Part shown: piece by piece, positions 1-64,000 of the stretch | Layout of the letters: each line of letters begins with the position of its first letter | How positions within the stretch are numbered: the first letter of the stretch is position 1 | Assembly: GCA_049322675.1 (NCBI GenBank) | Contig: JBMORM010000017.1 | Location: 3,928-67,927 of the forward strand | Reading direction: 5' to 3' | Source: Patescibacteria group bacterium | Lineage (GTDB): Bacteria > Patescibacteriota > JAHJAL01 | Length of the DNA: 64,000 nt | Program-made: the position numbers and the translations under genes | The notes under the pieces: generated by a model | Databases searched by the model: none | What the model was told of the DNA's origin: nothing | The model's input: the letters and a program-made list of their open reading frames with translations, nothing else

Positions 1-140
1 ATACTGATCAGTATGTGGAAAAAGTGATTGAAGTGAGGTTAAAACCAAAATTGCGAGAGGAAGCACTGAAAGACATTCGAGGAGTCAAAGGATTGGAAAG
101 TTGTGTTTTATTGAGTAATAATGGTGAATTTGCCGAGTAA
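1..140 (+). CDS. 3' end of a gene entering the window (partial; hypothetical, C-terminal tail ...LKDIRGVKGLESCVLLSNNGEFAE)
   Basis: Open frame from window start to TAA at 138-140; no ORF-track entry because the start lies upstream of the window. Confidence 0.35.
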   Translation, partial: TDQYVEKVIEVRLKPKLREEALKDIRGVKGLESCVLLSNNGEFAE

Positions 141-176
141 ATATAAATATTTGTTTAATTATTTTAGAGAAAAAAA

Positions 177-2222
177 ATGAAAAGAAAAATATTAATTTTT
201 AGTTTGGTCGGTTTGGTTGTTTTGTTGTTGGTGGGAGGAATGGTTTATATGGCAGGTGGCTTCAATGCCAAGGTTGATAATCAAAAAATACAAGAAATTT
301 CAACCAATAATAATCAGGAGACTGATTTGACTGATCATGAAGAGGCGACGGATTATATATGGAGTGATAGTGAGGTAAAAAAAATCAGTTTGAATGCGGA
401 AAAGATCACTACTAATGCCAATGGAGTAGTGGTTGATGGCCAGGTGGCAACTATCAAATCAGCCGGGACGTATCAGTTGCAAGGTGATTTGACCGATGGA
501 CAAATTGTAGTTGATACCGATGAAGAAGAAGTTGTTAGAATTATTTTGGCTGGAGCGAAGATTAGTTGTTCTGATGGTTCGGCGATTTTGGTAAAAAAAG
601 CAAAAAAAGTAATAGTAGTAGCGGCGGATGGTTCAGAAAATGTTTTATCTGACGGATCAACATATGCTACCAGTGGAAATAGTGATGAAGATCAGCCAAA
701 TGCTGCTTTGTATAGTACAGCTGATTTGACTTTATATGGTTTGGGAGAAGGAAAATTGGTGATCAATGGCAATTATAATGATGGCATAGCTAGCAAGGAT
801 GGTTTGGTATTACGAAATATTTCGGTGGAGGTAGAGGCGGTGGATGATGGGATTAGGGGTAAAGATTATGTTGCAGTAAAAAACGCGGATATTTCGGTGG
901 AGGTGGGTGGTGATGGTGTAAAGTCGGACAATGAAGAGAATGATCAAAAGGGGAATATTATTTTTTATTCCGGAGTGGCGAAAGTAGTAGCTGGAAAAGA
1001 TGGGTTGTCGGCTGCTAATTTACTGGAGATAAAAGATGGACAAATTGAAGTAACGACTGGCGGTGGTAGTAAAAATAGTTTGAAAAGTAATGATGAGTCG
1101 ATGAAAGGGGTAAAAGCTGGAAAGACGGTAAGAATATATGGAGGAAATATAATTATTGATTCGGCTGATGATGCAATACATTCCAATGGTGTATTGGTGA
1201 TCGACCAAGGAGAAATTGTTATTAGTTCTGGTGATGATGGTATTCATGCTGATGCTTCAATTGAGATCAACGGTGGGAATATCGATATTCAAAAATCATA
1301 CGAAGGAATAGAGAGTGCGGTAATTACTTTTAATGATGGAACAACTAAAATTGTAGCGAGTGATGACGGGGTAAATGTAGCGGGAGGAAATGATGGTTCG
1401 GCGTTGGGTCGGATGGGGCAAGGTAGTTTTGATCAGGCAGAAGAAGGTTGTTATTTGTATATTAATGGTGGTTATATTTATGCTAATGCTGGAGGAGATG
1501 GCTTGGATTCTAATGGTTCGGTGGTAATGACGGGAGGAACGGCAGTGGTGGATGGTCCGATCAACAATGGTAATGGTCCCTTGGATTATAACGGAACATT
1601 TGATATAAGTGGTGGATATCTTTTAGCGGTGGGTAGTTCGGGGATGGCACAAGCTCCGAGTGAATCATCTACTCAAAATTCAATTTTGGTTAACTTTGAT
1701 ACGATGCAGGCGGCAGGAACGTTAATTAATATACAAGATAGTAATGGTAATAATTTGTTGACGTATTCGCCGGCTAAACAATATCAATCGATTGTGTTTT
1801 CAGGATCGAAAATTGCACAAGGTGAGACTTATAGTTTGTATTTGGGTGGTAGTAGTACTGGCGAAAAAAATAATGGTTTGTATCAAAATGGTATATATAC
1901 TCCGGGAGAATTGAATCAAACATTTTCGGTTGACGGAATAGTAACGAAGGTGGGGCAGGTGATGGCCGGTGGTCCGGGTGGTGGAATGGGGTTTGGAAGA
2001 GGAATGAATGATGCAACTACGACTCAAAATAATACTTTTTCTGTGGATTCTAATAATAGTAGTAGTGAAATAAATGATGGTCAATCAATGGGAAATATGC
2101 CGCCACCTCAAGGAGCTGGAAATATGCCAAGCGAGGGAATACCGCCAGATGGTATTGGTCCGCAAGATGCTAGAATGTCAAATGGTATTCCGTCAAGTGC
2201 AGTTGGTAACGAAAAAAATTAG
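177..2222 (+). CDS. Secreted/anchored beta-helix carbohydrate-binding protein, Cthe_2159-like, with Gly/Pro-rich C-terminal tail
   Basis: N-terminal TM/signal (ILIFSLVGLVVLLLVGG). Motif block TIKSAGTYQLQGDLTDGQIVVDT...VRIILAGAKISCSDGSAILVKKAKKVIVVAADGSEN is typical of the Cthe_2159 family, followed by repetitive beta-helix-like segments. Confidence 0.6.
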   Translation: MKRKILIFSLVGLVVLLLVGGMVYMAGGFNAKVDNQKIQEISTNNNQETDLTDHEEATDYIWSDSEVKKISLNAEKITTNANGVVVDGQVATIKSAGTYQLQGDLTDGQIVVDTDEEEVVRIILAGAKISCSDGSAILVKKAKKVIVVAADGSENVLSDGSTYATSGNSDEDQPNAALYSTADLTLYGLGEGKLVINGNYNDGIASKDGLVLRNISVEVEAVDDGIRGKDYVAVKNADISVEVGGDGVKSDNEENDQKGNIIFYSGVAKVVAGKDGLSAANLLEIKDGQIEVTTGGGSKNSLKSNDESMKGVKAGKTVRIYGGNIIIDSADDAIHSNGVLVIDQGEIVISSGDDGIHADASIEINGGNIDIQKSYEGIESAVITFNDGTTKIVASDDGVNVAGGNDGSALGRMGQGSFDQAEEGCYLYINGGYIYANAGGDGLDSNGSVVMTGGTAVVDGPINNGNGPLDYNGTFDISGGYLLAVGSSGMAQAPSESSTQNSILVNFDTMQAAGTLINIQDSNGNNLLTYSPAKQYQSIVFSGSKIAQGETYSLYLGGSSTGEKNNGLYQNGIYTPGELNQTFSVDGIVTKVGQVMAGGPGGGMGFGRGMNDATTTQNNTFSVDSNNSSSEINDGQSMGNMPPPQGAGNMPSEGIPPDGIGPQDARMSNGIPSSAVGNEKN

Positions 2223-2243
2223 TATCTGTGCATTTTTTATAAA

Positions 2244-2275
2244 AGGCTTCCGGATTATTTTTGGAAGTCTTTTTG
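2244..2275 (+). terminator. Weak intrinsic terminator hairpin (ggcttcc...ggaagtc) + T-run after the surface protein gene
   Basis: Inverted repeat cttcc/ggaag followed by tttttgtttt. Confidence 0.45.
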
Positions 2276-2330
2276 TTTTGGGAAGAAAGTATTTGTCATA
2301 TAATAAGATTGAATTGTTATATATTTTTCT

Positions 2331-2855
2331 ATGCAACACATCAATATCGAAATCAAAGCGAAAACCAATCGACAAGATGAGATTAGAGAAATGTTGAAAT
2401 CCAAGAAAGCGGATTTCAAGGGGGTGGACCATCAGGTAGATACTTATTATAATGTAAAATTTGGGCGGTTGAAATTGCGGGAAGGGGAAATTGAGAATTA
2501 TTTGATTCATTATGATCGGGAGAATCAAGTCGGTCCCAAACAGTCAAATGTTATTTTGTACAAATCTGATCCAAAATCTTCTTTGAAAGAAATATTGGTA
2601 AAGTCCTTGGGGGTTTTGGTGGTGGTGGATAAAATGCGGGAAATATATTTTATCGATAATGTAAAATTTCATCTTGATCTAGTTCAAGACTTGGGGACTT
2701 TTATGGAAATAGAGGCGATTGATGAAACGGGAAATATTGGTAAAGAAAAACTCCAAGCTCAGTGCGAGGAGTTTATTGATTTGTTTCAAATAAAAAAAGA
2801 AGATTTGTTGGCTGAGTCTTATAGTGATTTGTTGTTGGGGAAAATTGATAGTTAA
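2331..2855 (+). CDS. CYTH-domain protein (class IV adenylate cyclase / triphosphatase-like)
   Basis: INIEIKAK...DTYY...LKLREGE...YKSD...FHLDLVQDLGTFMEIEAI matches the CYTH/CyaB-type EIE-K...LR...E-E fold signature. Confidence 0.6.
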   Translation: MQHINIEIKAKTNRQDEIREMLKSKKADFKGVDHQVDTYYNVKFGRLKLREGEIENYLIHYDRENQVGPKQSNVILYKSDPKSSLKEILVKSLGVLVVVDKMREIYFIDNVKFHLDLVQDLGTFMEIEAIDETGNIGKEKLQAQCEEFIDLFQIKKEDLLAESYSDLLLGKIDS

Positions 2856-2878
2856 CAATAATTATTTAATTGATTTTT

Positions 2879-3448
2879 TTAGAATATGCTAGGGTATCCG
2901 CCGCTACTACAACCAAAAGTATTTAAATTGGAAGTGGGTTCAAGGAGGTAATCACTGTTAAATAGGGATTTGTCTGATTGATTTTTGGTTCCATCGGTAA
3001 TAACGTCTGTTGTCGTTTTTGTTGTAGAAAAGAAAGAAATTTCTATGTAGATTATTAATGACGAAACAAGAAACGTGATTGATATAATTTTGATGAATAG
3101 AAGCCAGTTGTCTGAGGCTGCTTTTCGGAGAAAAAACCAGAGAATAGCGAAGATAATTCCCCAGTAGAGGTAGGACATCCAGTAATTATTGTATGGGTTA
3201 GGTGATTGGCCCAGGGGTAAAAAATATATGTATTTTCCTAGAAATAATCCGAACAAAAGAGTGAGAGATATTGCGATATAAACATTATTGCTTGGATTAA
3301 AAATTTTATTTTTTTCTATAAGACTAATAATTAATTTGATTATAGCAATGATAATGATGACGTAAAAAACGATTGAGATAATAATTTGGAAGAATATATA
3401 CATTAATGGTGGTTGAGGAAAGGAAATACAGGCCAAAGTGGTGAGCAT
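2879..3448 (-). CDS. Hypothetical multi-pass membrane protein
   Basis: Several hydrophobic helices; convergent with the CYTH gene; no recognisable motif. Confidence 0.4.
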   Translation of the reverse strand: MLTTLACISFPQPPLMYIFFQIIISIVFYVIIIIAIIKLIISLIEKNKIFNPSNNVYIAISLTLLFGLFLGKYIYFLPLGQSPNPYNNYWMSYLYWGIIFAILWFFLRKAASDNWLLFIKIISITFLVSSLIIYIEISFFSTTKTTTDVITDGTKNQSDKSLFNSDYLLEPTSNLNTFGCSSGGYPSIF

Positions 3449-3552
3449 TTTTTTATAAATATTAATTAATTATTTAAATTATATCATTGGTCAAACCGGC
3501 TGGCTTTTTTTATAATGGATTAAAAGCAAAATAATTATTGAGGTTTTAAAAA

Positions 3553-4038
3553 ATGGAAAAAATTTTGGTGCGGCAGTCGGCGGCGGTTTTGGTGTCGCGG
3601 ATAATTATGGTGGTAGTGGTTAGTAATTTGATGTTATTTTTTTCTTCGGTAATTACAGATTTGGCATTGAAAGATAATCGTATAATATTCTTGAATTTTA
3701 TTGAGTATGATACTTTGGTGTTATTTTTGTTGTTGATTTTTCAATTGATTGTGTCATTGTTTGTTTGTTTGGCTTGGTATCGTAATTTTTATAAAGTCGA
3801 TAATGGACAGATTATTTGGCATCGGGGAATTGTGTTTCCCAAGGAGACTATTTTTGTAATCAATCAGAGAATGGAATTTTCGGTCGAGGAGGGGTTTTGG
3901 GAAAAGTTGTTGGACTATGGAAGTATAAAAATCAAACTGGATGCCAAGGAGCAGTTTGTAATATTGGCTGTTTCTAATCCGCGTTATTTACTGGGAAAAT
4001 TGCAAGAATGTCAGCAAAGCAATGAATTAACTCAATAG
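3553..4038 (+). CDS. Membrane protein with bacterial PH-like (YdbS/YdbT-type) domain
   Basis: Two N-terminal TM helices followed by IIWHRGIVFPKETIFVINQRMEFSVEEGFWEKLLDYGSIKI, typical of the bPH_2 family. Confidence 0.45.
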   Translation: MEKILVRQSAAVLVSRIIMVVVVSNLMLFFSSVITDLALKDNRIIFLNFIEYDTLVLFLLLIFQLIVSLFVCLAWYRNFYKVDNGQIIWHRGIVFPKETIFVINQRMEFSVEEGFWEKLLDYGSIKIKLDAKEQFVILAVSNPRYLLGKLQECQQSNELTQ

Positions 4039-4044
4039 AAAAAT

Positions 4045-4953
4045 ATGTATCAGGTTGGGTTTTATTTTAAAAAATATACTTGGATGGTGGTATTGTTGGC
4101 GGTGGGAGTTGGTTTGTTTTGTCCTGGTTTTGGTTTGGTTTTTCAAAAATATGTTCCGTATTTGTTGATGTTGTTGATGTTTTTGGGTTGTTTAAATATG
4201 GATCTTGGCCGGTCGGTTAAACATTTGAAAAAAATTCGAAAGGTCTTGTTGTCTTTGTTTGTGGTTCATCTTGGTTCGGCATTGTTGGTATTGGCATTTC
4301 GTAGTTTTTTTTCTGATGAGATATTTTTGGGTTTGATAATTGCGGCGGCGGCGCCGGTGGGGGTCAGCGTTGTTTTTTTGTCCGATCTTTATGGTGGTAG
4401 CAAGCACAAATCTTTGGTAATCGCATTTTTGTCCAATATATTATGTCCGCTACTTTTCCCGTTTGTGGTACATTTGCTCGCAGGTCGGGTAATTGAGATT
4501 GACTGGATGAGTATTTTTTGGAAAACATTTATATTGGTAGTGATACCGGTGGGTTTGGCGATTTTGATGCAAAATACTATATTGAATAAAATTTTGAGTC
4601 GCAATGGAACATTTGTTTCGGTGGCCGCTTTGTTTTTTCTGGTGGTCGGAGTGATATCTCCGGTGAGTGCGGTAGTGATGGCCAATTTGGGTTTAGTTTG
4701 GTGGCTGATGGGATTTGTGGCGGTGTTGGTTTTGTTGAATTTTGGGGTGGGATTTTGGTTGGGTTCGGATTATAAAGCAAAGGTGACTTATGCGATTGTT
4801 TTGAGTTATAAAAATTTTTCGTTAGCAATGGTGATAGCTTTGTCGATGTTTGGTCCGATGGTGGCTTTGCCGGCGGTGGTTTATACTTTGGTGAATAATT
4901 TATTATTAATACCGTTGCAATTGGTGTTTGTAAAAGATAAACAAAAAAGATGA
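4045..4953 (+). CDS. BASS-family (bile acid:sodium symporter-like) transporter
   Basis: About 300 aa, about 9-10 TM helices, GLIIAAAAPVGVSVVFLSDLYGG...LSNILCPLLFPF; stop overlaps the next start (ATGA). Confidence 0.5.
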   Translation: MYQVGFYFKKYTWMVVLLAVGVGLFCPGFGLVFQKYVPYLLMLLMFLGCLNMDLGRSVKHLKKIRKVLLSLFVVHLGSALLVLAFRSFFSDEIFLGLIIAAAAPVGVSVVFLSDLYGGSKHKSLVIAFLSNILCPLLFPFVVHLLAGRVIEIDWMSIFWKTFILVVIPVGLAILMQNTILNKILSRNGTFVSVAALFFLVVGVISPVSAVVMANLGLVWWLMGFVAVLVLLNFGVGFWLGSDYKAKVTYAIVLSYKNFSLAMVIALSMFGPMVALPAVVYTLVNNLLLIPLQLVFVKDKQKR

Positions 4954-5903
4954 AAATAATTCGACCAAAACGTTTAATCAAAGGGGATAGAGTGGTAATC
5001 GTGGCTCCGGCTTCGCCATTTGATCCTGAAGAGATAAAATGTGGGATTGAAGTAATAGAAAAGAAAGGTTTGATACCGGTGTTGGGCGAAAATGTAAAAA
5101 ATATGCGGACCAATCAACTATATGCTGCTGATATCAAGGAGAGGACGCGAGAACTCATGAAAGGTTTTTTGGATAAAAAGATTGCTGGTATTTTTGTTGC
5201 TGGGGGTGGTTTGGGATCGGAGGAGTTGTTGCCGTTTTTGGATTATGAAGTAATAAAAAAACATCCGAAAATTTTTATGGGTTTCAGCGATATTACGGCA
5301 TTAAATAATGGAATTTTTGCTAAAACCGGTTTAGTAAATTTTAATGGTCCCTCAATCAGTATGACCAATAAAACGAAACATGCTCGAAAGATGGATATTA
5401 TTAGTTTAAATGATGTATTGAACTTGTTGATGTCTGATGAAAAGTGGGAAGATAAATCTTTTTTACAAAATAAACAATTGGTGCGTTGTGTGTCGCCGGG
5501 TAAGGTGTCGGGCAGAGCGATTGGCGGGAATCTATCAACTTTTTGTGGATTGCTTGGAACAAAATATCTGCCGGATTGTAAGGATAAAATTATTTTCTTT
5601 GAGGATATTCATGAGGGAGGATACAATGTCGAGGTATTTTTAACTCAGCTAAAATTGGCGGGGATTTTGTCTCTGGCCAAAGGGGTGGTGTTTGGCGAGT
5701 TTATCGATGTAGAACGAAAAGTTGATCCGCTTGATCCCGATATTGAAGAAGTTATAGTAAGATTTTTTCAAAACGGCCCCGCTTGTATTTTTGGATTAAA
5801 TTTTAGTCATGGGGAAACGACGGCGGCGATACCGATTGGGGTTGAAACAAAGTTGGACGCAACCAAGGGAAAAGTATATTTTGGAAATCCTTTAACTACT
5901 TAA
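4950..5903 (+). CDS. ldcA: LD-carboxypeptidase (peptidase S66, muramoyltetrapeptide carboxypeptidase-like)
   Basis: GDRVVIVAPASP, FVAGGGLGSEELLPFLDY, MGFSDITALNNGIF, FGLNFSHGETTAAIPIGV are S66 hallmarks. Confidence 0.8.
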   Translation: MKIIRPKRLIKGDRVVIVAPASPFDPEEIKCGIEVIEKKGLIPVLGENVKNMRTNQLYAADIKERTRELMKGFLDKKIAGIFVAGGGLGSEELLPFLDYEVIKKHPKIFMGFSDITALNNGIFAKTGLVNFNGPSISMTNKTKHARKMDIISLNDVLNLLMSDEKWEDKSFLQNKQLVRCVSPGKVSGRAIGGNLSTFCGLLGTKYLPDCKDKIIFFEDIHEGGYNVEVFLTQLKLAGILSLAKGVVFGEFIDVERKVDPLDPDIEEVIVRFFQNGPACIFGLNFSHGETTAAIPIGVETKLDATKGKVYFGNPLTT

Positions 5904-5907
5904 GACG

Positions 5908-7146
5908 ATGCAACATAAATTTCCCAAAGGATTTTTGTGGGGGGCGGCTTCGGCGGCACATCAGGTGGAGGGTGGGCTGGTGAATGATTGGTCGAGGTGG
6001 GAGTTAAAAAGTGCTAATGACTTGGCTCGGCAGGGGAAAGAGCGTTGGAATGAAGAGAAAAGGAAATTATTTCCTGGGATTACTGAGTCAAAAAATTATA
6101 TTTCCGGCCGGGCTTGCGATCACTATCATCGGTACAAGGAAGATTTTTTATTGGCCAAGCAATTGGGGCACAATGCGACTCGGATTTCGGTGGATTGGTC
6201 ACGGATAGAACCGAGAGAGGGTGTTTTTGTCCAGAAAGAATTGGACCATTATCTGGAGGTGGTTAAGTATTTGGAAGAGATGGGGATTGAGCCGATGGTG
6301 ACGTTGTGGCATTGGCCGTTGCCGTTGTGGTTGGCGGATAAGGGTGGGTGGAAAGATAAAAAAACGGTGGAATATTTTGTCCGTTTTTCAAGAAAGGTGG
6401 TTAATGCATTGAAATCCAAAGTGTCATTTTGGCTGACTTTGAATGAGCCGGAAGTGTATGCGGCCAATTCGTATTTTATCGGAGAGTGGCCGCCACAGGA
6501 AAAAAATATTTTTTCTGCTTGGTCGGTTTTAAACAATTTGATTGCGGCTCATTGCCAGGTTTATGAGGCGATAAAATTTTTAGATAAAAAGGCGCGGGTG
6601 GGGTTGGCCAAACAGATGGCGTATTTTGAAAATGCTGATGGAAAATGGTTGACGCAGTTAGTGCAGGATGCCAAGGATTATTATTGGAACCAATATGTTT
6701 TGAAGAAAACTAAAGACAAGCTGGATTTTTTTGGTTTAAATTACTATTTTCACGAAAAACAGTTTGGGTGGGGAGTGCGAAATGATGATGAGAGCCGTTC
6801 GGATTTGGATTGGGAATTGTTTCCGCAAGGAATTTACAATGTTTTATTGGATTTGAAAAAATATGATTTTCCGGTTTATATAACAGAAAATGGTTTGGCA
6901 GATGCTTTTGATAAAGATCGAACGTGGTTTATTGAAAAGAGTTTGCAGGCAGTAGCTAGAGCGATGCAGCAGGGGGTTGATGTGAGAGGTTATTTGCATT
7001 GGTCGCTTACTGACAATTTTGAGTGGAATCGGGGATTTTGGCCAAGATTTGGTTTGATAGAGATTGATTATAAAACGTTGGAGAGGAAGATCAGGCCGTC
7101 GGCGTGGGAATATAAGATAATTATTAATAATGGGATAGGTGTTTAA
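5908..7146 (+). CDS. Glycoside hydrolase family 1 (beta-glucosidase/6-phospho-beta-glucosidase type)
   Basis: N-terminal FLWGAASAAHQVEGG, TLNEP acid/base and ITENG nucleophile motifs. Confidence 0.85.
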   Translation: MQHKFPKGFLWGAASAAHQVEGGLVNDWSRWELKSANDLARQGKERWNEEKRKLFPGITESKNYISGRACDHYHRYKEDFLLAKQLGHNATRISVDWSRIEPREGVFVQKELDHYLEVVKYLEEMGIEPMVTLWHWPLPLWLADKGGWKDKKTVEYFVRFSRKVVNALKSKVSFWLTLNEPEVYAANSYFIGEWPPQEKNIFSAWSVLNNLIAAHCQVYEAIKFLDKKARVGLAKQMAYFENADGKWLTQLVQDAKDYYWNQYVLKKTKDKLDFFGLNYYFHEKQFGWGVRNDDESRSDLDWELFPQGIYNVLLDLKKYDFPVYITENGLADAFDKDRTWFIEKSLQAVARAMQQGVDVRGYLHWSLTDNFEWNRGFWPRFGLIEIDYKTLERKIRPSAWEYKIIINNGIGV

Positions 7147-7297
7147 TTTCCAATTTTTCCCTCACGGGACCGAACTACTGCTGGCAATTTTCAATTTCCA
7201 AATATGTATTGATGGGTATTATAAATAATTTTATAAAACATTGAAGATTGGTAATTGGAAATTTTTTGAAAATTGAAAATTGAAAATTGGAAATTTT
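7147..7297. repeat. Repeat-family copy: TTCCAATTTT array + core ccctcacgggaccgaactactgctggc (7147-7203), about 50 bp spacer, inverted GGAAATT/GAAAATTG array (7254-7297)
   Basis: Direct reading; the same units recur at 7940, 10876, 11997, 12249, 16884, 17529, 19017 and 34013. Confidence 0.8.
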
Positions 7298-7356
7298 GTT
7301 TCGCGTGGTCTATATTGTGAATAGTGATTATTTTTATCAATAAGAGGGTGAGCGAT

Positions 7357-7872
7357 ATGGCACAAATAAATAAAAAACAAGAAGTGTTGGCGACAAGGCC
7401 GATTGATGAGGAATATGATCCCAATCAGGTGTTTGAATGGGAGTCATACGAATTTGAATATCATGAAAAAGGAAAAAACTGGGTTTGGGGATTGGTGGGA
7501 GTGGTGGTTTTGATGTCTGTATTGTTTGCGGTATTGAAAAATTGGTTGGGGATCGGTATAGTGGTTTTATTGGCGATTGTAGTTTACCAGTATGCTTTCA
7601 AGAAACCGGATAAAATTCATTTTGTTTTAACCAAAGATGGTTTACTGGTTGGGGACAAGATGTATGCCTTCAAAGAGTTGAAACAATTTTGGGTGACACA
7701 TGAAGGAATGTTGTATATTGATACCAAACAATATATTCCGCCAAGATTGTCTTCGATGTTGAGTTCGGTAGATGTGGAAGCGATGGTAAAATTTTTGGAA
7801 TACAATGTTCCAAAAGTTGATCGCAAGACGGCCGATTCGGGGGATCAATTGTCGAAATGGCTGAAGCTTTGA
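7357..7872 (+). CDS. Hypothetical protein with one TM helix
   Basis: ATG at 7357 preceded by AGAGGG SD; the ORF-track N-terminal extension (7324) lies in repeat DNA. Confidence 0.45.
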   Translation: MAQINKKQEVLATRPIDEEYDPNQVFEWESYEFEYHEKGKNWVWGLVGVVVLMSVLFAVLKNWLGIGIVVLLAIVVYQYAFKKPDKIHFVLTKDGLLVGDKMYAFKELKQFWVTHEGMLYIDTKQYIPPRLSSMLSSVDVEAMVKFLEYNVPKVDRKTADSGDQLSKWLKL

Positions 7873-7939
7873 TGTTTCAATACTGTTACTTTATTTTTTG
7901 TTAGGTTAATTTTTTCTATACGATAGATTTATTGGTTGA

Positions 7940-8047
7940 GAAATTTTCAATTTCCAATTTTCAATTTTCAAAAAATTTCCAATGATCAATTTCCAAATAT
8001 CGAATTCTAAATATGTTTGAAAATTGAGAATTGAAAATTGGAAATTT
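7940..8047. repeat. Repeat-family copy: inverted pair of TTCCAATTTTCAA arrays (7940-7998 and 8018-8047)
   Basis: ttttcaatttccaattttcaattttcaaaaaatttccaa ... ttgaaaattgagaattgaaaattggaaattt. Confidence 0.8.
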
Positions 8048-8060
8048 GTGTTTTGTATGT

Positions 8061-8134
8061 GCGCTCGTAGCTCAGCTGGATAGAGCATCAGCTTGCGGAG
8101 CTGGGGGTCGCAGGTTCGAATCCTGCCGAGCGCG
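8061..8134 (+). tRNA. tRNA-Arg (anticodon loop TTGCGGA, read as GCG)
   Basis: Cloverleaf GCGCTCG/CGAGCGC acceptor, GCTCAGCTGGATAGAGC D-arm, GGTTCGAATCC T-arm. Confidence 0.7.
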
Positions 8135-8138
8135 TTTT

Positions 8139-8165
8139 ATGAGGGGAAAATTCTTTTCCCCTCAT
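8139..8165 (+). terminator. Perfect 12-bp hairpin (atgaggggaaaa-ttc-ttttcccctcat) directly after tRNA-Arg
   Basis: Seen in sequence; no strong U-tail, so likely a processing/termination hairpin. Confidence 0.5.
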
Positions 8166-8250
8166 CGCTACGCTGCTCCCCTTTGAATAAAGTATCAAAA
8201 TCTCGAAATGAATTCGAAGATTTTGATGATAAATAGTCGGATCGATTCTT

Positions 8251-8290
8251 CCTCTTCCCAAAAATTTCTACGACAATTTTTGGGAGGGGA
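8251..8290. repeat. Palindromic hairpin element ctcttcccaaaaatt-tctacgac-aatttttgggagg; a second copy at 62203-62250 also flanks a tRNA-Arg
   Basis: About 14-bp arms around an 8-nt centre; near-identical copy at the other tRNA-Arg locus. Confidence 0.7.
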
Positions 8291-8377
8291 TTTGGGGAAG
8301 GAAAAAAAGAGTTTAATAATTTAATTAAGCTCTTTTTTTGTGTTAAAATTGGGGTGTAATGTATAAAAAAGAGAATT

Positions 8378-8890
8378 ATGAAAATATCGAGGGGATTGAA
8401 TAAATTTTTGAATCTGTTGGTGGTGTTATCTATTGTTGGTTTAGTTGTGTATTTATTGGCGACTGCGTTTCGTAATGAGACAGAGTTGTTTATTGCGGAT
8501 TATGGGATGTATATTCTTTTGGTGATGACGGGGGTTTTGCTTGGTTTGCTGGTGGCTTGTTTTGTTTTGAGTATTATTAATTTTGTCAGATTTGCCAAGA
8601 CAAAAAATAAAGATTTTTTGTATAAAGCGTTGCGATATTTGTTTGTTTTTCCGGTGGTTGTGGTAGTTTTGTATTCGGTGGGGGTGTATGTAATTGATAG
8701 TATTTATCTGGATAGAAATATGCGGGGGCCGAGTGGAGGCTTTTCGACGTGTTATATGCCGGTTAGTTTAAATAAATTGGATTCGAATGTTGTTAATCAG
8801 AAAAAAAAATCGAGTTTGGCGAGTTTGACGGAAAAATACAAAAATAATATTCCAGCGGATGTTTTGGAAAAAATTGATCGGGTTAAATAG
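8378..8890 (+). CDS. Small multi-pass membrane protein, paralog 1 of 3 (C-terminal tail ...STCY...KYKNNIPADVLEKIDRVK)
   Basis: 3-4 TM helices; shares KxKxKDFLY..LRYLFVFPVVV and the C-terminal NN(I/L)PADVLEKIDR motif with 9293-9760. Confidence 0.6.
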   Translation: MKISRGLNKFLNLLVVLSIVGLVVYLLATAFRNETELFIADYGMYILLVMTGVLLGLLVACFVLSIINFVRFAKTKNKDFLYKALRYLFVFPVVVVVLYSVGVYVIDSIYLDRNMRGPSGGFSTCYMPVSLNKLDSNVVNQKKKSSLASLTEKYKNNIPADVLEKIDRVK

Positions 8891-8898
8891 GAGGATTT

Positions 8899-9240
8899 GT
8901 GAGGATTTCTAAAATAGTAAGCGTGTTATTGAAAATATTAATTTCTTTGTCATTTTTATTTTTATTTTTATTTTTTTTATTGCTCTATTTCCCGAGTATA
9001 TTTTCTGGTTTTCTTGATTCAAACGAAAATATTATTAAAGCGATGTTTGGGGTTTTAACATTAGTTTTGGGAGTTGGTTTTTTTATATCTTTTTCTTATG
9101 GTTTTGTCCTTTTAGTTCAATATTTCAAGAAAAAAGACAAGAAATATCTATCAGAATCATTGAGATATTTATTGTTATATTCTTTGCTAGTGCTTTTTGC
9201 TGATTTGATTGTTGTAACCATTGGGAGAGTTATTCTTTAA
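8899..9240 (+). CDS. Small multi-pass membrane protein, paralog 2 of 3 (GTG start; ends at tandem TAA TAA just before the conserved tail-coding motif)
   Basis: AGGAGG SD at 8889-8894, GTG at 8899; KKKDKKYLSESLRYLLLYSLLV aligns with paralogs 1 and 3; ADVLEKIDRG is encoded in-frame after two stops. Confidence 0.5.
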   Translation: MRISKIVSVLLKILISLSFLFLFLFFLLLYFPSIFSGFLDSNENIIKAMFGVLTLVLGVGFFISFSYGFVLLVQYFKKKDKKYLSESLRYLLLYSLLVLFADLIVVTIGRVIL

Positions 9241-9292
9241 TAAGCGGATGTTTTGGAAAAAATTGATCGGGGTTAATTTTTTGGGAGGGAGT

Positions 9293-9760
9293 ATGAAAGG
9301 TGCCAAGTGGGTAAATATTGTTCTGGGAATTATTTTGGGGAGTCCGTTGGTTCTATTGGTCGTTTTTAGTATTTGGGGATATATTGCGGACGATTTGGAT
9401 TATATTGATGGTTCGCAAGTAGAGAATCTGTATTTTACTTTGGTTAATTATCTATTGGGGATTGGATTTTTGATTTCTTTGATATATGGATTATATCTTT
9501 TGGGTAGATATATTCATAAAAAGGACAAAGAAATAATGCTATTGTCTTGGCGATATTTATTGCTATTTCCTGTGGTTGTTTTTTTGCTTTATTGTATTGT
9601 TGTTACTGTTCAGATGGTGATTGCTCAACCTGGAGTAACGTCGTGTTATATAATATCAGGCGACGTTAGTTGGAAAAGAGTAAATGAAAAATCAGATTTA
9701 TTAGCAAAATTTAAAAATAATCTTCCGGCGGATGTTTTGGAAAAAATTGATCGGGGTTAA
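9293..9760 (+). CDS. Small multi-pass membrane protein, paralog 3 of 3 (tail ...TSCY...FKNNLPADVLEKIDRG)
   Basis: GGGAGG SD then ATG at 9293; the ORF-track start at 9221 reads the junction repeat in another frame. Confidence 0.6.
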   Translation: MKGAKWVNIVLGIILGSPLVLLVVFSIWGYIADDLDYIDGSQVENLYFTLVNYLLGIGFLISLIYGLYLLGRYIHKKDKEIMLLSWRYLLLFPVVVFLLYCIVVTVQMVIAQPGVTSCYIISGDVSWKRVNEKSDLLAKFKNNLPADVLEKIDRG

Positions 9761-10763
9761 AGCCGATTTTAATCATTTTATTTATGAAGTGACGCCAAGC
9801 TGCAATCATGATTGCAGTTATTGTTATAATGTTTGGAAATATCGGGAATATCCTCAGGGACAATTGTTGGATTTGAGACAGTGGCAGGAAGTTACAGAGA
9901 GGTTGATGGAGCAGACAAATATTGGAACGGTTTCTATTTCCGGGGGAGAGCCGACTATATATCCGGATTTGGTGGTGTTGATCAAATATCTTCGAAGCAA
10001 AAAAATTAATGTCAATTTGTTGACCAACGGTAGCAATATTATTGAAGATTTAGCTAGAGAGTTGGTTGATTTAGATATTTCTATTTTTGAAATACCGTTG
10101 GTGGCGATAGACAAAGAATTGCACAAAAAGTTGAAAGGTCGGGATGATTATGATCAGGTGGTAAAAGGGATTGCTAATCTGACTTCTTTGGGAGCGACAG
10201 TTGTATCTGTCCTGGTGGCGACAAAAGATAATATTGATCAAAGCGCGGAAGTGGCGGAGTTGAGTATGGTTTTGGGTTGTCGGGGAATGATGTTCAATCG
10301 GATCAATCCGGCCAATAAAAAACAGATTGCTTTGATACCGTCAATTGAGCAAATCAAATCGGCGTTGGCAAAATTGGATATTATTTCCAATAAATATAAT
10401 TTTAGTATTAGCTGTTCAGTGCCGATCATGCCATGTTTGATCGATATGAAAAATTATAAAAATTTGTCCTATGGCTATTGCCCGGCCGGTGGCAAACGTT
10501 CATATCCGGTGATTGATTATTTGGGAAATGTGCGGGTGTGCAATCATTCGCCGAAAATATTGGGAAATATATTGGCGAAAGATTTGGATGATATTTTTTC
10601 GAAAAGTGAGTATTTTCAAAATTTTAAAAATTCATTTGCGGACAAGTGTCAGAAGTGTTCACTGGTTAAAGAATGTAAGGGTGGTTGTCGGGCGGCAGCG
10701 GAAGTGTGCTATGGTTGTTTGACAGATTTGGATCCGATGGCGAGGGAGAGGGGGAGTTTTTAA
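9732..10763 (+). CDS. Radical SAM enzyme with C-terminal SPASM-type Cys-rich domain (peptide-modifying maturase-like)
   Basis: CNHDCSYC (CxxxCxxC) near the N-terminus, GGEPT SAM-binding motif, C-terminal CPAGG...C...C..C...C..C SPASM-like cysteines. The start ATG lies inside the conserved junction motif. Confidence 0.8.
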   Translation: MFWKKLIGVKADFNHFIYEVTPSCNHDCSYCYNVWKYREYPQGQLLDLRQWQEVTERLMEQTNIGTVSISGGEPTIYPDLVVLIKYLRSKKINVNLLTNGSNIIEDLARELVDLDISIFEIPLVAIDKELHKKLKGRDDYDQVVKGIANLTSLGATVVSVLVATKDNIDQSAEVAELSMVLGCRGMMFNRINPANKKQIALIPSIEQIKSALAKLDIISNKYNFSISCSVPIMPCLIDMKNYKNLSYGYCPAGGKRSYPVIDYLGNVRVCNHSPKILGNILAKDLDDIFSKSEYFQNFKNSFADKCQKCSLVKECKGGCRAAAEVCYGCLTDLDPMARERGSF

Positions 10764-10875
10764 TTTATAAAAATATAGGTTGAAAAAAGTAGGATGTCGT
10801 CCTGGATATTGAAACGCCCAGTAGGGCTTTCAGTTCCAGGATGACACAATACAATCATTGATCATTCATTGATCA

Positions 10876-10917
10876 TTGGAAATTTTTTGGAAATTGAGAA
10901 TTGGAAATTGGAAATTT
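10876..10917. repeat. Repeat-family copy (GGAAATT orientation) embedded between two tcctgga-stem hairpins and 13-bp direct repeats ttccaggatgaca (10834-10846, 10957-10969)
   Basis: Direct reading. Confidence 0.75.
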
Positions 10918-10970
10918 CATCCTGGATCCTGGATAAGAAGCGTGATTACACTTTCTTTCCAGGATGACAT

Positions 10971-11243
10971 TTGAACAAGAGAATAATTGATATTTTTTTA
11001 ATGAAATATTCTATGGAAGAAATAATTATTTTTGTATTTAGGATAATCTTTGGTTTGGGGGCTGTGACTGCGATTTTTTTTCTTATTTATGGCTTGGTAA
11101 GATATTTTTTGTCACGTGGTGAAAAATATTTTCGGATGTTTGTTTTGTCATTAGTATCGTTGCTTATATTGTTTGCAATATATTCGGTGCTAGTTACTTG
11201 CAATGATTGTAATTGGCCAGAAAGTAATGCAATTATTAAATAA
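10971..11243 (+). CDS. Hypothetical small membrane protein (2 TM)
   Basis: Hydrophobic helices, ends CNDCNWPESNAIIK. Confidence 0.4.
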   Translation: MNKRIIDIFLMKYSMEEIIIFVFRIIFGLGAVTAIFFLIYGLVRYFLSRGEKYFRMFVLSLVSLLILFAIYSVLVTCNDCNWPESNAIIK

Positions 11244-11288
11244 TTAATTGTTCGTAATCCATCTCATTTTTTATGCTAAAATTGGGGT

Positions 11289-12806
11289 ATGACAAATGAG
11301 AGGAGAAAATTTGTTCCTACCTGGTTTTTGACGATGTCACAGATATTTTTTCTGATGCTAATTTTTTGTTGGCCGTTGGGAACCAGATTGCAGTGGTTGG
11401 GTGAATTTTCATATTTGGGAGGTGTGATTTCTGATCTGACGACATATTTTGTTTATGTGACTGATATTTTGTTGGTATTGGTTATTTTGGGTTGGTTGAT
11501 TGATATAGCGATAAAATTTTGGCGATATGAAGATTGGGATGAATGGAATTTGAATCCGTGGCAGGGGATGGTGGTTTTGTTTTTTGGTGGTTTGGCCGGT
11601 TGGGGCTTGTATTCGACTGTGTGGGCGATGATAGATGAAATTGCTTTGTATAAAGGATTACGGTTGGTGGGGATGTGGTGGCTATTTGCATATATTGTGT
11701 TGGTTGTTGGTAAAAATAAAATTTTAATAAGAAATACTTGGTTGGTTGGGTTGGCGACATTGGGTATTCAAGCAGTTTGGGGGATAGCTCAATATATAAA
11801 ACAAAGCGGATTTGGTTTGTGGCAGTTGGGGGAAAGTATTTTGGGAAAAACGGTGGCGGGAGTGGCGAAAGTAGATGTGGATGGAGAGAAGATAATAAGG
11901 GCGTATGGATCTTTGCCGCATGCGAATCTTTTTGGGGTATTTATGTTGTTGGGACTAATTTTGATACTTGTAATATTAGTTTATTCTGGGTGCGGCAAAA
12001 ATTTCCAATTTTCAATTTTTCCCTCACGGGACCGAACTGTTGCTGGCAATTTTCAAAAAATTTCCAATTTCCAATTTTCAAAGAATACTTCAACAATTAT
12101 TTTGGGAGTGCTACTGGGACTATTTTTGGTAGGGATGTTGGTGAGTTTTTCAAGAAGTGTGTGGGTGGCGGGGATGGTGATAATGGTTGGAGCAATTGTT
12201 GAGATGGTTCGTAGGGGCGAGGTTTCCTCGCCAGGGGAAGGGAAGGGGAAAAATTTTCAATTTTCAATTTTCAATTTCCAAAAAATTTCCAATTTTCAAA
12301 CAATATTGATAGGGTTATTTATTTTGTTAATAGCGACAGGATTGAATTGGAAAGTAGTTATGGGGAGGTCTAGTTTGGATGTGGGGAATGATGTGTCTTT
12401 GCAGGTACGGCAGGTTTATGATCAGGGGGCGGATTGGATGATTGAAAAATTTTATTATGGCGGGGTAGGGTTGGGAAATTTTGTATTGGTGTTGCCGTAT
12501 TTTGCCGGTAAGGCCAATCTACAGTGGTGGCAATATCAGCCGGTTCACAATGTTTTCAAATTGGTTTGGTCGGAACTGGGCGTTTTTGGTTATATTTTGT
12601 TAATATTACTTATGGTTAGTATTGCAGCGATGATATTGTTTGATGATCAAAAAAAGTATCCCAAATATTTTTGGTTAAGTGTTATTTTGTCGATGATATT
12701 TTTGATGTTTTTTGATCATTATTTCTGGGATGTGTGGCAGGGGATGATGGGGTGGGCGGTGTTTCTGGGGGTTATGGTGGTTGGGGGAAGTAGTAAAAAA
12801 ACTTAG
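11289..12806 (+). CDS. O-antigen ligase/polymerase-family (Wzy_C) membrane protein carrying two in-frame repeat insertions
   Basis: SFSRSVWVAG and QPVHNVFKLVWSELGVFG motifs of the O-antigen ligase family; repeat copies at 11997-12083 and 12249-12300 translate in-frame. Confidence 0.6.
   Translation: MTNERRKFVPTWFLTMSQIFFLMLIFCWPLGTRLQWLGEFSYLGGVISDLTTYFVYVTDILLVLVILGWLIDIAIKFWRYEDWDEWNLNPWQGMVVLFFGGLAGWGLYSTVWAMIDEIALYKGLRLVGMWWLFAYIVLVVGKNKILIRNTWLVGLATLGIQAVWGIAQYIKQSGFGLWQLGESILGKTVAGVAKVDVDGEKIIRAYGSLPHANLFGVFMLLGLILILVILVYSGCGKNFQFSIFPSRDRTVAGNFQKISNFQFSKNTSTIILGVLLGLFLVGMLVSFSRSVWVAGMVIMVGAIVEMVRRGEVSSPGEGKGKNFQFSIFNFQKISNFQTILIGLFILLIATGLNWKVVMGRSSLDVGNDVSLQVRQVYDQGADWMIEKFYYGGVGLGNFVLVLPYFAGKANLQWWQYQPVHNVFKLVWSELGVFGYILLILLMVSIAAMILFDDQKKYPKYFWLSVILSMIFLMFFDHYFWDVWQGMMGWAVFLGVMVVGGSSKKT
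11997..12083. repeat. Repeat-family copy with core (ttccaattttcaattttt-ccctcacgggaccgaactgttgctggc-aattttcaa...) inside the ligase CDS
   Basis: Direct reading; no stop in the host frame. Confidence 0.8.
12249..12300. repeat. Repeat-family copy (TTTTCAATTTTCAATTTTCAATTTCCAAAAAATTTCCAATTTTCAA) inside the ligase CDS
   Basis: Direct reading. Confidence 0.8.
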
Positions 12807-12906
12807 CAAACGTAGCAAACATAACAAACACTTTGAAACGCTTTGAAACTCTTATAAACGCTTAAAAACTAAAAGATTGTTTTGTATTAGAATTAATTAG
12901 ATATTT

Positions 12907-13386
12907 ATGGATTTTTATCAGATTGTATCTTTGTTACTCATGTTTTTGTTTGTCTATATTTTGGCATTGAAAGCTTATTTACTGATAAATTCGTGGAAGA
13001 ATAATAATTGTAAGCAATATGGGATTATTGGTTTTGTTATTTTATTTGAAGTTTTGATAGCTAATTTTGTTATTTTTGATCCAAAAAATTTTATTCTTGA
13101 TTCTTCGAGTGTATATTTCTCGTATTGTCAGTTTAGAAATTATATTATAGCTTTCTATTTGTTGATTGGTGTGGATGTGCTGATGAATATTGGATGTTTT
13201 TTTATTGGGTTGTATTTTTTAGCAAAAAAGAAGCTGAAATTGTTATTTTTGATGGTTCCATTTTTGAGTATATTATTTTTTGTTGTAATATTTTTCTTTT
13301 TTCCAAGTATTTATGTTTTGTTGAAAAACATTGGTGTTTTAATAATTGATAATTTTTATCAATGCAAAGTAAAATTTGTAATATAA
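12907..13386 (+). CDS. Hypothetical membrane protein (AT-rich, low complexity)
   Basis: Hydrophobic helices; could be partly spurious. Confidence 0.3.
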   Translation: MDFYQIVSLLLMFLFVYILALKAYLLINSWKNNNCKQYGIIGFVILFEVLIANFVIFDPKNFILDSSSVYFSYCQFRNYIIAFYLLIGVDVLMNIGCFFIGLYFLAKKKLKLLFLMVPFLSILFFVVIFFFFPSIYVLLKNIGVLIIDNFYQCKVKFVI

Positions 13387-13395
13387 CATTGTAAG

Positions 13396-14841
13396 ATGAA
13401 TTCTCTAACATACAAAGTAGCGTTAAATACAGTAGTTCAAACCATTGGTAAAGTGGTGGTGGTGGGGACTAGTATTGTGACGATTGGACTTTTGACCCGG
13501 TATTTGGGCCAGAAGGGGTTTGGTGAGTACACGACGGTGATGACTTATTTGGGATTTTTTGGGATTGTGGTGGATTTGGGGATGTATTTGATTGTGGTGC
13601 GGGAGATCGTGAAAGAGAAAGATCGAGCGGAAGAAATATTGGGCAATGCTTTGGGGTTGAGAATTGTTTTGGGAATTTTGGTTTTGGGTTTGTCGCCTCT
13701 TGTAGCTTGGTGGTTTTTTCCGTATTCGCATTTGGTTGATTGGGCGATTGGAATCGGAGCTTTGTCTTTTTTCTTTATCAGTTTGAATCAAATATTGGTA
13801 TCGGTGTTTCAGATTGATTTGCAAATGTGGAAATTGGTTTTGGGAGAGGTTTTCGGTAGATTGGCGATATTGGGTGGAACTTATTATTTTATTTTGCAAA
13901 AAGGAGATTTGCATAGTTTCTTGTGGGCCAATGTGGCGGGAAATGTTGTCTTATTTGTAATTACTTTGTTGTTCGCTCGCAAGTATTGTCGGATCAGACC
14001 CAGGTTTGAATGGAAAGCCTGGAAGCCAATGTTGGCAGAGACTTTGCCTTTGGCAGTTGTGGTCATGCTCAATCGGATTTATTTTAATATCGATACGATT
14101 TTTTTGTCGATTTTTAAGTCGCAGGAGGAAGTGGGTATTTATGGTTTGCCCTACAAGATTTTGGATATTTTGATCAGTTTTCCGTCAATTTTTGCTGGTC
14201 TGGTATTTCCGGCTTTTGCCAAGCATGCTTTGGAGGATAAATCGGAATTGAAGAGAGTATATCAAAAGGCTTTTGATTTTTTGTTGGTAGTGGCTTTGCC
14301 GATGTTTATGGGTTTATTTATGCTGGCAAAACCAATAGTGCATATTTTGGGTGGTGATGATTTTGGTGATTCGATAAATTTATTGCGTATTTTGTCGATG
14401 GCGGTAGTTTTTGTTTTCTTTAGTACTTTATCGAATAATTTGGTTATCGCTGTTCAAAAGCAAAAACAATTGATGACTATTTCTTTGATTTCGGTGGTCG
14501 TCAACGTTGTTTTAAATTTGTGGTTGATTCCCAAATATTCATATTTTGCCGCAGCGTGGATTACTGTTTTAACTGAATTTATAGTTACTGTTTTGTCCGG
14601 CTGGTTCGTGTGGCGATTTGTATCGATATTGCCAAATTTGAAGATAGGAGTGAAAAGTTTGATGGCTACTATGGCGATGGGTTTGTTTTTGTGGTTTTTC
14701 AATGAATTAAATTTTATAATTTTGGTAATGGCTGGAGGTATGGTGTATTTTGTGGTGTTGTATTTGATGGGTGGTTTGCCTAGGGAGGCGATGGAGAAGC
14801 TTTTGGGAAAAAAGATAGTGGAGAAGTTGGGGATTAGGTAA
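13396..14841 (+). CDS. wzx: Polysaccharide biosynthesis protein / Wzx-type oligosaccharide flippase (MOP superfamily)
   Basis: About 12-14 TM helices; the N-terminal ...TIGKVVVVGTSIVTIGLLTRYLGQKGFGEYTTVMTYLGFFGIVVDLG pattern is typical of flippases. Confidence 0.7.
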   Translation: MNSLTYKVALNTVVQTIGKVVVVGTSIVTIGLLTRYLGQKGFGEYTTVMTYLGFFGIVVDLGMYLIVVREIVKEKDRAEEILGNALGLRIVLGILVLGLSPLVAWWFFPYSHLVDWAIGIGALSFFFISLNQILVSVFQIDLQMWKLVLGEVFGRLAILGGTYYFILQKGDLHSFLWANVAGNVVLFVITLLFARKYCRIRPRFEWKAWKPMLAETLPLAVVVMLNRIYFNIDTIFLSIFKSQEEVGIYGLPYKILDILISFPSIFAGLVFPAFAKHALEDKSELKRVYQKAFDFLLVVALPMFMGLFMLAKPIVHILGGDDFGDSINLLRILSMAVVFVFFSTLSNNLVIAVQKQKQLMTISLISVVVNVVLNLWLIPKYSYFAAAWITVLTEFIVTVLSGWFVWRFVSILPNLKIGVKSLMATMAMGLFLWFFNELNFIILVMAGGMVYFVVLYLMGGLPREAMEKLLGKKIVEKLGIR

Positions 14842-14842
14842 T

Positions 14843-14877
14843 AGGTTCTAGGTTCTAGGTTCTAGGTTCTAGGTTTT
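14843..14877. repeat. Heptanucleotide tandem repeat (AGGTTCT)x4 plus a degenerate fifth unit, in the wzx-GT2 intergenic/promoter region
   Basis: ataggttctaggttctaggttctaggttctaggtttt read directly. Confidence 0.9.
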
Positions 14878-14898
14878 AGATATTAGGTGATAGGTAAT

Positions 14899-15924
14899 AT
14901 GGGGACAATGAATAATATTGATGTTTCGGTTATTATTGTCAGCTACAATTGTAAGAACTACTTAATAGATTGTTTACGGACAGTTAGTGACGATATTGAT
15001 GGGAGTGGTTTAAAAGTTGAAGTGATTGTGATTGACAATAGTCCCAATGACGAAACGGTGGAAATGTTGAAAACTGAGAAATATGGATGGTTGAAGTGGA
15101 TAAAAGCGGAAAATCGGGGTTGGGGAGCGGCCAATAATGTTGGTTTGAAAATCGCTCAGGGTAAATATTTGTTTCTTTTAAATCCGGATACTGTTGTGGA
15201 AAAGGAAACAACACGGTTTTTGTTTGATTATTTAGAAAAAAATAATTGGGTGGGCTTGGTTGGTCCGAGGATGATTTTTGGTGATGGCAATTTGCAAATT
15301 TCAGCTTATGACAATTATCCGGGGATTATTTCGGCTTTTCTGGAAAACACTTTGTTGGACCGGTTATTTTATTGGTTGTTTCCCGAGACTATCTATCCGG
15401 GAAAATTATTTTCTAAAAAGTTGCATGATAGAAAAAGGGAGGTGGCTCATTTGCTAGGTGCAGTGATGTTTATGCGGCGGGAGATATATGAGCAGACTAA
15501 AGGTTTTGATGAACAATTTTTTATGTTTCGGGAGGAGACTGACTGGCAGTTTCGAATGAAGCGGGCGGGGTGGAAGATTGTTTATAATCCGGAGATAACA
15601 GTGACACATTTTGAAGGGGGGAGTACGGGTGAAGCGAGGCGGAAAAAAAATTGGCAACGCAAGCTGGATATGTATTTGCCGTCAGTTTATAAATACGAAA
15701 AAAAATGGGGTGGGTGGCTAAAAGCGATTGTGGTTGGTTTGATATATTTTTTTGGTTCGATTTGGACTTTATTAATTTTGGGGATCATCTGGTTGTTAAA
15801 CAATGCTTTTGGTTGGGTGGTGAATAATTGGCGGAAAAAAATTAATCGTTCGATTGCGGATATTGCGATTTATCATTGGGCGATTATTATTTGGCATGTG
15901 AGATATTTGGATAGATGGTTTTGA
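14899..15924 (+). CDS. Glycosyltransferase family 2
   Basis: VSVIIVSYNCKNYLIDCLRTV...VIVIDNSPND (GT2 Rossmann N-terminus), DxD-like region, C-terminal TM helices; AGGTGA SD before ATG 14899. Confidence 0.8.
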   Translation: MGTMNNIDVSVIIVSYNCKNYLIDCLRTVSDDIDGSGLKVEVIVIDNSPNDETVEMLKTEKYGWLKWIKAENRGWGAANNVGLKIAQGKYLFLLNPDTVVEKETTRFLFDYLEKNNWVGLVGPRMIFGDGNLQISAYDNYPGIISAFLENTLLDRLFYWLFPETIYPGKLFSKKLHDRKREVAHLLGAVMFMRREIYEQTKGFDEQFFMFREETDWQFRMKRAGWKIVYNPEITVTHFEGGSTGEARRKKNWQRKLDMYLPSVYKYEKKWGGWLKAIVVGLIYFFGSIWTLLILGIIWLLNNAFGWVVNNWRKKINRSIADIAIYHWAIIIWHVRYLDRWF

Positions 15925-15979
15925 AATAAAAATTAACAATGAAGAGTGAATAATAATTAATTGGAATAGGAACAAGAAA

Positions 15980-16369
15980 ATGGAATTTTTGGGGCAGGCG
16001 GCGGCGGTAATTATGCAGGACGGAAAATTATTACTAATAAAAAGGGGAAAAGAGTGTCATGAAGCTGGTAAATGGTGCACAATGAATGAAACGATTGAAG
16101 AGGAAGAAATGCCAGAGGAGGCGGCGGTGCGTGGTGCTAAAGAGGAATTGGGTGTGGATTTTGAAGTTGGTAAAAAATTATTTGAACATTTTTGCAATGG
16201 ACATACTACACATGTTTTTTCCGGAAATTTTTCTGGTGAGATCCGACCTGACAAGAGAGAGGTGGAGGAGTGGGGTTGGTTTGATTATGAAGAGACAAAA
16301 GGATTGGTCTTTGCTTATGATTACAATAAAGTCGTTGATAAATTGTTTGAGTTGGGATTAATACAATAG
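15980..16369 (+). CDS. NUDIX hydrolase
   Basis: NUDIX box-like ETIEEEEMPEEAAVRGAKEELGV. Confidence 0.65.
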   Translation: MEFLGQAAAVIMQDGKLLLIKRGKECHEAGKWCTMNETIEEEEMPEEAAVRGAKEELGVDFEVGKKLFEHFCNGHTTHVFSGNFSGEIRPDKREVEEWGWFDYEETKGLVFAYDYNKVVDKLFELGLIQ

Positions 16370-16375
16370 TTTTTT

Positions 16376-17524
16376 ATGAAAATTGCGATTGATTATCGGG
16401 AGGCGATACGGGAGAATAAAGCCGGGAAGGGGGTGGTGGTTTGGCAGTTGGTGGACAGATTGAAAAAGATCATTTTGGATGATGAGGTGGATTTGCTGGT
16501 GGATGAGGATTTTGTTTTTGAGGATTTTCCGGCCAATTGGCATAAAAAAATAATTGGTGGGAAAGGATTGAAATGGCATTGGAACGTTTGGCGGAAATTG
16601 AAAAACTATGATCGGTATTTGTCTTTGACCAGTTTTTTGGTGCCGGCGTTTGATTGGAATAAAAAGTGTATTATCTTTGTTCACGATTTGGTGGTGTTTT
16701 ATGATGAATTGGCGAAGAAACACAATCGGAAAGCGTATTGGATGGAACGATTGACATTGGGTGCAGCTTTGAAAAAGGCGCGGAAAATAATTGTGCCGTC
16801 AGAGACGACGGGGGAGGATTTAAAAAAGTTTTTTAAAGTTGACGAAAATAATTTTTCTTTGGTTTATGAGGGAGTTAACATTCAAAATTTCCAATTTCCA
16901 ATTTTTCCCTCACGGGACCGAACTGCTGCTGGCAATTTTCAAACATATTTTGATGAAAATATTGGGGAGATAAAAAAGAAATTTGGGATTACTGGTGATT
17001 ATTTGTTTTTTGTGGGGACTTTGGAGCCGAGGAAAAATTTGTCGAATTTAATTTTGGCATATGATAAATTGGTTAAAAAATACGGATGGGAGGGGCAGTT
17101 GGTTTTGGCTGGAAAAAAGGGTTGGTATTTTGATGAACTTTTTACTTTAGTAAAGAAACTGAATTTGGAAAAGAAAGTTATTTTCACTGGATTTACGACG
17201 GATGAAGAAAAATTTATTTTAATAAAAGACGCGAAGTGTTTTTGTATGGTAAGTCGATATGAAGGTTTTGGGTTGCCGATACTCGAGGCGATGTCGGTGG
17301 GGACGCCGGTGGTGACGAGTAATAATTCCAGTTTGTCGGAAGTGGCGGGGGAGGCGGTGGTTTTGGTGGATCCAGATAATGTTGAAGAAATCGCCAGCGG
17401 AATTCAAAAAGTATTGTCTGATAAAGTTCTGGCGGATAGTTTGGTTAAAAAGGGAATGGAGAGGATAAAATTGTTTGACTGGGAAAAAGCGGCGGGGGAA
17501 GTGTATAATTTAGTTAGGGATTAG
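16376..17524 (+). CDS. Glycosyltransferase family 4 (GT-B) carrying an in-frame repeat insertion
   Basis: FFVGTLEPRKN...LVLAGKKGW...MVSRYEGFGLPILEAMSVGTPVVTSNNSSLSEVAG are GT4 motifs; repeat at 16884-16943 is in-frame. Confidence 0.85.
   Translation: MKIAIDYREAIRENKAGKGVVVWQLVDRLKKIILDDEVDLLVDEDFVFEDFPANWHKKIIGGKGLKWHWNVWRKLKNYDRYLSLTSFLVPAFDWNKKCIIFVHDLVVFYDELAKKHNRKAYWMERLTLGAALKKARKIIVPSETTGEDLKKFFKVDENNFSLVYEGVNIQNFQFPIFPSRDRTAAGNFQTYFDENIGEIKKKFGITGDYLFFVGTLEPRKNLSNLILAYDKLVKKYGWEGQLVLAGKKGWYFDELFTLVKKLNLEKKVIFTGFTTDEEKFILIKDAKCFCMVSRYEGFGLPILEAMSVGTPVVTSNNSSLSEVAGEAVVLVDPDNVEEIASGIQKVLSDKVLADSLVKKGMERIKLFDWEKAAGEVYNLVRD
16884..16943. repeat. Repeat-family copy with core (ccctcacgggaccgaactgctgctggc) inside the GT4 CDS
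   Basis: Direct reading. Confidence 0.8.
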
Positions 17525-17528
17525 AGGG

Positions 17529-17643
17529 AAATTTCCAATTTCCAATTTTCAAAAAAGGCTTAATTTCCAATTTTCAAACAAAATTCATTGGAAATTGGTC
17601 ATTGAAAATTTATTGGAAATTGAGACTTGGAAATTGGAAATTA
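17529..17643. repeat. Repeat-family copy: inverted pair of arrays (17529-17577 TTCCAATTT orientation; 17588-17643 GGAAATTGG orientation)
   Basis: Direct reading. Confidence 0.8.
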
Positions 17644-17659
17644 TTTTCTATAAATTATT

Positions 17660-19033
17660 TTGAAATTATCTTTCATAAATAAATATTCTTTGTTTTATTG
17701 TTTGGCTGGATTTGGCTTGTTGCTTTTGTATGCTTTGTTGTCGGTAATCGATGTAAAATTGGCGATGGGAGTGATGGGGGCGGGGATATTATTTTTTCTG
17801 TTTTGGTTGGATCTTAGATGGGGAATTGTGGTTTTATTGTTATCGGTTTTGTCGGGTCAGATTGTTCGTTTTAGTTTTGGTTCGGCGGCAATATTGCCTT
17901 CGGATGGAGTAATGGTGGTATTGTTATTGGTCTGGATTTTGAAAATACTGGTAGAAAAGAGGAAATTGGTATTTGATGTTACAATTGTTTCCTTGCTGGT
18001 ATTTTGGGTGGTTAGTCTGGTAATAAATTTGGCGATTGTGGATCGTTATGAACTCCAGCAACAGAAGACGATTTGGCTATATTGGTTAAGATTGATTATT
18101 TATTCTACTTGTTTGCCGATAACTATGAATATTGTTAATTGGTATGGCGAACAAAAGAAATTTTTTAGATGGTTTATTTACCTGGGATTGGCGTTTTTGG
18201 TTTTGGGTTTTGTGCAGTTGGTGATTTTGCCTGATATAAGTTTTTTAACGGATTATGGCTGGGATCCTCATCAGGGGAGATTGCTTTCAACTTTTTTGGA
18301 TCCCAATTTTGCCGGAGCGTTTTTGATAATATGTTTTGCGGTGAGTTTTAGTATGTATTTCGGGCAAGTAAAATGGAATAAACAGAAATTATGGTGGATA
18401 GTATTGAGTGGATTATTTTTGGGTGGAATTGTTTTGACTTTATCTCGTAGCGCTTTGGTTTCTTTGGTTTTTGTATTTGGTTGGTTAGCGTGGTGGTGGG
18501 ATAAAAGATTGTTGTTGTTTGGTTTATTTACTTCAATTACTTTGTTGATCAATGATCAGAGGTTGATGCAACGGGTGGTGGGGATAGTGGAATTTGATGA
18601 AACAGCAATGTTGAGATTGCAATCCTGGAATGATAGTTGGCAGATTGTGCAAGATAATTTTTGGACGGGGATTGGGTACAACGCTTTGTCGTTTGAACAG
18701 TTTCGTCGGGGCATAATTACTGATATCAATGTTCATTCGGCGGGCGGATCGGATAGTAGCTATTTGACAATTTGGACAACTCTGGGGTTGATAGGACTGT
18801 TTTTTTGGCTTTTGATTTTTGTTTTTTTTGTGTCTCGATCGATAACGATGTATTGGAAAGAAAAAAAAGATCAGAGTCAGAAATTTTTGATTTTGGGAGT
18901 GGTGTTGGCGGTTTTGGGAGTAATGATTCACGCTCAGTTTACCAATAGTATGTTATATGTGCATATTATGATTCCGGTTTGGTTTTTGATGGGAGTAGTG
19001 CTGGGAGGAAAAGATAAAATTTCCAATTTCTAA
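17660..19033 (+). CDS. O-antigen ligase/polymerase-family membrane protein (second paralog); start uncertain
   Basis: LTLSRSALVSL and HSAGGSDSSYLTIWTTLGLIGL (H...YL...LG..G) motifs; the last codons (KISNF*) are encoded by the palindromic repeat. Confidence 0.55.
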   Translation: MKLSFINKYSLFYCLAGFGLLLLYALLSVIDVKLAMGVMGAGILFFLFWLDLRWGIVVLLLSVLSGQIVRFSFGSAAILPSDGVMVVLLLVWILKILVEKRKLVFDVTIVSLLVFWVVSLVINLAIVDRYELQQQKTIWLYWLRLIIYSTCLPITMNIVNWYGEQKKFFRWFIYLGLAFLVLGFVQLVILPDISFLTDYGWDPHQGRLLSTFLDPNFAGAFLIICFAVSFSMYFGQVKWNKQKLWWIVLSGLFLGGIVLTLSRSALVSLVFVFGWLAWWWDKRLLLFGLFTSITLLINDQRLMQRVVGIVEFDETAMLRLQSWNDSWQIVQDNFWTGIGYNALSFEQFRRGIITDINVHSAGGSDSSYLTIWTTLGLIGLFFWLLIFVFFVSRSITMYWKEKKDQSQKFLILGVVLAVLGVMIHAQFTNSMLYVHIMIPVWFLMGVVLGGKDKISNF

Positions 19034-19088
19034 TTTTTAATTTTTAAACATATTTTGTTTAGAAATTAAAAATTAGAAATTAAAAATT
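19017..19088. repeat. About 70-bp imperfect palindrome variant of the repeat family (tttccaatttctaatttttaatttttaaac-atatt-ttgtttagaaattaaaaattagaaattaaaaattt), ending 7 nt before the next gene start
   Basis: Direct reading; close homolog at 34013-34082. Confidence 0.8.
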
Positions 19089-19094
19089 TGGTTT

Positions 19095-20381
19095 ATGATT
19101 ATTTGGTTGTTGGTTGCTATTTTTTTAGTGATTACTTACCTGTTGGCGAAGGAAGATTTGTTGTGGGCGATTGGTTGGATGATATTTATGGCGCCATCAT
19201 ATATTGTGAGATTGAATTTTTTTGGGATTCCAACCAATGCTTTGGAGTTGGGTGTTTATGTTGTGTTTTTGGTGTGGATAATCAGAATAATTAGGGGTAA
19301 GAGTATTTTTCGCTGGAGAAAATTTTATTGGTTGCCCTTGATTTTGCTTTTTGTAGCTTTGATATCGATAATTTTGGTTGCTGATGACCGAAAAATGTCG
19401 TTGGGTCTTTGGAAAGGATGGATTTTTGATCCGATTTTGATTTTTTTGATTGTGAGTTGCGAATTTAGGAAGTTGGCGCAGATTTCATGGATAAAAAGTG
19501 GATTTTTGTTTTTGGTAGGGATGTTGGGAACAATCGGAATATGGCAATGGTTAACCGGAAATATTGATACGGTGGATGGTCGTTTGGCGGTGTTTTTCAC
19601 TTCGGCCAATTATTTGGCAATGCTGTTGGCTTCGGGTTTGAGTTTTTTGTTGGCTGGTTTTTTGATGGAAAAAAAGAGAAAATGGTGGGAAATATTTTTT
19701 TTGGTTTTAGGACTTTGGGCCTTGATTGCTTCGGGCTCATTTATAAGTGTATTTGCATTAGTCTTGACGGTGGGTTGGATGGTTTTGGCGGGATGGCAAA
19801 AAAAAGGAAATGTAATATTATGGGTGATATTTGGTTGTGTTTTAGTGGCGGCGATATTTTTTGGGACTCAAATCGGCTCAGAGAGAATGTCAAATATGCT
19901 GGATTTAAGCAAAAGATCGTCGGTGACAGTTCGGATGCAGGTTTGGCAGACGGCGTGGGCAATGGTGGCGGACAATCCTGTTGTTGGTATTGGTTTGGGA
20001 AATTTTGAGAAAAAATATATTGAGTATTTACCGTCAGTAGTTGCCAATCCTTTGGAATGGCGGATGCTGCATGCGCATAATTTTTGGCTACAAACTTGGC
20101 TAACTATGTCTATCTTTGGATTATTGGTGTTTTTGATGATAGTTATTTATAGTTGGTGGTTGGGAATGAGAATGATAAAAAGGTTAGAAAAACAATTTTG
20201 GGTAGTCTATGGGTTAATGGGATATTTATTGTCATTTGTTTTAGTCGGCTTGTTGGATACTCCTTATTATAAAAATGATTTTTCGTTGATTTTTTGGATA
20301 ATGATTGGTTTGTTGATAGCGTTGACAAAAATTTTACAGAAAGAAAAAAGATATTTGAAAAAAATGGGGAAAAAGATATGA
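19095..20381 (+). CDS. O-antigen ligase-family membrane protein (third paralog)
   Basis: LDLSKRSSVTVRMQVW...GIGLGNFE...HAHNFWLQTWLTMSIFGLL, the classic Wzy_C signature. Confidence 0.7.
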   Translation: MIIWLLVAIFLVITYLLAKEDLLWAIGWMIFMAPSYIVRLNFFGIPTNALELGVYVVFLVWIIRIIRGKSIFRWRKFYWLPLILLFVALISIILVADDRKMSLGLWKGWIFDPILIFLIVSCEFRKLAQISWIKSGFLFLVGMLGTIGIWQWLTGNIDTVDGRLAVFFTSANYLAMLLASGLSFLLAGFLMEKKRKWWEIFFLVLGLWALIASGSFISVFALVLTVGWMVLAGWQKKGNVILWVIFGCVLVAAIFFGTQIGSERMSNMLDLSKRSSVTVRMQVWQTAWAMVADNPVVGIGLGNFEKKYIEYLPSVVANPLEWRMLHAHNFWLQTWLTMSIFGLLVFLMIVIYSWWLGMRMIKRLEKQFWVVYGLMGYLLSFVLVGLLDTPYYKNDFSLIFWIMIGLLIALTKILQKEKRYLKKMGKKI

Positions 20382-21493
20382 AAATTGCTATTGATGCCAG
20401 GTTTATCAGTAATGGTTCCGGCTTGGGACGTTACGCATACAAGCTATTGGAGTTTTTGTTGAAGTTGGATAACAAAAATGAATATATAATTATTGTGTAT
20501 AAGGGTGAAGAGAAGTTTGTTGATTATAAATATGGAAAATATCGGGTGCTTGGAGTTGATTTCCAACATTATTCGTTGGCGGAGCAATGGGGATATTGGA
20601 AATTTTTAAACAGTTTGAAATGTGATTTGGTGCATTTTACCAATTTTAATCATCCTATACTTTATCGTGGTAAGTTTGTGGTCACGATTCATGACTTAAC
20701 GTTGATGTTTTACCCGGGCAGAGTAAGGAGAAAATGGATTTCGGAGTTTGGTTATAAATTGGTTATGAAAAGTGCGGTCTTGAATTCGGCGAAGATTATT
20801 GCGATTTCAGAATTTACCAAAAGAGATATCTTAAAATATTTTGGTGGGCGGAAAAACAAAATGGAGGTAATATATGAAGCCGCCAATGAAAAGTTTGAGC
20901 AGATAAAAAATTTGTCCAAGATAACGCGAACAAAAGAAAAATATCATATTTCCAAACCATATTATTTGTACACAGGTCAGTGGCGGGTGCATAAAAATCT
21001 GGTGAGATTGATTGAGTCGTTTTCCATGGTTAAAGATCAGAATCATGATACTCAGTTGGTTTTGGTTGGCAAAGAGGATCCGCGTTATCCGGAAGTAAGA
21101 GAATCGATCTCCAAATCCAAGTACAAAAATGATATTATAATAACTGGATTTATTGCTGATGAAGATTTGTCTTCATTGTATAGTGGTGCGATTAGTTTTG
21201 TTTTTCCTTCGCTGTATGAAGGTATTGGTTTACCACCTTTGGAAGCGATGCGTTGTGGAATACCGGTAATATCTTCTGATGCTTCCTGTATGCCGGAGAT
21301 TTTGGAGGAGGCGGTGTTGTATTTTGATCCTTATGATTTGCAGGAAATTTCGGAGGCAATGATCAGGGTGTTTCGAGAGGAGAAATTACGAGAAGACTTG
21401 ATTAAAAAAGGTTTTCGGCAAGTTGAAAAATATTCATGGGAGAAGATGGCGGCGGAAACTTTGGTTGTATATAATAGTATTTTGGGTGGTTAG
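20378..21493 (+). CDS. Glycosyltransferase family 4
   Basis: ATG 20378 overlaps the upstream stop (ATGA); YLYTGQWRVHKNL...LVLVGKEDP...FPSLYEGIGLPPLEAMRCGIPVISSDASCMPEI. Confidence 0.85.
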   Translation: MKIAIDARFISNGSGLGRYAYKLLEFLLKLDNKNEYIIIVYKGEEKFVDYKYGKYRVLGVDFQHYSLAEQWGYWKFLNSLKCDLVHFTNFNHPILYRGKFVVTIHDLTLMFYPGRVRRKWISEFGYKLVMKSAVLNSAKIIAISEFTKRDILKYFGGRKNKMEVIYEAANEKFEQIKNLSKITRTKEKYHISKPYYLYTGQWRVHKNLVRLIESFSMVKDQNHDTQLVLVGKEDPRYPEVRESISKSKYKNDIIITGFIADEDLSSLYSGAISFVFPSLYEGIGLPPLEAMRCGIPVISSDASCMPEILEEAVLYFDPYDLQEISEAMIRVFREEKLREDLIKKGFRQVEKYSWEKMAAETLVVYNSILGG

Positions 21494-21568
21494 AGTTTGG
21501 AATTGATTTAAAAATATCGGATGTAAAAATTTTTAGTATAAATATTTCATTAATTTATTTGAGGAGAA

Positions 21569-23617
21569 ATGAGTATGGAATTGGCAAACACTCTTTTGAC
21601 GGCATCGATTGGAATAGCGGTTCTGGCCGTTATATGGGGATTGATTCTGGTTTATCGAATTGTCAAAATGCCGGCAGGAAATGAAAAAATGCAGGAGATC
21701 GCCAAAGCAATTCAGGTTGGAGCGAATGCTTATATGAAGCGTCAATATACTTGGGTAGCGGTGGTAGCGGTGGTGTTGTTTTTGTTGTTGTATTTTTTAA
21801 TGAAGGACGCCAATATTGCGATAGGATTTTTGGTGGGAGCGTTTTTGTCTGCTTTGACTGGATATATCGGTATGAGTGTTTCAGTGCGGGCCAATGTGCG
21901 TACTGCTGAAGCGGCCAAGAGTGGTTTGGGCAAGGCTTTGGATGTGGCTTTTAGCGGAGGAACTGTTACTGGTTTGTTGGTGGTGGGTTTGAGTTTGTTG
22001 GGAGTGGCGGGATATTATTTTTTGACCGGAGCAGATGCAGAGGCAGTTGATGGTTTGGTTGGTTTGGGTTTTGGTGGAAGTTTGATTTCGGTATTTGGTC
22101 GGTTGGGTGGAGGAATTTTTACCAAAGGTGCCGATGTCGGAGCTGATTTGGTTGGTAAAGTAGAAGCGGGGATCCCGGAAGATGATCCGAGAAATCCGGC
22201 GGTGATTGCTGATAATGTGGGCGATAATGTGGGCGATTGTGCGGGTATGGCGGCGGATTTATTTGAGACTTATGCGGTGACGGCGGTGTCGGCGATGTTG
22301 TTGGCCAGAATTGCTTTCAATGAAAATCCCAATGCTTTGGTTTTACCATTGGCGATGGGCGCTATATCCATTTTGGGTTCAATAATTGGTACTTTCTTTG
22401 TTCGTTTGGGCAAAGATAAAAAAATCATGAGTGCTTTATATACCGGTTTGATCGTAGCAGGATTGACTAGTGCGGTTGGTTTCTTTGTCTTGATGTATTA
22501 TTTAATGAGCAACAATGGGGTTTATTCTTATACCAATTTGTTTATAATCTCTTTGATCGGGTTATTGGTTACTGGTTTGATTGTTTGGATTACCGAGTAT
22601 TATACTGCCAAGAATTTTAGTCCGGTACAGAGAATTGCAAAATCTTCTACTAGTGGACATGCAACAAATATTATTACCGGTTTGGCAGTGGGAATGGAAG
22701 CGACGGTTTTGCCGGCCTTGGTTATTGTGGCGGCGATTGCTTTTAGTTATTATTTGGCAGGTATATACGGTGTGGCTATTTGTGCGATGTCAATGTTGTC
22801 GATGGCGGGAATTGTGGTGGCGATTGATGCTTATGGTCCGATAACCGATAATGCTGGGGGTATTGCCGAAATGTCCAATTTGGGTCCGGAGATTAGAGAA
22901 GTAACAGACAATTTGGATTCTGTTGGTAACACTACCAAGGCAGTTACAAAAGGATATGCGATTGGATCGGCGGCGTTGGCAACGGTTGTTTTGTTTGGAG
23001 CTTATGCTGATGAGGTGGAAAGCAGATTGGGCGGGGTGGTTAAATTTATGATTAGTGATCCCTATGTAATTATCGGTTTGCTTATTGGTGGATTTATTCC
23101 GTTTTTGTTTGCGTCTTGGAGTATGGAGGCGGTAGGTAAAGCGGGGATGAAAGTAGTGGAAGAGGTTAGAAGACAGTTTAAACAAATAAAGGGCTTGATG
23201 GAAGGTACAGCTAAACCAGATTACGCCAAGGCGGTGGATATTGTGACCAATGAAGCAATTTATCAGATGATTTGGCCGGCGATGTTACCAGTCGTGATTC
23301 CGGTTTTGATTGTAATAATCGGATTGTTTTTGAAATCTGGTCAGGGAGCTTCAATTTTGGGGGGTGTATTGGTTGGAAGTATCGTTACCGGGTTTTATTT
23401 GGCGTTATCTATGACAACAAGCGGTGCAGCCTGGGATAATGCTAAAAAATATATTGAGGAAGGTGAATATGGTGGTAAAGGTTCGGATGCGCACGCGGCG
23501 GCGGTAACTGGTGATACAGTAGGTGATCCATATAAAGATACGGCTGGTCCGGCGATTAACCCAATGATAAAGATTTTGAATATAGTGGCGATTTTGTTGG
23601 TGAAGTTTTTGAAATAG
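21569..23617 (+). CDS. hppA: Membrane-bound proton/sodium-translocating inorganic pyrophosphatase
   Basis: About 16 TM helices; signature [21 protein letters not shown] and [22 protein letters not shown]; GAGGAG SD upstream. Confidence 0.95.
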
Positions 23618-23646
23618 TTGAAAAATTTTTTGATTATTTCTTTTCC

Positions 23647-23682
23647 AAATAGCGTCTTAACAAAACAAGGCGCTATTTTTAT
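23647..23682 (+). terminator. Intrinsic terminator (aaatagcg ... cgctattt + T-run) after hppA
   Basis: 8-bp stem, T-run tttttatatttt. Confidence 0.6.
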
Positions 23683-23733
23683 ATTTTATTTATGGTGTTT
23701 TTTTGTTATTTTTAGGATAGATAAAAAAATGCT

Positions 23734-25677
23734 ATGAAGAAAAAAGTAAAAAAACAACTGTCGAAAAATAAAACGGAGAAGATTGAGGAAAAGCCAAAGA
23801 AAGTTATCCAATCTTCTGTAATAAAGAAATATGGCCGATGGTTGATATTGTTGTTGGCTGTTTGGTTGACAGTGGTTTTGTTTGTTTATTGGGGTTTAGA
23901 GATGGTTTTTGCCAATAGGGTAGCATGGGGATTGCAATTGGATGAAAAAAAAGTAGGTGGAATGACGGCAGAACAATTGTCTGATTTGTTTTCGCAAAAG
24001 AAAGAAAATATGGCTAGTGGAGTAGATTTGTATTGGGGGGATAAAAAGGTTGATACCGCCAAATGGGAAGAGATCGGTTTTGATTTGGATTGGGATTCGT
24101 GTCAGGATAAAGTTTTGTACTATGATAAATCTGAAAGTTTTATCGAGCGGCAGAAAGTACGGTTGGATTCTTTGATTTCCAAAAGGAGGGTGCAGTGTGA
24201 TTTATATTTTGATGAATTTGATTTTCTATATTGGCTAAATGGCTTAAAAACAAAGCTTAATCAACCGGCAAAGTCTTATTCTATTGAGAAAGATGGGGAT
24301 AAATTAATTTTGGTTGAAGGATATACTGGAAAAGTAGTTGACGAAAAGGCACTGAAAGACCAGATGATTTCGTCAATCAAAAATTTAAATTTTGATAAGA
24401 TAGATATTCGTTCGATTATTGAAGAACCACAGGTAGCAAAATTGATGGCGGAGGAGAAATTGGATCAAGCACAGAATGTTTTGCGGCATGGAGCGGTTGA
24501 TTTGACGTACAAGGAGTGGAAAATTCCTTTGAGTGTAGATTTGCTGGCGGATTGGATCAAGTTTGAGTTAAGGCCAACAAACAATGGTCAAGAAGAATAT
24601 GTTTTATCTTATGACTTGAATAAGATTGATAACTATTTTAATCAAACGGCATATGAGTTTGAAATCAAACCGGTGGATGCTCGGTTGAAAATGACTGAAC
24701 AAGGGGTGCAAGTTGAGAGTGAGGGGCAAGATGGTCTGATGATCAATAGAATTAAGTTTTTGGATTTGTTGGAAAACAAATTGTCCGATTCGGATTTAAA
24801 AGTGTTGGAGTTGCCGGTAGAGGAAACGAAGGCGGGTATTGATGGAAAAAAGATAGATGATTTGGGTATTGTGGAATTATTGGCTTCTGGTGAATCGGAT
24901 TATTCTTGGTCTCCGGTCAATCGAGTCCATAATATTGCGGTGGGGGCAGAAAAATTTGATGGTACTGTGATAGCTCCGGGTGAGGAGTTTAGTTTTACTT
25001 CGCGTTTGGGTATGGTTGGTCCGGCGGAGGGTTTTTTGCCGGAATTGGTTATTGCTGACAATGAAACCAGACCAGAATATGGAGGTGGGTTGTGTCAGGT
25101 TTCGACTACGATGTATCGGGCGGCAATCAATTCTGGTTTGCCGATTACTGAACGACATCCCCATCAATATCGGGTGTCATACTATGAACCGGCGGGGATG
25201 GATGCGACTATTTATGTTCCTAGTCCAGATCTAAAATTTGTCAATGATACCGGTAATTATATTTTGATTGAATCGATGGTGAGTGATTACACTCTGAGGT
25301 TTAATTTTTATGGGAAAAAAGATGGGAGAAAAGTGGAGGTAACTGAGCCTTATATATATAATATTACTTCTCCGCCTGCTCCGGTTTATATTTATACTTC
25401 CAGTTTAGCGGCGGGAGAAAAATATCAAGTTGACAGCGCGCATTATGGTGCGGATGCGATTTTCTATCGAACGATAACTATGCCCGATGGGAAAGAAAAG
25501 AAAGAGGAATTTTTTAGTCGTTATCAAGCTTGGCCGGCAAAGTTTAAAGTGGGAGAAGGGGAAGTGAAGAAAGAAATTAACAATGAACAATTAATAATTA
25601 ATAATAAAGAAGATAATAAAAATGATAATCAAACTGATCAAGGGGTAAAGGAAAATGATTTGAGTCCCGCAGTTTAG
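23734..25677 (+). CDS. VanW-family protein (N-terminal TM anchor, C-terminal VanW domain)
   Basis: VIAPGEEFSFTSRLGMVGPAEGF...GGGLCQVSTTMYRAAINSGLPITERHPHQYRVSYY matches the VanW domain. Confidence 0.75.
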   Translation: MKKKVKKQLSKNKTEKIEEKPKKVIQSSVIKKYGRWLILLLAVWLTVVLFVYWGLEMVFANRVAWGLQLDEKKVGGMTAEQLSDLFSQKKENMASGVDLYWGDKKVDTAKWEEIGFDLDWDSCQDKVLYYDKSESFIERQKVRLDSLISKRRVQCDLYFDEFDFLYWLNGLKTKLNQPAKSYSIEKDGDKLILVEGYTGKVVDEKALKDQMISSIKNLNFDKIDIRSIIEEPQVAKLMAEEKLDQAQNVLRHGAVDLTYKEWKIPLSVDLLADWIKFELRPTNNGQEEYVLSYDLNKIDNYFNQTAYEFEIKPVDARLKMTEQGVQVESEGQDGLMINRIKFLDLLENKLSDSDLKVLELPVEETKAGIDGKKIDDLGIVELLASGESDYSWSPVNRVHNIAVGAEKFDGTVIAPGEEFSFTSRLGMVGPAEGFLPELVIADNETRPEYGGGLCQVSTTMYRAAINSGLPITERHPHQYRVSYYEPAGMDATIYVPSPDLKFVNDTGNYILIESMVSDYTLRFNFYGKKDGRKVEVTEPYIYNITSPPAPVYIYTSSLAAGEKYQVDSAHYGADAIFYRTITMPDGKEKKEEFFSRYQAWPAKFKVGEGEVKKEINNEQLIINNKEDNKNDNQTDQGVKENDLSPAV

Positions 25678-25721
25678 ATTGGATGTAAAAATTGTTTTAA
25701 TGTTATCAAGGGAGTGTTTTT

Positions 25722-27122
25722 ATGCAAAAAGAAATTAATCCGGGAATTTTTAAGGCTTATGATATCAGGGGGGTAGCGGGAGTGGATTTGGATGAGGAAA
25801 TAATGGAGTTGATAGGAAAAGGATTTGGAACATTTGTAAGAAAAAATGGAAAAAAGAAAATTGTTTTAGGAAGAGACATTCGAAAAACATCTCCCGTTTT
25901 TGCGGCGGCTGTGGCAAGAGGATTGTTGTCAACTGGTTGCGATGTATTTGATGCCGGGGTGGTCGTGACTCCGAATATTTATTATGCAAGCAATAAATAT
26001 GATTTTGATGCCGGAGTGATGATAACAGCCAGTCATAATCCGGCTGAACACAATGGGGTAAAAATGACATGGCAGAAAACTTCTTTATCTAGTCAGAAAA
26101 TCCAGGAAATAAAAGATATTATTGTTGGAGGTGAGTTTGAGGTTGGGGAGGGAAAAGAGGAAGAATTTTCACTGGCACGAATTGATTATATTGATGAGAT
26201 TAGTTCTAGGGTGGTTTTAAAGAAGCCTTTAAAAGTAGTGGTTGATCCTTCCAATGCTACGGCAATAACTGTGGTGGAAGATTTGTTGAAAAAAATGAAT
26301 TGCGAAGCAATAATGATTAATGGTGAGATTGATCCTGATTTTAAAACTCATCAACCTGATCCGATAGTACATGAAAACTATCCGCCTTTGGTGGCCAAAA
26401 TTTTGGAGGTTGGTGCCGATTTGGGGGTGATGTTTGATGGTGACGCTGATCGGGTCGGTTTTGTTGATGAAAAAGGAAATATTTGGCTGGGAGACAAGAT
26501 TCAGATGTTGTTGGTGCGGGATATTTTGCCGAAAAATCCCGGTAGTAAAGTAATAGTGGAATTAAAAAATTCTGAAGCGGTTGTGGAAGAAGTAAATAGG
26601 TTGGGTGGTGTTCCGATTTTTGGTCAGACGGGGCATACTTTGATCGAAGAAAAATTGCATGCGGAAGGGGCGATTTTGGCGGCGGAGATGAGTTGTCATT
26701 ATTATATTGCTGATCAATGGTACAAATTTGATGATGCAATGTATGCCATGGCCAGGATATTGCAGATAATAACGGATTCGGGACGTACTTTTTCTGATTT
26801 GATGTTGGAATTACCTGATTATCCTTCTACTCCTGAATATCGAGTGGCCGTTCCTCAAGACAGATTGAAAAATATTGTGGCGGAAGTAACCGAATATTTC
26901 AAAGAAAAGTGTGATAAGTATTTGGATATGGATGGGATAAAGGGCTATATGTATGATGGTTGGTTTTTGATTCGTTCGTCCAATACTCAGCCGATTATTT
27001 CTGTTCGGGTTGAAGCCAAGACAGTTGATGGTTTGGAAAAACTCAAAAAAGTGATAAAGGAAAAATTGGATCAAATCGAGGGGGTAAATCTGGACTGGGA
27101 TCGACAGTATGACGTTGTTTAA
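25722..27122 (+). CDS. Phosphomannomutase/phosphoglucomutase-family (alpha-D-phosphohexomutase) enzyme
   Basis: Active-site TASHNP (ITASHNPAEHNGVKM), metal-binding FDGDADR, AAGILITASHNP-type architecture; AAGGGAG SD. Confidence 0.85.
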   Translation: MQKEINPGIFKAYDIRGVAGVDLDEEIMELIGKGFGTFVRKNGKKKIVLGRDIRKTSPVFAAAVARGLLSTGCDVFDAGVVVTPNIYYASNKYDFDAGVMITASHNPAEHNGVKMTWQKTSLSSQKIQEIKDIIVGGEFEVGEGKEEEFSLARIDYIDEISSRVVLKKPLKVVVDPSNATAITVVEDLLKKMNCEAIMINGEIDPDFKTHQPDPIVHENYPPLVAKILEVGADLGVMFDGDADRVGFVDEKGNIWLGDKIQMLLVRDILPKNPGSKVIVELKNSEAVVEEVNRLGGVPIFGQTGHTLIEEKLHAEGAILAAEMSCHYYIADQWYKFDDAMYAMARILQIITDSGRTFSDLMLELPDYPSTPEYRVAVPQDRLKNIVAEVTEYFKEKCDKYLDMDGIKGYMYDGWFLIRSSNTQPIISVRVEAKTVDGLEKLKKVIKEKLDQIEGVNLDWDRQYDVV

Positions 27123-27149
27123 TTATTTATTTATATTTGGAGAACAAAC

Positions 27150-27518
27150 ATGGATGATTATGGATATAGTTCAGGGTTTGATACGTACAATGCGTATGAT
27201 ACTTACGGATCTTCTTATAGTTCGGGAGGGGAGGATATAGAGGGAATGGTGACTGGAATAGTGGCGGGTATAGGTGCTTTGGGGATTGGGGCGATTATTT
27301 TGATTGGATTTATATGTTTTGTCTGTTGGTTGTTGTGGATTTGGATCCAGAGCAGATATTTGAAAAAAATGGGTTATAGTCCTTGGTTAGCTTTACTCAG
27401 AGTGATCCCGATTGTAGATTTTTTTATGTTGATATATTTTGCTTTTGTAGAATGGCCGGTGGAAAAATTGGCTAAAGGATTGTCTGGAAGTGTAAAAAAG
27501 CTTGAAACAAAGGAGTAG
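27150..27518 (+). CDS. Hypothetical small membrane protein with Y/S/G-rich N-terminus
   Basis: DDYGYSSGFDTYNAYDTYGSSYSSGG then two TM helices. Confidence 0.35.
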   Translation: MDDYGYSSGFDTYNAYDTYGSSYSSGGEDIEGMVTGIVAGIGALGIGAIILIGFICFVCWLLWIWIQSRYLKKMGYSPWLALLRVIPIVDFFMLIYFAFVEWPVEKLAKGLSGSVKKLETKE

Positions 27519-27534
27519 TTTTAATTTGTTATTC

Positions 27535-27573
27535 GATATATCTTCGGGTCAATAAACTCGAAGATATTTTTTA
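27535..27573 (+). terminator. Intrinsic terminator (gatatatcttcg ... cgaagatat + TTTTTT)
   Basis: 9-12 bp stem followed by a T-run. Confidence 0.75.
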
Positions 27574-27644
27574 GTTTGGTTTTCCCGTTATATTTTGCTA
27601 GTATTATTTTGTAATCTTATTGGTTTTTTGGGAATATTTGAGAT

Positions 27645-28334
27645 ATGAAAATACCAAATCATTTGGCAATAATCATGGATGGCAATCGACGTTGGGCCAA
27701 AAAAGAGGGGAAAGAAAAAGTTACTGAGGGACACAAATGGGGAGCACAATCTCTTGAAGATATGGTTGAGGCGGTAGCGGAATTGGGAATCAAATATTTT
27801 ACGGTTTATGCTTTTTCGACAGAAAATTTTTCGCGATCAAAAGAAGAATTAAAGGCTTTGTTTGATTTGTGTGTTGGGTTCGCCCAGACCAGGTGGCAAA
27901 AATTGAGAGCAGAAGGTATCCAGGTAAAAATATATGGCAAGTTGGGTCTTTTTCCTGATTATGTAGAAAAAGCGATGATTGCATTGTTGGAAAAAACTCA
28001 AATTTCTAACCCAAAAATGGTTTTGGGTTTGTGTTTCGGTTACGGTGGTCGTCAGGAAATAGTGGAGTGTTGTCAAAATTTGTTGCGGCAGAGCAATAAT
28101 GTTAGAGATATTTCTGAAGAAATGTTTGAAAAAAATCTATTTTCGGCTGGCATTCCTGATATAGACTTGGTGATTAGGACTGGTGGGGCACAGAGAATAA
28201 GTAATTTTATGCTTTGGAAAATAGCGTATGCGGAATTGTATTTTACTGATAAATATTGGCCCGAATTTACAAAAAACGATTTATTTTTGGCTTTGGAAGA
28301 GTATGAAAACAGGGAACGTCGATTTGGAAAGTAG
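27645..28334 (+). CDS. uppS: Isoprenyl transferase (undecaprenyl-diphosphate synthase)
   Basis: HLAIIMDGNRRWAKK, YAFSTENFSRSKEE and RTGGAQRISNFMLWKIAYAELYF are UppS motifs. Confidence 0.9.
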   Translation: MKIPNHLAIIMDGNRRWAKKEGKEKVTEGHKWGAQSLEDMVEAVAELGIKYFTVYAFSTENFSRSKEELKALFDLCVGFAQTRWQKLRAEGIQVKIYGKLGLFPDYVEKAMIALLEKTQISNPKMVLGLCFGYGGRQEIVECCQNLLRQSNNVRDISEEMFEKNLFSAGIPDIDLVIRTGGAQRISNFMLWKIAYAELYFTDKYWPEFTKNDLFLALEEYENRERRFGK

Positions 28335-28335
28335 A

Positions 28336-29202
28336 TTAGAGCGGAAAAATAATATCTTTGTTTGTACTGGTTTGGAGAATCTGAATATTTTTTTGGTTGA
28401 GTAGATTGATTGTTTTTTGACTGGGATGATTGAATCGGTTATTCTGACCGCAGGAAATTATAGCAATATCGGGCGATGTGGTTTCAATAAAACTGTTGCT
28501 TGTGGCTGATTCTGAGCCGTGGTGCGCTATTTTTAAAATATCAACATTTATGTCTTGTTGATATTTTTTTGTGAGGGAAATTTCTATGTTTTTGGAAATA
28601 TCTCCGGTGAGCAGGATTTTTTTATCTTCAGTTGTTTTGTTTAATAATAAAACCAACGAATTATCATTGAGGTCATTTACTAGTGGTGGATTTTGGTTAA
28701 AAGGGTAGAGAATGTTCAAGGAATATTTGTCGAATAAAATTTTTTGGGGAAAATAACCGTAAAATATTTCCGTATTTTGGTTTTTTGCTAAGGAAATTAG
28801 ATTTTCCATGAGTGAATTGGAATCGGAAATTTTGGGTATGAGTAATTTGTCGATGTGGTAGTTTTCGAAAACAAAGAAAAGACCTGTGATGTGGTCTTCG
28901 TGAGGATGAGTAAGGATCATTAGCTCGATATGCCGATCATATGGCAAAAGGATATTTGATAATTTGTTTAGAACAGCATTATCTGGTCCGCCATCAATTA
29001 GAATTTGTTGCTGATTTTTGGTATTTATTAAAATGCAGTCTCCTTGTCCGACGTCCAAAAAAGATATTGTAGGTTTGATTGGTCGATTTAGCCAAAGGAG
29101 ACAGATGCCTAGAATACAATTTAAAGCAAGGAGGGTGGCTAATATTTTATTGAGTTTTTTTAGTGCCGAGAGATTTTGGGTGGAATGCTTGGTGATAGAC
29201 AT
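28336..29202 (-). CDS. comEC: ComEC/Rec2 C-terminal part (TM helix + metallo-beta-lactamase domain); separate ORF, split from the N-terminal part
   Basis: FLDVGQGDCILI...ILIDGGPDN...LTHPHEDHITGL; overlaps the N-terminal ORF by 56 nt in another frame. Confidence 0.7.
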   Translation of the reverse strand: MSITKHSTQNLSALKKLNKILATLLALNCILGICLLWLNRPIKPTISFLDVGQGDCILINTKNQQQILIDGGPDNAVLNKLSNILLPYDRHIELMILTHPHEDHITGLFFVFENYHIDKLLIPKISDSNSLMENLISLAKNQNTEIFYGYFPQKILFDKYSLNILYPFNQNPPLVNDLNDNSLVLLLNKTTEDKKILLTGDISKNIEISLTKKYQQDINVDILKIAHHGSESATSNSFIETTSPDIAIISCGQNNRFNHPSQKTINLLNQKNIQILQTSTNKDIIFPL

Positions 29203-30622
29203 AAATTGAGAGTAGGCAATAATAGATAATTAAGATTTTTTTGTCAGGAAAAAAAGAAAAGTTGAAAATTTTTTGTTGAGATAACAATTCTATGATTTGG
29301 TGACATAGATTCAGAATAATATTGAGGGGTAGTGATATGAGGGTTTGGATTGATTCTGGTAATAGAATACTAGTGAAAATATTTATCAAACCGTAAATCA
29401 TAATGAAGGGTATAAGAGGGACAATGATAAAATTGGCCGGTAGAGACAAGAGAGAGTATTTATGAAATAGGTATATCAAATAGGGAGTGGTGGTTATTTG
29501 CGCGCCGAGGCATTCCAAAGTGTTGTTAATAAAAGGATGTTTCAAATTGATGTTTTCAAAAAAAGCAGTAATTGGATTGGCGACAAAAAATATTCCTATC
29601 GTGGCTAGAAATGATAGGTGAAATCCTAGGTCATACCATAGAATCAAGGGATTTTGAAAAATCATAATAGTGGCAGCTAGAAAAATAGCAACGATTGGGT
29701 AAGGGCGTCGGCTTAGGTAGGGAGAGATAATTGCGATGATAGACATAATTAGTGCGCGGATGATTGAGCTTTCGGCACCGGTGAGGATAGTAAAGAGTAT
29801 GAGGCAGGAAATAGTAATAAATAATGCCAGGTGTCGATTAATTATTCCCCGAAGGTTTTTAATAAACAGGTTGGCAAAAATTGCCAGGTTGAATCCGGAA
29901 ACGACAATTATGTGAGTGAGTCCAAGTTGACGAAATTTATCGTATGATTCTTGAGGTAGAGCATTTTTTTCTCCAAGTAAAATGCCTGACAATAGGCTAC
30001 TGTTTAGGGGAGTAAAATTTTTTTTCAGATTGGAATTTATTCTGTCTTTCAGGTTGTAAATGTGTTTGAGAAGGCTGTTTGATCGGTCATCAACTATAGT
30101 GATTTGAGGTTGATTTATCTCGACATAAATGTTGTTTTTTGCTAAATATCCGGAGTAAGAAAATGATGATTGTGCTAAGGATTTTGGAGTTGTAATCAAT
30201 CCGTTGATTGTTAAAGTTTGGCCATAATGATATTGGGGAAAAGTACTTGTGACAATTTGAGCCCGACCGGAATAATTGGTGTGGTTTGTTGAAATGTTGG
30301 CAAGGGTTATTTTTTGCTGGTTATTTTTTTGGATAGGGGGATCGGAAATAGTCCCGGTAAGTGTTTTATTGGTTGTAGCTAATATTTGAATGTTGTTGGT
30401 GATAATGGGTTGGAGAAAAAAATTGAAGTTAAATATTGCTAGTTGTAGGCTGGTTAAGGCGAGAAAAAAATAGAATAGTTGGTTTTTGCTTATCCAGGAC
30501 AAAATGGCAAGTATAAAAAAAAGATAAAAAATCGATTGAGGGATGGGAAAAAAATTTGGGGATAGGAAAGTCCCGATGATAAATGATAGACAAAAAACCA
30601 GAGTAGATATTGATTTTGACAT
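29147..30622 (-). CDS. comEC: ComEC/Rec2 N-terminal part (DUF4131 + competence membrane domain)
   Basis: Polytopic membrane protein with the competence-domain motif LGLTHIIVVSGFNLAIF; the reading frame ends inside an A7/T7 run region next to the C-terminal ORF. Confidence 0.7.
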   Translation of the reverse strand: MSKSISTLVFCLSFIIGTFLSPNFFPIPQSIFYLFFILAILSWISKNQLFYFFLALTSLQLAIFNFNFFLQPIITNNIQILATTNKTLTGTISDPPIQKNNQQKITLANISTNHTNYSGRAQIVTSTFPQYHYGQTLTINGLITTPKSLAQSSFSYSGYLAKNNIYVEINQPQITIVDDRSNSLLKHIYNLKDRINSNLKKNFTPLNSSLLSGILLGEKNALPQESYDKFRQLGLTHIIVVSGFNLAIFANLFIKNLRGIINRHLALFITISCLILFTILTGAESSIIRALIMSIIAIISPYLSRRPYPIVAIFLAATIMIFQNPLILWYDLGFHLSFLATIGIFFVANPITAFFENINLKHPFINNTLECLGAQITTTPYLIYLFHKYSLLSLPANFIIVPLIPFIMIYGLINIFTSILLPESIQTLISLPLNIILNLCHQIIELLSQQKIFNFSFFPDKKILIIYYCLLSIYVYHQAFHPKSLGTKKTQ

Positions 30623-30679
30623 AATAATTTTATCTTAAAATAAAGATTATTATGTTTAATTAAAATTTTTATTAAATAT

Positions 30680-30712
30680 AAATAAATTCAACCATGATGG
30701 TTGAATTTATTT
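30680..30712 (-). terminator. Perfect 15-bp inverted repeat (aaataaattcaacca-tga-tggttgaatttattt): terminator hairpin after the 30740-32158 gene, or an operator upstream of comEC
   Basis: Perfect palindrome read directly. Confidence 0.5.
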
Positions 30713-30739
30713 GGTAGAGATAATGTTGTTGGGGACTTG

Positions 30740-32158
30740 TTAGCAGCCACCGCCGACGCAGGGATTCCAACAAGGTGAAGCTTGTCCGTATGTTGCCCAG
30801 TCGGGATTACCAGCGGCTTTTTGAATCATTTTTTGAAAACTGCAATCTACTTCCTCTTTTCCGTGCATCATACTATCCAGGAAGTGAAGATCAAAATGTC
30901 CGGGGAAGTCATTGTCGGTGATTCCGCCATCAATATCATGGGCGCAGCCATCGATGGCGGCAGCAATTTGGCGTTTTTGAGGATCGGATTCAATTTCGAC
31001 AATGACCGCATCTGGTTGCCACAAGATCCAGTCATCTCCTGGACAATAAGGGGTGAAACTTTTGCGAAAATTGTAAATATTGCGGATTACTTCAGTGTCT
31101 GCCTTGGTGAGTGGAACAACGTCACTATGCCATCGATCCATACCGAGGGATTTAACGTGAAAAGATTGCCCGAGGGCCAAATCGGTGATTTTGATTGTAT
31201 GTCCTGAATCTAGAAATTGATCTATCTCGTTATTTTTGACAAGAATTCCATATTTGGGGTCTTTATGTCGAACAGTTATTTGATAATCAATGTTGAAATC
31301 TTGAAACCAGGTAATATTTTCTGCGACGGATTGAAAACTTTCATTGTATATTCCTGGTTTGATAGAATCCGGTGCTTTGACGGAAAAGGAATAGGTGCCA
31401 ATTTGAGATGGGGATACTTGCGATTGATTAATACTTGTCACTCGGTTTTGACTTAGCCAGTCTGAGGTGGAAAAAAGACTACTGCGATCCCAATCTTTGG
31501 CGGTGGCTAGTCTGACTGGTGCTTGGCCGTAATTGTGCCAATCGGCGGTGCCGATATTTTTTATGGAAATTTCCAAATTTTTGTTTTCTCCTTGGGAAAG
31601 TATAAACGAGGAAGATTCTTGGGATATTAATTCGCTACGATAAATGCCGTCGGTGGCATAATTTGTTTCTGGATTTTGGGGGACATTGGCAACGCTTTCA
31701 ATTGACTTGACGGTAATTTTCCAAAATATTCCATAATCTTCGAGCCAGGAGATATTTTCTACGACGGGACGGAAATATTCCAGATAATCTCCTGGCTTAT
31801 TGGGGGCGGTAATTTCAAACATAAATACTGCTCTTTCATTGGGTTTGATATTTGTATCTTCGGTCAGCCAGGCAGAACGGTTGGGTGAAAGCCAGTCCGA
31901 TGAAGAGAAAAAGATACTGTCTCGATCAGCCGGATGATCTGTAGCCAAGTGGATGGGGACGTTTTTGTCCCATGATTTTGTCCCGGTGTTTTCAATCAAG
32001 ACCCAAAGACGGGCTTTTTCGCCGGGAAATAACGAGGGATAGCTACTTTGTGAAACCCATTGATAGGAGTATTCCGGTGTGGCTTGAACGATAGCGCTAG
32101 CGAAAAATTGGTTCGAAATCAAAATAGTCAGTATTAGAAAAATTATTTTTTTTGTCAT
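30740..32158 (-). CDS. Secreted protein: signal peptide, two tandem about 115-aa Ig-like repeats, Cys-rich C-terminal domain of unknown function
   Basis: N-terminal signal (IIFLILTILISNQFFASA); repeats with W..G..W...H.LGT..P.DR.S.F....W....R...V.PG...F.F...AP...G.Y.EYFR.V.E...W; C-terminus ...PCWNPCVGGGC. Confidence 0.5.
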   Translation of the reverse strand: MTKKIIFLILTILISNQFFASAIVQATPEYSYQWVSQSSYPSLFPGEKARLWVLIENTGTKSWDKNVPIHLATDHPADRDSIFFSSSDWLSPNRSAWLTEDTNIKPNERAVFMFEITAPNKPGDYLEYFRPVVENISWLEDYGIFWKITVKSIESVANVPQNPETNYATDGIYRSELISQESSSFILSQGENKNLEISIKNIGTADWHNYGQAPVRLATAKDWDRSSLFSTSDWLSQNRVTSINQSQVSPSQIGTYSFSVKAPDSIKPGIYNESFQSVAENITWFQDFNIDYQITVRHKDPKYGILVKNNEIDQFLDSGHTIKITDLALGQSFHVKSLGMDRWHSDVVPLTKADTEVIRNIYNFRKSFTPYCPGDDWILWQPDAVIVEIESDPQKRQIAAAIDGCAHDIDGGITDNDFPGHFDLHFLDSMMHGKEEVDCSFQKMIQKAAGNPDWATYGQASPCWNPCVGGGC

Positions 32159-32219
32159 AAAAAATTATTTTAATATTTTTTACTACAAATATATTTTATC
32201 ATTTTTTGGTTTAATGATA

Positions 32220-32246
32220 TTAGCACTTGACAGGAAAGACTGCTAA
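32220..32246 (+). promoter_or_regulatory. CIRCE operator (HrcA binding site) TTAGCACTT-N9-GACTGCTAA upstream of hrcA
   Basis: Matches the CIRCE consensus TTAGCACTC-N9-GAGTGCTAA at 16/18 positions; 16 nt upstream of the hrcA ATG. Confidence 0.85.
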
Positions 32247-32261
32247 AATTATCATATAATT

Positions 32262-32984
32262 ATGGATTCAATGAATGAAAGACAAAAATCTGTTTTGAGA
32301 ATGTTGGTTGGCGACTATATCAAGACGGCACGACCGGTCGGTTCGGCTTGGTTGGTAAAGAGACACAAGATGGGTTGCTGCAGCGCGACCGTACGCAATG
32401 ACATGTCGTTTTTGGAACAACTTGGATTTATCGGCCAATCTCATTTTTCAGCTGGTCGAGTACCGACAGCGGCAGGTTATCGGTATTATATTGACAATTT
32501 GATGACAACCAGAGAAATACCATCTAGGTTTAGGCGAAGAGTGATTTTGATATTAAAATCTTTGGATGCCAAAAAATATTCTCGAGTTGCCAGGACATTG
32601 GCGGCGGAGATTGCCAGTGTTACCGGTAATTTGACTATGATAAGTATGCCGCCGGATAGACTGGAGATGAGTGGAATGCAATATTTTTTGTGTCGTCCGG
32701 AGTTTCGGGATGAGAAGTTGATGCGTCGAACCGGGTTATTGTTGGATAGGATCGGAGAGTTGGTTTTTGATTTACGTGGCAAATTGCCGGAGAATTCTTT
32801 TCGGGTTTATATTGATGAAGAATTGAATTACGAATTTATGAGAGAGATGGCGGTGGTGGTAAGAAAATTTCGTGATCCGTTTGGGGAAAGTCATGTATTG
32901 GGGATGGTTGGTCCAGTTAGGATGGATTATAGTATTTTACCGGATATAATGGATTTTGCTGCGACAACTTTAGAAGGTTTTTAG
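32262..32984 (+). CDS. hrcA: Heat-inducible transcription repressor HrcA (short form)
   Basis: ERQKSVLRMLVGDYIKTARPVGSAWLVKRH...CSATVRNDMSFLEQLGFI...HFSAGRVPTAAGYRYYID. Confidence 0.85.
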   Translation: MDSMNERQKSVLRMLVGDYIKTARPVGSAWLVKRHKMGCCSATVRNDMSFLEQLGFIGQSHFSAGRVPTAAGYRYYIDNLMTTREIPSRFRRRVILILKSLDAKKYSRVARTLAAEIASVTGNLTMISMPPDRLEMSGMQYFLCRPEFRDEKLMRRTGLLLDRIGELVFDLRGKLPENSFRVYIDEELNYEFMREMAVVVRKFRDPFGESHVLGMVGPVRMDYSILPDIMDFAATTLEGF

Positions 32985-33008
32985 ATGATTTTTTTAATTT
33001 TTTAATTC

Positions 33009-33491
33009 ATGAAAAAAAATAATAATGTACAGAAAGATTGTAACTGTCAGGATATGAGTTTGGAAATAGAGGAGTTGAAGAAAAAATGTTTGGAGTTGGA
33101 GGAATCATGGAAACGTTCAGTGGCTGATTTTGCCAATTTTAAAAAGAGAAGTGAAGAAGAAAAAAGACTGATTTTTGATGTAATCAGGGCCGATGTGGCT
33201 TCAAGTTTTTTGCCGGTTTACGATAGTATCAGTAGGGGCTTGCAGTCGGATACAAGTAAAGATGATGGTTTGGAAAAAATTATGCGAGTATTTGAAACGG
33301 TTTTAAAATCTCATGGAATAGAGAAAGTTACTTTAGATCTAAAGAAATTTGATCCTGAGTTGGCGGAAGCAGTTGGATATATGGACAATGATGATAAAAA
33401 GAAGTCCGGTCAGATTGCGGCGGTGGTGGAGGAAGCGTTTGGAATGGGAGGTAAGATTATTCGTCCGGCGAAGGTAATGATTTTTAGATAG
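33009..33491 (+). CDS. grpE: Nucleotide exchange factor GrpE
   Basis: Coiled-coil N-terminus, WKRSVADFANFKKRSEEEK, FETVLKSHGIEKV. Confidence 0.8.
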   Translation: MKKNNNVQKDCNCQDMSLEIEELKKKCLELEESWKRSVADFANFKKRSEEEKRLIFDVIRADVASSFLPVYDSISRGLQSDTSKDDGLEKIMRVFETVLKSHGIEKVTLDLKKFDPELAEAVGYMDNDDKKKSGQIAAVVEEAFGMGGKIIRPAKVMIFR

Positions 33492-33527
33492 TTTTTATAT
33501 ATTTGATTAATCATTTAGGAGGAAATT

Positions 33528-33959
33528 ATGGCTAGATGGATGGTTCCATGGTTTTCCATGGATGAAGAATTGAATAAATTTTTTGATGATCCTTTTTCTG
33601 GTTCTGGGAAAAATTGGATGACGTGTCCGGCGGCGGATGTATTTGAAAAGGATGGCAAGGTATTTGTGAGGTTTGATTTGCCTGGAGTCAAAGAAGACGA
33701 AGTAGATGTGGAGATTGGGGAAAAATATGTGGAAATCAAAGGTGAGTCAAAGGAAAAGAAGGAAGTAAAAGATAAAAAGTATTATCGTTTGGAAAGTAGG
33801 ATGAGTAGTTTTTCTCGTCGAGTGCCTGTGCCTTCTATGGATGCAAAAAAAGCTGAGGCTGTGATGAAAGATGGCGTTTTAGAGATTAGGGCACCGAAAA
33901 TCGAGGCGGAAAAATTGACCACCAAATTGAAAGTAAAAAAATTGTCGGATAGTAAATAA
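33528..33959 (+). CDS. Hsp20/alpha-crystallin family small heat-shock protein
   Basis: ACD domain: DVFEKDGKVFVRFDLPGVKEDEVDVEI...SFSRRVPVP...KDGVLEIRAPK. Confidence 0.85.
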   Translation: MARWMVPWFSMDEELNKFFDDPFSGSGKNWMTCPAADVFEKDGKVFVRFDLPGVKEDEVDVEIGEKYVEIKGESKEKKEVKDKKYYRLESRMSSFSRRVPVPSMDAKKAEAVMKDGVLEIRAPKIEAEKLTTKLKVKKLSDSK

Positions 33960-33964
33960 TTTAT

Positions 33965-34014
33965 TTTTCCCGGCTATGATTCTGCATATATGAAAAGAGT
34001 TGTAGCCGGGAAAA
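33965..34014 (+). terminator. Hairpin with perfect 12-bp stem (ttttcccggcta ... tagccgggaaaa) after hsp20
   Basis: Direct reading; followed by a T-rich stretch. Confidence 0.6.
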
Positions 34015-34082
34015 TTTCTAATTCTTAATTTTTAATTTTTAAACTATTTTTGTTTAGAAATTAAAAATTAAGAATTAAAAAT
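34013..34082. repeat. About 70-bp palindromic repeat-family variant (aaatttctaattcttaatttttaatttttaaac-tattttt-gtttagaaattaaaaattaagaattaaaaatt), 48 nt upstream of dnaK
   Basis: About 90% identical to 19017-19088. Confidence 0.8.
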
Positions 34083-34130
34083 TAATAATTAATTCTGTTA
34101 TTTATCTGTTTTAAATATTTAAGAGGTTTT

Positions 34131-36017
34131 ATGAGTAAAATTATCGGAATTGATTTGGGCACGACGAATAGTTGTATGGCGATTATGGAGGGAGGATCAC
34201 CAACGGTGATTACCAATGCCGAAGGAAATCGCACAACGCCTTCGATAGTGGCAATAGATAAAAATGGACAAAGATTGGTTGGTCAAACTGCGAAAAGGCA
34301 GTCCGTGGTCAATCCTGAGGATACGCTTTATAGCGTGAAGAGATTTATGGGAAGACGATTTGACGACGAAGAAGTTTCCCGAGATATCAAGATGGTCCCA
34401 TTTAAGGTTAAGAAGGGAAAAAATAATTCAGTTATTTTGGAAATGGATGGTAAGGACTACACTCCGCAAGAAATTTCGGCTATGGTATTGCAAAAGTTAA
34501 AAGAAGATGCAGAAGCGTTTTTGGGGGAAAGGGTGACCGAGGCGGTTATTACGGTTCCGGCATATTTTGATGATGCGCAAAGGCAAGCAACCAAAGATGC
34601 AGGGAAAATTGCGGGTTTGGAAGTAAAACGTATTATCAACGAGCCGACAGCGGCGGCGTTGGCATATGGATTGAATAAACATAAAGATGAAAAGATTGTG
34701 GTTTATGATTTGGGTGGGGGAACTTTTGACGTATCTGTATTGGAAGTGAGTCAGGATACGGTGGAAGTTTTGGCGACCAACGGAGATACTCATCTTGGTG
34801 GCGATGATTTTGATCAAGTGTTAATAAATTATTTAGCAGATGAATTTTTGAAGTCGGATGGAATTGATTTACGGAAAGATGTTTTGGCTTTACAAAGATT
34901 AAAAGATTTTGCTGAAAAAGCTAAAATTGAATTGTCTTCGACGGTAGAGACTCAAATAAATATTCCGTTTATTACCAATACTGCTGATGGTCCAAAACAT
35001 TTGGATATTAAGTTGACTAGGGCCAAGTTGGAAGAAATTACGGATGATTTGATTCAAAAAACTTTGGAACCTTGCAAAAAAGCTTTAGCGGATGCCAAGT
35101 TGGATAAAAATAATATTGATCAGATCGTATTGGTTGGTGGACAGACTCGTATGCCAAAAGTACAACAGGTGGTTAAAGATTTTTTTGGAAAAGAACCTCA
35201 TAAAGGTATAAATCCGGATGAAGTGGTGGCGATGGGAGCTGCAGTTCAAGGTGGTGTTTTAACTGGCGATGTAAAAGATATTTTACTGTTGGATGTTACT
35301 CCTTTGTCTTTAGGAATAGAAACGTTGGGTGGAGTGGCGACGCGTTTGATTGAGAGAAATACGACGGTTCCGACAAAGGCCAGTCAGGTTTTTTCAACTG
35401 CGGCTGATAATCAAACTTCGGTGGAGATTCATGTAGTTCAGGGAGAAAGAGAGATGGCAGTTGATAATAAATCATTGGGAAGATTCATTTTGGATGGAAT
35501 CCCACCTGCTCCGAGAGGAATTCCTCAGGTTGAAGTAACTTTTGATATTGACTCAAATGGAATATTAAATGTTACCGCTTTGGACAAAGCGACCAATAAG
35601 AAACAAAATATTGTGATTCAGGGTTCGAGTGGTTTATCAAAAGAAGAAGTAGATAAAATGCAAAAAGAAGCACAAGCTCATGCTGAAGAAGATAAGAAAA
35701 AGAAAGAAGCGATTGAAGAAAAAAATAAAGCGGAACAATTGGTGTATGCTAGTGAGAAGTCACTAAAGGATTTTGGTGAAAAAATTTCCAAGGATGATAA
35801 GGAGAACATTGAAAAAGCTATTGCGGACTTGAAAGAGGTAAAAGACAAGGATGATATTGATGCTATAAAAGAAAAGAGCGGAAAATTGAGCGAATTGGTG
35901 CAAAAGATAGGGGCGGAAATGTATAAACAAGCTGGAGTGGCAACTGAAGATACAAAAAAAGACGGCAATGAAGAGGAGGTGGTTGATGTAAAAACAAAGA
36001 AAAGGGGTGAAAAATAA
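34131..36017 (+). CDS. dnaK: Molecular chaperone DnaK (Hsp70)
   Basis: [44 protein letters not shown] canonical motifs. Confidence 0.97.
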
Positions 36018-36069
36018 ATTTTCTCCCAAACTCACTTAATTATTGTTACAATAGTTTTGGGAAATTAGT

Positions 36070-36786
36070 TTGTTTTTAAAAAAAATAATGAAAAAAATAT
36101 CTTTGTTTTTGTTGCCAATTGTTTTTGCCGGGATTCTTGCTGGATGTAGTTTGTGGGGTAGTTCCAATGAAAATTCTGATCAGGCTGCTGGTGATCAGAC
36201 AGTAGTGACAGAGCCGATAAATCAAGGCGACAATCAGAATATTGATTCTCCGGTTAATACTGATCCTGTCGGTGGCATGTACGTAGTAACCAATCCGGCT
36301 GATGTCTTGGAAAAAGCTAAGAAGAGTGCGAATTTGGCCAATGAAAAAGCGAGAAAATGGCAATCGGATGCAAAGTTGATATTACTATCCACCAATTATT
36401 TTTCTTCATTGAATGACGAGGGAGTGATTGATAAATTTATTTATACTTCTGATATAAATACTGAGTTGTACTTTTCAATCGATATAACCAGGAGTGATCA
36501 AAAATTTACCAGGACGTTGATATATCGTGATGATTATCGTTTGAAATCAGGAGTATTGCCGATACCGATTAAATATTGGAAAATTACTTATGCACAAGCA
36601 TTGGAAAAAGCAGATATGTTGGGGGGTTATCAATTTCGTAAGGATCATCCCAATTATCAGGTGTCACAGATGTTGTCTTTAGCAGATGGAAAGAATTTGG
36701 CTTGGTATATTGTTTATAGTGCTCCTGGTTCCGATCAGTCTTTTCGTATTACGATAGATTCTAGTACTGGTGAGCAGATTTTATAG
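36070..36786 (+). CDS. Hypothetical lipoprotein (lipobox LAGC)
   Basis: Signal + Cys at ILAGCS; sits inside the dnaK-dnaJ operon. Confidence 0.5.
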   Translation: MFLKKIMKKISLFLLPIVFAGILAGCSLWGSSNENSDQAAGDQTVVTEPINQGDNQNIDSPVNTDPVGGMYVVTNPADVLEKAKKSANLANEKARKWQSDAKLILLSTNYFSSLNDEGVIDKFIYTSDINTELYFSIDITRSDQKFTRTLIYRDDYRLKSGVLPIPIKYWKITYAQALEKADMLGGYQFRKDHPNYQVSQMLSLADGKNLAWYIVYSAPGSDQSFRITIDSSTGEQIL

Positions 36787-36846
36787 TCTAGTTTAGAAAT
36801 TTGATTGTTGCAGGGCAGAACAGTGTTCTGCCCCTAAGTTTATTTT

Positions 36847-38043
36847 TTGAATAACAATATGACAAAAGATTATTATTCTACGTTGGGTGTAAAAAAAGAT
36901 GCTTCGTTGGATGAAATAAAAAAGGCATATCGAAAACTGGCTCACAAATATCATCCGGATAAAGGGGGTGGCAAAGAAGCGGAAGAAAAATTTAAAGAAA
37001 TCAATGAGGCGTACCAGGTTTTGTCTGATCCGGCTAAAAGAAGTAATTTTGATCGTTTCGGTGCGGCTGGTTTTGCAGGAGGGGGGCAGGCTGGGGGTGG
37101 ATTTTCTGGTTTCGATCCTAGTGGTTTTTATCGATCTTCTCAGGGTTCTGGCGGTGGGTTTAGAATGGATTTTGACATGGGGGAAGATCTGGGTGATATT
37201 TTTGATATGTTTTTTGGAGGAGGTTTTACTGGAGGAAGAACTAGAGGAAAAAAAGTGGATACCAGGGGGCGTGACTTGCAAACAACTATTGATGTTGATT
37301 TTGTTCAGGCTGTTTTGGGAGCGGAGATAAATATTTCAATTGAAAAAATGGTGAAATGTAGGGAGTGCAAGGGAACTGGGGCCAAAAGTGAGGAGTTGAT
37401 TGAATGTTCTGTTTGCAAAGGTATGGGGTATGAAGAAAAAATTCAAAATACTATATTGGGACAAGTACGACAGAAAAGTGTTTGTGGAAATTGTGGCGGT
37501 TTGGGAAAAATGCCCAAGGTTTCATGCTCAGAATGTTTGGGTCAAGGGAGAGTAAAAAAACAAGTGACACAAGTTGTAGATATTCCAGCCGGGGTAGAGG
37601 ATCAGATGGTTTTAAGATTGAGAGGGGAAGGAGAAGCAGGTTTGAAAGGTGGAGAAGATGGTGATTTATTGATAAAAATTCGAGTTCAAAAGAGTCGGGA
37701 TTTTTCTCGGGATGGTAACGATGTCGTTAGTAAAAAGAAGATTTCATTTACACAAGCGGCTTTGGGAGCTGAATTGTCGGTGGCGATGGTGGACGGGTCG
37801 GAAGAGATTGTAATTCCGGCAGGTACGCAAAATGGTGAACGATTAAAAATTACTGGACGGGGGGTGCCATATTTGGGGAATGAATCAAAAAGGGGTGATC
37901 ATATTATGGAAATTGAAGTGGAAGTACCAAAAAGATTGTCGGAAAAAGAGAAAGAATTGATTCGGGAATTGGCTGTGTTGAGAGGCGAGGAAATCAAGGA
38001 AGAGAATGTATTTCAAAGAGTAAAAAGAAAAATAGGACTTTGA
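36847..38043 (+). CDS. dnaJ: Molecular chaperone DnaJ
   Basis: J-domain with HPD (KYHPDKGGG), G/F-rich region, four CxxCxGxG zinc repeats. Confidence 0.95.
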
Positions 38044-39398
38044 TATTCAAAAATAAAAAAATGATTATGAAAAGTGATGGCGACAATAGCAAAGAACTGG
38101 TAGGAGAAAATTTAACATTGGATCACAATATTGATGTGAGTGTCAATTTAACAAAAGAAAGAAGATTTGATCTTGATTTTAATAAATTGAGTCAAAGAAC
38201 CGGCCAAATGTTGGATGATGAGGACGGTAAGATTGGTGAGGTAGAAAAAACATCAAAGTTGATTGAAAGAAATGGAGAGGAAATTGCCCCTGGAATAAAA
38301 ATCCAGACGAGTGGCTGGAGAATTATTTTTGAACAGGATTTAGATAAGTGCAAATTGTTTGATAATCAGCGTTTTGCTTTAAGGTATTTTGACAAAAATA
38401 AGAAAATTTCTAAAATATGTTATTTTACAAAGGATGGAATTGTAAGTTTGTTTGACAATAATTGTGGAAATATATATGAGTTGAAATTGCCGATTGATGG
38501 TTTAAATATGGCAAATGAAAAATATTTTGCCAGATTACGTTTGGTGTTACAGGAAAAGATAGATAACAAAAATGAATATAAGGATTTATCTTTTGACGAT
38601 TTTGATGTCTTGATAAAATTTTTTGATTTTCAAAGAAATGGAATTGATGTTTTCGCTGATCAAACCGATAAAATTGCGAGTGAGAAAGATATTCCAAAAG
38701 AGATAAATGAGAATTTAAATCAGGTAACTGGTTTTTGTTTGGAGCTAAATAATTTGATTGATAAAAATGGTTATGATAATAATTATAAAATAAAGCAATT
38801 GATGTTGGATGATGGGGGGAGGGATGATCGAGTATTGGATTATTATAATTTCCAGGCTTTCCCTGAGCAGGGCAAAATATATGGAAATATTAATTGTTTG
38901 GAAAAAGAATATTCATTATCAATCATTTATCATGAGGCGGCACACATATTTTATGAATCAATTCCGGAAGATAGGGCTGATGGAATTTGCAAACAAAAAA
39001 TAAAGAATGATTTTTATGAATTATTGGATGTTTGTGGATTAGACAAAACTAAGTTGGATTTTAAAACGGAATATCGGCAGGCGTTTGAAAAAAATGAGTT
39101 ATTTCGGATAATTGATGAGTCAAGGTATGTAAAAACTAATTTGTCTGAGAAAGATAAGAACAAACCGGGACATCCTTATGACGGTTTTGAAGAAATGTTT
39201 GCCAGTATTATTGCGATCACGCAAATTCCGCAATATAGAGAACAAATGATTAATAATCTAAAATTGAGTTCGTTGGATGATAAACAAAAAACTGCCTTAT
39301 CGAAGGCAATTAATGATTGTTTAAAGACGATGAATAAATCGGGGATTGAGGTGGAATGGAGAGAAGAAAACTCTTATAAACCCTTAGAAACTCTTTAA
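38040..39398 (+). CDS. Hypothetical protein with HExxH motif ([12 protein letters not shown]), possible zinc metallopeptidase-like; start uncertain (38040 or 38061)
   Basis: Motif seen in sequence only; no other family signature recognised. Confidence 0.4.
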
Positions 39399-39436
39399 AA
39401 CTCTTATTAATTTCAGTTTGTAAGAGTTTGTAAGGG
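39381..39436. terminator. Bidirectional terminator hairpin (cccttagaaactctt ... aagagtttgtaaggg) between convergent genes
   Basis: 15-bp stem with one mismatch; overlaps the stop of the 38040-39398 gene. Confidence 0.6.
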
Positions 39437-39461
39437 TTTTAAGTTTAGAAGTGTTTGAAAT

Positions 39462-40508
39462 TTATAAAACTGATTTTTGATAACAACTTTCGCAATAAAC
39501 CTTCTCCGTTCGCTCCGGCGCATAAGTAGTTTCAAATTCATTTGTGCATCTGCCTTGATGTTGACACTCGCTCTTTCTAGTTAATTGTTCATTGTTAATT
39601 GTTAATTTCCCCTCACACATGCATTGTCTGTGCCAAAGTTTTCTCGGATTGAGTTTGGCCAGGCGATCGATGTGTCGCTGGTCGGGATGTCGGCGAGGGA
39701 TTTGAATATTTCTTTCGATATATTGGGCGAGTTCTTGGGGTAGGATTTTGAAAGGTCGGCCGGTAATTTCACATTTTAAAATACTTTTCAGACAATTGTC
39801 TATTTCTGTTTGCGCTTCGGGATTACTTTGAGGGTTGTAAATAGAAATGTCTTTCGGTTCATAGAATGGTCCGTCATATTTTATACCATAGTCATTATCT
39901 TGCCATTTGGCATTGATTTTTTCGGCTTGATTTTTTGTTAGAGGAAAATATTCCATCGCGACGGTTTCGTTGTAGCCGAAGGGGGAAATGTTCATGGGAA
40001 AAAATTGTCCCCATTCGTTGGTCTTTTCCATATGATTAATAATTTGTGGGACTAGTTTTTCGTATTCTTTTTTGCTGTATTGTTTGTTTAGAATGCAATA
40101 TTGTTTGTGATTGAGACCGACGCAGCCAAAGAGGTTTTGACTGTTGAAATTGGCAAAAGAATAAAGACAATCTTGACTGGCGACCAGATGGGCGCAAAAG
40201 CTGCTGCGAGGGATTTGAAAAGCTGAACAGATTTGGTAGTTTAGCTCGCTCCAACCGAGTGAGCTGATATCCATTGAATCTTTGAGTTCGTATCCGATAG
40301 AAATATTTTTGCAATTATCAGATTTATCAAAATAAAATCCATGGGAAACATTGCGGCAATTTTTCAAATGATCTCCAGTGCAGTTTTCGCAAAAGATTAG
40401 ATCGGCAAATTTGTAGCGATATTTTTTTAGGTGATTATTGGATTCATCGATTGCTTTGTTGACTCCTGTTGAACTGGATAAATATTCTTTGATTTTTTCA
40501 AAGTACAT
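39462..40508 (-). CDS. Cys-rich protein, C-terminal part; in the same frame as 40704-41225 across a single TAA
   Basis: Frame stays open from 40508 up to the TAA at 40704-40706, encoding ...CENLYNSVNCAKCNNSSYLNDCAGCDNCHFCQDCLECKDC...; many CxxC pairs. Confidence 0.5.
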   Translation of the reverse strand: MYFEKIKEYLSSSTGVNKAIDESNNHLKKYRYKFADLIFCENCTGDHLKNCRNVSHGFYFDKSDNCKNISIGYELKDSMDISSLGWSELNYQICSAFQIPRSSFCAHLVASQDCLYSFANFNSQNLFGCVGLNHKQYCILNKQYSKKEYEKLVPQIINHMEKTNEWGQFFPMNISPFGYNETVAMEYFPLTKNQAEKINAKWQDNDYGIKYDGPFYEPKDISIYNPQSNPEAQTEIDNCLKSILKCEITGRPFKILPQELAQYIERNIQIPRRHPDQRHIDRLAKLNPRKLWHRQCMCEGKLTINNEQLTRKSECQHQGRCTNEFETTYAPERTEKVYCESCYQKSVL

Positions 40509-40703
40509 TTCTTTGGATAATAGCTGATTGAAAAAATAATATTTTTTGTGACTGAGATTGGCTGAGGCAAAGCAATCTTTGCATTCCAGGCAGTCTTGGC
40601 AAAAATGGCAATTGTCGCAACCGGCACAATCATTTAAATATGAACTATTATTGCATTTGGCACAATTGACTGAATTGTATAAGTTTTCGCAATAACTAAT
40701 CCA

Positions 40704-41225
40704 TTAGTTATCAATGTTATTTTTTCCATTAAGAGAGTAGGTATTGTAATAGCAGTTTTCGTTGTAATGTCCGCCGACATTGAGATAGCAATTTTTGCTT
40801 TCGGATTCATGGTTGGTAAAATCACTGTTTTCATTGTTGGTACTGACGAGACTGAGCAGTTTGCTTTTGTGCAATAGTTGATTGAATTGTTTGAAAAATG
40901 ACTGGTCAAAATTATAATTTTGACCAATGTTGACCGGGTCCCATTGGTCGGACCAAAAACAGTTGGCGCAGCAGACTTTGTAGTCTTTATCTGGTGAATA
41001 AATCGAGACTATTTCTTTTTGACAAAGATGACATTTTCTTTTGTATAATTTTCGTTCATTACGCCAGACTAGACGCTGTTGTTCGCGACATTGTGGACAG
41101 AGAGAGGGGAGAGGAATTGGAAACTTTTTTTCGTTTGTTTCAGGGGATATTTTAGTCAAAAGAGCAATATCTTCGTTGGTGATAGAGAAATTGATCTGAC
41201 ATTGAGAGCAAATTTTTGATTCCAT
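40704..41225 (-). CDS. Cys-rich protein, N-terminal part (zinc-ribbon-like CxxC...CxxC pairs), terminated by an in-frame TAA
   Basis: CSQC...CPQC...CHLC...CCANC. Confidence 0.5.
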   Translation of the reverse strand: MESKICSQCQINFSITNEDIALLTKISPETNEKKFPIPLPSLCPQCREQQRLVWRNERKLYKRKCHLCQKEIVSIYSPDKDYKVCCANCFWSDQWDPVNIGQNYNFDQSFFKQFNQLLHKSKLLSLVSTNNENSDFTNHESESKNCYLNVGGHYNENCYYNTYSLNGKNNIDN

Positions 41226-41346
41226 GCTGAGTTTGGTTTATTGTTGTGTTTTTATTTTATCTTTTTTGTAATTTTTTTTCTAATTTATGGTTTGAAAATT
41301 GGTGGAGGGAGTGTTACGCTATCTATAGATTTTAAAGGAGGCAAAA

Positions 41347-41865
41347 ATGGTAATGAGTTGGAATATATTTATTGTCTTTTGCGTTCTGGTATCGGTGCTC
41401 TATGGCTTTATTTTGCAGAGAAACAAAATTATTTTGAGTTTGATAAATGTCTATATTGCTTTGGCAGTGGTGACAGTTGTTGGTCCCAGTTTTAACAATT
41501 TGATGCAGAAGGTGGGGTTGGTGATGCTAAATGAAAGCATCTCCGGGAGGTTATTTAGTTTGTTTTTAACGCAAACTTTTTTGTTTGTTTCGTTAATCTT
41601 GCTATTGTCGATTAGAGCGGAACATGCACAAGCGATGGCCGACGTTAAAGTTAGTCATCCGATGATATTGTCCTTTGTTTATAGTGTTTTGTTTGCTTTG
41701 ATCGTGGCATCCACAATAATTTCGTTCTTATCTCCCGAATTACAGGCCAATATCAATTCTCAATCCAATATTATCTCTTGGATTATGGCGCAAAAATCGC
41801 TTTGGATTATTTTTCCGGTTGTTCTTATGATTGTTTCTAGTTATTTTATAGTGCCTGAAGAATAA
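41347..41865 (+). CDS. Hypothetical membrane protein (4-5 TM)
   Basis: AAGGAGG SD before ATG 41347; hydrophobic helices. Confidence 0.45.
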   Translation: MVMSWNIFIVFCVLVSVLYGFILQRNKIILSLINVYIALAVVTVVGPSFNNLMQKVGLVMLNESISGRLFSLFLTQTFLFVSLILLLSIRAEHAQAMADVKVSHPMILSFVYSVLFALIVASTIISFLSPELQANINSQSNIISWIMAQKSLWIIFPVVLMIVSSYFIVPEE

Positions 41866-42104
41866 TTTTTTTCTTGCCAAGAACGTGTTTTGACTGTTAA
41901 GATGTTATTGTCGCTGTTTAGGTATGCAGTGATGTCTTAAAAAAATACAAGTTTCAAGTACCAAGGCTCAAGTTTCAAGATTTCGAATGTATTTACACAA
42001 AAAAATTGTCGCAGAAATTTTTTTGTAGAGGAGGAGGCGTTCTGGTGGTGAAGTGAGAGACAGTATGTCTGGCTCGCACGCAACGTTAAGAACGACTTTG
42101 ACGA

Positions 42105-42177
42105 GGGTGCATAGCTCAGTCGGTAGAGCAGCTGCCTTTTAAGCAGAAGGTCGGAGGTTCGAATCCCCCTGCACCCA
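42105..42177 (+). tRNA. tRNA-Lys (anticodon TTT)
   Basis: GGGTGCA/TGCACCC acceptor, anticodon loop CTTTTAA, T-arm GGTTCGAATCC. Confidence 0.85.
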
Positions 42178-42428
42178 TTTTTTTGGGAAATTCCGGTTTT
42201 GACGGTTAAAATTCATATTTAACCGTTTTTTTGTGTTAAGAAAGCATATTATTTGCAAAAAAGATATTGAAATATCGGTTGGGTTGAAATTTTTTATTAT
42301 TCGTTATTGTTGATTATTTATTAAAAATTTGAGGAAGACAGAAATTTATTTGTGTAATCTTGCTATTTTTATCTTTAAGGGAAATGTTTATACTTAGATA
42401 AGTAATAATTTGATTTAAATATATAAAA

Positions 42429-44558
42429 ATGAATCATATTAAATGGTCTTTGATCGTCTTGATTTTGTTTTCGTTTTTTCCTTGGACAGCCAAAGCTGAC
42501 AAATTTTTGGGATCTGATTTGGTGATAAAATTGCAGGATGGGGTAACGGTGGAGGATTTTTTATTGGCAAATAATATAAATATTGATCAGATAAAAATTG
42601 GGCGTAATGGATATATTTTAGTAAAAGCGGAAAGTAGTCGAGCAAATGTTTTAGGAGTGGAAAATTGGAAGAAAATTGATCGAGTGATGGCTGATGGAGA
42701 AGCGACGATTTTGGTTACCAAGCCAAATGATCCATATTATGTTGATTCTGAAGATATGCAGTGGAATTTAAAGAAGATTGGGATGGAGACTGTTTGGGAT
42801 AATTATAAAGGAACGACAGAGGTGGTGGTGGCAGTGGTTGATACTGGTCTAAATTTTCGTCATGAAGATATGTCCAATTTGATTTGGGTTAATGATGATG
42901 AAATACCAAATAACGAGATTGATGATGATGGCAACGGTTTTGTCGATGATTATAACGGATACAATTTTATTAGCACATCTGGAAATATTGATGATGACAA
43001 TGATCATGGAACGGCTGTTTCTTCGATTATTGCTGCTAATACCAATAATGGTACGGGAATGGCGGGAGTGTGTTGGAAAGCGCGAATTATGCCTTTGAAA
43101 GTCGCAAACGCGGGTGGTTCGGCTAGTTTATTTGATATTGCCCAGGCAATATATTATGCGGTTGACAATGGTGCCAAGGTGATAAATCTTAGTTTAGGGG
43201 CAATGATAGACCAGGAAGATATGAGAGAGTCGGTACAATATGCCAAAGAAAAGGGAGTGGTGTTGGTAGCGGCAGCTGGAAATTCGGAAAGTAGTGGTCA
43301 AAGCGTGAATTCTTTGTATTATCCAGCCAATTATCCTTCCGTAATTGCAGTTGGAGCAACTGATGTTAATGACGAAATAGCTTCTTTGGGAAATTCTTCT
43401 TTCATGTCTCATCGGGGAAAAAATTTGGATTTGGTGGCGCCGGGAGTAGATGTATTGGCGGCAACCAGCGGTCGAGACGGTGATTCGTATGCAAAGTATG
43501 ATGGTACTTCTATGTCAGTGCCACAGGTAGTTGGAGCGACTGTTTTGTTGTGGGAAAAAAATATCGGTTTATCTGGAGATGAGGTCGAAACGGCGATTAA
43601 GTCGTCGGTAAAAAAAGTAGCTGATATGACCGGTGACTTTGATGAAAGATATGGAAATGGGCGATTGGATATATTGGCTGCTTTGGATTCGGTGAAAGCG
43701 TATGTTCCGGATGATGAAGAAGATGAGCCCGATCAAACGATTCCGGCAGAAGATAATGATGACGAAGATGATTCAAGTAGTGATTATAATCCTGCTGATT
43801 TTGGAAAAGATTTTTCGGCGAAGTGGGTTAAACAATCAAATTATTGGTATTTGCGACCTGGTGAAAAGAGAAAGGTTTGGATTGAATTCAAAAATAACGG
43901 TGATGCTTTGTGGCAACTTGATGGTAATAATGCCGTTCATCTGGGAACAGACCGAAATTTTGATCGATTAAGCCGTTTTTATGATCAAAATACTTGGTTG
44001 ACGGCGAATCGTTTGCGGGCGATCAATAATAAAAGTGTGCGACCGGGTGAGATTATGAGATTTGAATTTGAAATTGTGGCGCCTTACCAGGAAGGTTCTT
44101 ATAATGAATACTTTCGATTGGTGGCGGAAAATAAAAAATGGTTAAATGATTTGGGAGTGTTTTGGAATTTTACTGTGACCAATAAGGAAATTTACTCGTC
44201 AGCTTGGGTTGATCAGTCAGGATATTTGACTTTAAAACAAGATGAAAAAGGTAGTAGTTGGTTTGATTTTGTAAATAATGGTACGGCGGTATGGTATAGA
44301 GATGGTGATAATGCGGTTCATCTGGGAACTGATCGGATTAAAGATAGGTATAGTTCATTTTATGATTCTAACACTTGGTTGGGGCCAAACCGGATAGTAT
44401 TGAAGCAGTCGCAGGTAAATCCGGGGGAAATAGGTCGTTTTGGTTTTGATGTTTTTCCGAAAAACAAGGGCACTTTTACTGAATATTTTAGGCCCTTGGT
44501 GGAAAATAAAGAATGGTTGTCTGACCAAGGAGTGTTTTTGCAGTATTTGGTATATTAA
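42429..44558 (+). CDS. S8-family serine peptidase (subtilisin-like) with C-terminal tandem Ig-like repeats
   Basis: Signal peptide; catalytic triad motifs VAVVDTGL (Asp), HGTAVSSIIAA (His), GTSMSVPQVVGA (Ser); C-terminal two about 115-aa repeats shared with 30740-32158 and 54286-56655. Confidence 0.9.
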   Translation: MNHIKWSLIVLILFSFFPWTAKADKFLGSDLVIKLQDGVTVEDFLLANNINIDQIKIGRNGYILVKAESSRANVLGVENWKKIDRVMADGEATILVTKPNDPYYVDSEDMQWNLKKIGMETVWDNYKGTTEVVVAVVDTGLNFRHEDMSNLIWVNDDEIPNNEIDDDGNGFVDDYNGYNFISTSGNIDDDNDHGTAVSSIIAANTNNGTGMAGVCWKARIMPLKVANAGGSASLFDIAQAIYYAVDNGAKVINLSLGAMIDQEDMRESVQYAKEKGVVLVAAAGNSESSGQSVNSLYYPANYPSVIAVGATDVNDEIASLGNSSFMSHRGKNLDLVAPGVDVLAATSGRDGDSYAKYDGTSMSVPQVVGATVLLWEKNIGLSGDEVETAIKSSVKKVADMTGDFDERYGNGRLDILAALDSVKAYVPDDEEDEPDQTIPAEDNDDEDDSSSDYNPADFGKDFSAKWVKQSNYWYLRPGEKRKVWIEFKNNGDALWQLDGNNAVHLGTDRNFDRLSRFYDQNTWLTANRLRAINNKSVRPGEIMRFEFEIVAPYQEGSYNEYFRLVAENKKWLNDLGVFWNFTVTNKEIYSSAWVDQSGYLTLKQDEKGSSWFDFVNNGTAVWYRDGDNAVHLGTDRIKDRYSSFYDSNTWLGPNRIVLKQSQVNPGEIGRFGFDVFPKNKGTFTEYFRPLVENKEWLSDQGVFLQYLVY

Positions 44559-44575
44559 TTGTATTGTTTTGTTTT

Positions 44576-44620
44576 TGAAAAAGACCGAATTTGATCTATT
44601 AAATCGGTCTTTTTTTTTGG
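44576..44620. terminator. Bidirectional intrinsic terminator (aaaaagaccgaattt...aaatcggtcttttttttt) between S8 protease and lepA
   Basis: Stem agaccga/tcggtct with A-run and T-run flanks. Confidence 0.8.
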
Positions 44621-44647
44621 TGATTTTGATAAGGAAAATGATTGTTG

Positions 44648-46441
44648 TTACTCGTTGTCTCGTTTGATGATTTGGATGAAAGCGTCTTGAGGGATTTCTA
44701 CTTTGCCAAATTTTTGCATGCGCTTTTTCCCTTTTTTCTGTTTTTCCCAAAGTTTGCGTTTGCGGGAAATATCTCCGCCGTAAAGATATCCGGTTACGTC
44801 TTTTTTGAGGGCGGGTATATCTTCTCTGGCAATAATTTTGGTACCAATGGCGGCTTGAATTGGTATTTTTATTTGTTGTCTGGGTATGATTTCTTTCAGT
44901 TTTTTCGTGATATGACGTCCTAAATATTCAGCTTTTTGTCGGTGGACGATTAGAGATAGAGATTCAATTATGTCATCGTTGACAATAATATTGAGTTTGA
45001 TTAGGTCTTCTTGTCGATAACCGATTAGGTCGTAGTTTAATGAAGCATAACCTTGGGAAATGGATTTCAGTTGGTCGTAGTAGTCGGTTATGAGTTCTGA
45101 GAGTGGAATTTCAAAGATAAGCATCGAACGGTTTTCTCCGAGAAATTGGTTGTTGATATAATTTCCCCGGTGTTTTTTGGTCATTTCGATGATTGAGCCA
45201 ATGTATTGATTGGGAGTGATAATTTCGGTTTTTGTCCAAGGTTCTTTAATAGTTTTAATATTGGTGGCATCGGGTAGTTCGACCGGGTTTTTTATGGTGA
45301 TTTCGGTGTTGTCATTGAGAGTGATTTGGTAATTAACAGTGGGAGTGGTCAAAATGACATTGAGGTCAAATTCTCGAGATAATCTTTCTTTGATAATTTC
45401 AATGTGTAATAATCCAAGAAATCCACAGCGAAAACCAGGTCCGAGGGCGGGTGACATTTCAGGTTGGAAAGTAAAGGAAGCGTCGTTGAGCGACAATTTG
45501 TCCACAGCGTCTTTGAGAGTTTGGTATTCTTTTCCTTCTTCGCAATAAATACCGGCAAAAACTTTGGGTGGAATTTCTGAATATCCGGGGAGAGGAGTTT
45601 GGGAAGGATTATTGATGGTAGTGATGGTATCACCGACACGACACTCGCCCACGCTTTTTAAACCAGTAGCAATGTATCCGATTTCACCGGTATTTAATTG
45701 TTGTTGTTCTTCGTATTGTGGTCTAAGAAAACCTAGTTGGGAAATATCGGTTTGGTGTTGGGTGGCAAGAAGATTAATAATATTTGAACGATTGATCCGG
45801 CCATTGACGATACGAACGTAGGCAATAACACCTAGATAAGAGTCGTATTTTGAATCAAAAATTAGAGCTTGGGTGGCTTGTTGATTATCTCCGGTGGGAC
45901 AAGGAATTTTTTCAATGATAGTTTGCAATAGTAGTTCGACATTTTCGCCGGTTTTGGCGCTGACCAAAATAATTTCTTCTGGTTTGAAACCAAAAGCGGT
46001 ACATATTTCTTGACTGACTTTTTCGGGTTGGGCGGCGGGCAGATCTATTTTATTGATAACTGGAATGATGTTCAAATTATGTTCGAGGGCGAGATAGGTA
46101 TTGGCGATAGTTTGTGCTTGAATGCCTTGGGTAGCGTCAACCAACAACAGGGCTCCTTCTACGGCGGCTAGGCTGCGTGATACTTCATAAGCAAAATCAA
46201 CATGACCAGGAGTGTCGATCAAATTGAGAATGTGGTTTTGGTATTCCATGCGAGCTGGAGTGAGTTTGATAGTAATACCTCTCTCTTGTTCGATATCCAT
46301 TTGATCCAATATTTGATTGCGCATTTTTCTTTTTTCGATAGTTCCGGTGATTTCCAGTAATCTGTCGGCTAAGGTAGATTTGCCGTGATCAATGTGGGCG
46401 ATAATGCAAAAGTTTCTGATTTTATCCAAGGAATAATTCAT
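44648..46441 (-). CDS. lepA: Elongation factor 4 (LepA)
   Basis: IRNFCIIAHIDHGKSTLADRLL, DTPGHVDF, NKID G-domain motifs and LepA C-terminal domain. Confidence 0.95.
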   Translation of the reverse strand: MNYSLDKIRNFCIIAHIDHGKSTLADRLLEITGTIEKRKMRNQILDQMDIEQERGITIKLTPARMEYQNHILNLIDTPGHVDFAYEVSRSLAAVEGALLLVDATQGIQAQTIANTYLALEHNLNIIPVINKIDLPAAQPEKVSQEICTAFGFKPEEIILVSAKTGENVELLLQTIIEKIPCPTGDNQQATQALIFDSKYDSYLGVIAYVRIVNGRINRSNIINLLATQHQTDISQLGFLRPQYEEQQQLNTGEIGYIATGLKSVGECRVGDTITTINNPSQTPLPGYSEIPPKVFAGIYCEEGKEYQTLKDAVDKLSLNDASFTFQPEMSPALGPGFRCGFLGLLHIEIIKERLSREFDLNVILTTPTVNYQITLNDNTEITIKNPVELPDATNIKTIKEPWTKTEIITPNQYIGSIIEMTKKHRGNYINNQFLGENRSMLIFEIPLSELITDYYDQLKSISQGYASLNYDLIGYRQEDLIKLNIIVNDDIIESLSLIVHRQKAEYLGRHITKKLKEIIPRQQIKIPIQAAIGTKIIAREDIPALKKDVTGYLYGGDISRKRKLWEKQKKGKKRMQKFGKVEIPQDAFIQIIKRDNE

Positions 46442-46495
46442 GATAGATTAAGATTAGTAGATTGTTTTAATTGTGAATAAGGAAGGGTAAGGGAT

Positions 46496-47020
46496 ATGTT
46501 GATTAGAGAGTTTGTTGGAGCTGATTGTATGATTGCCAAACAAGAAGTTTTGGTGGGAAAAGTGGTGGAAGTGGTGGTAGATCCCAATCGGCCAAAAATT
46601 GTAGCCTTGATTGTGGGTCAGGATGAGAAGAAATCAAAGAGGAAAATTGTAAAAATTGCTAGTGTGATTGACGGATGGAACGGATTGGTTTGGATTAAAT
46701 CTCGAGAAAATCTGCTTGATTTTGATAAAGCAAAAATTATTGCTGATATTGTTGGGCGAGGATATCTGGTGTTGGGTCGTTGGGCCTTGAATAAAAATTT
46801 GGATAGAATTGGAAAAATAATGGATTTTGATTTTGACTTGTTGACAGGAATGATCAATAATTTTCATCTGGAAAAAGGAATAGGTTGGTGGAAGCAGAAA
46901 AGGATTATTGGCGCAAGGTTGTTTATTGAGATAATTGCTAAAGGGGTAGTATTTGATCTGGAAAGTTCAGCCGATTTGCGTTTGCAAAAAATTCAAGAAG
47001 TAGAATTGGTTATTCAATGA
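46496..47020 (+). CDS. PRC-barrel domain protein (two PRC-like repeats)
   Basis: VLVGKVVEVVVDPNRPKIVALIV and IVGRGYLVLGRWALNKNLDRIGKIMDFDFD resemble PRC-barrel/YlmC-like segments. Confidence 0.45.
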   Translation: MLIREFVGADCMIAKQEVLVGKVVEVVVDPNRPKIVALIVGQDEKKSKRKIVKIASVIDGWNGLVWIKSRENLLDFDKAKIIADIVGRGYLVLGRWALNKNLDRIGKIMDFDFDLLTGMINNFHLEKGIGWWKQKRIIGARLFIEIIAKGVVFDLESSADLRLQKIQEVELVIQ

Positions 47021-47919
47021 TTTTTTTGACGGTGGTATTTTTGGTGAACTTCTTTAAGATGTTTGTCGGTGAGATGGGTATATATTTGGGTAGTGGTGAT
47101 TGAACTGTGTCCAAGTAAGCTTTGGACGGAGCGAAGATCAGCGCCATTGATTAGTAAATCGGTGGCAAATGAGTGTCTTAGGGTGTGAGGAGTAACTTTT
47201 TTGACTAGGCCGGCTTTTTTGGCGGTTTTACGGATAATTCTTTGGATGGAACGGGCGGTTAGGACACTAGTGTTTTGGTTTTTTTTATGATGACTGACAA
47301 ATAAATATGGATTGATGTCTTTTCGGATAGCGAGATATTTTTTTATTGTTTGAAAACAATTGTCCGAGAGAAAAACTACTCTTGATTTGCCACCTTTGCC
47401 AGTGACAGATATTTCTTGGCGGTCGAATCCTAAATTTTCTTTGGTTAGTTTTATCAACTCACTGACTCGCAATCCTGTGCTGAAGAGTGTTTGCAATATA
47501 GCGTTATCGCGAAGGTTTTGAATGTCTTTTGCATCTTTAAATGTGGCCAAGAGTTGGTCAATTTCTTCTTGTTCCAAAAATTCTGGTGGTTCTTTTTTTT
47601 CTTTTATTAGTTCAATTTTTTCCGGACTAAATGAAGGAATATCTTTTTTTTGAAGAAATTTTAAAAAGGAGCGGAGGGCGATAAGATGGTAATTTTGGGT
47701 TTTTTGACTAATGCTTTCGTGGTGTGTGTTTTTGTGTGTTAGTAGGTGGAGTCGAAAAGTACGAATTTTTTTTTCATCAATTTCGGATACATTGATATTT
47801 TTGGTAAAATTGAGAAAACGACCAAGATAGTGAGAGTAGTTTTCGATTGTTTTTTTGCTTTTACCTTTTTCAAGTTGGCAATACTCGATAAATTGATCGA
47901 TACTTTGGCTTAGTTTCAT
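47014..47919 (-). CDS. Tyrosine site-specific recombinase, XerC/XerD family
   Basis: N-terminal SAM-like core-binding domain; catalytic box HTLRHSFATDLLINGADLRSVQSLLGHSSITTTQIYTHL with Arg, His-x-x-Arg and Tyr. Confidence 0.85.
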   Translation of the reverse strand: MKLSQSIDQFIEYCQLEKGKSKKTIENYSHYLGRFLNFTKNINVSEIDEKKIRTFRLHLLTHKNTHHESISQKTQNYHLIALRSFLKFLQKKDIPSFSPEKIELIKEKKEPPEFLEQEEIDQLLATFKDAKDIQNLRDNAILQTLFSTGLRVSELIKLTKENLGFDRQEISVTGKGGKSRVVFLSDNCFQTIKKYLAIRKDINPYLFVSHHKKNQNTSVLTARSIQRIIRKTAKKAGLVKKVTPHTLRHSFATDLLINGADLRSVQSLLGHSSITTTQIYTHLTDKHLKEVHQKYHRQKNH

Positions 47920-48018
47920 AGTGATATTTATTGTGCGACTTTTTTATTATAGTTGAATTTGTTTTTTTATTGAATTATTTTTTGAGGGAAAATTTGGTTT
48001 ATCTGGGTAAGTAATAAA

Positions 48019-48450
48019 TTGAATATGCTATTTACTCCTCATTTATTGGCAGGGGCAGCGATTGGTTTAGCATTTGAAGATTGGTGGTGGATTATTTTTT
48101 TGTCCTTGTTGTTTCATTTGTTGTTTGATTTGATTCCGCATTTTGATCCACCGTATGAGCGAACCAAAAAGTATTATTTGTGGTCTTCGTTGGATTTATT
48201 GATAGGATGGTTAGTGGTGATGTGGATAACCAATGAAGTATTTTCTCCCTTGGTTTTGCTGGGAATGTTGGTTAGTATTCTTCCGGATGTGTTGACTTTT
48301 TTGGTTGTGTCTTTAAGACTGAGATATCTTTACGGATATGTTGAATTTCATAAGAGAATTCAAACTGATTGGTCTTTGGTTGGTGGGATGTTGATACAGT
48401 TGGGGATAGTTGCGGGGATAATATATTGGCGATTTTTTATTTACGGATAG
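48019..48450 (+). CDS. Hypothetical membrane protein (4 TM)
   Basis: Hydrophobic helices only. Confidence 0.4.
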   Translation: MNMLFTPHLLAGAAIGLAFEDWWWIIFLSLLFHLLFDLIPHFDPPYERTKKYYLWSSLDLLIGWLVVMWITNEVFSPLVLLGMLVSILPDVLTFLVVSLRLRYLYGYVEFHKRIQTDWSLVGGMLIQLGIVAGIIYWRFFIYG

Positions 48451-48523
48451 CCTGAGATGATACAGCCGCTTCTGGATTATTTGCTTAGGATTGAATTATG
48501 ATAGATGGTAGGGACTGTTCTGA

Positions 48524-48596
48524 GCCGGAGTAGCTTTAACGGTAGAGCAATGCTTTCGTAAAGCAGAGGTTGGAGGTTCAAATCCTCTCTCCGGCT
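48524..48596 (+). tRNA. tRNA-Thr (anticodon CGT)
   Basis: GCCGGAG/CTCCGGC acceptor, loop TTCGTAA, T-arm GGTTCAAATCC. Confidence 0.8.
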
Positions 48597-48636
48597 TGTT
48601 TTCTTAAGTTTTTATTAGGTAAAAAAATAAATATTT

Positions 48637-49005
48637 ATGTCAAAAGAAGAAATCAAGCAAATTGACAATTTGGGGCGAAATGTTTTTCAGGATAAAGTTG
48701 TGTTGATCAATTTTGTGGTATTGTTGGTGGTAATATTAATTACTTGGTTGTTGTGGGTAGTTTTTTATCGTAATAATCAAGTGATGATGGGCATGCCTGA
48801 TTACTTTAGTTTTTTGCAACAAAATCAGTTTTTGTCTCGATATGTGTTGCCAATATTTGGTAGTGTGGTGGCCATAACACATTTGATAATCGCTTTATTT
48901 TCATATCGCTCAGAGAAATTGGTCACTTATTTTTTGTTGGGCTCGGCTATATTTATTGAAATACTTATAACCATAACGGTTATTTATTATATGTCTTATG
49001 TCTAG
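48637..49005 (+). CDS. Hypothetical small membrane protein (3 TM), overlapping the downstream GT2 start
   Basis: Hydrophobic; 8-nt overlap with 48998. Confidence 0.4.
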   Translation: MSKEEIKQIDNLGRNVFQDKVVLINFVVLLVVILITWLLWVVFYRNNQVMMGMPDYFSFLQQNQFLSRYVLPIFGSVVAITHLIIALFSYRSEKLVTYFLLGSAIFIEILITITVIYYMSYV

Positions 49006-50533
49006 TTGGATAAATAGTCGTTGGTTTTATCGCTTGTTGGAAATGGTACCTGGCACATTAAGCTGGAGTATGCTTTTGTTGCCGGCTGTTTTGTCGATTT
49101 TTGATCCGCATTTGGTAGCGATTTGGGTGATTTTGTTTGATATGTATTGGTTGTTTAAAGCGTTTGAGATTGCAGGCAGATTAGTTTTTGGTTATTTTCG
49201 AATGAATCGTGATTGGAAAGTTGATTATTTGGGAAAATTGAAAGAAATAAAAAAGTCAGATCAGATAGACCGACCAATGGATTGGCGGGACATTTATCAT
49301 GTAATTTTGCTGCCATCTTACAACGAAGGAGTGGAAATAATTCGTCCATCACTTGATTCTTATCTTGAGGCAAATTATCCAAAAGATAGAATAATTATTG
49401 TTTTGGCTTTGGAAGCGAGAGTGGGTGAAGAATTAAATAAGAGAGGGGACTTGTTGAAAGAGGAGTACAAGGACAAATTTGCTGATTTTTTGATTACAAT
49501 ACATCCTGATGGCTTGGTAGGTGAATTGAAGGGAAAGAGTGCTAATGCTACTTGGGCGGGACGGGAATTAAAAAAATATCTTGATGAAAAGGGAATACCT
49601 TATGATCAGGTGATAGTATCAAATTTTGATTGTGATACCAGAGTCCATCAACAATATTTTGCCAATTTGTCGTGCAAATATTTGCTAGCAGAAAGGCGGA
49701 CGAGAAAAAGTTATCAGCCGATTCCGATTTTTAATAATAATATTTGGGATGTTCCGTTTATAACTAGGACTATGGCGTTTTCTTCGTCGTTTTGGCAAAT
49801 AGTTGAGTCCACTCGTAGTTATCGGATGGTGAATTTTTCTTCTCAGGCAATGAGTATGAAAACCTTGGTTGATATTGATTTTTGGGATGTAAAAGTAGTG
49901 TCTGAGGATTCAAAACAGTATTATCGAGCGATGTTTAAATATGAAGGAGATCATGAGGTAATTCCCTTGTTGACACCAGTGTATATGGATGCAGTTTTGT
50001 CAGGCAGTTTATGGGAGACAATGAAGGCGCAATATTTGCAGAAAAGAAGATGGGCGTGGGGAATTGAACATTTTCCTTATATGGTGGTGGCGAGTTTGAA
50101 TGACAATAAGATTGGTTGGTGGAGAAAAATTGTTGAAACATCTCGGATTTTAGATGGTCATTTTTCTTGGGCGACCGGGAGTCTATTTGTTTTAACGGCT
50201 GCTTGGTTTCCTTTTTTGATGAATGGGAGATTTGTTGAGTCACCTTTATCTTTTTATTTACCTTTCTGGGCCAGTAGGTTGTTGACGATTTCGTGGCTTG
50301 GTTTGTTTATTTCGATGGGGATATCTTTTTTGATGTTGCCACCTAAACCGCCGAAATATGGCCATCTCAGTTATCTGGAGATGGTTTTAACATGGTTAGT
50401 TGTGCCGATAAATTCTTCAATATTTGGTTCTTTGCCGGCCTTGGATGCCCAGACGAGGTTGTTTTTGGGTAAATATTTAGGTTTTTATGTAACGGAAAAG
50501 AAAGTAAAAACATATATTTCTAGTGATAAATAA
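48998..50533 (+). CDS. Processive family-2 glycosyltransferase (cellulose/chitin-synthase-like, membrane-embedded)
   Basis: LLPSYNEG, DCD (SNFDCDTRV) and Q..RW (QYLQKRRWAWG) motifs, with N- and C-terminal TM helices. Confidence 0.7.
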   Translation: MSSWINSRWFYRLLEMVPGTLSWSMLLLPAVLSIFDPHLVAIWVILFDMYWLFKAFEIAGRLVFGYFRMNRDWKVDYLGKLKEIKKSDQIDRPMDWRDIYHVILLPSYNEGVEIIRPSLDSYLEANYPKDRIIIVLALEARVGEELNKRGDLLKEEYKDKFADFLITIHPDGLVGELKGKSANATWAGRELKKYLDEKGIPYDQVIVSNFDCDTRVHQQYFANLSCKYLLAERRTRKSYQPIPIFNNNIWDVPFITRTMAFSSSFWQIVESTRSYRMVNFSSQAMSMKTLVDIDFWDVKVVSEDSKQYYRAMFKYEGDHEVIPLLTPVYMDAVLSGSLWETMKAQYLQKRRWAWGIEHFPYMVVASLNDNKIGWWRKIVETSRILDGHFSWATGSLFVLTAAWFPFLMNGRFVESPLSFYLPFWASRLLTISWLGLFISMGISFLMLPPKPPKYGHLSYLEMVLTWLVVPINSSIFGSLPALDAQTRLFLGKYLGFYVTEKKVKTYISSDK

Positions 50534-50605
50534 TATGTTTGTGTTTTAATGTTATTTGATAATAATACTTGATACTTAGCATTTGATACTTGATAATTAA
50601 TGTAG

Positions 50606-50679
50606 CGGGGCGTAGCGTAATTGGCTATCGCGCTTGCTTTGGGAGCAAGAGGTTCCGGGTTCGAGTCCCGGCGCCCCGA
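50606..50679 (+). tRNA. tRNA-Pro (anticodon TGG)
   Basis: CGGGGCG/CGCCCCG acceptor, loop TTTGGGA, T-arm GGTTCGAGTCC. Confidence 0.85.
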
Positions 50680-50692
50680 CTTTTTAGATAGC

Positions 50693-50723
50693 AAAAAACA
50701 ACTGGAAATGAGTTGTTTTTTTT
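50693..50723. terminator. Bidirectional terminator hairpin (aaaaaacaact-ggaaatg-agttgtttttttt) between tRNA-Pro and rarA
   Basis: A-run / stem / T-run. Confidence 0.75.
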
Positions 50724-50737
50724 GTTGTCAAAAAGTA

Positions 50738-51952
50738 TTAAATATATTTTTTATTTTTTAGTTCTGGTGGAAGGTATTCTTGTTGAGAACTATTTTCTAG
50801 GGGGGTGTATTTGTAGCCTTGGCCGTAATTTAGTTTTTTCATGAGTTTGGTGGGAGCGTTGCGTAGGTGTAAGGGGACTGGCAAATTGCCGTGCGTAGTA
50901 ACATCTTTTTTTACGAGATTGTAAGCTTGATAAGCGAGAATGCTTTTGGGGGCGCGAGCGAGATAGATGATAGCTTGAGATAATGCAACATTGCATTCAG
51001 GCCAGCCAATATTTTTACAAGTCTCATAAACGGAATTTGTGAGAATGAGGGCAAAATTGTCTGCCAGACCGATATCTTCTGAGGCAAAACGGATAAGGCG
51101 CCGGCAGATATAAAGTGGGTCTTCGCCGCCTTCTAACATGCGAGCGAGCCAGTAGAGAGCCGCGTTGGGGTCGTTGCCGCGGAGAGATTTGTGAAGGGCG
51201 GAGATAATATTGTAGTGTTCTTCGCCATTTTTGTCGTAACGAAGGTTGGTTTTTTGTAGGATTTGAGTTACAAGTTGTGGGTTGATAATCTGATTTTGCC
51301 AGCTGCAAATTTCGAGAGTATTTATAGCCATTCGGGCGTCCCCATTACTTAATTTGGAAATGAGAGTGATTGCATCTTTTGTTATGGATAATTTAGAATT
51401 TTGTTGTTGAAGAGCGATAATGGCTTTTTCGAGAATTTGGTTGATATTGTCTGGGGTTAGCTCATGAAGAACTAAGACGCGCATGCGAGAGAGAAGAGCG
51501 TTGTTGAGAGAAAAGCTTGGATTTTCGGTGGTAGCGCCGATTAGGATGATAGTACCTTTTTCGACCCAAGGCAAAAGAGCATCTTGCTGGGCTTTATTCC
51601 AGCGGTGAATTTCGTCCAAAAATAAGATTGTTTTTGTCCCTAAGTTGTTGAGGGAATTAGCTTCGGCGATTATTTTTTTGAGATCCTCTTTGCCGCCTAC
51701 CACTCCTGATATTGACTTGAAATTGGCCTTAGTTTCATGAGCAATAATATTGGCTAGGGTGGTTTTGCCGCTGCCGGGTGGCCCCCAAAAGATCATGGAG
51801 CTGATTTGGTCTTCCTTGATCATTTTAGTCAAAAATTGGTTGGTAGAGACAAGTTCGTTTTGTCCCACAAACTCTGCTAGGGTTTTTGGTCGTAATTTTT
51901 CTGCTAGGGGGATAGGTTTGGGAGTATCTTGTCTGGACTTTTTTGGTGTCAT
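50738..51952 (-). CDS. rarA: Replication-associated recombination protein A (AAA+ ATPase RarA/MgsA)
   Basis: Walker [28 protein letters not shown], sensor and C-terminal MgsA domains. Confidence 0.9.
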
Positions 51953-52034
51953 TTTGTTATATTTAAAGAAATCATTATTTATTACTAATCTGCTTTATTA
52001 TAGCAGATTAGTTAATTGGTGACAGGTGATGACT

Positions 52035-53057
52035 ATGAGTGAAAAAATTCTTCTTCCCAATAAATTGACCACAACGACAAAAATTAGTTTTATTCATACT
52101 TCTTCGCCGATAGAAAAACAGGATTTGAAAACATTTCAGAAGGTGACTCAACGAATAGCCGCTGAATATCCATATACAAAGATTTTTAATATTCATGAGG
52201 CAAAATGGAGCCCGACATATTTGTCCGGTTCGGAGAAGGAAAGGTTGGCCAATTTTCGTAAGGCGATTCAACAGGGACAATGGTTGTTGCCAGTGTATGG
52301 TGGAACTGGTTGCGAAGATATAATTCGTCATCTCAATGATCATGATTTGATGTATATTCGTAAAAATTTGCCGATTGTAAATGGGTTTAGCGATACTACT
52401 TTTTTGATAAATTATCTCTATTTTAAAATCAAGTTATTAACTTTTCATTATAAGAATGCCACGGGATTGTTTGAAACAGATAATTTTAAATTGTTTTTTG
52501 ACATTATTAAGGGCAAGAAAAAATCGATGTTGTTTTATGAGCCAGATTATTATTGGCTTTCGGAGCCGAAACCAAAATCAGTAGTGGAGGGGATTGCAAT
52601 TGGGGGGAATATAAGTACTTTTCGGGATTTGTTGGATATCTGTGAAATTAGACCGCGAAGTTGGGAACCATATATTTTATTTATGGAAGATATTGGTTTG
52701 GACATGGAAGATTTGCATCGTTTGATTATTGCTTTGGATGAGAGAGGAATTTTCAGGCACATTAAAGCGGTAGTGGTGGGAACGTTCAACAAGGAAATTT
52801 TTCAGGATAGTTTGTTTGATCGATTTCGTTGGTTTACTAAAAATAAAAAAACTGAGGATATTGATAATTTATTTGAATATATTTTGAGCGATGTAATAAA
52901 AAATCGGATTGAAAAGAATGATCCTTTGCATATTTTAAAAGTAAGTAATCTTGGACATGGAATCAACAAAAATCCGTTGATTATACCTATTGGAGCTCGA
53001 ACGACAATATATCCCAATGGCCATATTGAATTTCATGGTCCGTTTGTAAACGAATGA
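52035..53057 (+). CDS. LD-carboxypeptidase-like (peptidase S66) paralog
   Basis: LLPVYGGTGCEDIIRHL...IVNGFSDTTFLINYL aligns with 4950-5903 (FVAGGGLGSEEL...MGFSDITALNNGIF); AGGTGA SD before ATG 52035. Confidence 0.6.
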   Translation: MSEKILLPNKLTTTTKISFIHTSSPIEKQDLKTFQKVTQRIAAEYPYTKIFNIHEAKWSPTYLSGSEKERLANFRKAIQQGQWLLPVYGGTGCEDIIRHLNDHDLMYIRKNLPIVNGFSDTTFLINYLYFKIKLLTFHYKNATGLFETDNFKLFFDIIKGKKKSMLFYEPDYYWLSEPKPKSVVEGIAIGGNISTFRDLLDICEIRPRSWEPYILFMEDIGLDMEDLHRLIIALDERGIFRHIKAVVVGTFNKEIFQDSLFDRFRWFTKNKKTEDIDNLFEYILSDVIKNRIEKNDPLHILKVSNLGHGINKNPLIIPIGARTTIYPNGHIEFHGPFVNE

Positions 53058-53119
53058 AGGGGAATAATTTTTTTTCAAAAAAGAGGAATACCAGTTGGTT
53101 TTCCTCTTTTTTGAAAAAG

Positions 53120-53191
53120 TCGGGGACGGGGGAATCGAACCCCCTGTCTCTCGAACCCGAATCGAGCGCTCTACCGGTAAGCCAGTCCCCG
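53120..53191 (-). tRNA. tRNA-Pro (anticodon CGG)
   Basis: Reverse complement: CGGGGAC acceptor, loop TTCGGGT, T-arm GGTTCGATTCC. Confidence 0.75.
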
Positions 53192-53197
53192 TAAAAA

Positions 53198-53268
53198 TGG
53201 ACCTAGGCAGAATTGAACTGCCGTTTCCGCAATGCGAATGCGGCGTATTACCCCTATACTATAGGCCC
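53198..53268 (-). tRNA. tRNA-Ala (anticodon CGC; G3:U70 identity pair present)
   Basis: Reverse complement: GGGCCTA...TAGGTCC acceptor with G3-U70, loop TTCGCAT. Confidence 0.8.
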
Positions 53269-53280
53269 GATTAATAAAAA

Positions 53281-53354
53281 TGGCCACTAGTGGGCTCGAA
53301 CCACTGGCCTCTACGATGTGAACGTAGCGCTCTAACCAGCTGAGCTAAGTGGCC
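53281..53354 (-). tRNA. tRNA-Val (anticodon CAC)
   Basis: Reverse complement: GGCCACT acceptor, GCTCAGCTGGTTAGAGC D-arm, loop TTCACAT. Confidence 0.8.
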
Positions 53355-53359
53355 AAAAA

Positions 53360-53433
53360 CGCCCCGGGCAGGAATCGAACCTGCAACCTTCACCTTAGAA
53401 GGGTGCTGCTCTATCCAATTGAGCTACCGGGGC
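53360..53433 (-). tRNA. tRNA-Arg (anticodon TCT)
   Basis: Reverse complement: GCCCCGG acceptor, loop CTTCTAA, T-arm GGTTCGATTCC. Confidence 0.75.
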
Positions 53434-53537
53434 AAGATACAGGATTGGATATGTTCTTTTGTTATTATAATATATCTTATCAGTGGGATGAAATGGGATT
53501 ATTAACAAAAGAGGGATATTTTTAGTTTTTGTATTAT

Positions 53538-54194
53538 TTATATCTTTCGATACAGTTTTTCTGTAACTTCAACATAATTATCACCTTGGCCAGCAAGGTA
53601 TTTTTGGGCGTTGTCGTATGTGGTCGTGTGTTCTCGACTTTCGGCTAATTGATAATATAATTCAGCTTCGGAAATATCTAAGTTGAGATAGTAGCTCATA
53701 CCGCTATTATCCGGTTCTCTTCTCAAGACAGAAAGATATGCTTTGCGGATTGTGGCTGGGTCGAGTTTCATATTTGTCTCCATGATTAAATTTAGATTGT
53801 ACCAATCGCCTGGACAGGTCGTGGCGGATACTTCTTTGTGACCGTATATGTTATTGATTGAAAATTTGGTTTGAAGATTGGAAATTGTTTGTTTGGCGGC
53901 GAGCAAAGCGGTTGGGGTAGGTTGGTGATGAGAAAAGTCCCCGATAAAACAGATAGCGATACTTTTGAGATTCAAATTATAAACACCGCAGTGATAGGTA
54001 TAACGATCTATCGGGATTGGATTTTTTATTTCTCCATCATAATAGATAAGATAGTGGTAATTACCTTTGTATTCTTTGTTATCAATATAGAATCCGGGCA
54101 CATAATCATGTTCCTCCACAGACACAGCCCAAATATTTTTGTCATATTCGTTGGTAACTGAGTGGTGAAGGACGATGGTGTCAATGTTTCTCAT
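53538..54194 (-). CDS. N-acetylmuramoyl-L-alanine amidase (Amidase_2/PGRP-type, endolysin-like) with C-terminal extension
   Basis: IDTIVLHHSVT..., SIAICFIGDF, GHKEVSATTCPGD are zinc amidase_2 motifs. Confidence 0.75.
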   Translation of the reverse strand: MRNIDTIVLHHSVTNEYDKNIWAVSVEEHDYVPGFYIDNKEYKGNYHYLIYYDGEIKNPIPIDRYTYHCGVYNLNLKSIAICFIGDFSHHQPTPTALLAAKQTISNLQTKFSINNIYGHKEVSATTCPGDWYNLNLIMETNMKLDPATIRKAYLSVLRREPDNSGMSYYLNLDISEAELYYQLAESREHTTTYDNAQKYLAGQGDNYVEVTEKLYRKI

Positions 54195-54230
54195 GAGGTA
54201 ATTATAAAGTTTTTTAATTGATTTGACTAT

Positions 54231-54261
54231 AAAAAACGCCCCGAAGATATTTTTCGGGGCG
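54231..54261 (-). terminator. Intrinsic terminator (cgccccgaa...ttcggggcg, T-run on the minus strand) after the large surface protein gene
   Basis: GC-rich 9-bp stem + aaaaaa on the plus strand. Confidence 0.8.
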
Positions 54262-54285
54262 AAAGAATAATGATTTAATTTCTTT

Positions 54286-56655
54286 TTAGTAGTCGTCGTC
54301 GAAAGTAATGTTGACGGTGTTGGAATAGGATACTATGTTACCGTTATTGTAAACTCCGATGCGATAATAATATAGTTGGTTGTCTTCGACGTTTCTGTCT
54401 GTGTAAGTGGTGGTATTTTCATCATTGATATATGTGTATGACTGGTTGGGGTAGGTGGGAGAACTGTCGGAAGTGGAACGAAGAATTTTGTAACTGTCCA
54501 TATCGTTGTTGTATTCATCCCATTCCAATTTTACCCCATTGGTATCGTTGACGGCAGTCAATTCAAAGTCATTGCCTTCGTCTTCGTCGTAGATAATACT
54601 AACTATATTGGAATAGGCTGTAACTTCACCGTCTTCATAAATACCAATACGGTAATAGTATCTTTGTCCGTCGGTGACGCTAGTGTCGGTGTAATTGGTA
54701 TTGTCGTAATCTTCGACATAATCGTAATAATCTTCATCGAAAGTGGGAGTAGAGTCGGTTTTGGAACGTAGGATTTTGTAACCGTCGATACTTTCATCGT
54801 AGTATTCATTCCAGGAAAGCTCGATAGCGTCTCCGACATTATTTGCTTCTAAGTCGATTTCATCATCGTTGTCGTTTTCATCTTCGTTGTAGGTAATGGA
54901 AAAAATGTCAGAATACAGGGTTATTTCGCCATCATAATATACAGCTAGACGATAATAATATTTTTGGCCGTCATCGACGTTGGTATCGGTATAACTAGTG
55001 GTGCTTGCATTGCTGATACTTGTATAAGATTGGTTAGGGTAAGTTGGGGTACTGTCGGAAGTTGAACGAAGAATTTTGTAACTGTCGAAATCGTCGTAAT
55101 ATTTGTCCCAGGTTAGTTTTATGCCGTTGCTGATATTGATAATGTCAAAATTTAGGTCACTGCTATCATTATCGTTGTTATTGTCTTCATCGTAAGTGAT
55201 TTGGACAATATTGGAATAGGCGATGATTTCGTTGTCTTCAAAAATTCCAATGCGGTAGTAGTATTTTTTTCCATCAGTAACGTTTTCGTCGATGTAGTCA
55301 GTTGAATAATATTCGTCGATGTAATCATAGTATTGCTCGTCGTAAGTTGGAGTGGAGTCGGTGGTTGATCGAAGAACGACATAGTAGATATCGTCATTAT
55401 CTTCGTATTGGTCCCAATTTAATTCAATTCCTTCTTCGGTGCTATCGGCTTCCAAATTGATATCTGCGTCATCTTCGTTGTCGTCATCGTCATTGTTGTA
55501 AGTGATAGTGATAATATCCGAGTATAGAGTTATCTCGTCGTCATAAGAAACAGCCAATCGGTAATAATATTTGGTATTGTCAACGACGTTTTTGTCAGTA
55601 TATTCAGTTGTGTAGTAGTTACTGATTGATTTGTAGGATTGAGATGGGTAGGTAGGAGTAGAATCGGTGGTGGATCGGAGAATTTCATAATAATCAAAAT
55701 CATCATTGTATTCATCCCAGCTAAGTTTAATACCATTGCTTGTATTATCGACGGCAAAGTTTAGTTCACTGGTGTCATCTTCGTTTTCATTTTGATTTGA
55801 TGTGGTGATGGTGATATACCAATAGGTGTTGTTGTCGTTTAGCCAAGTTAATCCCTCGGCAACTGGTCTAAAATATTCAGTGTAGGTGCCATTGTAGCTT
55901 GGAGTTTTGATGGTAAATTCAAAAGTTCCATATTCTCCCGGTTTAACGCTGGATTCAGTCATGCCGGCTGGTCGGTTTTGAGAAAGCCAGCTACTATGGT
56001 AGAATACTGAGTTTCTGTCTTGGGGGTGATCGGTAGCTAAGTGCATGGGATTACTTCCATAGTTGTACCAGGTGGCGGTGCCGGTATTTTTAAATTTTGC
56101 CCAAATTGTTTGAGTTTTTTGTTGGTTAAGAGTGATATTTTTCTCGCTTTGAGAGTATAGTTGACAGTTGTATGCAGTATTAGTTGAGTTGTTATTCACG
56201 TTGATTTTGATAAATACACCATTGTCTTCCATCCAGGTTAAATTTTCTGCTACTGGACGGAAATACTCATTGTATTGTCCGGTTTGGGAAGGGGCTTTGA
56301 TTTCAAAAGTAAAGGTTCCAATTTGGCCAGGACTGACGGAAGCTTCGGACAAGGTGGCGGGGCGGTTGGTGGATAGCCAAGAACCCGTGTAGAAGCTTGA
56401 AGAACGGTCAAGAGGTGCCGATGTTCCCAGATGGATTGGATAGTTACCATTGTTGTACCAAGTTGAATTGCCGGTATTTTTAAATTTTACCCAGATAGTG
56501 GCAGTTTCGTTTGTTTTTAAATCCAGGTATGCACTTTGGGAGTTCCAACTGGAATGATATTCACCGGGATTGGCGCTTGCCTGTGCTAGAGTCATTCCCA
56601 AGGGTGATATCAGAAAAGAAAGAATTGAGATGATTGTCAAAATGTTTTTTTTCAT
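54286..56655 (-). CDS. Large secreted surface protein: signal peptide, two Ig-like repeats, then about 6-7 acidic FN3-like repeats (about 90 aa each)
   Basis: Signal ILTIISILSFLISPLGMTLAQA; Ig-like repeats as in the S8 protease; repeated L.W..Y...D.Y.ILRS..DSTPTY....Y.....T.YTD.NV.DG.KYYYRI..Y..GEI..YS.I..ITY units flanked by D/E/N-rich linkers. Confidence 0.6.
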   Translation of the reverse strand: MKKNILTIISILSFLISPLGMTLAQASANPGEYHSSWNSQSAYLDLKTNETATIWVKFKNTGNSTWYNNGNYPIHLGTSAPLDRSSSFYTGSWLSTNRPATLSEASVSPGQIGTFTFEIKAPSQTGQYNEYFRPVAENLTWMEDNGVFIKINVNNNSTNTAYNCQLYSQSEKNITLNQQKTQTIWAKFKNTGTATWYNYGSNPMHLATDHPQDRNSVFYHSSWLSQNRPAGMTESSVKPGEYGTFEFTIKTPSYNGTYTEYFRPVAEGLTWLNDNNTYWYITITTSNQNENEDDTSELNFAVDNTSNGIKLSWDEYNDDFDYYEILRSTTDSTPTYPSQSYKSISNYYTTEYTDKNVVDNTKYYYRLAVSYDDEITLYSDIITITYNNDDDDNEDDADINLEADSTEEGIELNWDQYEDNDDIYYVVLRSTTDSTPTYDEQYYDYIDEYYSTDYIDENVTDGKKYYYRIGIFEDNEIIAYSNIVQITYDEDNNNDNDSSDLNFDIINISNGIKLTWDKYYDDFDSYKILRSTSDSTPTYPNQSYTSISNASTTSYTDTNVDDGQKYYYRLAVYYDGEITLYSDIFSITYNEDENDNDDEIDLEANNVGDAIELSWNEYYDESIDGYKILRSKTDSTPTFDEDYYDYVEDYDNTNYTDTSVTDGQRYYYRIGIYEDGEVTAYSNIVSIIYDEDEGNDFELTAVNDTNGVKLEWDEYNNDMDSYKILRSTSDSSPTYPNQSYTYINDENTTTYTDRNVEDNQLYYYRIGVYNNGNIVSYSNTVNITFDDDY

Positions 56656-56758
56656 CTTGTTGGGTTAAAAATCGCGATATATAAAATGATATTTATATTT
56701 TTAGATTAATAGAAATTATCTGTTTGTTAAAGTGCGTTTTTTGGCTCTGTAAGGGTTG

Positions 56759-57682
56759 TTATTTGATCCAACGACGAATTACAAATCTTTTGGAGTTGAT
56801 TTTGTTTGGATCTTGATAATCATTTACCGGGATTTTCTCGTTCATCAATTCAGTGAATACTTCAACAATAGGTCGGCGGCGAACTCCACCCTGCATACCT
56901 TCAGTTGTTTTGTCATAGTCAAGTCTACTTTCGATAATCTCTTGATTGTTAAGAACGATAATAACATGTCCGTCCCAAACAATTAGGTCCAGGGGTTGGA
57001 GATTGGCGATAATATCCGCTTGATTTTTGTTTTCGATTTCGACGGGATTACCAAAATTTAATAATAAACTGGTGTTGCGGGGCGTATAGCCGTTGGTGGC
57101 TTGATAGAGGAGTCCTGAGCAATCTACTCCTTGCAGAGTCCACTGATTAGCGAGAGTATTATCCAGTTCATGTTGGGGTGGATACCAAGTGAGTAGTTCA
57201 GGAATGCCTGGAAAATAATTTCCACCCCAAGTATATTCCTGTCCTTCGGCGGCTTTGAGATTAGAAATTATTTGATCAGTTGTGGGCAGATTTATTTCCC
57301 TTTGAGGGGGTTTTTCCGTGCTTGTTTTTACAAATCGACTATCGATGTAATATCCTTTTTCTGTTTCGTATGGGTATTCCGGGGTGGTTACTTGGTAAAT
57401 TGTAATTTTCTGATCGGCATGAATAGTGTCAATAATGTTAAAGACGGTGCCGGGTAGTGCAATAAATTCAAGTTCGTCAATTTCTCCGTATTCATCCAGT
57501 TTCAGATTTGATCCATCTTGTCCGCCAAAGACATTGGTAAAATCTGGGGTATATAAAACGGGGGTGGGGAGTTGGGCGGTAGCAAATAATTTCTTTTCAT
57601 TTGAAAAGGTGTTGCAACCGATTAAAAATGTCAGGGAAATGCATAGTAGTAAGATTTTTTTCATTAATGTTTTTTTGTTCAA
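56759..57682 (-). CDS. NlpC/P60-family cell-wall peptidase lipoprotein
   Basis: Lipobox LIGC; catalytic Cys in GVDCSGLLYQ, His in LIVWDGHVIIV. Confidence 0.7.
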   Translation of the reverse strand: MNKKTLMKKILLLCISLTFLIGCNTFSNEKKLFATAQLPTPVLYTPDFTNVFGGQDGSNLKLDEYGEIDELEFIALPGTVFNIIDTIHADQKITIYQVTTPEYPYETEKGYYIDSRFVKTSTEKPPQREINLPTTDQIISNLKAAEGQEYTWGGNYFPGIPELLTWYPPQHELDNTLANQWTLQGVDCSGLLYQATNGYTPRNTSLLLNFGNPVEIENKNQADIIANLQPLDLIVWDGHVIIVLNNQEIIESRLDYDKTTEGMQGGVRRRPIVEVFTELMNEKIPVNDYQDPNKINSKRFVIRRWIK

Positions 57683-57784
57683 ATATGAATATTCGTTTAT
57701 ATTTTATCAGGAATTGGGCCTGAGATTCCATTGTTTGTAGTGTGTTGATGATTATTGTTTCTATAATTGTTTTTTTGTTAGCAT

Positions 57785-57808
57785 AAAAAAACAAGATATT
57801 AATCTTGT
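57785..57808 (-). terminator. Terminator hairpin (acaagat-atta-atcttgt + T-run on the minus strand) after tRNA-His
   Basis: Direct reading. Confidence 0.6.
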
Positions 57809-57819
57809 TTGATAAAAAG

Positions 57820-57894
57820 GGTGGCCAATGGGAATCGAACCCACAACCTCCAGTGCCACAAACTGGCGCTCTAACCAATTGAGCTATGGCCACC
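57820..57894 (-). tRNA. tRNA-His (anticodon GTG) with encoded G-1
   Basis: Reverse complement: G-1 + GTGGCCA acceptor, discriminator C73, loop TTGTGGC. Confidence 0.8.
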
Positions 57895-57900
57895 ATGTTT

Positions 57901-58290
57901 TTATTTGTCGGATAGGTTTTTGAAGTGGTTTTCGAAAACCTTTTGGCATTCTTTTTTTAGCCAAATTTTATTGTTTTCTTTTATGTGATAGACGTATATG
58001 AAATAATATAGTTTGGAAAGGAGTGATTTGTATTGTGCTATCTGACAGGTTATTTCGTGGTTTTGAATGGTCTCGCATTTTTTTAGGATTTTCTCGCAAA
58101 GACAAAGAGCTTCTTGCTGATCGTTTTCAGAATTTGATGCAAGAAAATCGTTGACTATATTTGTGGTGTCTTCGATTTCTTGTTTGATGTCAAGACATTT
58201 TGACTCTTGGGGACAGGGGACAAATATCAATTTTTCTCCTTCTTTTTTGTAGTAACAACTTGGCTCGCGTAGAGAATTTTCGATATTCAT
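57901..58290 (-). CDS. Hypothetical protein (Cys-containing, 129 aa)
   Basis: ORF only; sits between two tRNAs. Confidence 0.35.
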
Positions 58291-58313
58291 AATATGATGT
58301 AGATGTTAAAAAA

Positions 58314-58385
58314 AGCGGGCAACGGGAATCGAACCCGTATCTTCACCTTGGAAGAGTGACATAATAGCCTTTATACGATGCCCGC
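58314..58385 (-). tRNA. tRNA-Gly (anticodon TCC), atypical D-arm
   Basis: Reverse complement: GCGGGCA/TGCCCGC acceptor, loop CTTCCAA, perfect T-arm GGGTTCGATTCCC. Confidence 0.6.
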
Positions 58386-58477
58386 AAAAAAGCCAATTTC
58401 ACAATAAGATTATAGCAAGTTAATCAATTATTTTCAAAGCCGAAAAAAAAGAGTATTATTTTAGATGAAGAGACTGT

Positions 58478-59062
58478 GTGCTATGCTTTTTTCCCGATTA
58501 TGTGTTATATTTAATACTAGTAGAAAGGATTTTCAAAAAGAGTATGGAGCAAAATATGAAGAAAACGAACAAAGGATTTGTCATCCATGTTGAGGGTGAA
58601 GGATCTGATGAGATGTTAAATAAATTGATTTCATTGAAGAGACATTGGAATTGGGCTGATAAATTGAAAGATCAATATTATTTGTATCATAGCCAGGAAG
58701 AGAGAAATATTGGTTTGAAAAAAGCCGATTTGTTTAGACGTGATTCGGCTATGTTTTTAATTTTATATTTTTCGGTAGTAAGTCAGATATTAAAGTCGTT
58801 TGAAGAAGAACCAAAAATTACTATGTCGGTTGAATTGAAGGATTTGAAAGAAAAATTATCATTTAATATGCCGAAGGTTGGTGATGCTTTTTGTTTTCCT
58901 GGTCGTCGGATTTTTAATGAAAAGATGATTGAAGAGTTATTAAAAGAATTCAACATCAACTCGGTGAATATGCTGCATGTAAGTATTGGATATTTTTTGG
59001 ATAAGAAGATTCAGGAGTTGCGCAATAAAGACTTTTTTCCGTACGCGATGAATAAGATGTAG
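58478..59062 (+). CDS. Hypothetical protein (likely real start at MEQNMKK, 58544)
   Basis: ORF only. Confidence 0.35.
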   Translation: MLCFFPDYVLYLILVERIFKKSMEQNMKKTNKGFVIHVEGEGSDEMLNKLISLKRHWNWADKLKDQYYLYHSQEERNIGLKKADLFRRDSAMFLILYFSVVSQILKSFEEEPKITMSVELKDLKEKLSFNMPKVGDAFCFPGRRIFNEKMIEELLKEFNINSVNMLHVSIGYFLDKKIQELRNKDFFPYAMNKM

Positions 59063-59086
59063 ATTTTGAAAAGTTAAAGCATTATA

Positions 59087-59112
59087 AGCCCGAGTTTATC
59101 TCGGGTTTTTTT
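59087..59112 (+). terminator. Intrinsic terminator (cccgag-tttat-ctcggg + TTTTTTT)
   Basis: Direct reading. Confidence 0.75.
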
Positions 59113-59198
59113 CTGTCTGGATTCTCTTGTAAATATTAAAATGATATGTTATAATATTAGGATTTTAGAAAAACAGGGGAAAGTATGAATCAGAGAGA

Positions 59199-60065
59199 AT
59201 GAAACAGATTAATTTTAAAGCAAAATTGGGTTATTTTGGTCGTCAAATAGAGATGGAACGAGTCTTGATACTTGATTTGTGGAGATTTTTTATTGTAGTG
59301 ACTGTTTTGGTGTTATTGGGAATGGTTTTTAGATTTGAAGAAAATAAAATATTTGACAGTCAGGTTTCGAATCAATTATCTAGACGGATTGAACAAAAAA
59401 TCCATCAAATAATTGTCAATGAAGGGCAGTATTTTTCTTCTTATAAGACGGATTCCAGGTGGGATTATGTTTTAAAAAATTTCCCTGAGATGGCTTATGA
59501 ACCTTTTGTTGGGTTGGGTCGTTTGGATGAAACGAAAAATGGTTTTTTTGGTGATTTTGATTTTAAAACTTTTGAGACTTTTTTGCCGAAAAGTTATCGA
59601 GATTCGTTGTATTTTTCCAAGGGCGACTCAGTGTTGTTGATAGAACCGATGGGGATTAATGAAGAAAAAAATGAGCCGGATATAGTCAAGGAAAGATTGA
59701 TTTATGATGATATTTATCCTGGGGTATTGGTAGTCAGGATGTTCAATAGTCTTGGCATTAAAGATTATTTCATTATTAAAGAGGAAAATTCTGTTAGAGA
59801 GATTGATTTTAAGTTAAATTACAATGGAGGTCGGATTGAAAAAGAACCAAATGGGACAGTGGCTTTTTTTGATGAGTCGGGTGAAGCTAAGTTTGTGATT
59901 AGTAAGTTGATTGGCGTTGACTCATCGGGAAAAAGAATAGATGATAAACTTGAATACAGGTTGGAAGATAATATTCTTAAAATTATTCTAAATATTGAAG
60001 ATTCTGATATGAATTATCCTTTGATGGTCGATCCTTTTGTGTATTTCGGGGGGTCAGATGACTAA
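59199..60065 (+). CDS. Hypothetical membrane-anchored protein (N-terminal TM, extracytoplasmic domain)
   Basis: TM helix FFIVVTVLVLLGMVF; overlaps the next gene by 29 nt. Confidence 0.4.
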   Translation: MKQINFKAKLGYFGRQIEMERVLILDLWRFFIVVTVLVLLGMVFRFEENKIFDSQVSNQLSRRIEQKIHQIIVNEGQYFSSYKTDSRWDYVLKNFPEMAYEPFVGLGRLDETKNGFFGDFDFKTFETFLPKSYRDSLYFSKGDSVLLIEPMGINEEKNEPDIVKERLIYDDIYPGVLVVRMFNSLGIKDYFIIKEENSVREIDFKLNYNGGRIEKEPNGTVAFFDESGEAKFVISKLIGVDSSGKRIDDKLEYRLEDNILKIILNIEDSDMNYPLMVDPFVYFGGSDD

Positions 60066-61110
60066 GCTGCTTAATAAAGTATTGATGGTTGCGGTTTTGA
60101 TACTCTTAAATATTTTTGGTGTTCAAACTTTGGTTTTGGCGTCTGATTTTAAAGATGAATTGTCCAATTCTATGTTTGCTGAAAATAGCGTGCATAGGTT
60201 AAGTTTTGTTTTGGATAATACTTCGATAGTGACTGATGGTAGTATGAAGATAAGTTTTGATGATGATTTTGATCTTTCAGCAATAACTTCTGGAGATGTT
60301 GCAATAAGTGGTGGAGATGTGATTTGGGGTGGAAAGTTGATTAATCCAGGAGCACGAACGATAGTGGTTCAATTTGCTGGAGATTTAAATAGTGTGGATG
60401 GAGAAATTGTAGTAGAGATTGGTAATATGAATTTCGTTACAAATCCTTTTTCTGTTGGTAATTTTGAAGTAGGTTATGGTTTGTATAATTCACTGGATGG
60501 CACTGGTTTGGAAGTAACTGGAAGTGTAACAAAAGTTCATATTGATGAGGGGATACAAGTTAGTGCCTCGGTTTCAGAGATTTTGGTTTTTAATGTTTCT
60601 GGTGTTGGAACAGGTGAGACGGTTAATGGTTTTCTTACTAATACGTCTTCATCTTCAAATATGATTGATTTTGGAACAATGTTTGGTGCAGGAAATAAGA
60701 TTGCTGCTCATGATCTGTCGGTATTAACAAATGCCCCTTTTGGTTATGTAGTCGAGATGATCAGTAATCATAAGTTGGAGAGTGGGTCCAATTTTGTATC
60801 TGATTTTGTAGGAACGAATGTCTCTCCTGTTAATTGGATAGCGCCGAGTGGAGGCATAGAAGGTTATTTTGGATATACTACGGATGATTTGACATTGGGA
60901 AATATACCCGCCAATCGGTTTTCGGGGGGTAAATGGGCAGGTTTTTCGTCAGCGGTGGGTTATGAGATAATGCATCACAATGGTCCAGCTGATGGCGCGA
61001 CGACAAACGAAGGAAAAAATAGAGTTGGTTATCGTTTACAAATATCGGATTTTCAACCTTCCGGAGTTTATGGTATGACGGTCACCTATGTGTGTGTACC
61101 TTCGTTTTAG
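60037..61110 (+). CDS. Secreted beta-rich G/S/T/V-rich protein (signal peptide); possibly TasA/camelysin-like fibre or surface protein
   Basis: Signal VLMVAVLILLNIFGVQTLVLASD then a composition typical of secreted beta-sandwich fibre proteins; family assignment is a guess. Confidence 0.35.
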   Translation: MCISGGQMTKLLNKVLMVAVLILLNIFGVQTLVLASDFKDELSNSMFAENSVHRLSFVLDNTSIVTDGSMKISFDDDFDLSAITSGDVAISGGDVIWGGKLINPGARTIVVQFAGDLNSVDGEIVVEIGNMNFVTNPFSVGNFEVGYGLYNSLDGTGLEVTGSVTKVHIDEGIQVSASVSEILVFNVSGVGTGETVNGFLTNTSSSSNMIDFGTMFGAGNKIAAHDLSVLTNAPFGYVVEMISNHKLESGSNFVSDFVGTNVSPVNWIAPSGGIEGYFGYTTDDLTLGNIPANRFSGGKWAGFSSAVGYEIMHHNGPADGATTNEGKNRVGYRLQISDFQPSGVYGMTVTYVCVPSF

Positions 61111-62042
61111 GAGAGAAGGATTTTTTTTAAATCGTTTATTTGCTGTTTGATTTTTTTTGGGTTAGAGATAATTTGATGTGTTGTTTGTAGAATAGGTAAT
61201 TTAGTTTTTGTTTTATTGGCAAGTAATAAGATTGGTTTAATATTCAACTCACCTTCAACGGTGATTTTTTGATGGTGTTGCAATCTGTTACCAAATTGGA
61301 AGTTTCGACTTTTGGGGTTATAGCTAGTAGCAATTAAATCTCCAAGAAAAGAAATATTATATATCTCTTTCCAGTCTAGGTTATTTTTTAGGTAGAAATC
61401 TTTTGTTTCTTGAAGTATTTTGTCTAAACAAAGAGATTTTGTGTTCATACCGAGAGAAGCGTGATGCAATATTCCAAAACAGATGGCGTAGCAATTTTTC
61501 AGAATTCCTCCAAATTCGCTTTCCAGAACATGATTGGTAATTATTGGATTGAAATTTTTGGTAGCAAAGAATTGTTGTACTTCTTTGGCGGTTTTTAATT
61601 GATTTGAAGCGATAATGACAGAGGTTGGTTCGTCATTTATTATTTCGTGTGAAAAAGTGGGACCAGAAAAAACGGCAAAATTTTTTGGTGATAGCCAGGG
61701 GGTTACTTTTTGGCTGATTGTATATTGGGAATTTTGATAAAATCCTTTACTGACACTGATTATTTTTTGTTGATTGTATATTGGCTGTAGAGTTTGATAA
61801 AAAATGTCAATTATTGCACTTGGAAGACATGGGATTAGATATTGGGATTTTTTTATTACATCTGACATTGACGGCAGAGGAATAATATTTTTTTTATGTT
61901 GTATTTTTTTATTTTGCAGTAATTTATCTATATTATTCTGATTTACGTCATAAATATAGATTTGATGGTTGTTTTTGTTAATAAGGTAAGCTAAAGCGGT
62001 ACCGAGTGATCCCGTACCGATGATTCCTATCTTTTTTTTCAT
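61107..62042 (-). CDS. gpsA: NAD(P)H-dependent glycerol-3-phosphate dehydrogenase
   Basis: Rossmann KIGIIGTGSLGTALA at the probable start (62042), FSGPTFSHEI substrate region; the longer ORF-track start (62087) would overlap the tRNA. Confidence 0.65.
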   Translation of the reverse strand: MKKKIGIIGTGSLGTALAYLINKNNHQIYIYDVNQNNIDKLLQNKKIQHKKNIIPLPSMSDVIKKSQYLIPCLPSAIIDIFYQTLQPIYNQQKIISVSKGFYQNSQYTISQKVTPWLSPKNFAVFSGPTFSHEIINDEPTSVIIASNQLKTAKEVQQFFATKNFNPIITNHVLESEFGGILKNCYAICFGILHHASLGMNTKSLCLDKILQETKDFYLKNNLDWKEIYNISFLGDLIATSYNPKSRNFQFGNRLQHHQKITVEGELNIKPILLLANKTKTKLPILQTTHQIISNPKKIKQQINDLKKILLS

Positions 62043-62060
62043 AATAATTCTTAAAATAAA

Positions 62061-62135
62061 CGTCCCCCGAAGGATTCGAACCCTCAACCTCTTGGTCCGA
62101 AGCCAAGCGCTCTATCCAGTTGAGCTAGGGAGACT
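62061..62135 (-). tRNA. tRNA-Arg (anticodon TCG)
   Basis: Reverse complement: GTCTCCC acceptor, GCTCAACTGGATAGAGC D-arm, loop CTTCGGA, T-arm GGTTCGAATCC. Confidence 0.7.
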
Positions 62136-62202
62136 CGTCGGAGTCGTTCTTATCGTTTCACGAGAGCCCTAAATCGGTCTCTCGTTTCACTATCAGAACG
62201 TC

Positions 62203-62250
62203 TCCTTCTCTTCCAAAAAATTTCTTCGACAATTTTTTGGAAGAGGGATA
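62203..62250. repeat. Second copy of the palindromic hairpin element (tctcttccaaaaaattt-cttcgac-aattttttggaagaggga) next to tRNA-Arg
   Basis: Near-identical to 8251-8290. Confidence 0.7.
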
Positions 62251-62533
62251 TCGGATGGATTGTTAAGTAATTTAATTCTCGGGTATTATAATTATAAAGG
62301 ATTATGTAAATGGAAAAAAGGGGTTTTGGGTATAAAAAACCGACCCAGGTCTTTTGAGGCTACAACTTTGATTCAAGATGGCGTGAGCCGAATTGTCAAA
62401 GATTGTAGTTGGTCCCCAGCGGCACGAGGTCAGTATTTTTTTGTAAAACTTGTTTACGTTACTAATCTATCACATTTATTATTATTTGTCAATAGTATTT
62501 GTGTCAATATTGTTTATTATATTTTATTTTCCT

Positions 62534-64000
62534 ATGTCAATTTCTTCAAATTTAAAAGCTAAATTGAAAATTCTACCCGAATCGAGTGGGGTATATGTAA
62601 TGGTTGATAACAAAAATACTGTTATATATGTTGGAAAGGCAAAGATATTGAAAAATAGAGTAAAAAGTTATTTCAATCGCAAAATTGAAGATAAAAAAGT
62701 AAAACAGTTGCTAAAAAATATCACTGATTTGAGCTGGATCGAAACTGAAAACGAAATGGAAGCGCTGATGCTGGAGACAAATTTGATCAAAAAATATCGC
62801 CCAAAATACAATATTTTAATGAAGGATGATAAAAATTATATTTATTTGAAAGTTACCAATGATGAATATCCGAGGGTTTTGTTGGTTAGAAAAATATTTA
62901 AAGACGGAAGCAAATATTTTGGTCCGTATACAGACAAATATGAAGTGCAAGAATTGTTGAAGATGCTAAACAGATTGTTTCCATTTTTTACTTATGCTAA
63001 TCAAAGTGGTGTTGCTCCCATGAATAGTCGAGCAGGAAAGGAACTTTTTTATAAACGAGCCAAGACCGTTTGGGGAGATATTACGCAAGTAGATATTTAT
63101 CAACATATGATATCTGATTTTGTGGCGTTTATGCGAGGCAAAAGTCAGGCGGTTGAAGAATTTTTTGTTATGGAGATGAATAAAGCTTCAGTAGAAAAGG
63201 ATTTTGAAATGGCGGCTTGGATTAGAGATAGAATCGCTCAATTAAGAAAAATGATGGTAAGACAAATAGTGATTATTCCCAGGCCTGAGAACATTGATGT
63301 TGTTAATTACGCGGAAAAAGAAGGGAGAGGTTTTGTTTGCATTTTGATAGTCAGGTTTGGTAAGTTGGTGGATATAAAATATTTTGAGATTATTAATCAT
63401 GCCGATAAGAGTGTTTCGGATGTAATTCAAAAGTTATTATTGGATTATTATGTGTTGACACTTGATTTTCCGGAGAAAATATATTGTGTTGAAAATTTAC
63501 CTGACCATGATTTGGTGGAAAAATTTTTGATAAATAGAACAAAAAGACGAATCAAAATTAAATATCCAAAGCGAGGAGCGGGGTTAAGATTATTGAATTT
63601 AGCTGGAAGAAACGCTAGATCGGAGGTTAATCGAAGAACAATATTGACTGATTATGCTCGGAATAATAGCGTGGGATTAAGAAGTCTTTTAGAGTCTGTG
63701 GTGGGAGATAAAAAAGCAGAGAAGTGGTGGAATGAAATTATTAGAGATAAAATTTTTCGTATTGAGGCTTTTGATATCTCAAATTTGGGAGAAAAAGGAG
63801 TTGTAGGAGCTTTGGTAGTTTGGGAAATAAAACCTAAGTTACTTAAAGAAAAACGTGCGGAAAAAATAGAAAATTGGTCTGGTGATTTTAATAAAAGTTG
63901 TTATAAAAGGTTTAAGATTAAATCTTTTGTTGGGCAAAATGATTTTTTATCTTTACGGGAGGTGTTTGGTCGGAGATTTGCTCGAAGAAACGATGGATGG
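62534..64000 (+). CDS. uvrC: Excinuclease ABC subunit C (UvrC), 5' part; runs off the window end
   Basis: GIY-YIG N-terminus LPESSGVYVMVDNKNTVIYVGKAKILKNRVKSYF, YNILMKDDKNYIYLKV; frame open to position 64000. Absent from the ORF track because no stop falls inside the window. Confidence 0.85.
   Translation, partial: MSISSNLKAKLKILPESSGVYVMVDNKNTVIYVGKAKILKNRVKSYFNRKIEDKKVKQLLKNITDLSWIETENEMEALMLETNLIKKYRPKYNILMKDDKNYIYLKVTNDEYPRVLLVRKIFKDGSKYFGPYTDKYEVQELLKMLNRLFPFFTYANQSGVAPMNSRAGKELFYKRAKTVWGDITQVDIYQHMISDFVAFMRGKSQAVEEFFVMEMNKASVEKDFEMAAWIRDRIAQLRKMMVRQIVIIPRPENIDVVNYAEKEGRGFVCILIVRFGKLVDIKYFEIINHADKSVSDVIQKLLLDYYVLTLDFPEKIYCVENLPDHDLVEKFLINRTKRRIKIKYPKRGAGLRLLNLAGRNARSEVNRRTILTDYARNNSVGLRSLLESVVGDKKAEKWWNEIIRDKIFRIEAFDISNLGEKGVVGALVVWEIKPKLLKEKRAEKIENWSGDFNKSCYKRFKIKSFVGQNDFLSLREVFGRRFARRNDGW

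Follow-up and report, generated by a model that had tools for sequence, protein, structure and literature searches.

The 19-codon insert in a GT4 glycosyltransferase gene is a copy of an element that belongs to a short, modular interspersed repeat family in a small Patescibacteria clade. The family is probably best described as an RPE/MITE-like interspersed repeat built on heptamer arrays that are open in every sense frame, with the copies seen in coding sequence probably representing the survivors of a filter.

Anatomy and phase of the repeat element

The element was found three times in the window (the whole 64-kb stretch of DNA that was analysed), against 0 copies expected from 100 shuffles. 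It is 57-60 nt long and consists of (AATTTYC)2-AATTTTT, a GC-rich core of 27 nt, CCCTCACGGGACCGAACTGCTGCTGGC, and AATTTTCAA. A core-spanning 40-mer matched with at most one mismatch at 7155-7194, 12017-12056 and 16903-16942, on the + strand in all three cases, and the 17-mer CCCTCACGGGACCGAAC matched without mismatch at 7159, 12021 and 16907. The three copies lie in a GT4 glycosyltransferase gene, in a gene for a Wzy-like membrane protein, and between genes, where the copy begins at a GH1 stop codon.

16376..17524, + strand: GT4 glycosyltransferase gene, 382 aa, host of the insert (ORF, Pfam, AF2, Foldseek)
16886..16942, + strand: in-frame GT4 copy, 19 codons, NFQFPIFPSRDRTAAGNFQ, residues 171-189
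16907..16933, + strand: 27-nt core of the GT4 copy (40-mer and 17-mer matches)
11289..12806, + strand: polytopic membrane protein, weakly Wzy_C-like, with two repeat inserts (ORF)
12000..12085, + strand: site 1 of the Wzy-like gene, in-frame copy NFQFSIFPSRDRTVAGNFQ, core at 12021-12047, then heptamers (KISNFQFSK)
12252..12303, + strand: site 2 of the Wzy-like gene, in-frame array of heptamers only, NFQFSIFNFQKISNFQ
7145..7203, + strand: intergenic copy, core at 7159-7185, starting inside the GH1 stop TAA (7144-7146)

All three copies share the phase that reads ..FPSRDRTAAGNFQ.. (frame c). The offsets of the core from the ORF starts are divisible by three (16907-16376 = 531; 12021-11289 = 732; 7159-5908 = 1251), which makes its CCC a codon of both the GT4 ORF and ORF 11289-12806 and places it in phase with GH1. 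A sequence-only reading had placed an in-frame core repeat at 16884-16943 of the GT4 gene, in the frame common to the other copies, and both the sequence and this phase arithmetic agreed with it. The copies translate as NFQFPIFPSRDRTAAGNFQ in GT4 and NFQFSIFPSRDRTVAGNFQ in ORF 11289-12806, and the phase past the GH1 stop gives FPIFPSRDRTTAGNFQFP. Its statement that three copies are read in one frame held for the phase but not for translation, since only two of the three are translated; the copy next to GH1 is only in phase with that gene, past its TAA. The chance of 1 in 9 attached to this coincidence was right as arithmetic but is weak on its own. Stops do not force the frame, because the element can be read through in each of its three forward frames.

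The family is assembled from A-T-rich (AATTTYC)n arrays, the 27-nt core, which falls into two subfamilies, and a GC-clamped palindrome that is present only in longer composite copies (TsaD, L004), where the unit reaches ~111 nt. Direct repeats AATTTYCAA stand on both sides of the core and are indistinguishable from the heptamer array itself. Inverted heptamer arms enclose the intergenic copies, and coding copies carry the left-arm heptamer type only. A small CCC-UCAC-GGG stem recurs, one C:G pair longer in subfamily 2. We also observed that the three window copies all lie within 10 kb of one envelope-polysaccharide gene cluster, a clustering not obviously expected of a randomly spreading element.

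The GT4 insert lies in an interdomain linker

The GT4 protein (identical to NCBI MFZ5392219.1) matched Pfam Glyco_transf_4 over residues 21-170 (E = 2.4e-8) and Glycos_transf_1 over residues 198-361 (E = 1.3e-38). Its AF2 model (pLDDT 93.3) has a GT-B fold, for which Foldseek returned MshA, BshA and WaaG with E-values down to 1.8e-21. The only low-confidence stretch of the model is the insert, with pLDDT below 50 at residues 175-179 and 182-185; it is modelled as coil, with a strand at 160-162 before it and a helix at 188-202 after it, between the two Pfam/Rossmann domains. The insert is missing from GT4 orthologues P0006-P0016 (~50-55% identity), and at the identical spot the closest orthologues have repeat-derived inserts that are unrelated to it. 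The earlier view of the repeat as an insertion into GT4 is thereby borne out by the orthologues and by the low-pLDDT coil between the Pfam domains. In the model these 19 residues form a disordered loop in the linker between the two domains, and the insert probably has little effect on function. Separately, stretch 20382-21568 was considered as a pseudogene and ruled out: it is an intact second GT4 gene (ORF 20294-21493).

The element recurs in related Patescibacteria

The 27-mer, varying solely at positions 19-20, was present in five loci of other Patescibacteria assemblies, a degree of conservation to be read with the ascertainment bias of an exact-match scan, which can recover conserved copies only. 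Diverged cores occur at L004 site 1, L012 and L013. Where a source record names its organism, it is always a Patescibacteria MAG. About 14 core copies were counted in roughly 185 kb of related loci, against 3 in the 64-kb window. Elsewhere the core lies within coding sequence in RsmE (L003), at Wzy-like site 2 (L004, L006) and in TsaD (P0121, P0123), and between genes, 3' of co-oriented genes, in L001, L002 and L005; L001, from MAG DAIRGB01, holds the orthologue of the intergenic copy at 7145..7203. In every case the core runs in the sense direction of its host or upstream gene. In genome JAEAMF01 the copies belong to one core subfamily specific to that genome, suggestive of concerted evolution.

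The open reading frame continues unbroken through the element in GT4, RsmE, the Wzy-like ORF and TsaD (P0121, P0123, P0125). Heptamer arrays also occur in the essential housekeeping genes TsaD, ValRS and RsmE. TsaD P0121 has four inserts with ~170 extra residues in all, which lengthen the protein from ~340 to 507 residues, and in sister lineages the same GT4 and TsaD loops hold unrelated heptamer-derived inserts. The second window host, which had been called a ligase, has only a sub-threshold Wzy_C match (E = 0.005; 17 bits, with the Pfam cut-off at 31.7). Its orthologues (L004/L014, L006, L009) showed that presence or absence of the core differs within orthologous arrays. At site 1, L004 has a variant core and L006 has none, the segment between AATTTTCAA direct repeats in L004 being missing from L006; at site 2, L004 and L006 have the core and the window has heptamers alone.

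Frame c predominates among coding copies

A frame-blind DNA pattern scan found frame c (FPSRDRTAAG) at 4 of 4 independent coding sites, namely GT4, Wzy-like site 1, Wzy-like site 2 in L004, and RsmE in L003. Five further frame-c copies were seen in TsaD orthologues. The tally over ~185 kb of related loci came to at least 7 independent frame-c sites, 2 frame-a sites, and no frame-b or antisense coding sites; independent coding sites are few, and frame c is inflated in this tally because P0121 and P0123 were retrieved with a frame-c profile. Both frame-a sites are in TsaD P0121, where site 2 reads FFPRGTELLLAIF and site 4 carries a core variant, FSPHGDQLVP; the DNA of these copies was back-inferred from the peptide only. 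P0121 very probably comes from the same MAG as the window, since its NCBI accession and that of the window GT4 are 99 apart.

The proposal that copies are confined to a single frame therefore stood as over-representation and fell as exclusivity, given that TsaD P0121 reads frame a twice. At TsaD site 2, P0121 reads the core in frame a but P0123 and P0125 read it in frame c, and a fixed insertion phase is therefore unlikely. Random frame usage accompanied by stop-containing pseudogene copies, the outcome named beforehand as contradicting the proposal, did not turn up either. The peptide of frame c, FPSRDRTAAGNFQ, is hydrophilic and rich in Pro, Gly and Ser (GRAVY -0.86), and the corresponding values are +1.16 for frame a, FFPHGTELLLAIF, and +0.25 for frame b, FSLTGPNCCWQFS. 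These values agree better with selection that removes the more hydrophobic or Cys/Trp-rich frames than with selection for a useful encoded peptide; the latter, suggested by the earlier reading, found no support.

Heptamer arrays are open in all sense frames and form hairpins between genes

The unit AATTTYC contains no stop in any sense frame and its length of 7 nt is not a multiple of 3, so heptamer arrays are open in all three sense frames, and translating them always yields NFQF(S/P)I(F/S) in one of its cyclic permutations. Likewise, none of the three sense frames of the core contains a stop. On the antisense strand two of three frames contain stops, and (GAAAATT)n arrays contain stops in all. 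Intergenic copies lie directly 3' of a co-oriented gene, with the heptamers forming the arms of long hairpins. The window holds the following arms and hairpins beside the copies listed above.

7241..7297, + strand: inverted heptamer arm (GRAAATT)n, pairing with the heptamers that flank the intergenic copy
7940..8047, + strand: heptamer-array hairpin between ORF 7324-7872 and tRNA-Arg (inverted repeat I19; z = -2.57)
10868..10918, + strand: single (GRAAATT)n arm in the spacer after a radical-SAM gene
17527..17646, + strand: heptamer-array hairpin directly after the GT4 stop, without core
19016..19089, + strand: variant heptamer hairpin (AATTTCT/AATTTTT; inverted repeat I14; z = -8.27)

Intergenic heptamer hairpins were strongly structured (z from -5.6 to -8.3), with a weaker value at 7940..8047. 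The hairpin after the GT4 stop folded at -41.6 kcal/mol (z = -6.2), and 0 of 200 shuffles were as stable. The Wzy_C gene 17660-19033 terminates within the left arm of the hairpin at 19016..19089 (..KISNF*). In the fold of 7130-7310 (-39.5 kcal/mol, z = -1.86) the core occupies a side branch between an outer and an inner stem. Coding copies showed no RNA structure beyond that of shuffles (z = -0.46, -0.01 and +0.42, the first two for the GT4 copy). A role for RNA structure in the coding copies was dropped for this reason.

Origin of the shared frame

We propose that a copy lands in, or recombines into, a gene and would be retained there under four conditions: it is in sense orientation, its total length preserves the host frame, it falls in a tolerant surface loop or domain linker, and the peptide that it adds is harmless, which would favour frame c, FPSRDRTAAGNFQ, over frame a, FFPHGTELLLAIF, and frame b, FSLTGPNCCWQFS. 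With such a harmless-peptide filter, the shared frame would be survivorship bias, and neither a fixed insertion phase nor a useful peptide would be needed. Spread would most likely proceed by recombination or gene conversion between heptamer arrays together with slippage within arrays, and transposition in trans is possible. Among the available orthologues we found neither a target-site duplication distinguishable from the heptamer array nor an empty-/filled-site pair at high identity, and no transposase or related insertion sequence came up, within an unsystematic view of the window ORFs; that the element is mobile is thus something we infer.

An extension of this reading, which we hold only tentatively and with low confidence, is that the heptamer arrays serve as frame-neutral "landing pads" in tolerant protein loops, where cassettes can be swapped or re-read while the gene stays intact. 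Slippage or recombination in the flanking arrays, which are open in every sense frame, would re-phase whatever lies between them, and the cassettes exchanged at the same loop would be the 27-nt core, GC palindromes and other heptamer families. If true, this would be a so-far undescribed route of rapid protein-loop remodelling in ultra-small genomes, essential proteins included, and it would explain both the growth of TsaD from ~340 to 507 residues and the unrelated lineage-specific inserts at identical positions of GT4, TsaD and Wzy-like proteins.

The same data bear on four other explanations. The core could be a cassette moved into pre-existing heptamer arrays by recombination or gene conversion through flanking AATTTYC, with the register of the recipient setting the frame. 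Orthologous arrays with and without core at Wzy-like sites 1 and 2 (window, L004, L006), the mosaic build of the elements from recurring modules, and the genome-specific subfamily across the JAEAMF01 copies all point this way. However, because arrays cycle through three frames, the frame of the core would not be fixed by recombination into an array alone, and TsaD site 2 is read in two frames. As a mode of spread the cassette route is compatible with the filtered-repeat reading; as an account of the frame bias, which it leaves unexplained, we consider it unlikely. Contingency loci, in which 7-nt slippage would switch the envelope genes (GT4, Wzy-like) on and off, would suit a unit length not divisible by 3, the location of arrays within a surface-polysaccharide cluster, in its glycosyltransferase and Wzy-like genes, and array lengths that vary among orthologues. 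We regard this as extremely improbable: the arrays are imperfect and too short for more than 3 identical units to follow one another, they occur also in essential TsaD, ValRS and RsmE and as hairpins outside genes, and every copy seen is in frame, with no frameshifted allele found.

In favour of the 27-mer being a nucleic-acid signal under nucleotide selection, wherever it lies (for DNA uptake, protein binding, or RNA processing or regulation), are its near-invariance across assemblies, its constant sense orientation relative to the host or upstream gene, and the recurrent CCC-UCAC-GGG stem, lengthened in subfamily 2. Between L004 and L006 the core is identical at 25 of 27 positions, against 65% identity at third codon positions of the host gene; for core third positions alone (8 of 9 against 65%) the difference is not significant (binomial p ~0.12, one pair). 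The near-invariance is itself subject to the ascertainment bias of the exact-match scan, diverged copies exist, and coding copies fold like shuffles. Rfam searches at the gathering score and at E <= 5 returned only tRNAs and chance matches and nothing on any copy. The core had no match in the viral contigs searched, so a phage attachment site or protospacer origin is without support. The reverse complement of the core, CAGTTCGGTCCC, presumably resembles a conserved 23S rRNA stretch, an idea likewise without support. Moreover, 3 copies in 64 kb and ~14 in 185 kb are far below the hundreds to thousands per genome of uptake sequences (PMC2817400), and a signal of this kind is in our judgement quite improbable. 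The last explanation, that FPSRDRTAAGNFQ is a selected functional module (a linker, recognition tag or modification site) in several proteins, would fit the same peptide recurring in GT4, the Wzy-like protein, RsmE and TsaD with frame c predominant. Its hosts, however, are unrelated cytoplasmic enzymes and a membrane protein, it is predicted to be disordered, close orthologues have unrelated repeat-derived peptides or nothing in its place, and TsaD reads the same DNA in frame a, while other copies of it are untranslated; we give it very little credence. A composite four-frame peptide query, run as a frame census against an index of 5.8 billion proteins, returned 1 candidate and no match within the limit of that word index.

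Implications and comparison with known repeats

Patescibacteria are regarded as extremely streamlined. Essential genes, TsaD for one, are among those affected. The heptamer design offers a simple sequence-level reason why insertions are survivable, with all sense frames open and the antisense strand closed. The inserts inflate protein lengths and break profile matches, as in the Wzy-like ORF that falls under the Pfam threshold, and they can mislead CPR protein annotation and alignment. A literature search for repeats or MITEs in Patescibacteria/CPR turned up nothing relevant.

The closest likeness is to RPEs (Ogata et al. 2000, 2002), which lie in-frame within Rickettsia genes. As summarised in PMC10969869, they share with our element short repeats both between genes and in-frame in intact, unrelated housekeeping genes, a conserved peptide added per copy, predicted compatibility with the host fold, and small reduced genomes. 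By the same account, RPEs are ~100-150 bp and palindromic, whereas the element is 57-60 nt and its coding copies in the window have no significant structure. Unlike RPEs as described there, it is built from heptamer arrays that lack stops in any sense frame, its DNA is translated in two different registers, and different repeat families replace each other at one loop in sister lineages. It also belongs to another phylum and has another sequence, a separation drawn from host and description. With MITE/ERIC/BOX elements (Delihas 2007 and others, cited in PMC10969869) it has in common small repeats with open frames, in-frame fusions to host ORFs, and intergenic hairpins; it appears to differ from them in that its coding copies have no terminal inverted repeats and no demonstrable target-site duplication.

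Uptake sequences are ~9-12 nt long and accumulate by point mutation, not as inserts. Our element, unlike them, has a 27-nt core, ~1 copy per 10-20 kb, discrete insertion and a single orientation. The two are alike in preferring certain frames and poorly conserved positions: within coding regions, uptake sequences are biased in reading frame and fall on poorly conserved residues (Findlay and Redfield 2009, PMC2817400), and their bias is explained by tolerated peptides (PMC2817400). Finally, the structured heptamer hairpins immediately 3' of stops, with z-scores to -8.3, resemble REP/REPIN and terminator-like repeats (e.g. SPRITE); REPs are extragenic by definition, whereas the heptamer arrays described here are also found inside ORFs.

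Results

Three copies of a modular element in the window

A 40-mer spanning the core matched the window three times with at most one mismatch, as against 0 matches in 100 dinucleotide-preserving shuffles:

7155-7194, + strand, after the GH1 gene (ORF 5908-7146); core from 7159, 1251 nt from the ORF start
12017-12056, + strand, inside the Wzy-like membrane-protein gene (ORF 11289-12806); core from 12021, 732 nt from the ORF start
16903-16942, + strand, inside the GT4 glycosyltransferase gene (ORF 16376-17524); core from 16907, 531 nt from the ORF start

Repeat finding grouped the same copies into one 60-nt family (D6) at 83-100% identity. The unit consists of (AATTTYC)2-AATTTTT, the 27-nt core CCCTCACGGGACCGAACTGCTGCTGGC and AATTTYCAA, together 57 nt or 19 codons. 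The sequence-only reading had placed the GT4 copy at 16884-16943 and proposed an identical frame for all three; its sequence stands as written, its translations are correct, and 1251, 732 and 531 are all multiples of three. The copy at 7147 keeps the GH1 phase but follows the GH1 stop (TAA, 7144-7146) and is not translated.

The GT4 copy is an insert between two domains

The element copy in GT4 is an insert of 19 residues (171-189), lying exactly between the Pfam domains Glyco_transf_4 (residues 21-170) and Glycos_transf_1 (residues 198-361). GT4 is a standard GT-B enzyme, its AlphaFold model (mean pLDDT 93.3) superposing on MshA, BshA and WaaG; in the model the insert, modelled as coil between strand 160-162 and helix 188-202, is the sole low-confidence part (pLDDT <50 at 175-179 and 182-185). 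No insert is present in the orthologues that are 47-55% identical (P0006-P0016, among them the syntenic gene of locus L004). The closest orthologues lack the window's element and carry other inserts at the same position: those of P0002 and P0003 (84% and 78% identical by BLASTP, 382 aa each) read VLGTRCQILDGEEKGERDLKFETQS and VLGSRYKVLEGREKGDQNSKLKTQN and are encoded by AGGTNYT-type and CAAAACT-type heptamers, that of P0004 consists of heptamers only (NFQFSISNFQ), and the 30 residues in P0005 derive from heptamers of the AAATGAC and AAACTCA types. Heptamers of the AGGTTCT type, from which the GT4 inserts are translated in frame in the closest orthologues (L006, L009), also make up nearly all of the flippase-GT2 spacer (14842-14886) as an (AGGTTCT)4-AGGTTTT-AGATATT-AGGTG array running into the GTG start codon, the (AGGTTCT)4 array lying at about 14845-14880. 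At its start (16883-16891, CAA AAT TTC; zero frame A-AAT-TTC) the GT4 element has the X-XXY-YYZ form of a -1 slippery site, where a shift would read frame b to a TGA about 60 nt downstream and leave a product with the N-domain alone. The resemblance probably arises by chance from the A/T richness of the array.

Heptamer arrays are open in every sense frame

Heptanucleotide arrays like those flanking the element are found more widely in the window, concentrated at 7-20 kb. Between genes, (AATTTYC)n arrays of the sense type base-pair with inverted (GRAAATT)n arrays, and the resulting long hairpins stand immediately 3' of stop codons:

17520-17655, fold of -41.6 kcal/mol, z = -6.2
19010-19095, fold z = -8.3
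7930-8055, fold z = -2.6
related locus L002, fold z = -5.6

Intragenic arrays in the window are of the sense type only (12000-12079, 12252-12297, 16886-16899), because AATTTYC repeats contain no stop in any sense frame, always reading as a cyclic permutation of NFQF(S/P)I(F/S), while (GAAAATT)n has TGA in each frame. No sense frame of the full 62-nt element contains a stop (KISNFQFFPHGTELLLAIFK, KFPISNFSLTGPNCCWQFSN, NFQFPIFPSRDRTAAGNFQT), and of its antisense frames only one is open. Stop codons therefore account for orientation, but not for frame.

Other repeats occur nearby. An unrelated repeat of about 50 nt, TGTCATCCTGGAACTGAAAGCCCTAC(C/T)GGGCGTTTCAAT(A/G)TCCAGGA, forms inverted pairs around a heptamer arm (10795-10850 and 10918-10970) and is conserved between genomes, standing just after the GT4 stop in L006 and L009; it may represent a MITE or else a structured RNA. 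Two small membrane-protein ORFs (8378-8890, 9221-9760) end in near-identical motifs, NNIPADVLEKIDRVK and NNLPADVLEKIDRG, with a related copy at 9222-9276 (families D9, D14). The radical-SAM/SPASM gene (9732-10763) has its start overlapped by the second motif; the arrangement may be precursor-peptide-like.

Inserts turn over in orthologues

Scanning for exact copies of the core, irrespective of reading frame, yielded five loci, two from GTDB genomes and three from metagenomes:

L001 (MAG DAIRGB01), copy downstream of GH1, orthologous to the window's
L002 and L005, intergenic copies, each just 3' of a co-oriented ORF
L003, copy inside an RsmE methyltransferase, reading ..ELRANFQFPIFPSRDRTAAGNFQTYAEK..
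L004, copy at the second site of the Wzy-like orthologue

Aligning four Wzy-like orthologues revealed insert turnover at two sites. Site 1 contains the core in the window, the variant core CCCCTCACGGGGATCAGCTGCTGCCGAC (translated FPSRGSAAAD) in L004, and nothing between the flanking AATTTTCAA repeats in L006. At site 2 the core is present in L004 and L006, the window has heptamers only, and L009 has AAACTCA-type heptamers. ORF 11289-12806 matches Wzy_C only weakly (17 bits, below the Pfam threshold of 31.7; the neighbouring gene 17660-19033 scores 59 bits), perhaps in part owing to its repeat inserts.

TsaD proteins and the reading frame

Searching a 19-column profile of the frame-c peptide, the reading found in GT4 and the Wzy-like protein, against 1.84 billion representative proteins gave two real matches, both TsaD (P0121, P0123). 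P0121 has 507 aa and four inserts, as against about 330-390 aa for most TsaD homologues listed. Its site 1 (NFQFPVYPSRDRTAAGNFQ) is in frame c, site 2 (IFNFQFFPRGTELLLAIFNKFSISNFQ) is the core in frame a, and site 4 (ISNFSPHGDQLVPKFPIS) is a variant core in frame a. P0123 carries a frame-c copy (NFQFLVFPSRDRTAADNFQ) at the very site 2 where P0121 has frame a, and all three variant-core copies of the TsaD protein P0125 are in frame c. Since their accessions (MFZ5392318.1 and MFZ5392219.1) are 99 apart, P0121 and the window's GT4 very probably come from one MAG.

Independent coding sites numbered at least seven in frame c, two in frame a and none in frame b, with no antisense coding copies in ~185 kb of related loci. 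For the four sites found free of frame bias, the chance of all falling in one frame is 1 in 27; at least seven of nine in one prespecified frame gives p = 0.008, for a set partly ascertained through frame c. Frame c is thus genuinely favoured, though not exclusively: the single frame proposed earlier holds at those seven or more sites and fails at the two frame-a sites of P0121. Core GRAVY is -0.86 in frame c, +1.16 in frame a and +0.25 in frame b, which includes Cys-Cys-Trp; the ranking c > a > b fits a filter on harmlessness of the added peptide.

In TsaD, ValRS and the Wzy-like protein (P0121; L013 738, 1032 and 3890; L004 Wzy-like site 1) the heptamer-core unit is followed by another in-frame module, reading ..NNVGAGFKPA.., ..VGAGRDLPG.. 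or ..VGADHDLPD..

Discussion

The element is modular, has open frames, sits at loop or linker positions and is exclusively sense in orientation. Its core turns over within orthologous arrays, and the same loops are filled by different repeat families in sister lineages. Copies probably reach genes by insertion or through recombination of one array with another, and at 3' ends also through stop-codon loss. The L004 Wzy-like protein extends 14 residues past the end of the window's, lacks the stop and apparently runs on into the tandem array behind it; its tail (..NLSNVANISNPLKRF) matches, by eye, the array past the window's stop (tagcaaacgtagcaaacataacaaacactttgaaacgc..). Tandem units of 9-10 nt (AGCAAACGT.., AAACGCTTTG.., AAACTCTTAT..) lie 3' of two gene stops (12807-12870, 39368-39461). 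In the Wzy_C gene 17660-19033 the last codons (..KISNF*) fall within the left arm of a nearly perfect hairpin with 34-bp arms (19016-19089), and the variant heptamer AATTTCTAA creates the stop. Selection would then purge all but sense, frame-preserving, loop-located, hydrophilic copies. At sites 1 and 2 of P0121 the core is in different frames, yet the modules downstream of it (NFQ-KNNVGAGFKPA) share one, extra heptamer material in between absorbing the shift. Such a pattern is expected if the core is re-phased by slippage or recombination in its flanking arrays. Transposition is a possible route, but we found no filled/empty site pair at high identity and no target-site duplication distinguishable from the heptamer array itself, and came across no transposase.

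A function of the core at the nucleotide level would agree with its near-invariance, its constant sense orientation and a small CCC-UCAC-GGG stem, with one C:G pair added in the variant core. Yet copy number is low, diverged copies exist and an exact-match scan favours conserved ones, the copies have no Rfam matches, viral contigs contain no core, and coding copies fold no better than shuffles, so that we hold such a signal to be improbable. Against selection on the encoded peptide, one of the two options named in the sequence-only reading, stand its translation in two frames, its replacement in close orthologues and its predicted disorder, all of which contradict it, and a functional peptide is more doubtful still. 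Phase variation through the heptamer arrays has the smallest chance of being correct: the arrays are short and imperfect, and occur also in TsaD, ValRS and RsmE. Insertion or array recombination followed by purging is the more probable account. The earlier observation is confirmed and its interpretation partly supported, with the frame coincidence itself largely explained. Of more interest, and only partly explained, are the frame-neutral heptamer design and the way inserts keep turning over in the same loops of essential proteins, in a lineage whose genome is supposedly streamlined.

Full-text literature searches returned no description of such elements in Patescibacteria. Rickettsia palindromic elements (PMC10969869) are repeats inserted in the reading frame of unrelated genes, with a predicted fit to the fold, and the window's element works alike. 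As in Rickettsia, the VGA-type module is a true 'protein-coding palindrome': GC-clamped palindromes, GGGCAGATCATGATCTGCCC among them, encode it. In contrast, the coding unit of the window's element is not a palindrome, is at most half the size and comes from another phylum. Uptake sequences within coding regions provide a precedent for frame bias (PMC2817400), but the copy number here is far too low. The element belongs to neither family.

Follow-up and report, generated by a model that had tools for sequence, protein, structure and literature searches.

Does a gene whose frame is broken by one stop codon still make a full-length protein, does it make two shorter ones, or has one copy of a gene been lost? 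This question is raised by positions 39462..41225 of the window (the whole 64,000 nt stretch of DNA that was analysed). Read on the minus strand from 41225 to 39462, the region makes 588 codons that are open save for one TAA at codon 174; as delimited by translation and tblastn, it is a gene of 587 codons with an internal TAA and a terminal TAA. The internal stop lies at 40704..40706 (minus strand) and is followed by a T, its context on the gene strand being AAT AAC ATT GAT AAC TAA TGG ATT AGT. NCBI annotates the interrupted gene as two hypothetical proteins, ACOZAR_03505 and ACOZAR_03500. A previous inspection of the letters (the sequence-only reading) had proposed a fresh pseudogene, a sequencing error or a site of stop-codon readthrough.

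The two listed ORFs, 40704-41225 (173 aa) and 39462-40508 (348 aa), share one frame, and the 65 codons between them (40509..40703, minus strand) are open and contain no ATG, GTG or TTG, so that translation bears out the earlier description of two same-frame ORFs with open sequence between them. The content of the three parts can be read from the homologue alignment and from an AlphaFold2 (AF2) model of an intact orthologue of the same length. The N-terminal fragment (40707..41225, minus strand, 173 aa) is predicted to begin with a double zinc-finger module (residues 1-100), followed by a helix and some four coils of the first of two solenoids; the invariant C6, C9, C43, C46 and C65 are present in it. 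The 65-codon stretch corresponds to the part of solenoid 1 that is richest in cysteine, with 10 Cys forming a ladder with a period of 3 residues, and the peptide CAGCDNCHFCQDCLECKDC, which the sequence-only reading had quoted, maps to this stretch. The C-terminal ORF (39462..40508, minus strand, 348 aa from an internal Met) would encode helices, solenoid 2, the most conserved segment of the protein (FGCVGL..KQYCILNKQY ... EWGEFFP..SPFGYNET) and a C-terminal double zinc-finger module. The fused protein has 38 Cys by count, fewer than the roughly 45 given before. The sole plausible promoter-like site for the gene in a consensus scan (TAGAAA, 17 nt, TAAAAT; 41254..41282, minus strand) is located before the true start, just 5′ of the ATG at 41225.

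Homology runs across the stop. When ∼120 family members were compared with the window by tblastn, they produced one continuous alignment from 41225 to 39465, and an intact protein of 587 aa (P0001) matches the window protein with 93% amino-acid identity at 100% coverage. The fused sequence, searched against 5.8 billion proteins, gave >6599 matches; the best 120 of these are nearly all 540-600 aa long, cover 99-100% of the query and, where named, come nearly all from the Patescibacteria group (Berkelbacteria, Peregrinibacteria, Gracilibacteria and Abawacabacteria). A profile search of 1.84 billion cluster representatives yielded 5763 clusters (50% identity) at E<=1e-3 and 2418 at E<=1e-30, and the best 150 of the 5763 are single full-length proteins, 541-601 aa long apart from one of 808 aa. 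Species-representative genomes provided 42 loci, made up of 39 complete copies, two copies cut by contig ends and one with masked N; all 39 complete copies are uninterrupted. Since the alignments are continuous, the best 150 clusters are single proteins and none of the 39 complete copies is broken, the family members are single chains and not, as the sequence-only reading had allowed for, naturally two proteins that end and start at these positions.

On this evidence the region 41225..39462 is one gene, a member of a large Patescibacteria family that occurs in multiple copies, and the earlier view of one gene cut by a single in-frame TAA is confirmed both by the translation and by the homology that continues across the stop. 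ACOZAR_03500 and ACOZAR_03505 would be better annotated as one disrupted gene than as two proteins. The window contains 12 pairs of long open stretches that share a frame and are separated by a single stop, and homology was shown across the stop only in this one. No second copy of the gene was found within the window in tblastn searches with family members.

What stood at codon 174 before the stop can be read from the relatives, in answer to the question, also posed earlier, of whether a sense codon is expected at 40704-40706. In the alignment the closest homologues have Tyr at this position, and the wider family has Tyr, Leu or Phe. Five loci (L001-L005) with ∼92% DNA identity to the window have the hrcA-grpE-hsp20-dnaK-dnaJ neighbourhood in common with it; the gene there is 1764 nt long as in the window, without indels, the 18 bases flanking the stop site are identical, and the codon is TAT (Tyr). 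TAT is also found in the MAG DAIRGB01 (L007; 92% DNA identity, the same hrcA-grpE-hsp20-dnaK-dnaJ neighbourhood), where the encoded protein is identical to P0001. In the nearest sequence, a Logan contig of sample DRR490230 (L050) with 99.15% DNA identity over 2585 nt, the codon is TAC (Tyr), and the 21 differences from the window gene consist of 17 synonymous changes, three amino-acid changes and the stop. These alignments show that the ancestral codon 174 encoded Tyr, and by the same comparison the TAA is one third-position transversion away from a Tyr codon (TAC or TAT). The same TAA was not found at this site in the orthologues (L001-L005, L050) or in the 39 complete family copies; the comparison thus shows a stop that is private to the window strain and younger than its separation, at ∼1% divergence, from the closest strain sequenced. 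Further strains carrying the site were sought by pattern in JGI metagenome contigs; one scan had no match, and the next had two, both unrelated and due to chance.

In the alignment of L050 with window positions 39442-42026, 21 of the 22 mismatches fall inside the 1764-nt gene, and one falls in 821 nt of flank. Such clustering may mean that the allele was imported by recombination.

Apart from the stop, the gene sequence is undamaged. There are no indels over the 1764 nt relative to the relatives, and all family-invariant residues are kept in the window protein. Synonymous and non-synonymous differences between the window and L001 are in the ratio 23:7 upstream of the stop and 62:33 downstream of it; between the window and L050 the downstream ratio is 9:2. 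With P0002 as outgroup, the amino-acid changes derived in the window and in the relative number 4 vs 2 upstream and 11 vs 9 downstream. By indels, substitution ratios and derived changes we saw neither relaxed selection nor further lesions 3′ of the stop; therefore, the break is either very recent or not a real one. The undamaged downstream sequence would fit a very young lesion and would fit a still-functional gene equally well.

We consider it probable that a fresh nonsense mutation, a third-position substitution changing Tyr-174 from TAC or TAT to TAA, knocked out one copy of the gene. Of the options in the sequence-only reading, the fresh pseudogene is the one that the Tyr codons of the close relatives favour. 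A rather unlikely alternative, to which we nonetheless give some weight, is that the TAA is a sequencing or consensus error, or a strain polymorphism caught by the assembly, and that the real or commonest genome has Tyr and an intact gene. This would agree with a lone third-position substitution in an otherwise perfect gene, with selection that is not relaxed downstream, with the intact gene in the 99.15%-identical strain and with the origin of the window in a metagenome-assembled genome (MAG). It would also have a counterpart in the closest related MAG, DAIRGB01, where a paralogue (L011, 376-2145) has a one-base frameshift at a G6 run, resembling an assembly error, and the true conserved C-terminus (GCQHQGRCTNEFETTYAPERTE...) sits in another frame. 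The base itself, however, recurs in an assembly made by a different assembler: an unbroken Logan contig of SRR32167788 (22,958 nt) matches the window with 100% identity over 4313 nt, and the TAA is part of the match. The Logan contig and the MAG were probably built from the same underlying reads; as a second assembler yields the same TAA, the stop is unlikely to be an assembler artefact. In addition, the stop site is outside any homopolymer or repeat, and all other genes in the 15.6 kb common to the window and L001 are intact. Phase variation was ruled out as well, there being no repeat or homopolymer at the site of the stop.

The two remaining explanations keep the gene at work in spite of the stop. 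In one, a 173-aa N-terminal and a 348-aa C-terminal protein are both made from a working split gene and act together or separately. The NCBI annotation as two CDS is in its favour, as is the coincidence of the ATG at 40508 with the start of the predicted helix between the solenoids. A Shine-Dalgarno-like motif precedes only ∼8 of 37 window gene starts, the leaders being A/T-rich, and the lack of such a motif before 40508 proves little because most window genes start without one; the C-terminal part could still be translated to some degree on its own. Against a split, the ATG at 40508 is 196 nt past the stop, with no promoter-like site 5′ of it on the minus strand in the consensus scan, 65 conserved codons would be lost (the nearly invariant C215 and C218 among them) and solenoid 1 would be cut in mid-coil. 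Natural two-gene versions are not the pattern in the family either; the sole other split member found (L049, 3332-5098) is cut by a nonsense codon elsewhere, one in-frame TAG at codon 201, where P0003 has Glu. That locus is from a different sample, with 57% identity over its C-terminal ORF (P0093). We regard a working split gene as very unlikely. A restart overlapping the stop was rejected too, as the ATG within TAATGG is out of frame and a TAG follows two codons on.

In the other explanation, functional readthrough or recoding, a suppressor or near-cognate tRNA reads the TAA and translation continues to the full-length protein. An open frame, intact conserved residues downstream and a divergence that is mostly synonymous are what this would predict, yet none of the orthologues has the stop, nor does any other complete copy of the family that was examined, and the second broken member, L049, has a different stop codon at a different site. 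The 66 window ORFs of >=120 aa end with TAA (34), TAG (19) or TGA (13), and dnaK in the window ends with TAA; these counts show TAA to be a normal terminator in this genome, and within the window it is the commonest genuine one. An alternative genetic code was rejected, since TAA, TAG and TGA all end ordinary window genes. No other window gene has homology shown across an in-frame stop. Among the 11 further same-frame candidates, four, all on the plus strand, were individually checked and are unrelated, domain-complete neighbour genes (bPH_2 and SBF; an unknown protein and a polysaccharide flippase; NUDIX and glycosyltransferase; PGM and DUF805); of the seven on the minus strand, judged by ORF coordinates only, six lie inside longer plus-strand ORFs. 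A suppressor tRNA, which the sequence-only reading had suggested looking for, was not present among the 11 tRNAs of the 64,000-nt window, whose anticodons are all ordinary, and an Rfam scan of the window detected tRNAs and nothing else.

The termination context points the same way. In E. coli, UAA followed by U was reportedly placed by Poole, Brown and Tate in 1995 among the least leaky contexts, and by this rule, which may not hold in the present organism, the stop would be a strong one. Reassigned stops are known from related settings, as UGA is read as Gly (code 25) in Gracilibacteria and Absconditabacteria, and TAG or TGA are recoded in phages. The present case is like these in that a conserved gene, in a bacterium of the candidate phyla, contains an in-frame stop; the difference is that here the codon is TAA, occurring once and in one strain, while all three stops terminate ordinary window genes. 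With a stop that is not conserved, a standard code and no suppressor in the window, readthrough gains no support and is, of the explanations considered, the most improbable. This stop offers no evidence of altered decoding in the lineage.

If the preferred reading, a fresh nonsense mutation, is right, a substitution in the last base of codon 174 (Tyr) would have created the TAA, and translation would end there, giving a 173-aa product that comprises the N-terminal zinc-finger module and a stump of solenoid 1. The 65 codons 3′ of the stop would not be translated at useful levels, and probably the remaining 348 codons would not be either. The cell would presumably tolerate the loss of this copy because the same genome has at least one intact paralogue, ACOZAR_02370 (P0090), a protein of 589 aa that is 43% identical and whose locus-tag prefix is that of the window genome. 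In the change of a conserved sense codon to a stop, in the standard code and in the intact paralogue, the case resembles recent nonsense pseudogenes of multi-copy families. It differs from a typical nonsense pseudogene in that no secondary decay is visible, for which reason the inactivation is deduced from the stop alone. Other members of the family are sporadically broken too, at different sites, as the TAG of L049 and the G6-run frameshift of L011 illustrate. The stop itself matters little, being a further example, in a MAG, of a nonsense change limited to one strain or of a base error.

Copies of the family are often multiplied. At L017, L020, L022 and other loci, in genomes of Paceibacteria, Saccharibacteria and Staskawiczbacteria type, members follow one another in the same orientation, forming tandem arrays that reach at least five copies within 7.7 kb. 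Apart from such tandem paralogues, no conserved neighbours of family members were found.

The family could not be named from the letters alone, and the databases agree. The window protein has no meaningful match in Pfam or NCBIfam; the Pfam scan of the fused translation, one of the checks proposed earlier, gave none at E<=1. When 18 sequences (the window protein and 17 homologues) were scanned, zf_Tbcl_2 (PF23477) was detected in 10 of them at E<=0.1 (best 6e-5), at the termini only, and LIM matched weakly in three. For the fused protein and its close homologues, Pfam, NCBIfam, PADLOC and PHROGs returned nothing beyond this terminal zinc finger; a profile search of PDB sequences found only a LIM-type ‘cysteine rich protein’ (E 0.055), and a literature search for a named Cys-rich Patescibacteria family turned up nothing relevant. 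The Pfam families zf_Tbcl_2 (PF23477) and zf_Tbcl (PF13451) are probable treble-clef zinc fingers, also called ‘CxxC-x17-CxxC domain’, and one source names a family member ‘CxxC-x17-CxxC domain-containing protein’. The N- and C-terminal modules of the present family likewise carry CxxC ... CPxC pairs, and the Cys pairs C6/C9, C43/C46 and C578/C581 are conserved in it. Still, the zf_Tbcl models cover only ∼60-100 residues at the ends, whereas the central ∼380 residues have no Pfam, NCBIfam, PADLOC or PHROGs model.

The AF2 model, computed for P0001 from a 113-sequence alignment, is a confident one, with a pLDDT of 90.7 and a pTM of 0.90. From the N terminus, it places in P0001 a zinc-ribbon module (residues 1-100), solenoid 1 with beta-bridges at every third residue and a 12-residue repeat (121-236), two helices (238-266), solenoid 2 (270-380), a further helix (385-401), the conserved alpha/beta segment with EWGEFFP..SPFGYNET (402-480) and a second zinc-ribbon module (481-587). 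The predicted protein would thus carry a LIM-like double zinc finger at each end, two narrow solenoids with turns of 12 residues and a lining of Cys or Ser, and a highly conserved alpha/beta segment. The two terminal modules are homologous to each other, as residues 444-497 of one family member (P0118) match window positions 41210-41022 by tblastn (E 1e-5). In solenoid 1, each third position is Cys in 50-98% of the members and otherwise Ser, Leu, Val or Asn; judged by this variation, the Cys ladder looks like a packing ladder more than a set of obligatory metal ligands.

A Foldseek search with the P0001 model gave no significant match to a PDB structure. The best, non-significant matches were to left-handed beta-helix (hexapeptide-repeat) proteins, namely LpxD, GlmU and gamma-carbonic anhydrase, which have a beta-solenoid in common with the model; their E-values are ∼0.01 (all >=0.0076), probabilities <=0.3 and TM-scores <0.25. 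The period differs, being 12 here with a Cys or small residue at each third position and not 18, and no match to the Hexapep Pfam model was obtained for the window protein and 17 homologues. With no significant match and a turn of 12 residues instead of 18, membership among the hexapeptide-repeat left-handed beta-helices is not supported. A second likeness, to be taken as a lead only, is to the antifreeze protein of Tenebrio molitor, a Cys-rich narrow beta-helix whose turns are 12 residues long and whose Cys face the core; a narrow solenoid of this turn length with inward Cys is the common feature. This protein is absent among the Foldseek PDB matches listed, and the differences are plain: in the present family there is no signal peptide, Cys recurs at each third and not each sixth residue, and the solenoids form part of a zinc-finger protein of 587 aa.

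As a working guess of low confidence, the normal role of the protein may be that of a cytoplasmic zinc-dependent scaffold or binding protein. We further suggest, tentatively and as a possibility we hold short of likely, that the stop is a side issue and that the interest lies in the family itself: a large, mainly Patescibacteria, often tandem family whose core may be an undescribed fold of two 12-residue-turn solenoids, with a Cys/Ser ladder that possibly holds metal ions or disulfides, and with duplicated zinc-finger caps. The family deserves a name and a structure, as it is common among bacteria whose genomes are very small, often tandemly multiplied and reached by domain libraries at its termini only. 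It is the family and its unusual predicted solenoid, and only these, that are worth further work.

Several features elsewhere in the window were recorded on their own account. The strand asymmetry is extreme: the plus strand of positions 1-64000 has 16041 G vs 7632 C, a GC skew of +0.36 with constant sign. Third codon positions have a skew of +0.62 in genes on the plus strand and of -0.61 in those on the minus strand; as it flips with the strand of the gene, the skew follows the DNA strand and not transcription. A similar G/C disparity with monotonic cumulative skew has been described for the Microgenomates genome Ch65 and its relatives (PMC7143001). A comEC-like gene on the minus strand (28336-30622) consists of ORFs in two frames, 29147-30622 (DUF4131 and Competence) and 28336-29202 (Lactamase_B), which overlap by 56 nt with an A7 run inside the overlap; the arrangement could be either a frameshift or a natural split. 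A cluster of four tightly packed tRNA genes (Pro-CGG, Ala-CGC, Val-CAC and Arg-TCT) is located at 53119-53434 on the minus strand, and a tyrosine recombinase gene is found at 47014-47919.
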